Source: Tricharina praecox (Eukaryota). Taken from it: a stretch of DNA of 64,000 bases. Within the stretch, counting starts at the first letter, position 1. The number at the start of each line of letters is the position of its first letter. The DNA lies in NCBI RefSeq assembly GCF_024521635.1, contig NW_026250408.1, positions 248,001-312,000 of the forward strand. The letters run 5' to 3'. The position numbers and the translations under genes are program-made. The notes under the pieces are model-generated. The model did not search any database. It had not been told where the DNA came from and saw only the letters and a list, made by a program, of their open reading frames with translations. Shown here in pieces: positions 1-64,000 of the stretch.

Positions 1-44
1 ACGAAGTACTTTCTTTGAATCGAGGACAGAGAAATCCTTCTGAA

Positions 45-190
45 CGATGGTATTCGCGGTGAGTCGGCAAAGACACTGTGGTACCTATCCGCGGCGACAA
101 AACTGTGGTATCCGCGACGCGAAACCGTGGTATCCACGGCGAGGAAATTGCTAAAGAGTAGGAGCTGTCAGTCGGACAGCGAAGGATAGT
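45..190. repeat. Degenerate array of ~22-nt units built on GTGGTATCCGCGGCGA; dispersed family also present at ~60730-61060
   Basis: About four variant units (GGTATTCGCGGTGA, GGTACCTATCCGCGGCGA, GTGGTATCCGCGACG, GTGGTATCCACGGCGA) followed by TCGGACAGCGAAGGA. The same words recur near 60740-60925. Confidence 0.55.
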
Positions 191-2459
191 GAACTTACTA
201 GCGGATGATTCGTTGCGGAGACAGTGTGCTGTCCGCATCGCGGAAGGTGTGTACGTGGTGAATTTTTGGTGATGGTAACGCGTCTGCAGAAGGATGCCCC
301 CCCCTGAACGCATATCCCCCGAGCACTGTGGCGCTGTACTTTTTTTTTATTTTTATTTACGGTGCCCAAAAGACTTTAGCGTATAAAACGCAGCACCTAC
401 ACCCGGAAAAAAACACTTGCCAACCAACCAACCACCGCGATACACTACTATAGACTACTCGGCGGTACATACATAGGTGCAAGATTTGCCCGTCGCACGA
501 ACGGAAAGGCACATCCGCTGAGGAATCCGGGCCCCATGTGTGTGTGTATGTGTGTGGGGGGTGAAAACTATCCTCACACGGGTTGATCGGGGAAGTGGGG
601 TGGACTGAGGTGATCAACGTGCGGATTCATCTTCATCTTCGGTACGGTGCGGTTATTTCGTGCTGAGGATTTGGGATCCTGCGGGATCCAGTGTGGATCC
701 AGTGGGGGGCTATTGGTGCTAGTCGTGAAGCGGTTGGACCGCATGTGCAGATTTAATTCCTTCTAGATGGTCGGAATGATGTGGGGTGCTTGCCCGCCCC
801 GCCCCTTCCCTTCCCTTCCCTGCTTGCAGTCTGTGCACGCTGCCGTCGCGGGTTTTCGATAGCTATAGTTATATGTGGTGTGGAGTACTCTAGAGTCTAC
901 GTAGCTAGGCGGGTTGGGTTGGTTCCGCGTGTAGTTAAAGACGATCCTGCGCGAGGGTCGCAGTGAAAGCGCGAGTGGGCAGATACATACTATTATACCG
1001 TAGTGACTACTGAGTTGCTGATAACTACAAGCAGCTGTTTTTCTAGCAACCATACAGCCAGCCAGCTAGCAAGTGAGCCTGCGGATCTGGGGTGGACATG
1101 GAAACAGATGACCAATACTTTGGACGCACCGATTGTCACTCGCGCCGCTCGCAGAATCCGGAGATGAGAACGCGGAAGCGGGGTAAGATGTGAAGATCGG
1201 TGGGCAATGCGGGCATGGATGTGAAGGGCGCAAGATAAGGGTATCGTGGCCAACCGAAATTTCCGCGATTGGCATCATCCGTACATAGTCACGGCGAAAG
1301 AACGGTCTTGAGCGACGGTCCATCTCGCTGTGGATATCATCAGTAAGTGGGACTTGAGTAGGTATCCTAAGGCCCGCCGTCTTCTTGTACACATATGCCA
1401 CGCAATATCGGCTCCGCGTACATGCTAAATACATACTCTCAGCGAGTCAGTTCGTAGGCCAGCACGTGGTAATCTCCACAGAGATTTCGCCGTTCAGGAA
1501 GAACATCCAGAAAATGTCCGCCGAACCTCCGCCGAGCCTCCACCAGAGGATAGAGGCCCGAGAGGAGTTGTCCGATGTGCAATAATCTCCAGTGTCCTCC
1601 TCTGGGGTCCTCTCTCCACGAGCCGTCTCGTGCAGGCCTACCCTCCCCACGACTCGAATTACCACAACGTATGTACTACTACCACAACGGTCCCATCGAA
1701 GGAGTCACGGTGGGCCAGTGGAGACCCAGATCGGACTTTGACAACCCATAGTTACGACGGAGATGAAAGAACCTCCACGAACAGCCGGTATCGTACATCG
1801 AACACTTCCGTTCCGCCTGATGCCAACACACCAGTCTCGATTCTCGAAGCCCGCATAAACACTTGGAGGAGGAGCGCAAGTACCGCGCGGTTGCAAGCGC
1901 CCTGTCCTCTATCATCCCCAATAAACATCTCGTTGCGATGCTCAATGTGAACTACGGCACCCACTCACTTCCGGATTTCCTCCTCTGTTTGGAAGGCATG
2001 TGACCAAAGCGAGTGATTAACCATGCGCAAAATCGGCATTTCGCAATTCCGTGCGGATGTGCACTTTTGCACTTTCCCAGCGCGGCACGATCCGCGAATG
2101 CAAGCAATGGAGAATGATTGCTTGGTGGAAACGCCAATGGGAGTGACCAGGAAATGAGAAGGAAGGTGAAACACAAACATGCGAATAGGTCTTTTTTTGC
2201 TGATCATTGCCAGCGAGGGCGCTCATGATGGGTTAGGGATCATACGGGTGCAAAAACGGACGTCCCGGGGGCCCGGGCCCAGCGTGGGTATGTAGCGCCG
2301 TGGAGCCCATGGCCCCCTCACATCGGCGGCACAAAAAGCAAAATAGTCGTGCCATGTTTTCGCCGAGCCTGCGAAAGGCGGGGTAGACTATCGAGGCAGT
2401 GGCCAGTGATAACCACTTAATTACGTACCTATCTACTTACATAGATTACCAGTACGTAC

Positions 2460-3640
2460 ATGGTCGAATCAATCGTGCCGGTGCAGCCTCTTCAGCCGCA
2501 AGAAACCCAGGCCAGAGTGGAGAGTGGAGAGGAAGCCTTCAAGCGCCGCCAATGCTCCTGCCTGGGAACACTCTACCGCTCGAACGGACGAATCTACTCC
2601 CTACGACGCGGCCGCAACCCTTCAAAGAAATCCCAACTTCCCCGTCGCCGCGTCGTCGATACTATATTGCTGTGGCAGAACCCATCTCGCTTGCGGCTTC
2701 CCGGGCGGCTCCCAGGTCTATTCGCACTGTCGGGAAAGATCGGCTGGATCGTCCATGTGCTTGGTCAGTGTGAATAAAGTTCGTCGTGACGCTCTGCTAA
2801 TCAAGTGTAGCGAATCATCTACGGAGGCTGCCCGCAGCTCGGCAAATCTCCGGGCTTCTGTTCACGACGTCCTCGAGTCGAACCGCGAGCTTTCGATGCA
2901 CGATCGGTATATGATGTCCCACTTGGACAAGATCCGTCTAGAGGACGATGGAATGTCAGTCGTCTCTACCGGGAGTCACGACACTGTTCGTGGACGGAAA
3001 ATGGCCTTCGTATTTGAGTGTGCCCTCCGGGGAAGTATGGTTTACTATACAGGCAACAGAGGGTTTGGAATCTCTCCACGCTCACCCTCGAAGTTCGGTG
3101 ACGAGAGGCACATGGTGGACGATGCTGTCGGAGCCGAGTCTCGCTAATGTGATCTCAAATCCACCATTATTTGAGCTTCCGATCTAGCGCACCGACAATG
3201 ACGGCCATTCCAGCTACTCAAATCCCCACCTTCGAGGACCAGTTGTCCTTGTAAGCATGCCGAGCAGACTCCCACGCAGCCCGATCGTCTTTCTGCCACT
3301 CTCAGACGTTGATAGATACCACTCCGTCGGTGCTTCTGGGGATGTCCCACTTTGTGCCGAGGCTTTTAGGTGATAACGGAATGGCTACCTACCTACTTCA
3401 TCGCGGCACCGCAATCAACATAGCCGACAAGACGGCAATACTGCCCTCTACAGAGCGGTTTGACTGGATATTGACGTGACAATTTTCCGGGGGTATTCTC
3501 GATTGGTGCCGATGTGGTACGTTCACTCATTAGCCGTGGTGCTAATACTCGAGTCAAGGACAACGATGGGCAATCGCTATTGTACCATGCGTACAAGGAG
3601 GGGCTTGGGTCAATTGCTCTGCTGCTGCTCCGACCCCCTC
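2460..3640 (+). pseudogene. Decayed gene: fungal N-terminal helical domain-like region, F-x-FE-xx-L-xx-S-x-VY / WTMLSxxSL motifs and C-terminal ankyrin repeats
   Basis: Intron 2764-2810 (GTCAGT..GCTAAT..TAG) joins TG|C to give C-ESSTEAARSSANLRASVHDVLESNRELS. Then AFVFECALRGSMVYY, and in a shifted frame WWTMLSEPSLANVISNPPLFELPI* (stop 3185-3187). Ankyrin-like segments: MATYLLHRGTAINIAD/DGNTALYRAV* (3381-3463, frameshift near 3430) and DVVRSLISRGANTRVKDNDGQSLLYHAYKEGLGSIALLLLR (3511-3633). The 5' boundary is uncertain. Confidence 0.7.
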
Positions 3641-3964
3641 TTATTGCGAGTGACACCGTGTAGCCCCGCAGGTACCCAATGGAAGCAGCGAAAATCACAC
3701 GGACGATTGAAATACGACGCGGAGTACCTACAGGCCTTTGAGGATGGGTCCTCCAAAGTTGTAGCCGGGGCTGGATATCCTTCAATCCCCATTCACTTTA
3801 AAAGCTTTCAGTTCAGTTCAGCCCTAGCTCCCACCCCTCCACATAAATACCCCTTCTTCCCTTTACCAGTACCACTCAGGAATTTCCCCTCCCTCCACTA
3901 CGACCCCTTCAAACATCTTCCATCACACATCACACATCAACACCGCAAAGAACCAAAAATCAAG

Positions 3965-4279
3965 ATGAACCATCACCACCTCCACACGTACCCACACGCG
4001 GTCGCTGCAGCCGGCAGTACGGGCGATACACCCAACACCATCAGCGACTTCCGCAACCTTCTGTTCACGAACCCACAGTCGAAATTTGTCGTACTAGTCG
4101 TCGGCGTACTCTCGTTCTTCCAGACAATATACCTAGTGTACTTGGTCTGCACATGTCTCAGCATACTCAAGCGTCGAGATATGGCCCCCTGCGAGGACTG
4201 CGATCTGTGTGCGGAATGTGGTCGCGCTACTCTGAAAATGTTTGAGTGGGAGGGCGCGAAGAAGAAGAAGCTGGCGTAG
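3965..4279 (+). CDS. 104-aa single-pass membrane protein with His-rich N-terminus, CxxCxxCxxC and C-terminal KKLA
   Basis: ATG at 3965 (CAAGATG) follows a TATA-like CATAAATA (~3842) and a pyrimidine/CA-rich leader. Hydrophobic stretch FVVLVVGVLSFFQTIYLVYLVCTCL, then CEDCDLCAEC, with TAG at 4277-4279. The upstream part of the 267-aa track ORF is not convincing. Confidence 0.65.
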   Translation: MNHHHLHTYPHAVAAAGSTGDTPNTISDFRNLLFTNPQSKFVVLVVGVLSFFQTIYLVYLVCTCLSILKRRDMAPCEDCDLCAECGRATLKMFEWEGAKKKKLA

Positions 4280-6960
4280 ACACCCGGCGGACAGTGTTCG
4301 ACACACCTACCTAGTCTGGTCCGTCCGTCCGTCCGTCCTGGGCCGAGGACCAGACTGCACTGAACTGCACTGGACTGGACTGTATGTTGGCGGGCCATCC
4401 GGTCCGGACTGCTGCCCTGACCGGACTGTGTCGAACACTGCCGTCCGAGCGGCCTAGGTGGATGGGATATGGAGGAACTTGGGAGGCGGCGCCGCGGCGG
4501 GCACTGGGATAATTTTTGGTATCTATTCCTTTAGTTTAGGCGTTCACCGGTGGAATCGGGGATCGGTCATGGTTTGGATTCGAACTGATAGCAGCTTTCT
4601 ATTTTACAATTGCCTCCTGATGTACTCTTTCCTTGGTTTTTTTTTCACATTTATTTTTGTACTCGATCGTTTCAGATCATCATACCTAGTATTATCCATC
4701 CTGTCCCATTTCCTCCAAATTTACCGTGTTTTCGACTTCTGAACCGATTTCTACTGTATCTAGATATCTTCTGCTCATTGGCTCTTCCACTCGAGGGCCG
4801 GGGCGGCACTTGAAGAGCTGTGCTCCCGCGCCGGTAGAGTGGGACAGCTCCATCCATCCACTGCTGAAATAGAGTACCTAACCATCCATCCGTGGACTAC
4901 GTTTTTTGTTACTTCATCATTGCATCGACGATACCATGTAGGTAGGTAGGTAGATCATGGCAGTTATTATCCTCCACCTGGCCTCATCCGTGGATTACAT
5001 ACGCCGTCAACGAAGGATACGGAGCACGTGACTGACGGTGACCGTAGCGAGTGCGATATTGTGATTCTTGCGGACAGCTCGTCGGAAATACTTGCCGGAT
5101 TGGTATTCGACTCCATCTCACTCGTGGCATTTTAAATAGGTACATAGACTTTGGCCTGCCCATGGTAGCTCAATGTAGCACCCTATGTACAATACTTCCC
5201 CTTTTACCCCTTCCACACACAAAAAACCTGATGTCACTGTTTTTTTCCTTGCTGGAAATTCGAATACATCACCTTCAGTGAGTGGTTTTGCATGATGTTG
5301 ACTTCCATCGACCAGCTACCCAGGTACTAGTACAACCCGACGATTCCAAGCTCTGTCAATGTGCTATGTAGTACCCATTCACAGCTCCCGTGAGTCGCAC
5401 CACCAAGCCCAGCACAGGCGGCTACCCAGGTACCTAGTACTATAGAGCATATGTAGGTAGACCGCCATATATACTGCCCGGAGGCTAGAGGCTAGAGGCT
5501 AGAATCAATTCTTTACGCCCTTAAAATACCCATTCACCATCCCTCATCATTCACCCTCCCTGCTCATTCACCCTCATTCCGGCAGGCTCTTACAAGTTAC
5601 AACTTCCTTTCCCTCCCCATTCGCTTTCCGTTCAACTCAGTACTCTATAGGGTTTTGACAGAGGTATCTACCTCCTCCGTCTCCTGTGGCAATTCGCGAG
5701 ACTAGGTACTGTAACCACTAGGTAACGGGTTGCCGCGATCGGGAGAGGGGATGTATTGTACACCGAGGGGGGGTTCCTCCCTTCCCCATTCACGCTGACT
5801 CCTGAGTGTGATACCTAGCTCGAGGCGGCGCAGTACCTATGAGACGTTTGCGAAACCGACAGAGTACCTACCTACACTACTATAGTCTGTAGGTATTGTT
5901 TCGCTCAGACCGATGGCCGATGGCCGATGGCTGGTGGCCGGTGGCCGGAGGAGGATGATGTTCGCAAACCCCGCCACACGCCACACACCACACTCTTTTT
6001 TTTTTTGTTTACCACCTCCCGCGAGCGCGAGTGCGAGGCTGAATACCTATCCCTACTCTACTGCAAACCCACTTCCGCTTCGTTTGCACGCAGTGCTCAG
6101 TGCTCGGAAACAGATCGTTGTTTCGACTCGGGGGGCGGTAACGTGCGATCACTTCATATCACTCGCCTACTATCTTTTTCCCCCACCTAGAATCCGAGAA
6201 TCTCCTCGCTCATACTACAAGCCACCGAACCGGGCTGAACGGGATAATGTGAAATAAAACCAGATTCATTTAATACATAACCGTCAGTATCAGTGCCAGT
6301 GATGTCATTCCCCAATCCCGCCGTAGCTAAAATCCCCCACCGTAAACTAAAGGAACCACAAAATCCCACCTCGAGAAAGATGAGAAACGACACCAAAGTA
6401 CTTAGATACTAAATACTAGTACTACTAGTAGTATATAGTACACGCTCCACAGGAGCGGCAAGAAAAGAAGTGAACTGAAAGAAAAAGGAAAAGAAAAGAA
6501 ACCCTTCAATACTTGTGTCGAGCTATCCTACCCCCGCCGTCCCCGGCCTCATCCCCGCCCCGTCGCCGCATGCTTTCCATTCCTTTCCTTTCCTTTCGTC
6601 GTTACCATCACAACACAAGAAGAAACCCACACTACAAACCCCACAAACCCCCCGCCACACCACATGGTACAAAAACAGCCATCCATCCGATCCCATCCCA
6701 TCCTATCGCATCCATACATCACACTCTGATACAAATCCCCCCCCTCAAAATAAAAGAAAAATAAGAAATAAGAAGAGAGAGAAGAAGAGAAAGAAGAGAA
6801 AACTAAGAAGAAGGGTACTCTCTTTTGCGCGCACGACACCATGAGAAACAAAACAAAAAGTTGGAAAAAAAAAAACAAAAAAACACCGCGGAAACGGAAA
6901 AAAAAAACCACATATTACGACCCCGCGTACCCCTGCAAGCCTGTAAGCCCGTCCCGCCGG

Positions 6961-8433
6961 TTACGCGGCAATCCTTGTAGTCCTCCTGCGCGTACTCCTC
7001 CGGAGCGACTCGACCTCGGCCTGTGCTCGCCGCTCCTCCGCCGCCTCTTCCCGCACCACCGTCTCGCCCACTTGTTTCCGCCCCTCCCGTACCTTGCCGT
7101 TCATGGCCGCGACGCCGCCGTTGGTGGTGGTGTGGCCATTCACGTGCGAGTTTGTGATGTCGTCTTTCTGCGGCGGGAGGAGAGCGGCGACGCGGTCCCG
7201 TTCTACAGCGGCAGCGGCACGTTCGCGCGAGGCGGCGTAGCGCGCCGACGCGTCGCCACCCGTCCATTGCGTTCCGAGCCAGCGGTCCCAGCAGATCAGG
7301 AATGGCTGCGAGTAATTGGTCTGCCGGAGGTGTCAGTGTTCCGTGTTCCGTGTTTTCTCTCCCCCAGCTGTTCCGCGCCCACGTACCTTGATTCCCCAGC
7401 TCTGGTGGTGCACATCGTGGTAGCCGGCATTATTCCAGAAGATCTTCTGCAGAGGATCCCATGGCAGTGCGTACCCGCAATGGTCGTCGACGGTCTTCAT
7501 GGTCGAGAAAGAAAAGAAAATCATTCCGCCGCGGATGCCCATTCCCGAAAGTTTGTAACCGAGCCCGGCGCCGATGGTGTCCATGAGTAGACCTTCGAAC
7601 CAATGGTTGTAGAGCGCGCCGAACGCGAATGGAACGTAGAGACGGTGGTGACGAGAGTGAAACGTTTCTATAGAATTCGGTTAGTGTTACAAACAGTTGG
7701 CGAGGTGGATGACGTAAACGACTGTTGTAACGGGGGAAAGGGGGGGAGACGCACTGTAAAGCCACTTGGACTCGTGCATGAGCCGGTGCAAAAAGTACTG
7801 CCATGTGTCGAGAACAAAGATTGCGAACCATATCCTGACAGCCGGCAGGATATACCAGTAGACAAACTCTGCGACCGAAAGCTTCCAGTCCGCCGGACCA
7901 CCGCCCAACCCCAACCATCCCATAGCCGTGTTCAGCAGCTGGCCGCCGCCGGCGCCCACAACCCCGCGCACAACCTTCTCCTCCAACGCGGCACCATTGA
8001 TCCCGACGACCCCCAGGGCCGCCGTCATCCATCGCTCGACCGACAAGAACCGCGTGTACAGCGCAAACACTTCGGCCGCCTCTCGACCCACCATCTCGGT
8101 GGGCTCATAGAACGCGGTTATCCCGCCGACGATCGTCTGGACGATGTGCTGCAGCACGACATCGCGGATCACCTCGCGGCGCGTAACGTGGTTTCTTTTC
8201 AGGACCTCTTCGGGTGTGTGTAGCCGATACCGCGACAGGAGATTGTAGGTGTCGAGGAAATGGAAGAACAGCGACAGCGACCAGTAGGTGATGATGGGCA
8301 GCGCCAGCAGCACCCAACTGTCGGGTATTGGGGGTAGCAATGGCGGTAGTGGAGTTAACGTGGTCGGCGGAGGAGGCGGGAAGGGGAACGAGCTGTTTGT
8401 CAGTGAAGGTAGTGTTGGCGGCTGCGAAGCCAT
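6961..8433 (-). CDS. SUR2: Sphinganine (sphingolipid) C4-hydroxylase, fatty acid hydroxylase superfamily, 439 aa; exons 8433-7755, 7667-7387, 7320-6961
   Basis: The spliced product has the di-iron His boxes DTWQYFLHRLMH, FHSRHHRLYVPFAFGALYNH, KTVDDHCGYALPWDPLQ and YHDVHHQSWGIKTNYSQPF, plus the N-terminal RYRLHTPEEVLKRNHVT. Introns are 7754-7668 (GTGCGT..CTAAC..TAG) and 7386-7321 (GTACGT..CTGAC..CAG). Exon lengths sum to 1320 nt. Confidence 0.97.
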
Positions 8434-9339
8434 GTTGTGTATGTGAGAGAATCGGAGCGGAGTCTGTGTGGCGATCGGGCCGGAAGGGCTGAGGGCCGGG
8501 AGCGAGAAAAGGAGCGACAGTGCGTTTTCGTCCGGGGGAGAGTGTGTGAGTGAGTGCGTGAGTAGAACGACACGACGACAAGAGCTGTAGAGTACCGATG
8601 TTACGGGGGGCAGGTGGGCGAAACGAGGTGTGAGCGAGCGACGGAAGATCGAGAGGAGGATTTGCGAGTTTGTAGGCGGAGCGGTAAAAGAGAGTGAAAG
8701 GAACTTGGCTTGGAGGTATTCGTAAGGGTGGTGGGTTGATCTGTCAGTCTTGGGGGGGGGGAGGGGGGGTGAGTGGTGACGAGGTCTGTCTCTTCCGTCT
8801 GTGTCCTGTCTGGCGTTTTTTGCCGCAGAGGATGGAATTGGTTGATTAGTGGGCAGGTTCCGTGCAGGGTTTGGTGCTACCAAGCGTAGCGAATTGGGTT
8901 TGGTGGACGAAAAAGGCCGCTCGGATTTGTTGCTATGTAAGCAGAGCACTCGCCACGAAGCCGAACAAAGTCGAGAGGAGAGCAGCCAGCGGATCGTCAG
9001 CGGCGGGCAGGAGGTGATGGAACGGACGAGTCGTTTCAGGAGCGGACAGGAGGAGTTGGAGGTTCGGGGGGGCGGGGGGGGGGGGAAGAAGAGAGATGGA
9101 GGATTCTTCGACTGGAACGGCCGGACAAGGCGGATAGAGGTTCGAACGGCTGCTGACTAGCTACTAGTGGTGCCTGCTTGCTGACTGCTGCGGAGGTATG
9201 GTATGGTATGGTCTGGTCTGGTATATGAGACCAGGAAGACCGGGAAAAGGAAGGAGGGAAGCCAAAGTCCGACGATCCGAACGGCCAACGGAAGGGATAA
9301 ACGAACAACGAGAGAGAGACAAGTGATGATGACGAGGAT

Positions 9340-9393
9340 GAAGAGGAAGAGGAAGAGGAAGAGGAAGAGGAAGAGGAAGAGGAAGAGGAAGAA
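9340..9393. repeat. (GAAGAG)n microsatellite, ~8-9 copies, upstream of SUR2
   Basis: Hexamer array read directly. Confidence 0.9.
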
Positions 9394-11120
9394 GACGATG
9401 ATAATGCGGGTGAGGAAGGAAGCAAGAACGTAATACGAGACGAGGCGAGGCGAGGCGAGCAGGACAAAGGCGGGCAAGGCTGTGTCTTGGAGATTGTTCA
9501 CACACAGCCAACCGGGAACGCAATTCCGTGGCTGCGGTGGGGGGTTGGGCTGATTCGAGGGATGTCCGATGTTATTCAGCGGTGGTCTCGAATGCGCCTG
9601 ATTGGAGCATCAAAGTCGTCTGGGGAGTGGGCGGGGAGTCGGGAGTGGGCGAGTGAGTGCTCAGGTGTGTAGATAGGTCAATGGGTACCTACCAGGTACT
9701 ATAGGTATACTCGGTAGTGTCGAGCGTGGATCCGGTCGAACGAGCGGAAGGGGAGGGATTGCGATGAGCTGGAGATGGAGACGAGTGAAATCAGATGGAG
9801 AACCACCAGATTATCAGATGGCGGCCGGTGACTCCGTTCGACTCAACTCGGCAGCGCCGTCTCCATGGATGCTTGGTCTTGACGAGTGCGCTGACAGTCG
9901 CGTGAGTTTCACGCGCTGTCGCTACTCTAAAGTGATGGGTACACACTCTTTCTCTGGAAAACGTCCAATACTCTGGAGTAACCCCGAAATGTCCGGTGTT
10001 TTCCTCCGGCCACCACCACTATCACTACCTATCGCCGAATCCCAGTACCATGAAGTAGTTAGTAGGTACTATGCACCGTAGTAGTTATACCACCACTTGA
10101 ACACGTCGGGTACGCAGTATGGAGCAGACACCCAGGTCCATAGTACATAGATACATGTACCGTCCACTGCCACTGCTACTTCGTCTTCATCTTCATGTCC
10201 CTCTTCCGCTCGTCCACTGGAGCACTGCCATCACAGCTCTCGTGTCTCTCTCGTATCCTTCGTGTGCGGCTTCAAGTTCCCCCGAGAGAGCGCCGCCCTC
10301 TGACCGACTGAATGAATGACTGGCCGGCCCATAACTGCAGCGCGTCCGCTGATTGCCTATGCAACTGGACGTATGTAGAGTAAAGCACCTCATTCCACAG
10401 TCGTCTCGCCCTTCGCACGAATGGCAGTTGCCCCTTCCTCTTCCCCATCTCCTTCCCCTTTCCCCCCCACTCTTGTGCACCAGTTCTGGGCTTCGTGCGC
10501 TCGGCATCGCGTTGTTCCGGTCGGCATCCGAGCCGAGATTCTTCCAGTTCCAGTTCCAGACGCACGCCGCACGCTGCCCGCCGCATGCCGCACAAACCAC
10601 GCTCGCAGCTCGCTCGCGCGCGTATCTCCGGAGAGCCGATCCGTCCGGACTCCGGCCCACCCCACCGTCCAATAGAGTGATGTCGTCCATCGTCCAAAAT
10701 GCACAAGTCGCCTCGCCGCCACTGGAATTGGCCGGGGTGAGGCAAGCCCCACGTGGCTGAATAAGCCGCGCCCCGAGGCGGCGTCGATCCGTGCTGTGGC
10801 GATCCGTGCTGTGGCGGAGGCGATCACGTGCGTGCGTCTAGAGTTGCTGGCTGGTTAGCGGATCAATCTCGTTGCGTTGCATGCATGCAAGCTTTGCTTC
10901 TAGTTGTCAAAAAATTTCCCATGCCCCCCTCGTCTTGGCTAGCCCGAGTGAGTGAAAATTAAAGTTGGGGCGTGGGATAAAGTTGTTTCTTCATAGCCAT
11001 TCGTGCCACCCCACCCATCCCACCCCGCTCCTTCCCACTCCTCTCCTTCACCACCTCTACACACCACCGCCCGCCAATAACCTCGACTCCCCTCACTACT
11101 CCCCATACACACACGCCAAA

Positions 11121-11956
11121 ATGCTTATCTTCAAGGTGAGATGATCTCTGTCCCTCTCTTTTGCGCGGGTTTCTGTCGAGTACTGGAAGCGGAGCGCATA
11201 CCAGCAGCACCACCAGGCGAGGTGCGGGGTAGCGGGGTACCAGATGGGTGGAAATCTCGACGCATAGGACAGGACAGAACGGAATAGGGCCAATGCGAAA
11301 CAGAAGCTGACGGACTCGCTCGACAGGATATCCTCTCCAACGATGAGATGATCTCGGATGTGTACGACCTCAAGGAGGTCGATGGTACCCTCTACGAGGC
11401 AGACTGTGCCATGATCACGATCAAGAAGGGCGCTGATGTCGGTACGTATTTTTCTTCTCGGAGAGGGAGTGGTGGGAATGTGCGTGCGCATGGCTGACTT
11501 GATTGGGGATAGATATCGGTGCCAACGCTTCCGCCGAGGAGGCCAGCGAGGAGCTCGAGGATGGTCAGGAGACCGTCAACAACATCGTCCACTCGTTCCG
11601 TCTCAACTCGACCAACTTCGACAAGAAGGGCTACCTCACCTACCTCAAGGGTACGAGTTTCCTCCCCTCCCCTCCCCCCTGCTCCTCTCACTAACACTCT
11701 CTCCACCTCAGGCTACATGAAGGCGGTCAAGAGCAAGATGCAGGAGAAGGGCAAGTCGGCGGAGGAAGTCGCCAGCTTCGAGAAGCGCGCCGCCGCGGCC
11801 GCCAAGAAGCTGATCGCCAACTTCAAAGACTACGAGTTCTACATGGGCGAGTCGATGGACGTCGACGGCATGGTTGCGCTCCTCAACTACCGCGAGGACG
11901 GTGTAACGCCCTACATGATCTTCTGGAAGGACGGTCTGGTGCAGGAGAAGGTTTAA
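11121..11956 (+). CDS. TMA19: Translationally controlled tumour protein homolog (TCTP), 170 aa; exons 11121-11135, 11327-11441, 11513-11650, 11712-11956
   Basis: Spliced product [53 protein letters not shown]...[10 protein letters not shown]...[18 protein letters not shown]...[44 protein letters not shown]. Three GT-AG introns with CTGAC/CTAAC branch sites; exons sum to 513 nt. Confidence 0.98.
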
Positions 11957-13465
11957 ATATCGAATCGGTTTTTTCTTTCTTTCTGGATTGGGATTTAGGA
12001 TGGCCATGGTGTTGTGGTTGTGTGTGTTCTGTACGGTGGAGCGAAAACAAAATAATTGACGATGCGATGCGGGGGATTGAAGAGCATCTGACTGACGGCG
12101 GACGGTGGACGCGGGTGGTGATGTGATGTGATGTGATGATGCGATCCCTACGTGCGATCTAATTGAGGAATCGGCGCACAGTTCCCACTCTGCCTGAGTA
12201 CTACCGAAATACACGCCTACTCTACTCTACTCTGCTACACATAGAGATGTCGAAATCTCCATGTAGATACATAGAGTACATAGAGTGTTGACATGTCGCC
12301 CCGTCGGACCCCGGGAGAGTGGAGTACCCACTACCCACTACCCAGCATGCGTAGGGGTGTCCCGGACCTCCCCAGCCCCATCCCCAGCGGCCAGCCCCAG
12401 CCAGCCCTCGCGAGTCGCGAGTCCCCGACCTCACTCCCTTTAATTATGACGTCGTCCCCTAGAACCCCAGAATCCTTCCATCGGATCGGACATCCTTCCA
12501 TTCTTCCCCCGTTCCCCCGTATTTCCGTGGTGGCGTTGACTCGTCGGAGCGTCGGAGCGTGGATAGGGGGAGGATTTATAGTGCTTACGTAGGGAATGTA
12601 GAGTACTCCCGAGACGTTGTGTTCGCAGTGGGGGGCTTGGCTAGAGTACTGTGGGATTCGGGGGGCCAGACCCGATGCGGTCGGCGGTCGCCTCAACGTT
12701 GAGAACTTGAGATGTTCTCTGTTACTGCTTTTATGTTCGTCTGGTCGGTCAGTCTGTCGTTCAATACACGAAACATCAGACATTATTAGTTTAACATCAC
12801 GGAAGTACTTGAGGTTGTTCGGCTTGAAGAATACAGGCTGCTTTTCATTCTTGTTGTTTTCTAGCGAATTCAATCAGTCTCGCCAGTTGCCCGTACCCGT
12901 TGGAGACTCGGAGGTCTCTCACTAGTGCTGACGCATCCATCAGTCGCTCGGCTCGATCGGCTCACTCGGATCAATCGGCTTGCTCGGCTTACTCGGGGTT
13001 GGTGAGAGGGGGACGGCGAGGAAGGGAGGGGGGGATGATGGAGGCGGAATGGAGGCGGAATGGAGTTGGGATTGTGGAAAGGAAGTGGAAAACGAAAGAA
13101 AAGACTAGAGTACCTAGAATGGGATACCTAGAACAGGAGGGGATTACTCGCACGGTGTTCATCACAATGTCTCACTCGCCCTTCTAGTCAGGTACGGTAT
13201 CGTAGTTATGCCGATCCGATCTGCGGATTACGGTACCAGTAGGTAGTGGGTCCCCCCGAACGGTCGTGTATTGTACATACATACATCATGTACATATAGG
13301 TAGATGGTACTTCCCAGCAGCGCCATGATGCGATACGATAGGTACACTCTGCCGAATCCGCTCGATGACTTTGCGAAGCCGGCGGCGGGCGGGGGCGGGG
13401 GTGGGGGGCCTTCATTAATGGTTGGTCACAAAAGACTTTGTCGCGCCTGCACGTGGATGCGACAC

Positions 13466-13520
13466 GCGATGGTGCGATGGTGCGATGGTGCGATGGTGCG
13501 ATGGTGCGATGGTGCGATGG
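13466..13520. repeat. (GCGATGGT)n octamer array, ~7 copies
   Basis: Read directly; it generates the spurious MVRWCDGA repeats in the ORF track. Confidence 0.9.
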
Positions 13521-13917
13521 CGGGACGGCGGGATACGGAATGGTGTCCTACGGGATGGCGGCACAGCGAGCACGGCGGGACTGTTCCTGTCTGCCGACGG
13601 GGTCGGATATCTGGTACCATGGCGCTGGGGTGGTCCGACCGTCCGAGGAGTTCGAGACTAACCTCCAGGCGCGTCTCCACGTGCGCCGATGGGGGATGGC
13701 GGAGTTCGTCGCGACCCGCGGGGAGCGGGCTTATACCGGTACCAAGTTGGTAGTCGGTACTCGGTCTCGGGCGCGGGCGCGTGCGGCAGTGCGAGGCTGC
13801 GTGGGCTGCGTGAGGTTGCGTGAGGCTGCGGGGCTTTTGCAACCCGTAGGTGACGGTGAAAACATCCCGCAGCCCGCTCAAGAGAGTACCTATCGGCACT
13901 GCCGCGACACATTTGTA

Positions 13918-14312
13918 GGTCCCGTTTGGATGGCCTCAGTTTTTCGAGAAACTGAGCAAATGGAACTGAGACCCCGTTTGGATGGCACAAAAACTTTTTT
14001 AAAAAAACCGAAACTGTGCGGCTCCAGCGACGAAACTGGTACTGACCTCGAGAGGTCATTTCTTTGCCGCCATTCAGTATCGCATTTTAACTTCAACCAT
14101 GAGAAAAAAGCGGGGCCACAATGTGTCCACTATTAAAGCTCTGGTGAAGCCTATTATTCAGACTTATGGCTGAGTAATCTGAGAACTGCCAAACACTCTA
14201 TTCACCTCAAGGTTTTCCGGAAACTGAAACTGGACAGTGTTCGGTGTCCCGGCAGGGAACTGGATTTGCCACTAAAACTGGAACTGAAAAGTGAGTGCAT
14301 CTAAACGGGCCC
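13918..14312. mobile_element. Non-autonomous MITE, PIF/Harbinger (Tourist-like), 395 bp
   Basis: The left end GGTCCCGTTTGGATGGCCTCAGTTTT and the reverse complement of the right end GGGCCCGTTTAGATGCACTCACTTTT form a ~26-bp imperfect TIR. GGGCCCGTTTG-type ends are typical of PIF/Tourist elements. An internal TIR copy lies at ~13972-13986, and TA flanks both ends. Confidence 0.8.
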
Positions 14313-17300
14313 TATGGACAAAGCTTGTCGATGAAAGTCGACAGTCGACATCATGCAAAATCACTCACTGATGGTGATGTATTCCAGCAAGGGAAGAGCG
14401 ACATTACCTTTTTTTAGGCTCGCAACAGCTGTGGAGGCTGGTAGTGAACAGGAAAGTGCATAGGGCGCTAAATCAAGCCACTAATACCATCTGAGGCACT
14501 ATAGACAGGCCACGGTCCAAAATGCCACGAGCTTGAGCACTGAGATGCGGTCGAATGCATTAGGATGGAACCTAAAAAAAACGTGAACCCCAATACCCGA
14601 TGAACCAGTTATCAACGTTAAGGCAGACCCATAAGTAGCTCATCGTGACCTGCAGGAGGTCAGGAATCCATCCTGCTATCCTACTATCCCGCTGGACGGG
14701 TCCGACAGGTCCGACGGATCCGGGAGGGTCAAGCATCTAAAAAAAGGACAGGTCCAGACTCCAGACTGCAGACTTCAGACACAAATCCGACTCGTTGTGG
14801 TTGTGCAAGAAAGTGCAGACCCTGCAGTAGGCTTCCGAGGAGCACCGAGACCATACCCGGAGAGGACAGCAATGAGGAGGGGGAGGATGTGGAGGAGGAG
14901 GATCGGAGATTAGCGAGTGGATCGTCCGTCAATCGCGGGGGGCGTGGCGGGTAGGGGCGGAGCGTGGGGCGGGAGGATCAGCGATCCAATGCGTACGTGT
15001 GCTTCTTTTCTTTTGTTCTGGCTGGACACGGTTACCAATGAAACAATCTGGGTGCCAGGAACGTCACACGGTGCCAACATGCCAGGTTTCGACCTGGACG
15101 GCGGCGAGTGACCAATAGGATACAGGTTTTGGAACAAATCGTGAATCCGCGATCCGGAATCTGGAAGGTCAAATGCAGTATGATGAAATAGCTGAAGAAA
15201 ACCCTGAATTCCCGCCTCCCCCTCTGGCTGGACGGCCGTATGTATGTAGTATTGACTCTGGAATCTGGAGTTGAGGCAACCATGAAAAATTGATTCTCGA
15301 CACCTGCGTAACCTTAGCTGAGATCCAATCATTGGCCTATCTAGATAGAGAGTTTCATCTAAACGTTCGCCCTCACCCCCCAGAGCTGTTCGGTTTGGTT
15401 TCGTTCTCATTTGTTTCAAGATGGTCTTGTCACCACTAACCAAGGTGCTTCTCCAATGAGATGGCCCACTTGTGATTTGTCGAGCCGGTCGACCTCTAGG
15501 TCACGCGCACTGTTACTTGGCAGGACGACTACGGTACTTCACCGAGTGGAGCGTATACGTCCCTCGTGACATCGTGTTTTGGATTGCGCGTGTGTATGTA
15601 CTGCACATACATGCATACAGCCGCGAGTGAAAAGGTGTGGACAGGACTGACTCCTGACTCCGGCTGTGAGGCAGAAACCGAGTACCGTAGATAACGGGAG
15701 CTCTGTAGACTGTTACCGAAGCTTTCTATGTACATAGCGGACGGATAGCGAAGACTGGGCTACAGTAGTGTAATAGTGTACTACCGGTACGGCTGAAAAT
15801 ATGGACATTCGTGGCCGCGGCGCGAGCAGTCCGACAGACAGACGCAGAATGCCGATATTCCCCATGAACTACACGCACGTGTTGACCTAGCCTGAAATGC
15901 GGAATACATAGTCTGTATAAACAGCCGAAACGAGGGTTTACGATAATGTCTGATGGTATGTACTGCCATCCCAGGTGAAATACGATGTTGGTTCGCGAGA
16001 TAGCAGTGCTAACTTACCACCCCTCCAACACTGCCGGACGATGCGTCACAGGTGTTTTCGCTGTTATCGATGTAAATCCAACGCCCATATTCAAAGAATA
16101 TACATAGGAGTATGTACTTTCTCGTCCGCATCACTAGACACCAATTTTTTGACTGTGTCGTAGATGCTTGGGTAAACAGTACCAAGACGGCGAAATAGGT
16201 AAGACCCTGGGCCAAAAGTCTGACACAGACGAGCACTCGTAAACCCGTCCCCATCCATAATCCATATGAGAATCGTCCCCCACGTCCCACGCCCAGCGAA
16301 CCGTTCTATTTTTGGTTTTGTTTCATCATCACTGCACTCGGCCGGTATCGGCCAATGACTATCATAGTAGTGGAGATATTCGCTCCGTAGTTCTGCTCCC
16401 CCACGTATCTACGAGTAGTGGGGGCACGTAGGTTGGAGCGTCCCCATCGCCGTCTCCCAACAAAAGGAACTAATTACTGTACACTCGAAGTAAAAGACCT
16501 AAGAGGTGATCAACTCGCAGTCTCCCATCCTTCTCCCGCTCCTACTCCTGTACTCCTCTACTCCTCCGAAAATCTCACGACTACGGTACTCTGCCCTGCT
16601 GCCATCAGCGTCTCTGGGGCCTGGGAAAGCCCTTTATTCCTTGAATGAACTTTTGTTCAGCCAACAGATATATCTGCACCTGCACCTGTCAAATTCGTTT
16701 CTTCTTGCATCGCCAGCTCACCACTTGCACTTTTTAGAAAAGCGGTGTGCACATTACACAACTCTCGTTAATCCCGCGGTCGGTCCACCACACGATTCTT
16801 ATTCTGCCTCTCTCCAAATTACCTTTAGGTACCGCGCACTCAGGGTGTGGCCTGGCGGTCTTGCGTTGACGATACCGGGCAGTGATCATTATCGACGTCT
16901 TCCCTCACAGGCACACAGTAAAACTACGGCTCCACTCTCAGTTGGTACATAGGGCGGGGGGATTTACAGCACCTCGTCTAGACGACCCACTCATTGATGA
17001 CCGACCAAAACCCATCCCACCTCCTTCCAACAGCTCGTCGCGAGTGATACCACATGCACCTCTACGTATTAACCCATTCATGGCTCGGCGGCAAATAACC
17101 ACCCCGGCACTTACATTCCAGGTTTGGACTGAATCTACAAGATTAGCTGATAGCGAGTTGGAATGTTCCATTCCACTGCAGTCTTCTCCGCACTCGGCGA
17201 TTTGCATGATGGAGCGGGAGAAAAAATACAGCACAGCCCCCCCCCCAGCCCCTACCAGCCTCAGGTTCTCCGCTTTTGTGCAGCCCGTCGAATGCGTGGA

Positions 17301-18957
17301 TCCTCCACATAACAACCCCTCAGCCCCCCCACCCACCACCCGAACCTCCGCGGAGAGAGAGAGTCGCCGACTGTTGGTACACAGTTCATATCATCCCGTA
17401 TACACACACACATACACGCAGACATACACACGACTCAGCAAAGAACACGCCGGAATATACACCTAAGCGAAACGATCGTATGTCGAGGCCACGAATGACC
17501 CATATCTACCACCCTACCTCCACGTCGACGTGGAGAGTGAGGGATACCTGCACGGACGCATCGCATCGTATCGATTCGAATCAGATAGGATACGGTTGGT
17601 GGGTGGTGCTGGTGGTGGTGCTGCTGGTGGTGACGATAACGACACTGAACGGCGACTCGATGAGCGATTTGAGTCCGGGGATCTACGGCGAACGGTGTTG
17701 GGTTCTTGTCGACTTCCTTTGGGGGGAGGGGGGGCTGGGCTGGCAGGAAAAGCGACGAGAGTTTGAGGCGGACGAGATGCTCAGGTGTCATGAGTCGCTC
17801 GCTGCATCTGCAGCAGCTCGAAGGGTCGGTAAGTGGCTTCTTTTCTTCTTCTTCTTCTTCTTATGTGCTGCCGCGAGCCTGTTGTCATCCATCGATTTGA
17901 CAGGTTGACTGCTGACTAGGTGCTTGCTGACGCTGCGGTCATCATCCTCACATACTCACGAGAACTGGCGGATTTGCGGTGGCATGTAGTTTTGCCGGCT
18001 ATCATAAGCGAGCTCCACCTCCGCCTTCACCTCCACCTCCACCTCCACCTTCCATGCATCGATGGATCACTACTCCAGAGTCCGGGGAGATGGACGCTAT
18101 GTATGGGCTGCAGAAGTGACTGCGACGAGAGCCATAGTCCAGCACTGCCCGCTGAGATCCCCGGTTCTGGAAATCAGCTCGTTCTCGAAGGTTGGAAAGA
18201 AGGCGTGGACGAGGAATTGAGCAATATAATGGCACACAGAGGATCTGGGATCGGTATTTGGAAATCGCTCCACGCTTGGGAGGGCGAGACACTGGTGTGA
18301 ACGATAGGGGGGGAATGCTTACTGCTGCTGCTGCTCGAGGAGGGATGGCCAATTGATGGTGGACAGCTCAGACTCATTCCGAAGGCTTCGACGACAAAAC
18401 CGCTCGGCGCCGCAATCGATCGATCGCTGCGAGTCCACGGCTTCCGTTACATACAACCCACACCCACATCGACGATGGGGAGAACGCCGAGACGAAGTGT
18501 AGCCCTTCCTGTGGTTATACTTCGCAGCTTGGCCGGTCATGCGAATCAGCGCCTCGTAAGAGCGGCTCACAGTGGGAGGAGAGAAGGTCAGAGTGGGACA
18601 CCGCATGGGTCGAGTGGGCTTGGGGGTAAATCAGGGCTACAGCGACATCTTCTAGAAGGCAAAGGGCCATCTTCTAGAAGGGAAGGGGCGAGCTTGGGTA
18701 TTGGATTTCCGCGATTGCCTTTGTAGGGGCATCTGACCACCTACAGCCTGCTCTGCTGGGGGTTCGGCTTCTAAAAGTCGGAAGTGCCTTCTCATATGAG
18801 CAATAGTTAGTATTCGTACCTCGTAGAATAATGCCAAGATTCAAACAGAAAGAAATCCTACCCAAAGTGCAGCTAAAAAGTGCTTACTTCATCCTGCAGA
18901 ACGTTTGATTGTCCTTTATATACCAAAAAACATGACAGCCGTTATAGCAAGCTACGA

Positions 18958-19029
18958 GACTCCGTGGCGCAACGGTAGCGCGTCAGATTCCAGACCTGAA
19001 GGCTGCGTGTTCAAATCACGTCGGGGTCA
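18958..19029 (+). tRNA. tRNA-Trp (CCA), intronless, 72 nt
   Basis: Cloverleaf: acceptor GACTCCG/CGGGGTC plus discriminator A, D-arm GCGC-AACGGTA-GCGC, anticodon arm TCAGA-TTCCAGA-CCTGA (CCA at 18990-18992), T-arm GCGTG-TTCAAAT-CACGT. A and B boxes are intact. Confidence 0.95.
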
Positions 19030-19053
19030 TACCTAGACACTCGAGCTTGCATC

Positions 19054-19058
19054 TTTTT
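19054..19058 (+). terminator. RNA polymerase III oligo-T terminator for tRNA-Trp
   Basis: T5 run ~25 nt downstream of the tRNA 3' end. Confidence 0.6.
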
Positions 19059-21096
19059 AACTTCCGTTTGCGTCGGCTTGACTGTTAGCAGAATTTGTTT
19101 TTGGTTTTTGACCGGTGTCTAAGGACTGTGCGCAGTGAGCACTGAGAACGGGTCTAACTTCAGGGACACTCCTTCGGCGTTCAATCCCTGGTCATCGTAC
19201 ACAACCTTTGCCTGTGACCCACCATACAAGACAAGGCTGAGCATCTACACCTCCAGAGTAGCTCTTGTGACCAGCAATGTTTCTGACCATCCCTGGCGCT
19301 CCATGATTATCCCCCGATGGTCCAGCAGTTCAGTTTCGAATAGGTCTGCAGAATCATCCAAACAAGTTGGCAGTTTACACAGCTGAGGGGGCGAGAAAAA
19401 AAACAAACAGGAATTAGAATGTAAGCCGTGTTTTCTGGAAGCATGGAAGCATGGAAGCTACCAGGTATGTGTGTGAGGCTCTCTGCGGGTCTGAGGGGGG
19501 GAGGGGAGGGATTTCTCTTTCTACTCTGCTCTACTCTGCTGCGTGGCGCTTACCTACGGTAAGGCAATAGAGTAGTATCCGCTCATTCAATAATATGATG
19601 TTGCTTGCGGTCGGACGTCGTGTGACTAGACATGTATGTAGGATGTCCAGCACAAACACGGCTGCACCAGCCACATCATGGTTGGGCGAGCGAGTGATAC
19701 CGACGCCGCCCTTTCTTTGGCCCTGGAGGCTGTAGAGGATCTGTGCGGTGTGTGTACATCGAGAGTAAATACTCTACTAGTACGTACTCTACATACTGTG
19801 ATACGCGGGACCAGTCAGGGCAAACGCTGCTTTCCCCTCCTCCTCCCTTTCTCATCCTCGTCATCATCATCGTACGTTCCCCGCGCCCATACCCTGGCAA
19901 ACGTATCACAATCTTCTTCCGCAGGTCCTCCTCCCACTGGCAGGCCCTACCTACTACCTAGAAGCTCAAACCTCAAGCCGGCTGCCTCCAGCGAACCGGA
20001 CAGGGAAGGGAAAGGAAGAGGTCGGCTATTATTACCTTACGTTACCTCGCCTTCCGACCGCCGCCTGGCACCGTGACCACTACTCTACATACCACTATGC
20101 ACCCACCAGTACCATGACCGCCATCAGCACCACTATCGCCAGCCGTCTCGACTCTCGAGTCTCACATACCCATTGCCCCAGCTCGCCAGCAGCCAGCTAG
20201 CCCTAAGCTGGAAAAGTAGATTGCGGAGAGACGGATTGAGGAGTTAGGGGGAAGAGATGGGATGGGATGGGATGGGAAAGGCGACGAACGCCATACCGTT
20301 GCGCGTGCAAACGCCAAATCGGCAGGCCCCTGGCCATTAATGCTAGTAGAGTAGCTGCTCAGCGTCCGTGCGGCGTGCGCACGCGAAGCGGTTCTATTAC
20401 ACACTCTAGTTACTAGTTAGAACCAACTAGAGTATATGCACGACGAAGCAACTGCATGTGAGTAGAGGAGGTATGCTCTAGATGGAGAGGGATGGATGGA
20501 TGGCGATGGATGGCTCGATGGATGACATGTAGAGTAATTACTGTAGAGTACATAGGAACTTCTCCAGTAAGGCAAGCGCATGTAGCGGTACTACTAATTG
20601 ATCGATACCCCAATCGCTGACACCTATGTACCAGCAGGGCAGGCCGTCGCTGTGATCGACATAGTACATTTAGGTAGGGAGTAGGTACTCACACCGGGTA
20701 GGTATTAGTTAGTAGTTACGCGAGCCGACGTTGCGTTTTTTGACGGGTCTTCTTGCTCGGTATGCGCCATACATCTCGGACGTGCATAGGTATGGTGCGG
20801 GCCGCTCGTAACGAAATAGTCTAGGAACTGCGTGGAATCCGTTCGGCGAGAGTAAATAGTGGCCGTGGATTTCGTGCACGTGGAGCGAGGAGGTTGCGAG
20901 ATTTGAAGCTCACACCGCAGTCCCGGTTTTCGGCAAAATTAGAAGCACAGAGAGGAGCAGTCGGCGATCACAAAGTACCGCATCTATCTCTCACGACCGG
21001 GGCAGAGCCGAGTTTGGTACGTACTGTTATATCCCGGAGTTAGGTTACAGGAAGGAAGCTACCTACATACCTACGTGGTAGTTGGAGGAAGCGCGA

Positions 21097-21132
<36 letters not shown>

Positions 21133-22026
21133 ACCTCACCGGTCGCCCAATTCGTAGGGCTATAAGCGGCTTCCATTAAATAGTAGACGGGAGATGGAAG
21201 ACTCTCTGCATGTTTAACGTAGGTAAGGCGCATAATAACACCAGGGCATGATTGGGCGTGAATTCTGCCAAGCTTTACTCTCAGGTATGCTCTAAACTTT
21301 AAAGGTAGACGGGGAGTAGCTTTGAGAAGGAAAGTTGTTGTATTGGTCTTTGTTACGTACAAGAGTCATCCAGGAAGCATTGGAAGAGTTAATCAATCCA
21401 CATAGTTAGGGTCATTGAAGGTATGACTCTAGTAAATGATCAGGAATGACTCTAGTCAATAATCACGACTGCACCCGCGCGTCGAACCTCATTTCAGCCC
21501 TACGTAAACCCCCAGGATCGAGGGCGTGTTCAACTAAGCATCGCTGTTAACTAACTGGAGTATCATGTACGAAATCTAGAGAGAGTGGCGGCAGAGATAC
21601 CTAGTAATTTCGAGATTTCGGCTATCTACCAGACTGATTGATTGTCGATCGCAGTTACCGCTCACCGCTTTTTGCCCTGGCTAACGTCGGCCACTGCTTG
21701 TTAAAGCTGGCACGCTTTTCCGATTGGCTGCCTACAACGTTGACGACGGATTCTGTTCGTTCGTTTGCTGGCTGGCCACAATACCACCACCCTAGCTTTT
21801 CCATCCACCCACTCGCCTGCCTCCCCTCCCTTCGTAGCATATATATTTGTATCTATCCGCCCATCGAGATCACCAATCCAACCATCCAGCCATCCAGCCA
21901 TCTAGCCATCCAGCCAACCTCCGATCAGCGAACAGTCCCGTCTTCAAGCCACAATCCAGCATCAAATCCGCCAGTACCACCAGCACCACCACCAGCACCA
22001 GCACCACCACCACCACCACCGTCACG

Positions 22027-22386
22027 ATGGACAACCCCAACCCTCCCACCGCCGCTGCACAGAAAGCCGCAGACCCCAAGCGCAAGCCCAAGCCCGAGTC
22101 CAAACCGGCCGAAAACAGCACTCCCACTCCCACTCCCACTCCCACTCCCACTCCCACTCCCACTCCCACTCCCACTCCCACCGCTCCTCCCGCCGCTACT
22201 CCCGCCGCTACTCCGCCTGCTCCACAGCCCACGCCAAAACCGGAAGAACCCCCCGCATACACCAAAGTCGTCCGCTTCATCCATGACCCGGATGGCCCGT
22301 GGACGCCGATTCTGAACGCCAACACCGACTACGCAGCCGCTGCGGCGGCTAGGCTGGCGGACTTTGAGTGGCGGATTGGTGGGTGA
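22027..22386 (+). CDS. 119-aa orphan protein with (PT)n linker and C-terminal RFIHDPD...LNAN...RLADFEWRIGG motif
   Basis: ATG in GTCACGATGG context, C/G-ending codon bias, (ACTCCC)n encoding PT repeats, TGA at 22384-22386. The C-terminus resembles the 26450 protein. Confidence 0.65.
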   Translation: MDNPNPPTAAAQKAADPKRKPKPESKPAENSTPTPTPTPTPTPTPTPTPTPTAPPAATPAATPPAPQPTPKPEEPPAYTKVVRFIHDPDGPWTPILNANTDYAAAAAARLADFEWRIGG

Positions 22387-22932
22387 TGTGGTTCTTAGGG
22401 GACGGTGGTCGCTGAGGGGGATGGGGATGCCACTGCTGTGGATGGAGAGTAGCAGTGGAGGTGCAGTGGAGAGTGGAGGCGGTAATGGTCACTGGCGTGT
22501 TGGGTTGTATTTTGTGGCAGCGTTTCTTACGGCGAGAAGAGGCGGGGCCGGTGGGACGGTTGAACGGACTACGGTTGGACAATTGGACGAAAACAGGGCG
22601 AACGGCGGATGGATGGCAGTGGATCTTGTACTATCATCTGTTTCCTTTAGGCTTTCCTTTCCTTTCGGCAATCTTGTATTACTCCCCTTCCCCCCGGGCC
22701 CTCCCTACTACCCCGTATGTAAGACGTGAGCGGTTTGTTTCCGACAGGGTCGGGGGGTGTGTCGTCCGATATCTACTCTCGATTGGTAGGATCTACATAC
22801 GTACTTCTTACCTACTCTGAAATAAACAAAACGTGTGGTCCTACCACACTCTGCTTTCTGGAACCCTGGAACTCTAAAGCTCTGGAACATGGTTCCCTAG
22901 CACAGATGAATCGCAGTGGAAATACTAGTACT

Positions 22933-23028
22933 TGTGCAATTACACATATGCACGGCATGCAGTCTGTGCAATTACACATATTCACGGCATGCAGTCTGTG
23001 CAATTACACATATGCACGGCATGCAGTC
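22933..23028. repeat. Three head-to-tail copies of a 32-bp unit (TGTGCAATTACACATATGCACGGCATGCAGTC)
   Basis: Copies at 22933-22964, 22965-22996 (one mismatch) and 22997-23028, with no spacers. Confidence 0.9.
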
Positions 23029-23380
23029 TTCATGCACGTTGGGTGGTGATGTATGTCGGATCAGCTGCGCACAGCCCAAATCGCACCTTGCATATGACTA
23101 GCATCACCTACTATACATAAGCCCAAAATGAACCATGCACGGTCGATTTACATAAATGCATATACAGATGGAGATCATCAACAGATTTCGTAAGTATAAA
23201 GTTACGTATCTACAGAACATGAAAACAAACACACTGGTACTAGTAGAGTACTCGGTATACGTAGGCAGGTCAAATTAAGTAGGAATATCAAAAACCCAGA
23301 GCCCAGAGCACCGAACCCCCAACTCCATACCCCATACCCTGTACCATGGCCATGCCCAAATATAACGATTGTAAACGGGC

Positions 23381-23411
<31 letters not shown>

Positions 23412-26400
23412 ATTGTGAGTTGTGAACCGTGCATTGCGCGAAAGGCAGAGGAGTTTCACGGGTTCAACCAAAGGTCTCCGGTCGGCTCCGGCAGTGCAAC
23501 AGGGCCCGGCCTAGCCAATCCAATCTTATTGGAACTCGACACGATTTCCGGCAACTCCGCCGGCAACTCTCTACACCATACCGCCACGACCAGCCCCACC
23601 ACCATGGCTGTTTCTAGCTTAACAGCCCCCGATAAACGGCTGTGCTTGACAGCTTACCTGAGTGTGGGCTTTCCCCATGCCTTTTATCACCTTTTATCAT
23701 TAGCGGCTTCCATATCGTCTCGGATGCGGTAGACACTTCATGCATACGCGCGGAATGTGTCGCTGTAGCTAGACGATATGTACCCGTGGGTTCGTGTGCG
23801 CATCTACTACAGCATCAGCGTATATGCCGCCCACCGCACCCAGCCTCATCGAGACACCCAAAGCCGTGCGTGAAACAGGAATCCTCTGCTTTCCTCTGCT
23901 TCTCCTCGGGGCTCTGCCGACGACCCGACCACGTCTGCCACGGCCCACAGTGCATCAATAACGACAACGACAACGAGGCAGATTCCGGCTCCCAATGCGC
24001 CCCACCACCAGCACCACCAGCACCAGCACCACCGCAAAAAGTCCGCAGTTGCCAGTGGCCACCTATGTCTCAAATGTCAAATTTTTATCCGCAAGGCAGA
24101 CTCCAATCTAATCTACACCTATTCGTTGTCCGTACATAGAAACGCCGTGATGGATCATGGGGGAAGAAAAAAAAGGACAAGTTACGCTTAATATACACAG
24201 CCTTGTGGGTATGCATAGAGTGGGTAGGTAGGTAGGTAGGTGATAGCTCGGTGACCGGGGAACCAGCACCAGCACCAGCGAGAGGGAGGGAGGGAGAACC
24301 TCGGGGTACTTATTATGTAGAGTAAGTAGAGTAGATACGGTACTTGGTCAAGTAGGCGCATGCGAGAAGTAAAAGCAAAACTGAAAAAAAGAAAAGAAAG
24401 AAAAGCGAAAAAGGCAATGCTGATCGGGATGATATCTACTCGGATGGGTGGCAGATTTGTACCTGGACGCATCCATGATCCTACATGGGCCACATCTGCG
24501 AGGAAACAATCAATACCGGATGTACCGCCCCCCGCCGTTTCCCCCACATGCGCCGCATAGCATAACCCAAGTAACTACATAGCCGAATTTTTGGTGAAGA
24601 GTGTCGAAGGAGAAACACCCTAATCTTGAGTCAGAGAGTATACGCAGCAGCAGCGGCGATGCGTCCACCTTCCCAAGCCGAGCGACTGGTACATAACCCC
24701 TCATTTGTGATATGTACCACCTATACCTACGTGGATCCAAGTCGATGTGATGTGATACCGCGTCCGGATACCTCCAGGTTGTACTCTCACCAAACGAGCG
24801 ATTGGAAAAAGTACGGTACGGTACGCTACGGTACGGTACGGTACGGTACCGTGGCCCATGGATGGGAAACCTAATTCCAACTCTGCAGTTGCATAGCCTG
24901 ACGAGCAACCCATCGTAGCTTCGACATGGTAGATACCATTCAACCTTCCGAGGCCTTTCGGTGACGTCGATCAAGGGCCTTGCAAGTAATGTGAGGTAGT
25001 AGGTGAACGCGCAACGGACCCGTTTAACGGATGCCGATGCGATGGTCTTCGGCGGGCGGAGCCGCTACCGGGTCGCATTGACACAGTACTAGGTAGAGTA
25101 TGTTGTACTCTACTCGGCGAGAACAGCCAGCGGCTATGTTTTAGCCAACCGTTTCTACGGTTGAGCTCAAGTCACAAAGAATTCAAGAATTTGGATAATC
25201 GCGTGGAATCCCCCAACTCGGGACGCGCTCAAAAGTTCGTCCCGTTTCTCGATGATACGGAGACACTTTGCAGGCATCTTTCCTCCAAGAAACGCTGCGT
25301 GACACAACCAGGCGGCTCGCGGGCTTTCTGGTGGTAAAAAAAAGTCTTGACTCTCGAGTTGAAACCGGCCACGAAAATTTGCACACGTATCAATAAGAAA
25401 GAATGTATTTGCGGGTGGAATCGCAGCGACTCGTCTGTCCGTTCTTGACGAAGAGAGGGTGGGTGGTTCGCCCATCCGCAAGTCCATGACCCGTCACTGT
25501 TTATTGGATGGACCTCCAGGCAGCAGCTGTGCGGATCAGTGTTTTGCGCGCCATCGGGCCCGCGTTCATCCCCACGATCGAAGTGGGCGTGTCGAAACGG
25601 CTGCACCCCCCAACTTTCCCGGATGACCTAAAACTCTGTTCCCCATAGCCACCGATCGCACCGATACACAGCGTGCCGGCGTATGGTTAGTTGCGCTCTA
25701 TTCATAGGGTCAAGTGAAAGCAGCGCCCAGTCGGCTTGTGTGTAGGTGAATGCATTTAGAACTCAGTGCCCCCCACGTTGAGCCTACCGAGACAAGTTGG
25801 CGGAGTCGAGTCCAGTAATCCAGACCCGCAAAGGTCCCGCGACGAGTTCAATCATCCGATGTGACCATGAGTATTAGTGCGTTGGCAATGTGTCTATGGA
25901 GGTGTAGCTCGATTCGTTCGCGGAAGTACAACCTGATTGTGAGGAGGAGGCGGAACCGCAGCATGGGTGCCCTCGATACACTGGCTGGGCCCCTATAGTA
26001 ATTAGTTGAGTCCATCGTCAGTAGAAGCTGGATGGGACAGAATAATTTTTTAAATAGAGCCTACTTCTCCGCATCACCCTCCATCTCCTCGAACCCCACA
26101 ACAAGCAAGCTGGTCAAGTAAAGTCCAAGTCCAACCCCTCTTCGTTTGTTTTCCTCCTGCAATTCATTAGCTTTCGTCCTGCCCATCGCCAGGCGTGGTC
26201 TCATAGCCGTAAGATCCAACGGGGCGAGAAAAAAAAAGGAAGAGAGGCAATCGAGCACAATCCGCGAGATTCGTCGAATCCGAAACGCCGCAACACCGAA
26301 ACATCCATCCGCCATCCTGCCCTTCCCCCTTCCCGCAACAACACAAGCATTTCTTCGACTCCGAAACTCGCAGACTCGCCGTTATTGCTCGGATCCGAAT

Positions 26401-26449
26401 TCGCATCAATCCACACGCGCTTCCGTCTAGAATCCGAAAATCCGCGACA

Positions 26450-26692
26450 ATGCCGGCCCCGAATCCTCGCCACGGCAACACCGCCGCCGCCGCAGCAGCA
26501 AACTTCCACAACTCCAACCGCGATGCTCTTTCGACGTACGTGAAAACGGCGACGCAGGTGAACAAGAAAGAGTGCGTCTGCGATTTCCTCAACGACCCCG
26601 AGAGCTTCAATCTCAACGTTAGCCTTGCGCACGAACGGGAGGCTCGCATCGCACGAGAGATTGATGAGTTCGAGCGAAAGTTTAACCGGTAA
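26450..26692 (+). CDS. 80-aa orphan protein ending DFLNDPESFNLNVSLAHEREARIAREIDEFERKFNR
   Basis: ATG in ACAATG context, strong C/G-ending codon bias, amphipathic C-terminal helix, TAA at 26690-26692. Confidence 0.65.
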   Translation: MPAPNPRHGNTAAAAAANFHNSNRDALSTYVKTATQVNKKECVCDFLNDPESFNLNVSLAHEREARIAREIDEFERKFNR

Positions 26693-28729
26693 AAAATGAA
26701 GCAGGGATGAGGATGAGGATGAGGAGTAGGAGGAGCAGGAGCAGGAGAAGGAGGAGGAACAGACCCATGCGGCGACCCGGTTGGAATTCGCCTCCCTACC
26801 TACCTATGTCGTACTTCGCAGGATCGAGCCCTCCAACGCTAGATTCATCATATGTATGATCACCCTCCTGCCGAGCCGTTCCCGAGTTGTCGTCTAGCCA
26901 CGCCGCCGCACAAGGGTCCGAAGTGGGGATTTGGCAGTAACGGTGATGGGAAAGGAGGGCGGGAAAGCAGGTTATGGCGGAGAAATACTGGGGATATATG
27001 CAGCGTTCCCGGATTACCCCGTTCCGTGGTGGCGGGAGGGGTGGAGGGGTGAAGTGCATGAAAAGGAAAGAACAGGAGGGGAAATGCTAGTGGGGATATG
27101 GAGGTGCAGTGGGATACGAAGGTGTGGCAGGAGGTTTCATATATGCCGGCAACGGTCGTGGAGGGGGGCGCTGTCGTAGAGGAGGAGCGATGCTCGATCG
27201 AAAGAGAGATCGGTGATAACTGGTGATGGGAGGTGGCATCGGTCGGTATTGAACCACAAACAACAGCGATGCGATTCCGTTCTAATTTCCTGCGTTATAG
27301 ATTCAGTGTTTTTCTCTGTTGTTCTTCTTCTTCTTCTTCATTTCTCTTTGCGGTTCTATGATTTAACTCTCTTTATTGAGGTTTTGGCAAGAGGGGGTAA
27401 GGTGGGAGGAGGGGAAGGGGGGTGGGGGAAGTTATTCTAGTGGGGGTGGGGAAGTTACTTTGGTGGAGGAGCATGCACTCATCTGAATCAAACATTCACT
27501 GCAGTGTCTTTGTTTTAGATCAGGTACTGTCGTTAGAGGTCGAGCCGAAGTATATTGTTTGTAATAAATCGGGCCGCTTATCCATGGGCCGAAGAGGTCT
27601 AGAGTCGAAATTGAGGCCAAAACTGACGCGAACTCCACCCCGCCCACTCAGGTGTGCAAACGCGGCAGTTGCTCGGACGATCCTATTCGTTAGAAATATA
27701 AGTAATGTTCTTGGATGGTGTCCTACAAACTGGCCAGATAGCGAGTCCAAGAAGCAACTTGGGATGCACTTGGCAGTCATGTCTCGATCTCCACCACTCT
27801 CTTCTTTCATTCAAGATACCTTCACTCCTCAAACCCAATACACCACCCTCCCCCGATTATTTGAACGTTGGATTTCCCTTAGGTACGAAGTGCGCATGCT
27901 GATCGATCGATCCCGGGTTTGCTTGTTCTGGATTCCGTCCCCCTTCCCCCGCGAACTGGTACTGCGGCTGAGGTGTACACGTACAGTTGGAGCGTTGAGA
28001 GGCCGCCCCGAGAATGTTCTGCGGTGCAGTTCCTTCGAAGGCTGGCACGAGTCGCACGACTTCTCGTGTTGTCGAGCTGTCCCTATATATGCCCCAGGGG
28101 GTGGCGAATCGCGACCACCTACCTATCGACGTCAGCGGAACAACTCGCAACGCCCCTGGAGGAACAAGCAAGTGGCAAACAGAACAACAGAACAACAAAA
28201 GCAAAAGTTGCCAACAGACTTGAAACGAGCACGGCATCTGATACTCGAAACGAATCATATGGCGCGGCAACAACACGGGACAGGTATGGAACTTCGCTTC
28301 TCGACTTCCATGCTTCGGCTTATATTCACTCGTAAAGGGCTGATATATGCATAAAAGCTCGCGACGGATTCGTCTCTGCATCGGGCAACAGAACGCAGAA
28401 CGCACGGCCAGCTGGCTTTCGGATAGGTAGGGGGTGGTTATCCACGTCCGGTTGGAAAGCTAAGTGTGCAGCTGTTGGAAGTTGGCCGCCAAACCACAGG
28501 AAAAGGACGCCAGTGACGTCTTTGCTACAGCCCTCAGTCCGATACTAGGAGCCGCTGCAGACGAGAACCTTAAAAGGATCTCTGCAGATATACACTGAAG
28601 CGGAAGTCCGGTGGTGCCCCCGCTCCCACCCCCTGGTCGAAGCCGTGGCATTCGATGTCACGACCGAGTTGTCGTCCCGTCTGACGGCAGCGGCATTCTG
28701 TTCAGTCATTCTCCCTGATCTGAGCCGGG

Positions 28730-29880
28730 CTGGGGAACAGGCCGATATGTAGTTAAACCCCAGCCGGCTCGCGGCATCTTGGCAGGAACCTTGACGCCTC
28801 CGCCATTTGCGAAAGACAAATTTTAACTCCCGATTGGCCCCGGCCCCCCACTTGGTTGACGGGGGTCTTCCACCGCTGATGCTGCCCGAGCACACGAACG
28901 GATACCAATCAACCTGTCTCGATCAGCACGCCATCTCCGAGAGGCACTAGCTCGAAGCGCTGTACTCACACTTCTTGGGACGATCTTGAGCTTGGACATC
29001 CTGGTCCGATCCTCGGGCGGCCAGCAACTCGGACCGGCAGTGGGTCGCACTAGCACCGCTGCATCCAACATAGCGGTGTCGCCTGTTGGTAATGATGTGT
29101 TCGTCGTGGGCGACGGTCCCGGAACGCTCTCCCGGAACGCTCTCCCGGCGGTTGTAGTCATCGGCACGGTCTCGCGGTTTCATCGGAGAGGAGTGTCACT
29201 GCAAGGGATTTCTGGAGCGTCTTTGAAGTCCGAACGTCGGCCTATGTTCCGATGGTGTTTGTTAGCTCTTAGCATGAGGGCCGGCACACACGGAACCGAC
29301 AAAGATCTGCATACCCGAGACACACTGGACCAGGAAACAATGTTCCGACATCCACTTCCACTTCCACTTCCACTAGCACACGAACTAGCGAAGCCGGTTT
29401 CGGCGAAATATAGAGCCTGTCCTCTATTACGACCTCTCTTCCGGTTGCCGTTCCAGTCCTGGATATATCCCGAACCCTCAGGGCGGTGTGTTTTCAGCGG
29501 CTCGTGATGGGAAGCTGAACGGCTAGGTACCGACTGGGGGCGTCCACGTCCACCGAACGAGCTTAGCCTTTCGAAATCGAAATCATCGACGACCAACCGA
29601 TAACTAGCGAGTTAATTGCGCCAGGGTTCCGAAGGACCTGTCGGTCGGTTAGTCGGTGGAGCGGCGTGCCTTGCCATGGGGGGCGGGGGGCGGATTAATC
29701 GCGTTCCGTTCCTCGGGGGAGAGGGAGCGGGCCGCGTCGAGCGGCGAGACTGTTGCTGGAGGGTCAGAAGGGTCCGAACAGGAGGAAGATGAATGTTACA
29801 TACCCACATCCCATACAGGAAGAACCGACGCCTTGTACTCGTCCAGCGCAGCAGCAGCCCAGCACACCTTCCTCGCCCTA
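28730..29880 (-). pseudogene. Broken multi-exon gene of unidentified family
   Basis: Canonical introns at 29803-~29756 (GTATGT..CTGAC..CAG) and 29314-29242 (GTATGC..GCTAAC..TAG). Protein-like pieces occur in different frames (ARKVCWAAAALDEYKASVLPVWDV, VLRNPGAIN, YRLVVDDFDFERL, WMSEHCFLVQC, DAASRLGFNYISAC). All three frames hit stops after the second intron. Confidence 0.4.
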
Positions 29881-32574
29881 CCTATCAAAACTCCCGGCAA
29901 CCAACAACCGCCATTCGTCCTTTACCGTGTTGCCTAGGATTTTGCTTTTCTGCGGGCGGCTGGGTGTACATACGGTACTGCACATGGGGATCTACATCAT
30001 ACATATCATCGGACGAACGGTCAACTTTCAACAGGGAGCAGAGACGGAGGGGCGCCTGAGGCCTTCATGTGAACAGTGCACATCGCTTCGGCCGATACCA
30101 GTTGCCCTACACGCCATTCATACATAGGTCTTGACTTGCAAGCATGGCCTGTCCATAACTAACTAACTAGTTACCGTAGTCATGGCTACTAGTACAAGCA
30201 TGGCGTCCCAATTAACCGGTAAGCTTTGTTGGAGATGGAACTGGGTCGCCGATCAAGTATCATCTACATATGCGGCGTAAGTTTCATCCCCTAGGTACAG
30301 AGGGTTCGGTGGATGAAGGAATATCATCCAGCTCTGAGCGCTATGTACCTAAAGGGCGGTTACATGGCTGACTGAAGAGATCCAGAATGTAAATACCCTA
30401 GGTAACAACGTTGTCGGATGTATATGTCCGTCCCATCTCACCGTCGGCGTGTGTTGACATGATACCCTGCGTCAAGCAAAGGATCTCAACCTGGTGGGTT
30501 CCCTGACGATTGTTACACATTCTTTAGCTATCTTCAGCCACCTTACCACCTTACATTCTTCGGTACCTAGGTAGCGGGCTGTCTTGTGGCAGAACATACT
30601 AATATTTGGCCTAACTATAGTTAGTAGTAACGCATATGCCAATGCTATTTACATAGGACCATTGGTAGTAGGCAGCCGAGAAAGCGATGATTACATATTC
30701 GATTTCTACAAAACAGAATGGCAGTTACTTGTGACATGGAATACCGGTAGTAGCATCGACAAGGTCAAAATACGTGTTTTGATGTCTGATACGATCTTAA
30801 TAGAGTATCTGTGGGAGCGGGAAACGATGTTGTTTCGCCCTCCCCTGAACTATGCCGTAAAATGGTAGTGCCAACGTATTTTCAAAAACAATGGTAGTGA
30901 TTTCGTATCAGTACGGTCATAATACGTATTTTTCTGCCCGGATACGATATCAATATGCGTCCAGCGAGAAACATCGCATTTCTTACCCCTCCCCCTTGAC
31001 TATACAGTAGTTAAAACCATATCGGGACTCGGGAGGGCACTTGATCACCGGGCACCTACAACAGCCGTGATACTACGGGGCAAGGGATGGATTATGTAAA
31101 TATGTACTGATTGGCGGCTACTGATATGTATCATACATACGCTATATAGTATAACTGGACGTCTGCTTAAACGATATAAACAGTCACTTGGGCACATCAC
31201 CTCGGCCTTGATATATTGAACCTACGTCGTCGTCCCATTGTTGTTGCTTTTTTTTTTGCTTTTGTCTTTAATAGCTAGCTTCTGCGTCTAGTAGCCGAAT
31301 AAGTACACTGTCGTATAGTACGGTAGATATCGATAGCGGCCAGCGCATCACATCACCGCGATCGCCACATGCGTCAACTACTCTAGCCCTGCCAAACTTG
31401 GGTGTGCGGTGAAGAGGTGAACAACGGGGGTCTGGGATTTGCCAGATAATACTCTAGGTAGCGAGTGGCGTGCGCTGCGCACGTGAGCAGATGATCGCGC
31501 GGTGCTGGGTACCGGTACCAACTAGAGTAGGTATTGCCCGGCGGTGTATGTATTCACCTCTCGTCCCACAATCCACAGCCCGCTGCAGTGACCAGTAGTA
31601 CATATGCACCGAGCCATCGCCGGCATTCACAACTCAACCGCAGGTTTACGAACAGGCCTCGCCAACAGCCACCCGCAGAAAGCATCCAGCACGCACACGG
31701 GTCATCATACGATCTACTCTAGAGTACGCTCGATACTGTGCCCATGGTAATCAGCAAGCTCGAGCACCAGATCAGGTCTCAGATCAGCTTCTATCAGATC
31801 TTCCCACGAGCCATGGCGAGAATATCTGCTACATAGTGGTTGCTCCTAATAATATGTGTTCGATAGTTGATAAGAAAGGTACGTAAGGCGGCGTGTCGGC
31901 GAGAAGTGTAAATGCCAGCTTTCAGCACGTTCTTCAGAATTATATGACGGATGCGATAACTTTGAAGGATATAATAGGGAATGCACTCGCTGTACACTTT
32001 GTTATTGCCAGCAGGGTCGCTGGTCACTCTTATCTTATCAATTTCCGGCCCACTCTACCGTTCGGATCTCGACTACATGCAAATGAGTATCGGACGGGCA
32101 ATCTTGACGCCCCCGCTGGCAATCAATCGATCATACCGGGACTCCTTTACTCTACTCAAATACCACAAGAAATAAAAGTAAGAGATCGTGTACAGAGTCA
32201 GAATAGATGATTAAATACCCTCACACCCGAGTACAGGTGGCGGTGATCTTCCGCGTAAACAATTTAGTAAAAAAGGCTAATTCTGCTGTCCGTTTGTCTC
32301 ACTTCTCTTGCTCAGTCTCGACCAAATGGTTCGCACGTCATTTATCGGAGGTTAGGGTTGCTGGTGGCCAGAGGGGGGGGGGGGGGGGGGACAAGGTATC
32401 CGTTCGAGCTTGGCGTTTTACCACGATTTGCAACATTTTTCTCGCAGGGTCTGACTTCTGCCAAAGCTATCAAAGCTAGCGGCTCGGCAACGGTCATACT
32501 AGAGCCAGCTATCACCATCGCCAACCGCCGTCAGCAGCAGCTCCTGTCAAGTTTCAACGCTTCACTCACTCAGT

Positions 32575-34542
32575 ATGGATCGCCTCAAATCTATGTCGAA
32601 CGCCGTCAAGGAGCGGATACCAGGGCAAGAGCCGAAGTCGTCGTATGCGGGGTACGGCGACTCACGGAAATCGACTCCTCCCGGCCGCCTCCGCAGCTCC
32701 ACGTCCGAGGGAGGGTTGGGCGAGCGGTTTACGGGCTTGGTGAAGCGCGTTACGGGCAAAGATGAAGAGGAAGAACGAGTTGCGCGTCCAGTGGCCGCTC
32801 TGAAGGATCCAAATTCCTTCGCGCCTCCGCCGAAGCACCGTGCTGCCTACGGAGACGATGTGGCCTCCGCCTCGATCCGTATGGGCTCCCAGCCCCCGCC
32901 TGTGCCTACGAGAAGGGCTACGATTGAAGATGGTGCGAGACCCCCGCTACCGCCGCGTCTGCCGCCGAGAAGGTCGCCGGCTACGGATACTACTGCTGCG
33001 TTTCCCGAGGAAAGACAGGTTTCGGGAGAGGATTTGGCCCACAGAGGTGGATTGAGCTCCGGCTCCGTCGGTGCGCTTAGGCGGTTGGGGAATTCAGGGA
33101 TCACGATTCCCGGGTTCGAAACGACCAGCTCTACGAAGAACCAATCCTCCACGAAGACGTCCATACTGCCACCGCCACCACCATCACCTGGAAGTCGTCC
33201 TTCCATCAGCTCCTTAGGAGACCGCTTCTCAAAGTCCAATCCCGAGGCTCCAGCTACGGGTACCACCTTCAAAGAGAAGCAGGCAGCGATCAAAACGGCG
33301 AACTCATTCTACAAAGACCCCACGAAGGTTTCATTCACAGACATGAAAGCTGCAGCTGGTACCGCTAGGAACTTTCAGCAGCGTCATGGAGAGCAGGTCG
33401 CCGAGGGCGTAAGGGTCGGGAACAAGCTGGGACTGATCCCAGGCAATGCCGAGACACCACCAGAAGCCTCTCATCATGAACCCCCACCGACGCCAACGCG
33501 GGCACATATCGAACCCCCGCCGACGCCAACGCGGGCACATATGCAACCCCCACCTCTTCCCGCGAAGAAAAAGCCACCGCCACCCCCGCCGAAGAAGAAA
33601 CCGATATTAGCCACACCGAGCCCCCCACCTCCGCCGATCCCTGCAGCCTCCCGCCCGCATCAGTCATCATCTTTAGCAAAATGCTCCTCGTTGCCCAATT
33701 GCGGTCATCCAACCGACACCGTTTCGGAGCTCCCATGCGATTTAGATCTTTCCCTCGAGCAGGAATGGTTCACCACATCTTTGATGCGCTTCCCGCCGAG
33801 CATTCACAACAATCCGTACAAGGCGTATCGCACATCCAACTCCTGGACACGCTCAGCCGCTGGACGCGCCAAGCACACGCTGCTACTCTCACTCCTGTGG
33901 ACGCAAAACCTCTCCTATACGCTGATCAGACTAACCTGGGATGCATCTGCGCCGGCCGCCACCGTCAAAGCGGAGCAGCGTCACTTCCCGCCTCCGCCTC
34001 CTCTTTCCGCACAGGAGCTGCACACACAGGAAGGCCGGGGGCACGAAATCGTCGAGTGGTGCGAACAGAGAATAGGCACTCAGGTGGGCAATGGCGAGTG
34101 CTGGACTCTGGCGCACGACGCACTCGAAGCCACTGCGGGCCTCATGTCGAGCCAGCAAACAACGCACGGAGCCTGCATCTTCTCCCACTATCCCCCCTCA
34201 CCTCCACAAAAAACCGAGGGTGTCGACATCCGACGTGGCGATATCCTGCAGTTCCTGAGCGCAAAGTGGGTTTACCCTGACGGGGGATGGACTACGGCGG
34301 GTGCTCCCGACCACACGGCCGTCGTTACCGATGCCTGGAAGGAGGGAGAGACGTGGGTGTGTGAGGTGCTCGAGCAGAACGTCGGCGGGGTCAAGATTGT
34401 GCAGACTGGAAAGTATCGTCTGGGTTCAGGCAGCGGCATGTGTCAGGGGGGCGTCAGAGTTTTCCGTGCTGTCGAGGACGAGAGAGGCTGGCATAGGGGA
34501 TGCTCGGGTGGTTCCAGCGAACCTCTGGTCTGGGAGGAATAG
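32575..34542 (+). CDS. 655-aa proline-rich protein with C-terminal cysteine-proteinase (CHAP/papain-like) fold domain; Aim3/Bbc1-like family
   Basis: Single long ORF with ALKDPNSFAPPPKH, GTTFKEKQAAIKTANSFYKDP..NFQQRHGEQVAEG and polyproline/PxxP tracts. C-terminal IGTQVGNGECWTLA, RRGDILQF, GAPDHTAVV and EVLEQNVGG follow the Cys/His/Glu pattern of CHAP-like folds. Confidence 0.9.
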   Translation: MDRLKSMSNAVKERIPGQEPKSSYAGYGDSRKSTPPGRLRSSTSEGGLGERFTGLVKRVTGKDEEEERVARPVAALKDPNSFAPPPKHRAAYGDDVASASIRMGSQPPPVPTRRATIEDGARPPLPPRLPPRRSPATDTTAAFPEERQVSGEDLAHRGGLSSGSVGALRRLGNSGITIPGFETTSSTKNQSSTKTSILPPPPPSPGSRPSISSLGDRFSKSNPEAPATGTTFKEKQAAIKTANSFYKDPTKVSFTDMKAAAGTARNFQQRHGEQVAEGVRVGNKLGLIPGNAETPPEASHHEPPPTPTRAHIEPPPTPTRAHMQPPPLPAKKKPPPPPPKKKPILATPSPPPPPIPAASRPHQSSSLAKCSSLPNCGHPTDTVSELPCDLDLSLEQEWFTTSLMRFPPSIHNNPYKAYRTSNSWTRSAAGRAKHTLLLSLLWTQNLSYTLIRLTWDASAPAATVKAEQRHFPPPPPLSAQELHTQEGRGHEIVEWCEQRIGTQVGNGECWTLAHDALEATAGLMSSQQTTHGACIFSHYPPSPPQKTEGVDIRRGDILQFLSAKWVYPDGGWTTAGAPDHTAVVTDAWKEGETWVCEVLEQNVGGVKIVQTGKYRLGSGSGMCQGGVRVFRAVEDERGWHRGCSGGSSEPLVWEE

Positions 34543-37500
34543 AAACCGGAGCAATGGATAGATATGGAGTATGAGTTGGCGAGATGAGCAATTGTTCATC
34601 CGTCACTATGTTATGTAGCTATGAGGTTCGCTCGCGATGAGCGGAGCGAGTGATATCGGAAAAGCTTCGAGAACGGCTTTGTCTCCGCAAAACGTGGGGT
34701 GGTATGTGGTCAGCAAGCATGATTTGCGGTATATAATTCCTTTACTCTGTCGTCCTTCCTTTTTGTCTGTATGTTTGTTTACGAGAAAAGCATTAAACAC
34801 GGCGGAAGCCTGAAGGCCATCATCATCTATAAATAGAATCTGAATTTTCAAGAGCTGTAGTAGAAGTTACGGAGAAGTTAGAACATTTGTTAGGTATCTG
34901 ACCAACGATCTTTCACAAGCCTCAAACATCATCATATGTACTCGGGTGCAAGGGTAAGTGGTGCACCCCATCAGGCACCATTGGTAATGGTGATGGTGCA
35001 CGACTTTCCCTCACACCCGAGTACCAACACTTGGCAGCCAAGTACCTGGGCAGTTAAAGATCTGATCAGTTAGCTTCCAGGCTGACTGACGACTTGCCCG
35101 TGCTCCGATCCGATTCGATACTACAAGTATACCAACCCCTGGTCCGTGAATTGGTAGATTCATGGAATGAAGCTCGGAGAGTCGGAGCCTCGGAGGTCCC
35201 ATCTTGATTCATGGCCCTTCCTTCGAGCCCCGGTGATCCCTCTGTCTTCTGGGTTGGAAACTACGGTAGTTACGAGTGCTGTTGACGGGCCTTTACGCGG
35301 CCAAAAGCTCCCGCGTTATTCAGTCGTAAACTCCAGCTCAGCTACAGTGTCCCCAACGCGCCCCGGAATCTTTGGCCAGTCAGACGAGTGTTCTGCCGGT
35401 CGACGACTCGGCGGCACAGGATGCTCAGGCTTGAAGTACTACAGCATGCCTGGCTATTGGATGAAAGCCTGGAAGGCCTAAGTGCTTTTTTTGCATACAT
35501 AGGTACATACGAGCTGAAGTCATCCAACAACTGTGCACCTTGAAAATAAAAGGACACGAACAAGGTTGAATCCTACCCGCACATGCACGGATGCCAGCCA
35601 GAGGCGTGCTTGCTTTGCTCTGGACGACATCGAATGACTACCGCAGTCGAAATGGTCGCGTGTGTCATGGATACGAACCCCCCCTTGTAAATGGTACCAT
35701 ATGGAGCCCAGCCATTGATTGCGTATGTAGCACCGTGCTGTGAGCAATCCTTCGCTGCTTCTGCGCTTGCTGCAGCGGTACGTTGCGGGCGGGGAAGGGG
35801 GATCCTTGACTGTACGTCTATTTACAGTTTCCAGGGCTACGTACAGCAGAACCTGGGACGCCTGGATTACCCCGGACTCCCAGAGGAGTCAGAGACGCAG
35901 GCAAGCGTAGAGAAAGCCCCCACCGAAGCGGGACCACACAGTCACGACAAGATGTACGGTGATAGGTTGATAGGTACGACCAACCGTAGCCTGCAGCGGG
36001 GATGCCACATGCGCAAGATCGACGATTTGGATGCCGGGAGGTCGAGGGGCCGTGTTCGTGTATGCTGCTCCGAGTTTCCTTCCCGAGGATCGTGTCGTTT
36101 CCACTGGTTGAAACTTCGGCTGCAACATTGGCGGGGTAATAGAGATACCATCATTTCTCACAAACGATGCAGCTAACCATAAGCCTAAGACCCGACGCTG
36201 TTTGCTGGGGGTCGACTCTCGAGCACCTTCTCTATCACCATTGGGCCGTATGTACGGTGCGGTAGCTGGAGCCTGGGATCGCGAAATGAGGCGGTAAAAA
36301 CGAGACCGTTCATAGCACCGAGATCCTCCAGTAGGAAGGAAGGTAGTCTCGATCTCGTGATGCTCGGGCAAGACCATCCAATAGCAAAAATGAAGGGCGG
36401 GGGCGGACTTTAAGCACCGATCATCAATTCGCGATGCTCGGCCATCGACTGCACTCTACTAATATATCATGCCTACTGGTTGACTAGTAGACATACGTCA
36501 TTCTCAGGTCGATTTTCGTCTGATGTTCTGCAAACGACGACCGTCTGCCCCTAATTCATTCACTTGGATCGCGATGTCTTGGGTTCATACGGTTCGAGCG
36601 GATTTAATCTCTCTCAAGAAAACGACTCGACGCTGTGGGTTGAAGCTGGATTTAAATGTTTCTGAGGCTTGAGCTTCCATGGCGGTACTCTACATATCTA
36701 CCGGTATCAAACGTGGAACTCCCGAAGCTTTGCATATCCCGTTGCGGTACATACCTACATGGTACTATAGGTAGCTGCGTGAGAATCACACCTGCATGGG
36801 GAAGTGTTGAGTGAGTTTTGAGTGTTGAGTCTGCGAGTCTGCCTTCAGGGCCAATCGCTTCTCCATGCTCGGAAAGAATACCTGTACTGTAGTGAAGTGC
36901 TCGACGGTGTGTGCGCCGAGGCACTTTTTTTTGCGGACATCGGGAGAGGCCGGGAAAGGCTCGACAGCTGAAAGGATGAAAATCGTCGAGGTCCGTATCG
37001 TCCACGAAGTCTTCACCGCAAGCCACGGGAGCGGTTGTGCGTTGGCTTTCGGGACGTTTCATGGACTTTTGCAAAGCTGTAGTTACATACTGTAGCCTGT
37101 AGGTATACTCAGAACTGACTCCTGAGTTTTCTCCATGCTTCTTCTTCTTCTTCGTACTCTTGTGAACCGGCAGACTGCATGCAAAAAATCTCCAAAAAAC
37201 AACATATCAACTTACATAGTGGCTGCACGATTATATTTTCCTTGCTACAGGATCGCTATATAATATAACCACACTACCTATTACACCTACCGAACCATTT
37301 ATCTGCCGATTAATATGCAATGCATCATGCTACATATGAGCTGCAAGAGAAGTATGTAAGTACTTACCTTGCACCTATGTAACTACCAAGTGGGACTGTC
37401 GACTGGGCTCCCTTCCCGACACTCTACCTACCTACCTACCCCCTCTTCCCCTCTGAGCCTGTGGACGATCCCAACATACCTTGTACCTAAGTTTTGGCCC

Positions 37501-39061
37501 GTCGAAACACTCCGTTTAAGCCAGGCCGGGGCGATCGGAGGACAGATATCACTGAACATGAGCAGTGAGCATACAAACGGCCTAGTTACGGGCCTCACAA
37601 TACCCCCCCACCCACAGTAGGTAGTAAGTTCGCAAAATCGCCGAGGCTTTCGGATTGCTCATATGTAGCTTACCTATTATTCAGGCTATTACCCAGGGGG
37701 ACGACACGTCACAAAGGGCGAATTTTACACGTTGCTGCCGGCCCGGCCGTACTCCACTACATCAAACGGCTGCGCCCATGAATAGTAGGTATAGTAGTCC
37801 GACCCCCGCGGTTTTTGCAGGGTGAGGCTTTCGACTCTTTGAGGGACCCTCCCCCCCGATGTGCTCTGGAAAGAAAGGCCATTCGTCTTTCCACCTCACC
37901 TCACCGAGTCCAAAGTAAGTACTCTATCGATCATACTCTGTTCTAGTGGGTGTGTACGTTCTGTCCGAGCGGAGTGTTGAATGCTTTATTTATTGACTGT
38001 CGGATAGATAGAAGAGCCCCCATCTAATACACTATTGCCAGATGGAATGGATGGACGGGCAATCTCTTTGCACTTCACAGGCCCTTTTCTATCCATCTTC
38101 ACTGCTCAACCACACAACCGGGGGACACCACGGGGACACCACCTTCGGCCGGGCGGCCGGCCATCATTCATTCATTGTGCGTATGTATGTACCGTCCAGC
38201 AGGAAAGCCTTGACGGAGGGCTTGTTCGGGTTATTTCGTTTCGTTTGGACAGCAATAAATGGATGAGGTCGTCGTTTGAAGCTTGATTCCGGTACATACC
38301 GTTCGAGGGCCTTCTTTTTTTGAGTGATGAGCTTCTTCACGACCTGTGTCCGTTGTCGGCTTTCCAAGGAAAGGAAAAGTATCCATCACCGTACCTATCA
38401 CCGTATCGACTCTCGGGTACCTAGCCGGCTGGCGGGCAGGGAGCATCGTGTGTTCAACTTGCGGTACGCACCGCGAGTACATAGCAAACTCGTTCTCGAG
38501 CAGATCTTTCCGTCGAGATCCCAGGACTACCGTACCTATCCATTGCTTTCGCCCGTGTGTGTATGCTTCAATGGGTATGATGGCGAATGATGGCGACGCT
38601 GTACATACTGATTTCAATCACAGCAAGTGCCATCCGACTTCCACCAACCCAGACAGAACGTTTGGCCAACTCCGGGATTGTTGATTTTTTTTTCTTCAGG
38701 TGCGCCGGCGATTCGGTGATGGTGGCTGGCACTGTCTGACTGAATGCCCGTTGTTGCATAGACAAGCTAGTAGCTGTAGGGGCCGTGCCGATGTCTGGGA
38801 CGTGGAACGAGATTGGGCGGTTCTACTCTACTCTATGATGATCCGGATTCGTTCGCTAGATGAGTCCTAACTAGTTCACGAAGATGTTGGGAGCTAACGG
38901 AAAAGAAGCCCAGCACATACATACCCAACCTCTCACGATCTTTGGCCGGGATGGCGTCCCTAGGATTTGCCCACATGCTCCGGAGAGTACTAGTATTGCA
39001 GAGACGACGTCTCCAGCACTAGGTATGTAGTATGACTCCATTCCTGTTGCTTGTGAAGAAT

Positions 39062-39130
39062 TTCCTTTCCTTCCTTTCCTTCCTTTCCTTCCTTTCCTTC
39101 CTTTCCTTCCTTTCCTTCCTTTCCTTCCTT
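39062..39130. repeat. (TTCCTTTCC)n polypyrimidine array, ~7.5 copies
   Basis: Read directly. Confidence 0.9.
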
Positions 39131-42100
39131 GCCAGCATGGATACCTATCTGACTGTTGTTTTCATAGTAGAGGAGTACCCTGAAGAAATCGATGTTTTTA
39201 GCTCGCAGGTGCTACTGAGTTAGGGCGAGTCCAACGTTTGCACGTGCGCCCTAACTGCCTATTACGTATGCCTGGCGTTGCAGTTCTTAACCCCCTCCCC
39301 CCCAATGCCCACTCCTCCCAGGCCCTTCCCTTTCATCCATCTCGACACCGTCCATCCCCTCAGTTACCACCGTTCCCCGGACGGCCGAGGAGAGGAGAAA
39401 AGAGAAAAGAGAAGACGGACGCCCTATGAGCACGAGTCATACGACAGATGTGCACGTGGAGTCTGGAGATGCACTCATCTACCACCTATAGCTTCACCAT
39501 GTTTTCCAGGATCGGGGGCCAATATCGTACCGTACCTACCATGAATCTTCGGCTTCGGCTTTTCATACGCGTTCGGGAAAGCTTCTACCTACCTAGGTGG
39601 CTTGATTGGGTTGGGATCATCGAATGAGCTGGCCACTGGTTGCCTGTCTGGCTTTCGAGGAGCATCATCCGAGAAATCCTACCGTACTGCAGGAAACTGC
39701 CCACTCGGAAAACATGCGAGTCTACCTACCTGGGTATGCTATATGAGCCAGCCCCTCCAGATATAACATTATTCCCCCCAGCGGCGTAACAGCCCAAACC
39801 GGTCACTGGTCACTGTCTTGGTGGCGCAACCCATACCTACCTGATGGATGCATTCCGATGATGGCGATGGCAACGGACCGCCGCCAACACCACCAAGAGG
39901 TTCAGATTAGCAAGTAATCGAAGCGGATAGATGGGTGGCAAGTGTGGTCGGAGCACAGCCTTTGTGCAATTCCTTCGGGCTTTCCTTCCTTCTTTGTTAG
40001 CATTACGCATTCCCAGAGAGTCACAGGAAGTGGCGTTTTCATGCACTCATCCACTCACTTATATAAGGGCAGCCTGTTCCCCTTCGCCCCTCGCCCTCAC
40101 CCTCGCCCTCGTCCTCAGCTTTCCAAAGCTTCCCACCGATTCGGAGGCCTCGCAATGGTACCTCCCGGCTATGAGCGGACGACACTTGAGATGGACACGA
40201 GACCACCGGCTCCTCACGCACCGTACCCTACGCAAACAAAGCATCTCCAGCATCTCCAGCATCTCCCGCATCTCCGGGAAATTCGATTCCAGGGCTGGCG
40301 GGCGGAAAGGGCGGAAAGGGCGTGATTCGCATCGATGATCGGTCCCAAGGCAGCTGGTTTGGGTTTGGGTTTTGCCCCCTGGTGGCGGCGGCGGTGGGGG
40401 TTGGGGGCTGGTTACGGTGTATGGACGCAGTAACGCAGTAACGTCGACGTCGACGTCGGCGAACACATCCGCATGCATCCAGGCGTGTGGTTCTCGTTCT
40501 CGGCAGGGCGGACCTCGTCTCGCATTGCATCGCATAGCACAGCGGTGAGAGCCCAGTGCAGTGGGGTCGCGCTCATCGGCGTTCATACTCTACATTCGCC
40601 ACCAATGCTATGTGTGAGGCTGCGCCTCAGATCGGCAGACAACGGCCGGGTCAATCAGACGGAATCGGCCCGAGACGATGACTGCACCCCTGTACCCCTG
40701 TCGGGTGTCAGCTGACACATCCCCGCCGAAACGAAACAAATCTCTGACACCGTCCGTGCACCGAATATCAGCGGGAAATACTTTCATTTTCCACGGCCAT
40801 TCGTCCACGGAAAGTGGAGCGGAAATTAATAAGAGAAAGGGAGATGAAGAGGATGATGAAGCTTCGCAATTTCGGCGTTCTCGGTGGCTATTAAGATGGA
40901 GATTGAGATTGTTTGTTCTACGGCCTACGACCGGCAAGCTGGCACATCAATACTCTACTCTACTATACACTGACGGAAAATCAAGCTCACCTCGACAGAA
41001 TCCATCCATCCAAACATCCATCCAAACATCCATCCAAACATCTGGTCTGGCGGTCAGGCGATACTAGCATATTTCGTTATTCGTCCTTTTCGTGGAGCAT
41101 TCCATTCCATTCATTCCTCACGCTCCCATGTGCATACCTAGATGATAGCTAACGGACCGTCGGGATCCAAGAACCAGGATTCAAGAACCTCTCCGTGGAA
41201 TCGCCTCTTGCATCGCCACTCGCTCGTTTCTATTCCCTCCCACGAGTGTGCTAGGTACTTTATCGATACCATACCACCTATCGTCCCTCGTCCCTCTCCC
41301 TCGTCGTCGGTGCCGGCCCTGCTTCATGCGTCCTCGTCGTGTGTGTCTTGACGCCGGTCCCCTCGATTCTCGTGCACGTTGCCTACTTCGATGCCTCGCT
41401 CACGAGTCACCACTCGACACCGAAGCCTACCTAGAGTAGCTTACCGAGGTACTACATCGCACTGCTTGAAGCTCGGGTATACCATACTACACTCTACTAT
41501 CGGCCGGCCGGGCCCTACGGATTCAGGTTCACGGCAGCTCACCTGTCAGCTCACCCGCCAGTCCACCAGTCCGCCAGTCCGCCAGTCCATCATTCCGACA
41601 GTCCGTCAGTCCCTCACGGGTATCTATACAATATACAAAAACTCCCATTGCCCAATGCCCCGAGGACAATGCTCTTTATATTTAATTTTCTTAATGTATA
41701 GCCAGCCATATCCATATCCAAAACACCATGTACCCAAACCCCGATATCCAGATTCCAAACCTCCTGAAACGAAACGAAAAGCAAAACGAATAGCAAAACA
41801 AACAGTAAGCCAACCCAACCCAGGAACGACAAGCACATCAAAGCAGGGGAATCAAAGCAGGACAATCAAAGCAGCCCAATCGAAACAGTCAAGACGAAAC
41901 CCGCCAGCCAGCCTCCACGTCGGTAGACAACACAGGCATACAAAGGAAACTGAGGAATCTGAGGACGATTCCGCCCATGCACCACACCACCACACAACCA
42001 CCAGCCCATACAACATACACTCATAGGAAGGCAACCACGTCATCGAGAATAAACACGAATCAGCAAAACCACCAGAGCCAATATAAAAGGGAAAGAGTAG

Positions 42101-42583
42101 CAAATGACACAAAACGAAAAGACGGACTGAAGAAAAAAGCAGACAACACGGGAGGAAAAACTGTCGCACAAGAGCTATCAGCTAGAGAGCTCGCAAAAGA
42201 GAAGCCGGAAAGAAGCACATATCCACCCACTGCCAAAACAAAACAGAAAAAAAGAAAAGCATCCCACAGAAGGAAACATCAGACACGACAGACGGACAGA
42301 CGAAGCTCAAGGGTAGGAAGCCGGAACCGGAACAGAAAGACAGACAGACAACTACACTAACAGCATCCATCCCGCCCAGAACTGGAGACGTGATATGGGA
42401 ATGGGAAATGAGAAATGAAGCACAAGATTCGATCGAGGAATGGGAGGGGATGTGGGAACGTCCGGGTTGGGTTGGAGAGACCCGGCATCTGAGCAACAGA
42501 GAGAGAGAGAGAGAGATCATTTGCAAACGACGGAGGCGGACATGGACATGGACGATGGCGGCCGAGACGACATCGGAACGATG

Positions 42584-43351
42584 TCAGAAGTGCGAATTAA
42601 ACTCTGCAATCGCATCCAAAACCGCCGGCTTGACGAACGACGCCAGGCCTCCCATCCCTCCCATCCCACCCAAGCTGTAGGCAGCCTCACTGAACACCGC
42701 ATTACCAACGTAACAACAGCCATCACCGTAGTCGACTCCAGCATACTCGAGCTTTTCAAACTCGGCCGGGAACATCTTGCACACGGCGGGGTCGTCGAAT
42801 GCGCTGTCGTGGAAGAATACAGGTGGTGATCCTCTGTGGTATAGAGACTCATCGCGCGTCCATCTGCCGTGGTTGAGCTGCAAGAGGATTTCGTGGGTGG
42901 CGATTTCTAAGAGCGGTACGGGCTGGGGTGGTGGTGCTGGCTGTGCTGCTGGAGGTGGAGCTGGTGCTGGCTGTGCTGCTGGTGGTGGTGGTGGTGGTGG
43001 TGTGGGCGCGCGGTGTGCCGGTTCCGGTACGGTATCGTCCGTGGTGGTGGTGGTGGTGCCGGGTGCAGGACTACCGGGAGCGGCGTTGTCCGGCAGGACA
43101 GCCAGAATTGTCGCCGACGGTGCCGTCTTCACACCCATTATCCGACCAGCGACCGATACCGAAGCCACCGGGACCTCCGCAATCTTCGACGCCCCTCCCA
43201 CTTCCACTTCGGACGTGATATTGGTAGCGCGGCTCTGCAACGAGCCGAAGCTGCCGGTTTTGGGCGTGGTAGAGTCCGAGACGGAGATCTCCTTGTCATT
43301 GTCCTTCTCCGCCGTTTTCTGCTCACTGACATAGAGGGCGCGTTGAACCAT
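42584..43351 (-). CDS. 255-aa orphan protein, Pro/Thr-rich middle, ordered C-terminal region ending VLDAIAEFNSHF
   Basis: ATG in ATCATGG context, uninterrupted ORF, protein-like C-terminal half (LLEIATHEILLQLNHGRW...VFFHDSAFDDPAVCKMFPAEFEK). Confidence 0.65.
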   Translation of the reverse strand: MVQRALYVSEQKTAEKDNDKEISVSDSTTPKTGSFGSLQSRATNITSEVEVGGASKIAEVPVASVSVAGRIMGVKTAPSATILAVLPDNAAPGSPAPGTTTTTTDDTVPEPAHRAPTPPPPPPPAAQPAPAPPPAAQPAPPPQPVPLLEIATHEILLQLNHGRWTRDESLYHRGSPPVFFHDSAFDDPAVCKMFPAEFEKLEYAGVDYGDGCCYVGNAVFSEAAYSLGGMGGMGGLASFVKPAVLDAIAEFNSHF

Positions 43352-43622
43352 GATTAATGATTGAATTGCGGGCTAGTTACAGATGGACGGATCGGACTAC
43401 GACTTCACGGCACAGGTAGAACTTGACGGCCAGAGCAGGGCTGTCGCTTCCTTCCTTCCTGGACGCAAAGATGCACGGTCTCACGGTCCCTACGGTCCTC
43501 ACGGCGCCGACGAAGTGTGGTACAGGGATGGGATGTAACTAGAGTAGCGATCCGATCGGTCGCCGGGTTCGAAACCGCCGGATGCAAAACGAGCGCGTAG
43601 TGCGCAGCGGGTAGCTAAGGAC

Positions 43623-43724
43623 GCTGTGTCCGAGCTGTGTCCGAGCTGTGTCCGAGCTGTGTCCGAGCTGTGTCCGAGCTGTGTCCGAGCTGTGTCCGAG
43701 CTGTGTCCGAGCTGTGTCCGAGCT
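43623..43724. repeat. (GCTGTGTCCGA)n 11-mer minisatellite, 9 copies
   Basis: Perfect tandem array; it generates the spurious SELCPSCVRAV ORFs. Confidence 0.95.
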
Positions 43725-46700
43725 TCACCACACCACATCACCATCAGCGACGTTACGTTATGTTGCATCACGGAGTGCAGGAGAAGAAAGAAAAAAGAAT
43801 TGGGGGCGTACATACAGATACAAGTGCGACCGGCAAAGGCAACAGCAAAAGCTCCCAGCCAAAAAGGTTCCGATCTACCAACAGCGCACAAAGGTGGCGG
43901 ATTGTTCACGGTGTGTAGGTACTCTATCTTGCTTCCTTCGGACTACGGTATCGAGCGAAAAACGTCGTGAAACGTCGCGAAAGACGGGCAACCACTCGAC
44001 GCGACCGAGGAATTATTTGATTGCGGGCTATGGAAACGGGTTCTTGAATCGTTCCTTTGGCGACGGAAAGGGAGGGGCGTGGTTGTTGTGGGGTTGCTCT
44101 GGAACGAGGTGGATGCACTGGATGGATGGATGGGTGTAGGCTGGTAGGCAGGGTGGAACACAAGCGAGGCGAGAAGGCGAGGTGAGGTGGGAATTGGTGA
44201 ACTGGCTGGGAATACGTTGGCATGGAAGCTTTACTCGCCGTCAATCTCACTGTTCAACTGAAGATGGAGAAGAAGGAGAAGAGGAAGAAGAAGAAAAAGG
44301 AAAAGAACAAGAAAAAGAAGCAGCAGATGGCAGATGGCAGACGACACACGAGGCTTCTCATACCTTTCACAAGCAGGGACGATATGCGACGAAAGGCCGG
44401 GCGGGGACTCGCAGTGTGGAGAGCGATTAGTCGGATCGACTGGTGTCGGAGGCAAGAATTGGCGGGCATGCCGGGCATTTTATGATTTTTGGATTGCAAC
44501 GGAGCCGGGGTGAAAGCCGGCATCGTCAGGCGGCTCTCGATGATTGGAAGGAACATTGTGGGATCTAAGTGCGCACTTAAGACTCCAGACGGTGGTGGCT
44601 CCGCGAACGTGTGTTGGCATAGGTACCTACGGATGGGCTCAGCGAGGATCGATCTACTGACTCGCTTGATGTGAGTCGGAAGCGCCGCATCAACCTGGCC
44701 CGACTCGACACCCGCGGCATTATGTCCACGGGATAAAAGGCATTCGGGTGCTTCTATACATACTGTCGGCTTCAATACACCATTTTGCTCTTATGGCCGC
44801 GAGTTGCAATGGCGTCGTGGATCCAGTTCCTCACCACCTTCTCCGTCTGCCCTACCTGAGTACTCACTGCATAGCACACCTACCGGTATAGTAGAGTACG
44901 TAGCGAACTGGCGTCCTTCTAGCGACGCAGCCATTCGATCTTCCATCCGGCAACCATCACTCACTCACCCACCAACCCCCTCACATACCCCCCGAGCCCC
45001 CGCCGCCCTGCTTCGAGCGGAAGAAAAATGGGATTCTATTTCACGAGAACACAAGCCAGACGATGCTTCTGATTGGCGAAACCTAACACCGCCTGCTGCC
45101 AGGGTTGTTGCCCATAGATCCCCACTGACTCACGAATATGTACATCGGATACGGATGGAGTAGCCTTTTACGGCCACGACAGGCGCTACAGGAGCCCATC
45201 GACACCTTGAAAACTTGTTTTTTTCTTCTGTCTTCGTTTGCCCGTTCGATACCTCAAGGTCGCGGATCGGGTCTGGAAAATCACAGATCGAAAGCGCAGC
45301 GTTGCGGCGAAGAAAGAATCTCGTCCTGCTTCCGTTTCTTTTTGTGGAATACTCGAAGTCCAAGCGAGTTGCTCCATGTAACATGTACTCGTTGCCTTGC
45401 CCAGCCAATCTACATCTACCATCTACCTTCTCCACGCTGAGCTTCCGAACGAGTGGGGCAAAATCCGTGCAGGACTGCCAGCCAGCCAATCCACGTTCGC
45501 GTACCTAAATTTATGCTATTCGATTATTGTTCGCGCTCCCAATAACACTCGCATCTAATATCCGCGAGATCTTTGCAACTCCTACTCCTACATCTAGATT
45601 CCAACTTCTTGATTTCCCTGTTCTGACGGAATCCGCGACAATCCTATCTGCAGATACCTATTTATCAGGCGTGCCCGACCGACCGACCACATCGACTTTC
45701 TCTGTCTAATATTCGTTCCTACACAACTCCACTCTGCGCGTCGCCTTGGCATCCCATACCGCACCTATGCTACCGTATCGCCATCACATGTGTGTCGCCG
45801 CGACCGCGACCGGCCCCCAGCCTCAAGTGGAGCGGGATCGTCAATGGTCATCTCCCCTGGACCCTGGAGACCTCTGCTGCGAGCATGTTGCCAGCGTCGA
45901 CGGTTGAGTGGTTGAGTGGATCACGTCTGTTTCTGTTTCTTTCTTCTTCTTCTTTTCCCCCACCCGCGCGGTATTATTGTACATACTGGATCGGTCTGTC
46001 GGCAATATATCTATGTAGCGGTCGTCGTACACGCACGCACTCACATTCGCTGCGAGCCTCCGACAACACCAGCCCCAGCCTCGTCTTCTACCGTACTCTA
46101 GTGCTGCAGATGTGTGTCTGTCTATCTGTCTGGCCGTGTGTGCTACTATCATAGGTTTCGAAAGTCCGAAACAGCCTAGGTAATTAGCGGTCTCCGTGCT
46201 TGTTTGATCCGCGTGTAGCCGTCGTTGTGCGGACTTCTCTCCCTCTTTCTCAGCCCGTCGAGTCGGAATGCTGCGTTAAACGGCCGGAAGGCGTGGGCGA
46301 CACCTACCTGCAGATTTTGGCGGCGCCGGAAGCGCAGTCGTTCCGTCGGTGCATGCCCCGCAGACGCCCTGCGGAAATGAAAACCGTCATCACGAGCTGC
46401 TGTGATGCCCTGCAGATGGAGGTATGTACAAACGACGCCGATCCAGGTCGCCGGGCTGGGCTCATGGAGTATTGTACAGAGGCAACTGCGGGCCTGCGGC
46501 GGGGTCCCCGCATATTACTTACGCATATATATCGTCCGGACAGACCGGGGAAGCAGTCGGGGAGTGTGGAGTGTGGAGTTTGCTGCCCGTTGGGTTCGCT
46601 TCCCCTTATCCGACCGGCCATCCGGGGAGGGAACGGTCGTTGATGGATGGATGCATGGGATGGCTGGCGTTGCGAGTTGCGGGATCAAGATAAGCACGCC

Positions 46701-47781
46701 TATGTCAGCACTGTATGTATGGGGAAGGGGAGGGTATGGGGTGCATTGGGTTCGCCAGGTTCGCCGGGCCATATCGACTTCGACGTCGACTGCATCCGGC
46801 CGCCGGCGCGGTGCAATAGCCTGTTTTGGCCCTTGGGGGATCGGCGGGGGAAGTAATGGGTGGGAAAGCTGGGGAATGATATATCGGAAGATGGTCGCCG
46901 ATGCTGCCTCTTCATAGTCCCCGTCTCCTACATATAGCTTATATTACGCATGGTTGCGCGTTCTTCAGCATCATCATCCGTCAGCACAGCTTCAGATTGA
47001 TTATATTGCCTGATGCCTGAAGATACGCAAGGCTTCACCGAGCGCGGGCTGTTAGCTCGCCGACTAGACCGGCCGCTGGTCACTGGTGGCTGTTTATCCA
47101 TTTAGCTGCTGATCGTCCGGCTCTCGTCGTTTTTCGCTTACCGCCGCGACGACGATGCTCATCCCGTTGCGACTTTGGCACCCCTCCCCGGTCGTGCTAC
47201 TTATTCCCGACTGGTATTAGCGCCACACTCACGCGACCATCTCCGAAAACCACCTCTCCCCGCCCCTGCCCCCTTTGCGACACCATCACCACCGTTCAAG
47301 AGTACCTCCATGCTCACTTTTGTGCGCACTCGACATGGCAGCGGACGACTGTACATTCGAGCACTGTCGTCATGCCCGCAATCGTTGGTAGGCTGAACAA
47401 CTTCCTGCAGGCCAAATCCAGCACAGCCATCCACCTGCGCCCCGAAAGAAATAGGTAGCATGGCGAGCACACTGTGGACTGCTTAAACGTCGCCGTCCCG
47501 GCTGGCATCGCCGTTTCCCTTCCTTTTCCCCTTCGATGCCCTATCTATCTTCTTGCCTACGCCCCCAGAACTACACCGGACAATCTGCACTCAAGCTACC
47601 TAGCCGTTCAACTGCACTCGACGTCTTCGCGAAAGAACATCCACTTGTGGCACGCCACCATCTGCACTCTCCACGTCGGCAATCAGGCGGAGCTCTCCCC
47701 CGGACCCGGATCCAGGCCATTCCCTGAGCGGCGTCATCGCGTCTCGTGCTGGAGCATCCATCCGAGCAGCTGCACTTCAAC

Positions 47782-49683
47782 ATGGCCGCCGTTGCCGTCA
47801 CCGCCGCCGTCTCCACCGCGGCTTCAATCTCGACCACCATCGTGGCCGAGGCAGAGCTTTCCCCCTCCATCTCCCAGCAATCCTCCGGCTTTACCGACCC
47901 GCCGCCAGACAATACCTTCGTCACGACATGTCACAAGTGCGGGGAACAGGTCGTGGAGTCGGTCGTCGACATGATCAGTAAGCTGCAGAGCGGCCGCCTG
48001 CACATCCACTGCCAGACTCTGCATTGCAACACGATTGTCTGCCACAGCAGCTCGCTGTTCTCGAACGCGGTGTACAGCAATGCGCCAGCCGCGGATACGG
48101 TACGGTGCTCTCGGCATGGAGGGGGGAAGGTTGGGATAGTAATGCAGCTAACATGGCGATAATGGTTGTAGCAGTTGCAGTTTTCGATTTACTCGAGCGC
48201 CGACTCGCTGGGCGCGAACATCCACAACCCACGGAACTCGCTATCGGACTGCGAGCCACCAACGAAGCCGCCCGCATTCAGCGCTGCGGATATCGAAACT
48301 CACGGGTTCGACAAGCTAAGCGACCGCCATTCCTCGTCGTGGTCATCGACGATGTCCGACTACAGACTCCCCATGCGCGCGACCTCCCCCGAGATCTCAT
48401 CGATGCTCTCGGGGCGGCGGAACACCACGGCCTCGAACCGGACGGACAGGGACAGGGACAGCATCATCTCTCTGACACCCTCCGATCCCACGCGGCACCG
48501 GGGCTGGCGCATATCGCAATCCTCGGCCCTCTCCGACTCGCCGCGGAACTCGGCAGACCACAACCTGCTAAAGCTAGCCACGAAGAACCGCAGCCGCGTC
48601 AGCCTGCAATCGCTTTCCAAAGCGCAACCGATCCAGTCGATACAGGGAGGAGTGCGGAGCACGGGCGACGGCTCCACCACTACCAGCAGCAGCAGCATTG
48701 CCGATGCCCTCGCGGACACAAACGCCGTGTCGATTCCCGCCGCCGCAGGCTTCGCGTTCGTCCACCATCGCCCCAGACCACTGTCGCAGCCGCTTGCGGT
48801 CCCGCATTCGGGAAATACCCGCATGCCCACGCCTGTCCCCGAGGAGGGCGGAACACCGTTTGCTCTCGCGGCAGCGGCAGAGGTGCTGCCGTCTGCGGAT
48901 GTGGATGAACGGGCCGTGAGTCTTCGCGCCGCACCGGGCTCCGCGCCACGGAGGCAGGAGAGGCCTACGAGGCAGGAACAGCATCAGCAACAGCCCCGCA
49001 GAAGCCAAAGAGGGATCAGGGGCTTCGGATGCTTCGTTAAGCGCGGGCTGAAGAAGCTGCCGTCTAGGCTGCAGAAGGGAGTGGTGGGATTGATACGGGT
49101 ACAGCTGGTGCTGCGCAGTTGGGAGGGGAGACAGAATGATAGGAAGGACAGGGGGAAGGGGGTGGGGAAGGGGAAGGAGCCCGAAGTGGTCCTGCCCGAG
49201 CCAGAGCCGGAGGCGAGTCACGAGAGGAGCCGTTCGAGGAATTCGCAGGAACAGGAACAGGAAACGACAGTCGCGCCGACACACGCAGTAAGCGCACCCA
49301 TCACGATCCCCGATGCGTCCTCGTCGCTGCTTTCTTCTGCTTCACCATCCGCATCCCTCTCGCCAGCCCCCTCACCCCCCTCACCCCCCTCGTCCGAGTC
49401 CTCCCCACCCCTCCCACCCCTCCCCTCCCCCTCGCTTCCATCCCCACGCCTCCTCAGCCCTGGTCCCGGTCCAGTAGAGGAAGCTTTCCACGACGCCGAC
49501 CTCGGCCAGGAGCTGGATCGGCAGCAGTTCGATGTCAGCTCTACGCAGCAGATCTCGGATACTGTGCGTAACGCAATGAGTGAGGCGTGGGCGCAGCCGG
49601 AGGCGCCGGTTATTATCGCTATGCGCGTGCCTGTGCTGATGGGGATGGGGGTGCCGAGGGGGTGGTGGGGGGAGGGGGTGTAA
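47782..49683 (+). CDS. ~608-aa hypothetical protein with N-terminal zinc-ribbon-like CxxC...CxxxxC and a long Ser/Pro-rich disordered region; exons 47782-48099, 48175-49683
   Basis: ATG in AACATGG context; TTCHKCGEQ..IHCQTLHCNTIVC in exon 1. Phase-0 intron from 48100 (GTACGG..GCTAAC..TAG/CAG; acceptors 48171, 48174 and 48180 are all in frame) joins the 502-codon ORF. Confidence 0.75.
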
Positions 49684-50280
49684 CGGGCCTTTGAAGACGG
49701 ATATGACGGTTGTACGATATAATGTTGAGGTACCGATGGGCGGTCTACACGATAACGATATCTATGGAAGCGGTTTTTGGTTCTTGCATACTTGGTACTT
49801 TGTTTATTGAAAACGGGAGCTGGAACTTGGGATACACAGTGTTTAATGCCATAATTATACCTTTGTAAATTGTTTTCGATGTCTACGTGAAAATGTATGC
49901 GCAATGATGCGAGATGCAAATGCAAATGCAATTCCGAAATCCCGCTCCACACAATTACTCCATGTTACCGTTCCAGAGGCGGCAGAGGCATTGTGCGTGC
50001 GTGGATTCGGTTATCTACAGAGGAGGGAGTATGTAATACATTCGGTACTCTATTAGAACTATGTAACTGCCTCACGCTCATCTCCACCCCCTAGGTCCGC
50101 AGCCCCCAGATCCGCGGGAAGCAGGCAAGCAAGCAGGCACGATCAAATTTCTCCGTGGAGGGGATGGCCTATGCTGCACGGCACCGCGCCGCACGGCGCC
50201 GCACGACAGCGCAGAAGCTTTACCACCGTTCAAATCTTCAAATCTTCACATGCCATCCGCAGACTGCCCATCGCGATTCG

Positions 50281-50795
50281 CACCCACACACCCACTCACC
50301 CACGCACTCACCCACACACTCACTCACTCACCCACTCAACCACCCACTCAACCACCAACCTCACACCCACCCACCCACCACACATCCACCTCACCCATTA
50401 TACTCACCCACTCACCCACCTCACCCACCTCACCCACCTCACGAACTGCACCCACCCACCCGCCGCACTCACCCACCTCACCCACCTCACCCACCTCACC
50501 CACCTCACCCACCTCACCCACCTCACGAACTGCACCCACCCACCCGCCGCACTCACCCACCAACCGCACACATCCATCTCGCACCCACCCACCCGCCGCG
50601 CTCACCCACCAACCGCACCCACCCGCTGCACTCACCCACCAACCGCACGCATCCATCTCGCACCCACCCACCCACACACTCACCCACCAACCGCACGCAT
50701 CCATCTCGCACCAACCCACTCACTCACGCACCCGAATCGCACTCACCCATCCATCCATCCATCCACCCACCCACCCACCTCACCCACCCACCCCC
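50281..50795. repeat. ~500-bp complex C/A-rich low-complexity array (CACCCACCT, CACCCACT, CACCAACCG variants) with higher-order duplication
   Basis: Almost G-free on the plus strand; the block CACGAACTGCACCCACCCACCCGCCGCACTCACCCACC is repeated. Confidence 0.85.
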
Positions 50796-50920
50796 CCAAG
50801 CACATGTGCCTAGGTAGTGCCTAGGTAGGTAGTGCCCAGTGCCTAGTGCCTATTGCCAAGTACCAGGAACCGCAGCCTGTCCGGACCCTACAGGGCGACC
50901 AATAAATGCCCATACCGAGA

Positions 50921-50970
50921 GTCCGAGACTGTCCGAGACTGTACGAGACTGTCCGAGACTGTACGAGACT
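50921..50970. repeat. (GTMCGAGACT)n 10-mer array, 5 copies
   Basis: GTCCGAGACT and GTACGAGACT units read directly. Confidence 0.85.
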
Positions 50971-52726
50971 TTCCGGACTCCGCGGACGGTCGGAGACCAC
51001 TGGAGGGCTGTGGTCCTACATCCTTTGCATGGGGATGTATGTGTGTATGTGTGTAAGAGTGTAAGAACGCAAGAGTGTAAGACAGTGAGAGTGTAATCCT
51101 CCTGCGATAGGACGCGACCGGATATCTGCACCTGGTTCTGGCCCTGGCTTTGAGTCATACGTACCGTACGTACCATTAGAGCATGTGGTTATTGCCTGTA
51201 CTCTATGTGCGCCTTGCATGGAGGGACGGTGTGGCAGGGGTGGCAGGGGGTTGGGGTTGGGATTGGGTTGGACGCCTGCGCAGTGCGAGATCGATGCGGA
51301 TGCTTACCTGGGCGAGAGGGCGAGAGGGCGAGAGGGCAAGAGGGCGAGAGTGTGTGTGTGTGAGATAGAGAGAGAGAGAGTGTGTGTATGCCCGTCAACG
51401 TTGGAAACGTTGGGAACGTCGAGGCATCCTTCCCTTAGCAAGAGAGCGTGTGTGTGGTACCGTATGTGTGAGAGAGAATCTGCGACGTGCGCGGGCGCGG
51501 TCTCGGTGCTGCTGGGGCGGGGTGTCTTGGCGTGGTGGTGGTCTTAGTGAGAGGATTCTCACGACGACGGTCGTATTACACACGCCGAGTAGAGTACTCT
51601 ATCTTCCTACGGTACTCTACGTGCAGAATCCTCTGTTGCAAATTGCAATGCCTACTCTACTCTACTTTACTTACCTAATATTCCCCAATCCGCAGCAGGA
51701 CGCTGATTCCTACATCTGGGTCACACGCAGTGTGACCAGTCGCAGTGGTGGACTCTAGAGTGGGTCCAGTGGGCTATGTCCACCGCTGGTCCGGTCCGCG
51801 ATGCGATGTGGGCCACGCTTGGGCTTGGATGCGGACCAGTGACGTTGACTTTGACATTGATGCGGTGCCACTAGCAAATTTAGTTCGCCGGCAGGGCGAC
51901 GGCACGCGACGAGGGGCAGCGGGACGAACCGAGGCTCGGGTGTGGCTAGGTGCAGGGGGGTAATTAGGGCGGAGTCCGGACACGGCTGCGGGGTAACGAC
52001 TCACGGTAGCGCGGAGAAGGCTGCGGGGTGCCGCGCGGGGTAGTAGCACGGGGTGTCACTCGGTAAACGCCTCCGGCCTCCAGGTTTTGGTGGGTGGGGT
52101 TTTTTCTCGACTGGGTAAGTAGGTGGATGATAGATATACGAAGATATCGAGAGGATTAAAAGCGTTTTAGTTCCGACTTTTGAATCACGTCGGGTAGTGC
52201 ACGTGAACGGGAAAGACCCCGATCTCTGCCATTTCCGACCGAGTGGTTCTTCGGGGGCCTACAGGCCATCATACACACTATGAATACTAGTAGTATCCGG
52301 GATCCAGGATACAGATACCGCCTCGCGCCCGCCGTCTCGGGTCGAGTCACATCTATGATCTCGTAAATCTCGTAAATCTCGTACATACATACAAAAACCT
52401 CCGAACGATCCCCGGCCGGCCGGTGGGCGGGGGTGTACTGTATGTAGGGCCTAATCTGCAGGATCATGTGCGTTGGTTCCAGAAACTTCAACGATGAACC
52501 AGGCACGTGGATCGTACTAGGTACTATGATACCCTCTTTTCACTTTTCAGGCGGGGTAGGGTGGGGGTCACATCGGAACGTGCATGGATTGAGGAGTGTG
52601 TGAATGTATAAAGCCATGGCTCTCTGGTATAGTAATGTAATCGATCTCTGCACGAATAAACCCATCGCAGCTCGCTACTCGAGTCCGTCCATCGCCCGTC
52701 GCTCAATGCACGAGTCCATCCATCGC

Positions 52727-53224
52727 TCAGTACTTCACCGCCACGACGACCTGTTCGCACTGCGCAGCTACTCCGTGTCAGCCGTTGCCCTCTCCATTTC
52801 CATCCCCATCTCGCAGTAGGGGACAACAAACCATCCACACCCTCCTCCTTCACAAACAGCCCCAAGTTCCCCGAGATGAGATCGCTGGCCACACACCAAA
52901 CACCCCCAGCCGGTCCTAGTACAACCTGCTGCACCCCATTCTCATCACAGCCATACCAACCGACGACCTCGAGCTCCGTGGTGGGGCTCACGCCGAACCC
53001 CAGCTGCCGGTACGGCGTCTTAATCGGCACCTTGAGGTATCCCGTGAACGTCAGGCTTGCGCTGCCGTGGTCGAGCGAGAGGCGCGAGTCCGTCAACTTT
53101 ACGGCCGATGGGGATCCCGCCGGAGAGAGCCAGGCGCTGTAATCGCCTGGTGTGCCCACCGAGGTGAATTGGACGGAGGCGTTGTGGTAGGATGCGGTGG
53201 GGGCTTGGACCTGACGGGGTCAGT

Positions 53225-53262
<38 letters not shown>

Positions 53263-53414
53263 GGAGGAGGAGGAAGACGCACCTGCAGCGTGAAACTGTC
53301 CGCAAGGCTGAGGATCAGCGGGCGCGTGACGGTGCAGGTCGCGGCGGTTCCCTGGGGTGCGGCCAGCGAGCCGGCGACGAAGAGGAGGAGCGTGGCGAGC
53401 GTGGAGGTCTGCAT
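52727..53414 (-). CDS. 183-aa secreted protein with 4 Cys, probably a beta-rich cell-wall/extracellular protein; exons 53414-53283, 53210-52832, 52767-52727
   Basis: Signal peptide MQTSTLATLLLFVAGSLA-AP. Introns 53282-53211 (GTGCGT..CTGAC..CAG) and 52831-52768 (GTTTGT..CTGAC..TAG). Ends AQCEQVVVAVKY*; exons sum to 552 nt; TATATAA ~90 nt upstream. Confidence 0.85.
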
Positions 53415-56228
53415 GTTGGCTGCTGGATTAGTGGGTGGTTGATTGATGCTTTGGATTGTGGCGAGGAGGGTGGATAGTGAATATTGGCAGAGCAGTAGGA
53501 CGGTCTTATATATCCTACGCATCTCACTTCCACACGCCTACACTACAACAGCCGCATCCGTTGCATCCCGAACCTCGTATTCCGCCTCTGTCTCCCCTGA
53601 CGAATCCCAGCCACGGCCCGTGCTGCCAGATGATTCCTCCACCGGTTCTTACTCTAGAGGCTATGCGACAATTAATTACTATATACAGCACCTACAGGCT
53701 ACCTACAGGCTACCTAAACCTTACCCGCACTACAGTCTACCCAGTTACTTGGCACGAAAGTACAGTCAACGCTCCTCTCGAGTCGCAGCTCGCTTGTCGG
53801 GTATATAAGCACCAGCTACACCCATGCCGCCTTGCTTATATGATATGATATGAGCGGCCCGTTTATCACCGTGCGTCGTGTGAGCTTATCCAGCCGATGC
53901 ATCAAGCGATCTAAGATCTTGGCTGCATTTCTTGGTGCAGATTCTTTGAAGGAATACGGGACGCGGAATGGGATGGGATGGAATGGGACGATGAAAACAA
54001 CCGATGAATACGAGCTCGAGCGGGATTGTGTTTTCCCGCGAGAGGGATCCGGGAGTCCGCTGGCAACTTGGCATGACGAGAGTGCTATTCTGGGATGAGA
54101 TGGAGCGGTGCTCGGTACATCTTGTAATTCTTGTAACTTGTAACCCCGGCGCAGTTGTGCTTACAGTGTACAGTATCGGGAGCCTCGAGCAGCCAGCCCA
54201 TCACATGTCCCATGATCTTTTCCGCGATGCCAGCTTCCATCTCCGTCTTCACGGGCGTCGATCTCAAGTCATCTCCAGTCATCTTCCGTATCTCACGCCC
54301 TGTACCTATGACTCTTGCTCCAGTCTCCTCTTCCCCCCGTCGGGTGCACCTCCTTTCGCGTCAGGGATTCAGGGCGTAATGCCATTTCGCGCGCTAGATC
54401 GGAGCTGCACGCGCTGCACCATCTCACATCTGCTTCGCCGCCGCAGGCCCGCAGCTGCAGCCTCCTCCTCCTCCGGTGCGGCCCCACGCGACTTATCGAG
54501 GGGAAGGAGCCTTGGTGATTCTACAGATCACCGCCGCCATCCTTATCCCCCCCCTACCACCTCCTCTTCCATCTCTGCAGATTCATCTTCCCGTTCCCAT
54601 TTCAATCGACTAACTGCTGGAGGGTCTGAGAGAAGGAGGAGGAGGACTGAGCAGTCAGATATCTACCCACGCTTTCCGGTCGTCTGGGGAGCGAGAGGGG
54701 CCCCGTTGCACTTTCCGAGCCGCTGCGCAGTATGGATAACACAATGTAGGCAGCCACCATAGATTCAATTGCCAGTATTTACTATCCATGCTTATTCCTA
54801 CCAACCGCGATGTGCAGGGACATCCCCACTTAAGAAGCTCATATCCGTCTTCGTAATATAATCATCATCGACCGCGGTACATATGTCCGAGTGATTGCAT
54901 GCCAAGGTTCTGCACTCCCGGGACCCGAACCGCTGCGCCAGTAGGTCGCCTGGAGTTCCCGTCCACGAAAGGTCGTCTATACATGCCCACATCACCGGTA
55001 GAAAGGAAAGATCGGAAACCGCCTCGCCACTCCATTTGCTGTTATGGTTGTTGCCGCCGCCGCTCAGAGCAGTCAACAGGGGCCTTTAAGCTACAGCCTA
55101 CAGCCTACAGGTCATACCGGGCCAGATCAGGTTAACTAGCCTTATCGTTATTCGGGAAGCTGACATTGGCATTGCACCCTAATATGCATAAGGTATCCTT
55201 CCTTCTTATGTGCACAACCTCCCAGCGCTCATACTCCCTCGGTTTCCCTCTCATCACGTCAGCGCCTTTTCAACTACCGATCCCGCAAAGGTAGGTAGGT
55301 AGTCGAGCAACCAAGCATGAAGCACCTGCTGTTTTTTTTTTGTTTAATTATCATTACCAGTACATTCGACCTTAGTATTAGCCAAGCACCAGGCACCAGC
55401 TTCTGACTGGACCGCTGGGGATCCGAGGGGCGAGGTGAGGTGAGGCGCCGTGGATCGTCGGTGACACACGCTCGTCGCTCGGGGCTGGGCTTATCCGTGT
55501 GTGGCGCAGCTGGATGATGGCCCGTGGAGCTACAGGGGGCGGAAAAGCTGCGGTAGCCTGTAGGCGAAAGAGTTACGGCAGATATCTACTCTATTTAGGC
55601 GCCAGGAAGGTGTAGGAACTGGGAATAAGCGGTAGGCGGCGATAGTACTATGTAGTGGTGGGCTTTGTCAGGATAGCCGGGATTCAATCGCACCGTATCA
55701 CTCGGAATGGGAAGTACAACACATAAACGTGTTTGGCACAAGGGTCTTTCCGTGAATATTTGCATGATGTAATTAAGTCAAAAGCAATTAATGATTAAAC
55801 ATAACAAATGAAAATAGGTACAGCGGGTAGAACAATGACAGGGGAGAGAGTAAAGGGAAAAGGAGGTGTCGAGGACGAAGGTCGGCGGTGGGGGTGAGAG
55901 AACTATAGCATCCAATCGTAGCCTGCACTCCTCGATCTGCGCATTGAGGTGGTGGCGGGTGTCGTCCAACGAATCTTACCACGCGCGGAGCTTGGCGAGG
56001 AGCTGCTGCTCGCGGCGACCGAAGTCCTCCGCATCATTCGGCCCGGATGGTCCGGGTCGGAATTGAAACCTTGAATCTTGACCTTCATGGTTCGCGCTGT
56101 TGGATTGGACTGGGCGGTGCGCGTCTTGTAGCTAGGTGCGCCCCCGCGTGGGGGGTCGTTAGACTGTGTTCGCTGTTCGGGGTGGACAGAACAATGGTGG
56201 GGGGTAGCGGAAATAGTCCTCTCGGGTT

Positions 56229-56531
56229 CAGCGTAGCGATCGGTTCTGATCATGTCGTTGTCGATACTTCCGACCAACCCACCAATGTTGATGATATGGT
56301 TCATTTGCGGTTCGATTTGCTCCTGCTTGAGCTCGCAATTCTGGACCAGTTCGGCCAGTAGGCCTGGCCACTCTCGCCGAACGATATCGGCACCGGCGAG
56401 CGAACCGCCTCCACGGTCCACCGCAGATGATCAGCGCGTCGATAGCGTTGATGATGGGGTTCTTTGCACCCCTCAGGACTTTCCCTCTCTCTGAATTCCT
56501 TGCATCGGGCAGCACCGATTAAAGTACCGCC
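56229..56531 (-). pseudogene. pfkA: Isolated, frameshifted fragment of ATP-dependent 6-phosphofructokinase (N-terminal catalytic half)
   Basis: Successive frames give GGTLIGAARCKEFRER / LRGAKNPIINAIDALIICGG / GGSLAGADIVRREWPGLLAELVQNCELKQEQIEP..INIGGLVGSIDNDMIRTD / AT. These match the eukaryotic PFK motifs GGTxIGxARC, IDALxxCGGDGSLTGAD and VGLVGSIDNDMxGTDATIG. At least three frameshifts; the catalytic-loop GGDG reads GGGG. Confidence 0.9.
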
Positions 56532-56551
56532 CCACCACCACAAACCACACA

Positions 56552-57409
56552 TCAAAGCAAATCATTCCCGCCGCCGCTATCATCCACGTCTTCAAGACGC
56601 TTGTTGTTTCTCCTGGCGTATTCGTTCAGATCTTCCATAGACTGGGAGCGTCCCAGTATGCGACCCCAGCTCCAGCGGGATCGGGATCCCTGGCTGGGGA
56701 CAGTGGACGTATCCACTGAACAACAGATCGGCAGGACGCCTGCCTCGGCGTGTGTGAGGGGGAACATAGTTCCAGTAGGGTTCGAGTGTGGCGCAGCGGC
56801 GGGCTGCGATAGGGATAGTGCTGGCAGTGGGAGGCTGAACAAGGTTGATTCGCTCGAGCTCGGGTGGCTAGGAGCAACCAGTGACGGAGAGGAGGTAGTG
56901 AGCCACGTTGATGAAGCGGTAGGCGTGTTCGTGGGCACCGCGGGGATAAAGGTCGGTAGTCCGACACCCATATCCGCGCGATACTCGATGAGCATAGTCT
57001 GCGCCCACAGCCTGGTAGTTTCCCCTGAATGCAAGCCGAGATCGACATCTTGCCACTGTTGTGGCGAGTTGAAATCGGCCCAAAATCGGTCGACCTGATC
57101 TCCGAAGAAAATCTGTTGTCGCAGCCAGCCCAGCACGTCCTCCAGATCATGGTCTGGATAAACTCCCCGCCCTTGACCTGGCCCGTGGATTCGGATCGTC
57201 TTCTCTGTGACCGCGCGCACTGCAGCTTTCATACTAATCGCGTCAATCCTCTTCTTCTTCACACCACCGCCGGGGCGGCGGGGCTAATCGGTCAACTTAC
57301 CATCGGGGGGACCCATCGTCCCCGGCCGGCTCGTAGCCGGCCTAGTTGCCGGGAAAAGTATCACCGGCGGCAAAGCCGAAACACAGTTTGTACATTCCAC
57401 GGAGGCCAT
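56552..57409 (-). CDS. ~258-aa hypothetical protein; proposed exons 57409-57301 and 57219-56552
   Basis: ATG in CAAATGG context. Intron 57300-57220 (GTAAGT..TTGAC..CAG) removes an in-frame TAG and joins the 236-codon ORF, which has an ordered core DHDLEDVLGWLRQQIFFGDQVDRFWADF. A nearer TAG acceptor would truncate the product, so the model is tentative. Confidence 0.5.
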
Positions 57410-59107
57410 TTGTTGATAGAGCTGAATTATGGAGTGTATATCCCACGGAAGTCGTGTTGATGTTGATGATGATGAGAGAGAGAGAAAATGTTGTTGATGA
57501 TGAGAGAGAGAGAGGGGAGAGGAGGCGGAAGTGGGGGAACCCTTTTATTTGGAAGCGGTGCGGCTTGGTGCGGCCGATGCTGAGGGCGCAACCCCGCACC
57601 CCCACATCCTCGCACACGCCGAAGAACTACAAACCGTGGCTGAAGGCAGGGCGACTTTGTCGTTAGAGTTCTTACCGGGAATCCAAAAGCACTCTGGTAT
57701 GTAACGGAAGCGGACGAAACACATGTCCCTACCGGTGTGACACTGCACCAGGCATGTCACATAGATACGTACGTATGTAGTGGTCAAACGCACTGTGGCA
57801 GGGCAGGTACTTGGGCGGGTTCTATGTACACGGTGGTGAATCGCAGACGATTTGTAGGCAGATGGATCCACCAGACGGAACGTAAGTTACGTCGAGCTCG
57901 AAGTGGTTGGTACGGCGACGACGGAAGCTAGGAAAACCTCCGACAACGTCAGGAATCCGGACAACCATGATATCCAGGGATTCCTCATAGCATATCGCAG
58001 CCCAACAGCCGGGACAGACGCTTCGTTTTCCGGCTCCTCAGCCTGCCGAAAGGAAACCAGACGAGGCTGACAGCACGATCGGCAAACGAACGGTGAAACG
58101 TGACCTTCCGGGGCTAATCGGACCGGTCACGACTCAGTGGAGACGGAGATACACTACTGCATAAAGCGGAAGTACCAAACTACACGGTCTCCTGCTGGAA
58201 TAGTCACAAAGTCCATGGGCTACTACCCAGAGGCCTACATATGATGCGGAGGGCGCAGTCACCACGCCGGCACTGCAAGCGGGCTCTAATAGACAACATA
58301 ATGCCTCTTTCAGCAGGGTCGCCATCTAGATACACACAAAAACCATGAACGAGTAGATACACTGAGTAGGTGCCTGGAAGGAAGAGGGGAACGATGATGA
58401 TGTTGATGTGATTGCAAAATCTGGAGAACTGGAATCTTCCCACCACCACCACCACCACCCCGCCAACTTGGAGATTTAAAAGATTAAACGTAGAACTCAA
58501 GGAATTATTTTTACGGAACGCCGACTCCGGACTTTGCACAAGAAGATTCACGCTGCGCCATCCTTCACACCCTCGGTTTGCCTCCCTTACTGGCCTTGCC
58601 GTTTCCCTTGCCTCCCCGACTGGAAGAGGCATCGCGAAATGCGGGTGGCGGATGGTGTTGGCATTATGCTGCTTGAAGCCTGTATCGTGCTGAAGATGGT
58701 AGCGGTGAGGGATTGTACAGCAGTAGTCACGTGGGGTTGTTTGGATTTTGAGGATAGTGTGTCACGTGAAATGGTACCGGAAGGGTTGCTGAGGCCTGAG
58801 GAGCCATTGAGGGTGGGTCACACATCAGTTGGCGATTTGTCGTCTCATTGACCGTGATGTGGGGCCTCAAAAGTATCACGGTCTCTAGAACATCTATAAA
58901 TACCAGCTCCCCGCCCCACTATCTCCCTTCTTTCTACTACATCCATCCTACTAAGCGCTTGTTCATCCTCGAACCACGAACAATAGTAAGTTCCCAATCC
59001 TCTCCCCTCCTCCCCCCACAATCCACATACGACTCCACACAAAAACCGTCCTTTGCATATACATCATCTACAATTGAGATTTGCGAGCTGTACTCACAGT
59101 CAGATAG

Positions 59108-59649
59108 ATGGTTGCCCCAGATATTCCCGCCACCCACGGGCACCTCCTCCGCGACCGCACAACCCTCAAGGCGCCGGACAGAGTAAGATATTCACTCTTC
59201 CCTAGCCACTATTTAATGCATCACCCCCTCATTCGATTTGCACACAGCTTTCCCCAAGCTTCGTCGAGCGGAGGAGGGCCCGTCGAGCGAAGAAGAGCAA
59301 GACCCAGCGTGCGAAGGTACGTTCATTCATGCCGATCCATCTCTGTATCTATATCTCTAAAAATATACAGAAAGCCGCCGCCAACACCACCACCACCACC
59401 GCCGTCCCCGCCGCCGCCGCCACTACCACCACCAAAGCCGCCAAGGGCCGGTCCAAGAAACCACCTAAGGCTATCAAGTACTGGATGGTCCTCACTCTCG
59501 ATGGCGGGAGGAGGATTACCCAAGTCGCCGAGAGTGCGGAGGTGCCTGAGGACGCGATCTCTGTCAAGATCGTGGTCCCAGCCTCCCACCGGTTCTTAGA
59601 CTGGCCTGTGGTGGCTAGATTGAAGGGGAGGGGAGAGGAGGAGGGGTAG
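59108..59649 (+). CDS. 140-aa small basic orphan protein (LRDR-LKAP family, paralog A); exons 59108-59182, 59248-59316, 59371-59649
   Basis: Two phase-0 GT-AG introns (GTAAGA, GTACGT donors) give MVAPDIPATHGHLLRDRTTLKAPDR|LSPSFVERRRARRAKKSKTQRAK|KAAANTTTTT...KAIKYWMVLTLDGGRRITQV...RGEEEG*. TATAAA at ~58895. Confidence 0.75.
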
Positions 59650-60729
59650 AACAAGAATAAAAATAAAAGCATTTTTTTTTTCAAGTCAAACGTCTCGTGA
59701 ACCGTCTGTAGTGTGCCGGTGCTGCCATCGAGAATCAGTCCCGAGTGTACTTTGTTTCTTTGCTATGTAGAACAGAGCGAGAGACGGCTCCTTTGATAAT
59801 AACCTTCCAGGCCGGCGGCGGGGTCGAGAGGAGAGTAGGTACACCCATAAGAATGATGAGATACATAGAGGTTGAGCGTCTATTCTGTAGAGGATCAAGA
59901 AGATAGAAGAAGAAAACCCGCGAGTGCCAGCTTAAGTCCCCCTTCCTCATTCACCAATCGGCCCCGCCATGCACCAACGCTGGTGCCCACTATTAACTAG
60001 ATTCGCTTCCTCCCGCCGACAGGAGTCCTTCATTTCCTAATCTCGCCGAGAGCTCTTGCATCACTCCGCCACAGCGGAGGCTTAGTTAGCCTTCATCTGG
60101 CTATCACTCGTTCCCATTCTCACGTCCGTATTAGGCTTCAGCCGACTTGAGGACATCGGATCGGGCGATTCAAATCGGAGGTGATGCGAGGTACCTGGCT
60201 ACCAGATATGACAGTAAAACTCTTCCAGCTGCCTATCGTGTGAACAGGCTAAACCGCAACACAGAAAACCTTCATCATCAGACACTGTGGAGGAGGAAAC
60301 GTGGACGACGTCTTACATACCGGGGGTAGAGTACAGTGCGCCGGCTCGTGACCCCAACGTTTGAAACGACTAATTATCAGCTGAGAACCTGGTGCCATCG
60401 GATGGCCAACCATTATCAAGTTTATAGAACCCAAAAAAGCGTCTGGCTCTTGGCCAGAATAATGAGAGCATTGCCGTGCTGGGCCGCTTTCGCCTTCCGG
60501 CCGCCGGGGGTGACGGAGTTGTTGATGTTGTTCGATTTTGTCTGTTAAAATTGTTAGAACCAGAATCATGGAGCGACCATATTGCGCAAATGGCTCTCAA
60601 CATCCTCAGTATCGGGCTCACCATGAGCGCTGAGCCAGGAAGAGCTTTTTTAGTCGTGCAAAGATCATTGTTAGATCGGCGGTGGATATTGCACATAGCT
60701 AACGGGCGCGCTCAATCGACAGTCTGCTA

Positions 60730-61060
60730 GTATCTGCGGCGAAGATAGCGTGGTATCTGCGGCGAGTCAGCCTTGCCTGATACTGTAGGTCGGCATAGGA
60801 GGACAAGACGTACCGGCTGCAGGAGGGACAGATGTTTTCGGACAGCGAAGGACGGCAATTCCAGGGTGTAATTGCGGCGAAGATAATGAGCTACCCGCGG
60901 CAAAGAGAGTGTGGTATCCGCGGCGAGCCAGACGTGATACGTAGAATGGCATCGAAAATTTGGAAGACGACGGGTACCGGCTGTAGAAAGACTGACAGGT
61001 GCTGTCAGTTGACAGTCAGCGGAGGACGATAAGCAAAGTGGGATATCCGTAGCGAGGCAG
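60730..61060. repeat. Degenerate GTGGTATCYGCGGCGA repeat region related to 45-190
   Basis: Units TATCTGCGGCGA, GTGGTATCTGCGGCGAG, GTGGTATCCGCGGCGAG and GGATATCCGTAGCGAG, plus TCGGACAGCGAAGGA (60838-60852). The internal block GCCTGATACT..GTAGG..CATAGGAGGA is duplicated. Confidence 0.55.
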
Positions 61061-61374
61061 GCCTGATACTACTGTAGGATATCATAGGAGGAGCACGATG
61101 GGTATCTGCTGTAGGCAGAGGTCCAGAGACTATCAGAGAACGACAGCGGCAACGGGTAACGTAGCAACGATGCTTGCCAGCTGTGTGACGACGAATTCGG
61201 AATAGCCCGCTGGCCTCGCTGTGGACCTAGTACTGGCTCCACCGTGGATATATCATATGGCGTTCTCGTTGCAGTGAATACTGTGTGACGGAGTGATGGA
61301 GGAGCTATCGGCGAGAGGACTCAGTGATGGAGAAGGTGTTGGTGTGAGGAGGATTCAGTGATGGAGGAGCTGAC

Positions 61375-61828
61375 GGCGGGAGGAAACGAATGTTGTTAGT
61401 AGGGAGCATCAACGTTGACGGGTCCAGCGAAGTCGTCAGCTCCTTAATCGTCTGCTCCTGAACAATCTGCTCCTTAATTGGCTGCTTCTTAATTGGCTGC
61501 TTCTTAGTCATCTGCTCCATCTTCTTTTTCTCTCTCTCTCATCTACCGAATAGACGGTCAACTTCCATATATTATCTTTCTCTGTGTGCGCACTGTGCTC
61601 TCCTCTTGATTCCATCCTGCCTGGAGGGTTGTTACCAAAAAAACCCGTCCGCAAAACCGTTGCTGTCTGGGCTGAGTCTTGTGGACGTTGTTACCTATGC
61701 ATTTTCCACACGGGCGAATACCTTTGATATCACTCGTTCGTGGTTGAATACCGTTGACATCACTCGTCCGTGCACGAATACCTTTGATATCACTCGTTTG
61801 TGCACTATTCGAATTGCACGTATATTTC
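61375..61828. repeat. Direct repeat copy 1 (~450 bp), with three 30-bp subrepeats (61716-61805) and 15-bp subrepeats
   Basis: Aligns to 63377-63807; the core TCTGTGTGCGCACTGTG...GGCTGAGTCT is identical over ~95 bp. Confidence 0.9.
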
Positions 61829-62326
61829 ACTGCAGGAGGCACATTTCACTGGTTGAATTGTGTTCGGCTTTGTGCGTTAGACAAACCTGGGCTGTGTCGT
61901 CGTTTGAGAGCCTCGCAATCGAATACTACCGGTACACCGCGATGGGGGTAGTCGATTGCCGCCGCTGATGTGCTGCCTTCGCTGCTGCTCAAAGGTCGAT
62001 TGCGCAAGTTTGTTTGAACGATTCTCCACTGAAAACCAGCAGGTGCTGGTGTCGATTGCGTTTCTACGTAAACACACGCAAACTCCCCCCCACACCATCG
62101 CTACTTGCCCGCCCGATTAGTCGGGCGTCAAGTATAAGTAGTCCTGTTCTCCCCCCACTCTCTTCCTCTTTTCGTTTCCACGCACACGAGAAGATCTAGA
62201 TACAAGCGAAGAATAGTAAGTTATCACCTCCTGAATCCTTCCCTATCCCCAACTGAATCACTCCTTAATCGTCCACGTTTCACGTGCCTGCAACCTCCGC
62301 TAATTCCTGAAGAATCTGCAAGAAAA

Positions 62327-63022
62327 ATGGGTCGGGCGAAACACCCAACTGTGAAGCCCAGGTACGGACTGAGGGACCGTAAAAAGCTCAAGGCGCCCGA
62401 GAGGGTATGTTCCCTTTCTGCCCCCCCCCTCCCCCCCCAATCGAACATCTTGCTAACTTACTTCCACAGTTGCAACAGGAGGCTCTCAAGCCGAGAAGGA
62501 GGTACCCCCGCCGTAAGGTAAGTGATATTTTTGCACGACTGTAGATTACGGGTGCAAAACTGACGGTGTGTGTGTGTGTGTGCAGAAGACCATTGCTCGC
62601 CCTGCCGCTCCCTCTGTGACGACCTCCCGTCCCCCCACCAAGACCAAGGTGAGTCCCGCATCACTTCCGCCATGACTCCCGCAGATGCTGATGCGAGTCC
62701 CGCGTAGTCGGATGCGAGTTCCGCTGTGACTACTCCGACTGCGACTGATCTCAGTCCAGCCGTGACTTCCGCAAACTCTCCGCGCTCTGTCAAGACCTCA
62801 TCGGAATCAGCTGAGAACTCATCGAGCTCAAGCACGGCGTCTCCAAGCCCCGCCACCGCTCCAAGAAGTGTATTCAGCTCCCCCGCTTTCGCGGTCGTCA
62901 TATGGGTGAGTGGCCCATGATTCCGCGATACTCGTTTTCCTTCTCTGCTCCTAGCTGACCAAACCTAGAAAAGGCCTACGGTCGGTGGATTGAGGCTGCC
63001 TGGAAGTAGATGTCAAAAATGA
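62327..63022 (+). CDS. 146-aa small basic/Ser-Thr-rich orphan protein (LRDR-LKAP family, paralog B); exons 62327-62404, 62470-62517, 62586-62648, 62708-62905, 62969-63022
   Basis: Four phase-0 introns with GTATGT, GTAAGT, GTGAGT and GTGAGT donors and CTAAC/CTGAC/CTGAT branch sites. Product MGRAKHPTVKPRYGLRDRKKLKAPER|LQQEALKPRRRYPRRK|KTIARPAAPSV...; exons sum to 441 nt with no internal stop. Confidence 0.7.
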
Positions 63023-63376
63023 GTGGGAATCGGGATACAGGTGGAAACTCGTTATGCCTTTCTCATTACAAGTTCCTTCCATAGATAAAATTCCTGCCAG
63101 CTATGTCTTGTCTATAAAACCAATATGTATTCGCGTACCCAATGCCCATGAAATTACATCCCCACCCCATACCTTCCCTTCCCCATCCCTTCCCCGCCTC
63201 CTCCCCGCACTACATTATTCATATTTATAACACAGAATCCCCCCTAGCCCGCCCCCCGTGGTCGATGTTCGCGTGGTAGACGAAGAGGATCGGGCCGCTG
63301 GGGACGCCCATTGATCCAGCATCTAGTTGCCGGGTGTTAGTGCGTGGAGGGAGGGAGGGGGGGGGGGGGGGGCGGA

Positions 63377-63807
63377 GGCGGGAGGAAACGAATGTGGTTA
63401 ATAGGGAGCATCAAGGTCGACGAGTCCAGCGAAGTCGTCAGCTCCTTAATGGTCAGCTTCTTAGCCGTCTGCTCCGTCTTCTTCTCTCTCTCTCATCATC
63501 TGCCGAATATAACCTAGACGACCAACATCCATATCTTGTCTTTCTTCTGTGTGCGCACTGTGCTCTCCTCTTGATTCCATCCTGCCTGGAGGGTTGTTAC
63601 CAAAAAAACCCGTCCGCAAAACCGTTGCTGTCTGGGCTGAGTCTCGTTGACGTTGTTACCTATGCATTTTCCATCCGGACGAATACAGTTGATATCACTC
63701 GTTCGTGGACGACTACTTTGGAGATCACTCGTTCGTGGAGGAATACCTTTGATATCACTCGTTCGTGCACTATTCCCGACGCAGAAAGAATTGAACGTAT
63801 ATCCCAC
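63377..63807. repeat. Direct repeat copy 2 (~430 bp), with three 30-bp subrepeats (63681-63770)
   Basis: Aligns to 61375-61828. Confidence 0.9.
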
Positions 63808-64000
63808 TAGACGAAGGTGTAGAGGATCGTTCAACTAGCTCCGATTAAGAGCTCGGGTCTTGCCATTACACGTGAATCTCGTGGTATGCATCTGCTGCAC
63901 TGTCAAATACCGGTATATGTGGTCGTAGATGAGCCGGCAATATGCAAACCGGCTGCGTAGCTTGCGGATCAAACAGTGCAGCTTGAGCTGAAAATTTGCA

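Follow-up and report, generated by a model that had tools for sequence, protein, structure and literature searches.

Two spliced genes, A and B, near the 3' end of the window

The window analysed here is a 64,000-nucleotide stretch of the Tricharina praecox genome (contig NW_026250408.1, positions 248,001 to 312,000), and two spliced genes, A and B, lie on its forward strand. As predicted from genome DNA, A has three coding exons encoding 140 aa and B has five coding exons encoding 146 aa. The introns of A are all GT..AG, and those in its coding region are phase 0. The features are listed below.

58645-60120, +: A-type duplicated unit, promoter to downstream region, common to seven dispersed paralogs, with limits that differ among copies
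58895-58902, +: TATA element of A, aligned in paralogs
58986-59107, +: 5'-UTR intron of A, acceptor immediately 5' of the ATG; junction also in gene model P0002
59108-59182, +: A coding exon 1, 25 aa (motif codons 59141-59182)
59183-59247, +: A intron 1, phase 0, 65 nt, GT..AG in 8/8 A-type copies
59248-59316, +: A exon 2, 23 aa, Arg/Lys-rich
59317-59370, +: A intron 2, phase 0
59371-59649, +: A exon 3, with an (ACC/GCC)n Ala/Thr linker up to ~59440 and a conserved ~60-aa domain at 59455-59637
59656-59667, +: AATAAA-like signals 3' of the A stop
61375-61810, +: upstream part of the ~2-kb tandem unit bearing B; second copy at 63377-63775, 5' of B2
62133-62138, +: TATA element of B
62216-62312, +: 5'-UTR intron of B, AAG acceptor after a GCTAAT branch site; B2 arranged alike
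62327-62404, +: B coding exon 1, 26 aa (motif codons 62363-62404)
62470-62517, +: B exon 2, 16 aa, Arg/Lys-rich, flanked by phase-0 introns (62405-62469 and 62518-62585)
62586-62648, +: B exon 3, a 63-nt symmetric exon; B2 has four such exons
62708-62905, +: B exon 4, Ser/Thr/Ala/Pro-rich
62969-63022, +: B exon 5 including the stop

The three exons of A and their R|L phase-0 junction are as the sequence-only reading had proposed; for B, it had placed the end correctly at 63022 but called two coding introns where four were found. The public gene model P0002, itself a prediction only, has three junctions identical to those of A and a start ATG farther upstream. The GT..AG 5'-UTR intron is retained in seven of the eight A-type copies described below and is deleted in the copy on C21. 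Exon 2 of A is a candidate NLS or DNA-binding patch. In two structure models of the A domain, both of low confidence (pLDDT 55 and 58), three strands predominate, and fold searches with these models were uninformative (best Z 2.8 and 2.6). The 3' end of B exon 4 and the following intron also occur at unrelated loci on C24, C34 and C39. The tandem neighbour B2, a paralog of B, has its ATG 532 nt past the window end, and the YxLR start is present twice in its exon 1.

A and B share a 5' module

The part common to A and B is a 5' module that consists of the TATA element, the 5'-UTR exon with its donor, and a motif exon that ends in [YH]xLR[DN]Rxx[LI]KxPxx followed by a phase-0 intron. When the A motif 12-mer was compared with 127,989 six-frame 12-mers of the window, identity above 6/12 was found only in A itself (12/12) and B (9/12); since no other 12-mer exceeded this level, the likeness of the two motifs is not due to chance. 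At the DNA level, A and B scored 35 over exon 1 (14.7 ± 2.5 when shuffled) and 39 from TATA to donor (16.4 ± 2.7 when shuffled), each above 500/500 shuffles. The upstream promoter, 5'-UTR intron, intron 1, exon 2, intron 2, exon 3 and 3' UTR all stayed within the shuffle range, their scores being reached by 164-464 of 500 shuffles. The earlier claim that exons 2 and 3 are alike thus holds for composition, exon 2 being Arg/Lys-rich in both genes, but not for alignment of the DNA.

The pair with its common motif, R|L junction and 5'-UTR donor was confirmed, the GTAAG donors being located at 58986 and 62216, each right after its 9-mer. Among the six A-type and two B-type copies compared, this near-identical 9-mer is confined to A and B, and we rejected it as a family signature. 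The two proteins contain 29-30 Lys+Arg residues and have pI values of 11.0 and 11.8. At 140-146 aa, they are small proteins and not the microproteins first suggested, for which the cut-off is ~100 aa.

The motif exon belongs to a scattered, partly decayed family

A genome-wide search found 13 motif exons (eight A-type and five B-type), so the lineage-restricted family that had been proposed does have further members. Three A-type copies (A included) and B are intact, B2 is nearly intact, and 8/13 motif exons are broken or relics. RIP was rejected as the source of divergence, with C-to-T rates of 0.08-0.12 in all contexts, and retrocopying was rejected because introns are retained. The proposal of swappable cargo is weakened: it is based on the unrelated tails of A and B and on one visible C-terminal swap, an inversion through the (ACC/GCC)n linkers; however, the motif-bearing half of this chimera is a pseudogene, and the low-complexity tail of B has no recognisable cargo. 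With its paralogs, pseudogenes, purifying selection and no distant homologs found, this is a lineage-specific birth-and-death family, scattered and partly decayed in one cup fungus.

The broken copies, together with a search of 5.8 billion clusters that named T. praecox proteins only, would also fit a set of once-functional duplicates that are all now decaying, with no useful protein made from A or B. However, A, two A-type paralogs and B retain all splice sites and frames at a DNA identity among paralogs of 66-80%, and exon 1 of A differs from that of its closest paralog with a pS of 0.52 and a pN of 0.06. We therefore consider general decay very improbable.

The copies are dispersed on at least seven contigs with promoter and terminator duplicated along, and the pseudogene rate is high, as might be expected if the family derived from a selfish or mobile element, either as its remnants or as its cargo. 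In that case, a chromatin tether of a transposon would be the source of the motif, and each copy would have moved as one unit. Three copies (C61:221k, C61:178k and C2) have a common 5' limit near -480, 3' remnants that we take to be LINE-like adjoin the C9 copies (by eye), and R-x-R...P-x-R motifs occur in retrotransposon tails. Several observations argue against such an origin: introns are kept, as they would not be in retrocopies; 3' limits in full-length copy pairs range from ~+550 to +1010; no terminal repeats bracket the A unit; and 16 ten-kb stretches contain ordinary neighbouring genes, where inspection by eye of ORFs of at least 250 aa revealed none that was transposase-like. A-type copy ends are mostly ragged, the three copies above excepted. 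The sequence-only reading had named a transposon ORF match as the result that would recast the family as TE-derived; none was found in Pfam, in neighbouring ORFs or in sampled integrase-locus ORFs, where 0/19 long ORFs from 20 of 112 loci had a like motif (a comparison of integrase loci only, with Gag regions outside its scope). Furthermore, A and B are multi-intron genes amid host genes, with no Pfam match to foamy-virus or retrotransposon Gag. We regard a mobile origin as unlikely.

Selection falls on the motif

Counted against majority codons without a tree, the motif codons of the eight A-type copies carry 17 synonymous and 7 non-synonymous variants (N/S 0.17, p 2.3e-5). This ratio may overstate constraint, because divergence in introns (p-distance 0.16-0.23) is below that at synonymous sites (pS 0.31-0.42), and the baseline for synonymous change could therefore be too high. 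The other two sense frames over the same codons gave N/S values of 2.2 and 2.3, and the residues 5' of the motif gave 0.78 (p 0.36); in the five B-type copies, the motif value was 0.42 (p 0.021). These ratios indicate that purifying selection falls on the motif and not on the preceding residues. In addition, LLRDR is retained in all three intact A-type copies, and its three changes (R to C, D to Y and R to L) are all in broken copies.

One alternative is that A and B are basic proteins of a generic kind, nucleolar or nucleic-acid-binding and similar to protamines or H1 tails. Their motif would then be part of an NLS/NoLS or of a patch for binding DNA or RNA and would have no acidic-patch specificity. 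Linker histone H1 tails and protamine-like proteins are small, very basic and Ala/Thr/Pro/Lys-rich, and A and B (pI 11-12) are alike in this; their second exons are similar in charge though unalignable as DNA, and the B2 exons contain six S/T-P-x-K sites, which resemble those of linker-histone tails. In contrast, selection is focused on a specific pattern including Leu, Asp, Leu/Ile and Pro rather than on charge; constraint is weaker in exon 2 than in exon 1 (pooled ratio 0.53 vs 0.25); and the A and B proteins have no S/T-P-x-K/R site and no Pfam histone or protamine match. The winged-helix domain of linker histone H1 was not found either, by Pfam or in the low-confidence, mainly three-stranded A-domain models. 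On balance, we regard this alternative as rather unlikely.

Alternatively, the motif could be a short linear docking site for another protein, such as a kinase, a phosphatase, an import receptor or a lineage-specific partner. It is short, constrained and within disorder, its [LI]KxP half is conserved to the same degree as its LRxR half, and hydrophobic-basic-Pro patterns are typical of docking motifs. However, no specific partner motif was found, and the B-type Tyr/Leu/Arg spacing fits a structurally defined nucleosome binder. We consider another partner quite unlikely.

The homologs found are almost all from T. praecox

An exon-1 profile searched over the 5.8 billion clusters yielded four family proteins among 610 candidates, all from T. 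praecox. A C-domain profile over 1.84 billion representatives gave nine matches, six of which correspond to loci of the same genome; P0010 and P0011, long repeat-rich bacterial-looking proteins, were rejected as chance matches, and P0012, a fragment without exon 1, is the sole conservation outside this genome. No homologs of A exon 3 were found at 50-161 aa, 0/597 metagenome candidates were confirmed with the C-domain, and the strict motif pattern occurred 0 times in viral contigs. Three soil metatranscriptome contig sets, at a word share of 0.00, gave no match either, a result that has no bearing on expression. Pfam, PHROGs, PDB sequences, ESM Atlas and Rfam gave no usable match, and no known family, fold or transposon ORF was matched in the databases searched. 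A listing-level literature search, with the genome paper and supplements outside its scope, found no paper on the family.

The motif resembles a foamy-virus nucleosome anchor

The motif had been likened to the chromatin-binding site (CBS) of PFV Gag, with the residues Y537, L539, R540 and R542 (PMC9040877; PMC6042332). In PFV Gag, R540Q nearly abolishes nucleosome binding and Y537Q lowers it ~5-fold (PMC12125541). The resemblance stands for the B-type copies, 5/5 of which read Y-x-L-R-[DN]-R in the PFV register Y(-3), L(-1), R(0), R(+2), but is weaker for the A-type copies, 8/8 of which have His in place of the Tyr that is strictly conserved in foamy viruses. Leu(-1) is present in 12/12 and the anchor Arg in 11/12 aligned exons, the single Arg loss being in a broken copy; the 13th motif copy, outside the alignment with a frameshift farther on, also reads LLRDR. 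The four-residue core is frequent by chance: with family copies included, six-frame translation of own-genome DNA (427,936 residues) contains [YH]xLRxR 32 times. The H2A of this genome retains the acidic-patch segments.

As in PFV Gag, the family has a short motif within a basic disordered region (PMC9040877; PMC6042332; PMC12125541). Unlike Gag, the A/B family comprises cellular intron-containing genes; the homology is limited to four residues, and the family has a conserved downstream [LI]KxP with a phase-0 intron and no aromatic matching Y544. KSHV LANA 1-23 and HCMV IE1 likewise join a terminal short Arg-anchored peptide to an unrelated functional region, and IE1 has a His upstream of its anchor (PMC9040877). 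However, the match to LANA and IE1 ends at a hydrophobic residue plus Arg, and they tether viral genomes, a cargo that the A/B family lacks.

A nucleosome tether as a possible function

Directly supported are the family and its exon structure, the selection that the motif is under, the decay of the majority of copies, and duplication both dispersed and in tandem. We favour, at somewhat less than even confidence, the reading that A and B are nuclear proteins tethered to the nucleosome acidic patch, helped by the basic second exon. Here, small basic proteins of the nucleus would form a young family shaped by birth and death, all derived from a single 5' module (promoter, 5'-UTR intron, motif exon and phase-0 intron). 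The first Arg of the motif would anchor in the acidic patch of H2A-H2B, and the Leu at -1 and the Tyr/His at -3 would pack next to this Arg like L539 and Y537 of PFV Gag. The Arg/Lys-rich exon 2 may serve for import into the nucleus and for contact with DNA. After a flexible Ala/Thr/Pro linker, a small beta-rich domain would follow in A and a disordered Ser/Thr tail in B. Occupancy of the patch could then put these proteins in competition with chromatin factors or the H4 tail and so adjust compaction, with a single life stage as the most likely setting; that this stage is sexual development is our guess from orphan genes of the relative Pyronema confluens, which are often induced at that stage (PMC3778014).

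On the side of the tether are motif selection, LLRDR retention, the B-type PFV register, the doubled YxLR of B2, the pI and the H2A patch. On the other side are the match to PFV at only four residues, the chance-frequent core, the A-type His, the 8/13 broken copies, the possible N/S overstatement, outside conservation limited to the P0012 fragment, and a conserved downstream [LI]KxPx with no counterpart in the PFV residues compared. The fuller proposal is improbable as it stands: a fungus would possess virus-style nucleosome tethers as a family of its own, encoded by a self-contained cassette (promoter, 5'-UTR intron, YxLRxR exon and phase-0 intron) that was copied genome-wide and gained new C-terminal parts through exon duplication and (ACC/GCC)n recombination. 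The small proteins encoded would sit on the acidic patch and reset how tightly chromatin is packed in spores or sexual tissue.

Should the motif bind the acidic patch, A and B would be cellular proteins, small and stand-alone, that dock in the foamy-virus manner. The copies would then offer a natural series for learning what the patch reads, with Tyr or His, a single or a doubled motif, and intact or decayed genes, and fungal orphan genes, a class that is large and unexplained, would gain a function open to testing. If the motif does not bind the patch, the family is still a clean case of new genes arising via module shuffling, with selection on ~12 codons. Fungal orphan families in Neurospora are likewise short genes that arose via duplication, relocation and repeat-aided recombination (PMC11628664); A and B differ from these in having a selected motif exon common to two otherwise unrelated subfamilies.

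A and B share a 5' module and a motif

The two genes and a tandem paralog of B lie on contig C61 as follows:

Window 59108-59649 (+): gene A
Window 62327-63022 (+): gene B
G000:C61:312532-313564 (L039 2532-3564), just past the window end: paralog B2, in tandem with B

Gene A encodes 140 aa in three exons, and B encodes 146 aa and ends at 63022. All coding introns were GT..AG and, as the sequence-only reading had held, phase 0, but the common three-exon layout that it described did not stand, B having five coding exons. A public gene model of A (P0002), itself a prediction, agrees with ours at all three junctions, including that of the 5'-UTR intron, and starts upstream of the TATA box. Both predicted proteins are very basic (pI 11.0 for A and 11.8 for B). 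In B2, the YxLR start is present twice in exon 1, and the gene has four symmetric exons of 63 nt and six S/T-P-x-K sites; its final long exon measures 200 nt, 2 nt more than the 198 of B, and this difference leads to an early stop.

The motif ending coding exon 1, [YH]xLR[DN]Rxx[LI]KxPxx, is common to A and B beyond chance, since among 127,989 six-frame 12-mers of the window only these two exceeded 6/12 identities. DNA likeness was limited to the TATA-to-donor segment and exon 1, where 0 of 500 shuffles attained either score; the seven remaining separate segments aligned no better than shuffles. The TATA-to-donor score was 39; none of 15 other TATA..GT segments of the same genome, a small control, scored above 24 with either gene, and the 12 cross-subfamily pairs scored 18-39. 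The near-identical 9-mer reported before both donors was present, but among the compared copies it is peculiar to A and B. These comparisons make it likely, though not certain, that the 5' module of the two genes has a common origin. An inverted match (125 nt, 72% identity) was also observed between window 59792-59914, downstream of A, and 61522-61639, upstream of B.

Copies and distribution of the family

The host is a pezizalean cup fungus with a 38.4-Mb genome (G000) in 104 contigs, of which C61 carries the window at 248001-312000. An AIM3/BBC1-family gene (window 32503-34542, +; Pfam E 5e-39) is an ordinary fungal neighbour, and window 7687-9156 (-) holds a probable fatty-acid/sphingolipid hydroxylase exon with a weak Pfam match. 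We searched for the family by DNA, protein and pattern; copy counts are lower bounds. The further members that the earlier reading anticipated were found: the strict motif followed by GT occurred at 7 places (control 0), and 9 of 11 matches to a looser pattern belonged to the family (control 2). At least eight A-type copies with exon 1 (three on C61, two on C9, and one each on C21, C28 and C2), an A-type 3' fragment identical on C63 and C38, and at least five B-type exon-1 copies (B, B2 and three on C39) were detected. Three of the eight A-type copies were intact, and five carried stops, lost acceptors, truncation or a frameshift. The C39 copies were without TATA and 5'-UTR donor and lost exon 2 after a few codons.

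Family copies retain introns, share 66-80% identity and have ordinary genes as neighbours. The copied unit begins as far as ~480 nt upstream of the ATG and continues for 550-1010 nt beyond it; its ends are mostly ragged, and three copies have a 5' limit in common. That the family is a transposon remnant appears quite improbable. At least 112 integrase matches were found in the genome (L087-L106), and three of them are near-identical LTR-retrotransposon Pol ORFs, which we take to end in a chromodomain-like stretch.

The one related sequence that our searches detected beyond this genome was P0012, on a JGI contig of 1,527 nt. It is a diverged fragment of the conserved exon-3 domain (C-domain) that G000 does not encode (best identity 45-54%; hhalign probability 97.4%), and it is without the motif exon. 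The distribution is narrow. A and B had no match in Pfam, PHROGs, PDB sequences or Rfam; they belong to no known family, and are neither Gag nor H1. Literature searches listed no published account of the family. The family is real and, as far as our searches reach, undescribed; its mechanism is sharply testable and putative.

Several copies had individual features. The intact A-type copy at C61:221k (L040 5536-5835, minus) has the first half of its C-domain duplicated internally. At C21 (L042 5006-5030, minus) the 5'-UTR intron is almost cleanly gone and both coding introns are kept, which may reflect intron loss or microhomology deletion. C63 and C38 are 100% identical over at least 9.5 kb (L048 443-10000; L049 1-9558); this stretch, either duplicated in the assembly or a segmental duplication of very recent date, contains an A-type C-domain fused behind an inverted linker.

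Module exchange

At C2:1026.9-1029.5 kb (L044 4447-6952), an A-type 5' half whose exon 2 contains a stop runs into the 3' half of a small, unrelated family known from C83 and C24; the opposite strand carries the reciprocal chimera, the 5' half of that family with an A-type C-domain. Because both joints fall within (ACC/GCC)n linkers, we infer that an inversion between these linkers probably produced them. The end of exon 4 and the last intron of B were found again on C24 and C39, in loci whose 5' parts differ from that of B. Shuffling is therefore real, but for the proposed swappable C-termini the only intact swapped products found were A versus B. The family falls within an established class, the lineage-specific genes of fungi, which PMC11628664 describes as built by duplication and repeat-aided recombination.

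The small unrelated family (L192, L193, L194; C83 and C24:404k) includes a C24 member with a long SPKK-like repeat tail. C39:1603-1613 kb (L053 1700-9900) is a dense array of internally repeated segments having B's last intron in common. C39 and the start of C9 (L045, L046, L051, L053) have short common repeats, presumably LINE 3' ends, one of which interrupts the A-type copy C9:1.5k.

Selection on the motif and a putative chromatin tether

Counted against majority codons, synonymous variants outnumbered non-synonymous ones by 17 to 7 in the motif of the eight A-type copies (N/S 0.17, binomial p 2.3e-5). In the two remaining sense frames N/S was 2.2 and 2.3; the antisense frame with common third positions gave 0.31, as expected. 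N/S was 0.78 (p 0.36) for the preceding residues and 0.54 (p 0.0013) for the exon-3 domain in six copies, C2 and C9:1.5k being left out for their unrelated 3' parts. The B-type motif gave 0.42 (five copies, p 0.021). Introns diverged by 0.16-0.23 and synonymous sites by 0.31-0.42, so the synonymous baseline of N/S may be high. All three substitutions within LLRDR were in broken copies. We consider it highly improbable that all copies are decaying.

In the prototype foamy virus (PFV) Gag chromatin-binding site, R540 docks in the E61/D90/E92 pocket of H2A, and Y537 and L539 are packed beside it (PMC9040877); binding is almost lost with R540Q and falls ~5-fold with Y537Q, and the wild-type peptide is a competitor of the H4 tail (PMC12125541). 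All five B-type copies have Y, L, R and R in the same register, whereas all eight A-type copies have His in place of Tyr. Family proteins would tether to the nucleosome acidic patch through the motif, and A and B possibly work in the manner of the Gag site. We rank this first, tentatively and at less than an even chance, because selection hits exactly the PFV-like stretch in small, very basic proteins. However, only the four core residues are involved, which are common by chance (32 occurrences in 427,936 residues, counting those of the family itself). Generic basic nucleic-acid or nucleolar binding by such proteins is a serious contender, if an unlikely one. Acidic-patch tethering also leaves unexplained the equally conserved [LI]KxP half; that the motif is a docking site for another protein seems improbable. 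More than 20% of Pyronema orphan genes rise in sexual development (PMC3778014), and by analogy a role there might be guessed at. In a viral sequence collection, contig L079 (2454-3336) carries a host-like H2A and H2B pair in divergent orientation, and L082 a fused H2B-H2A ORF.
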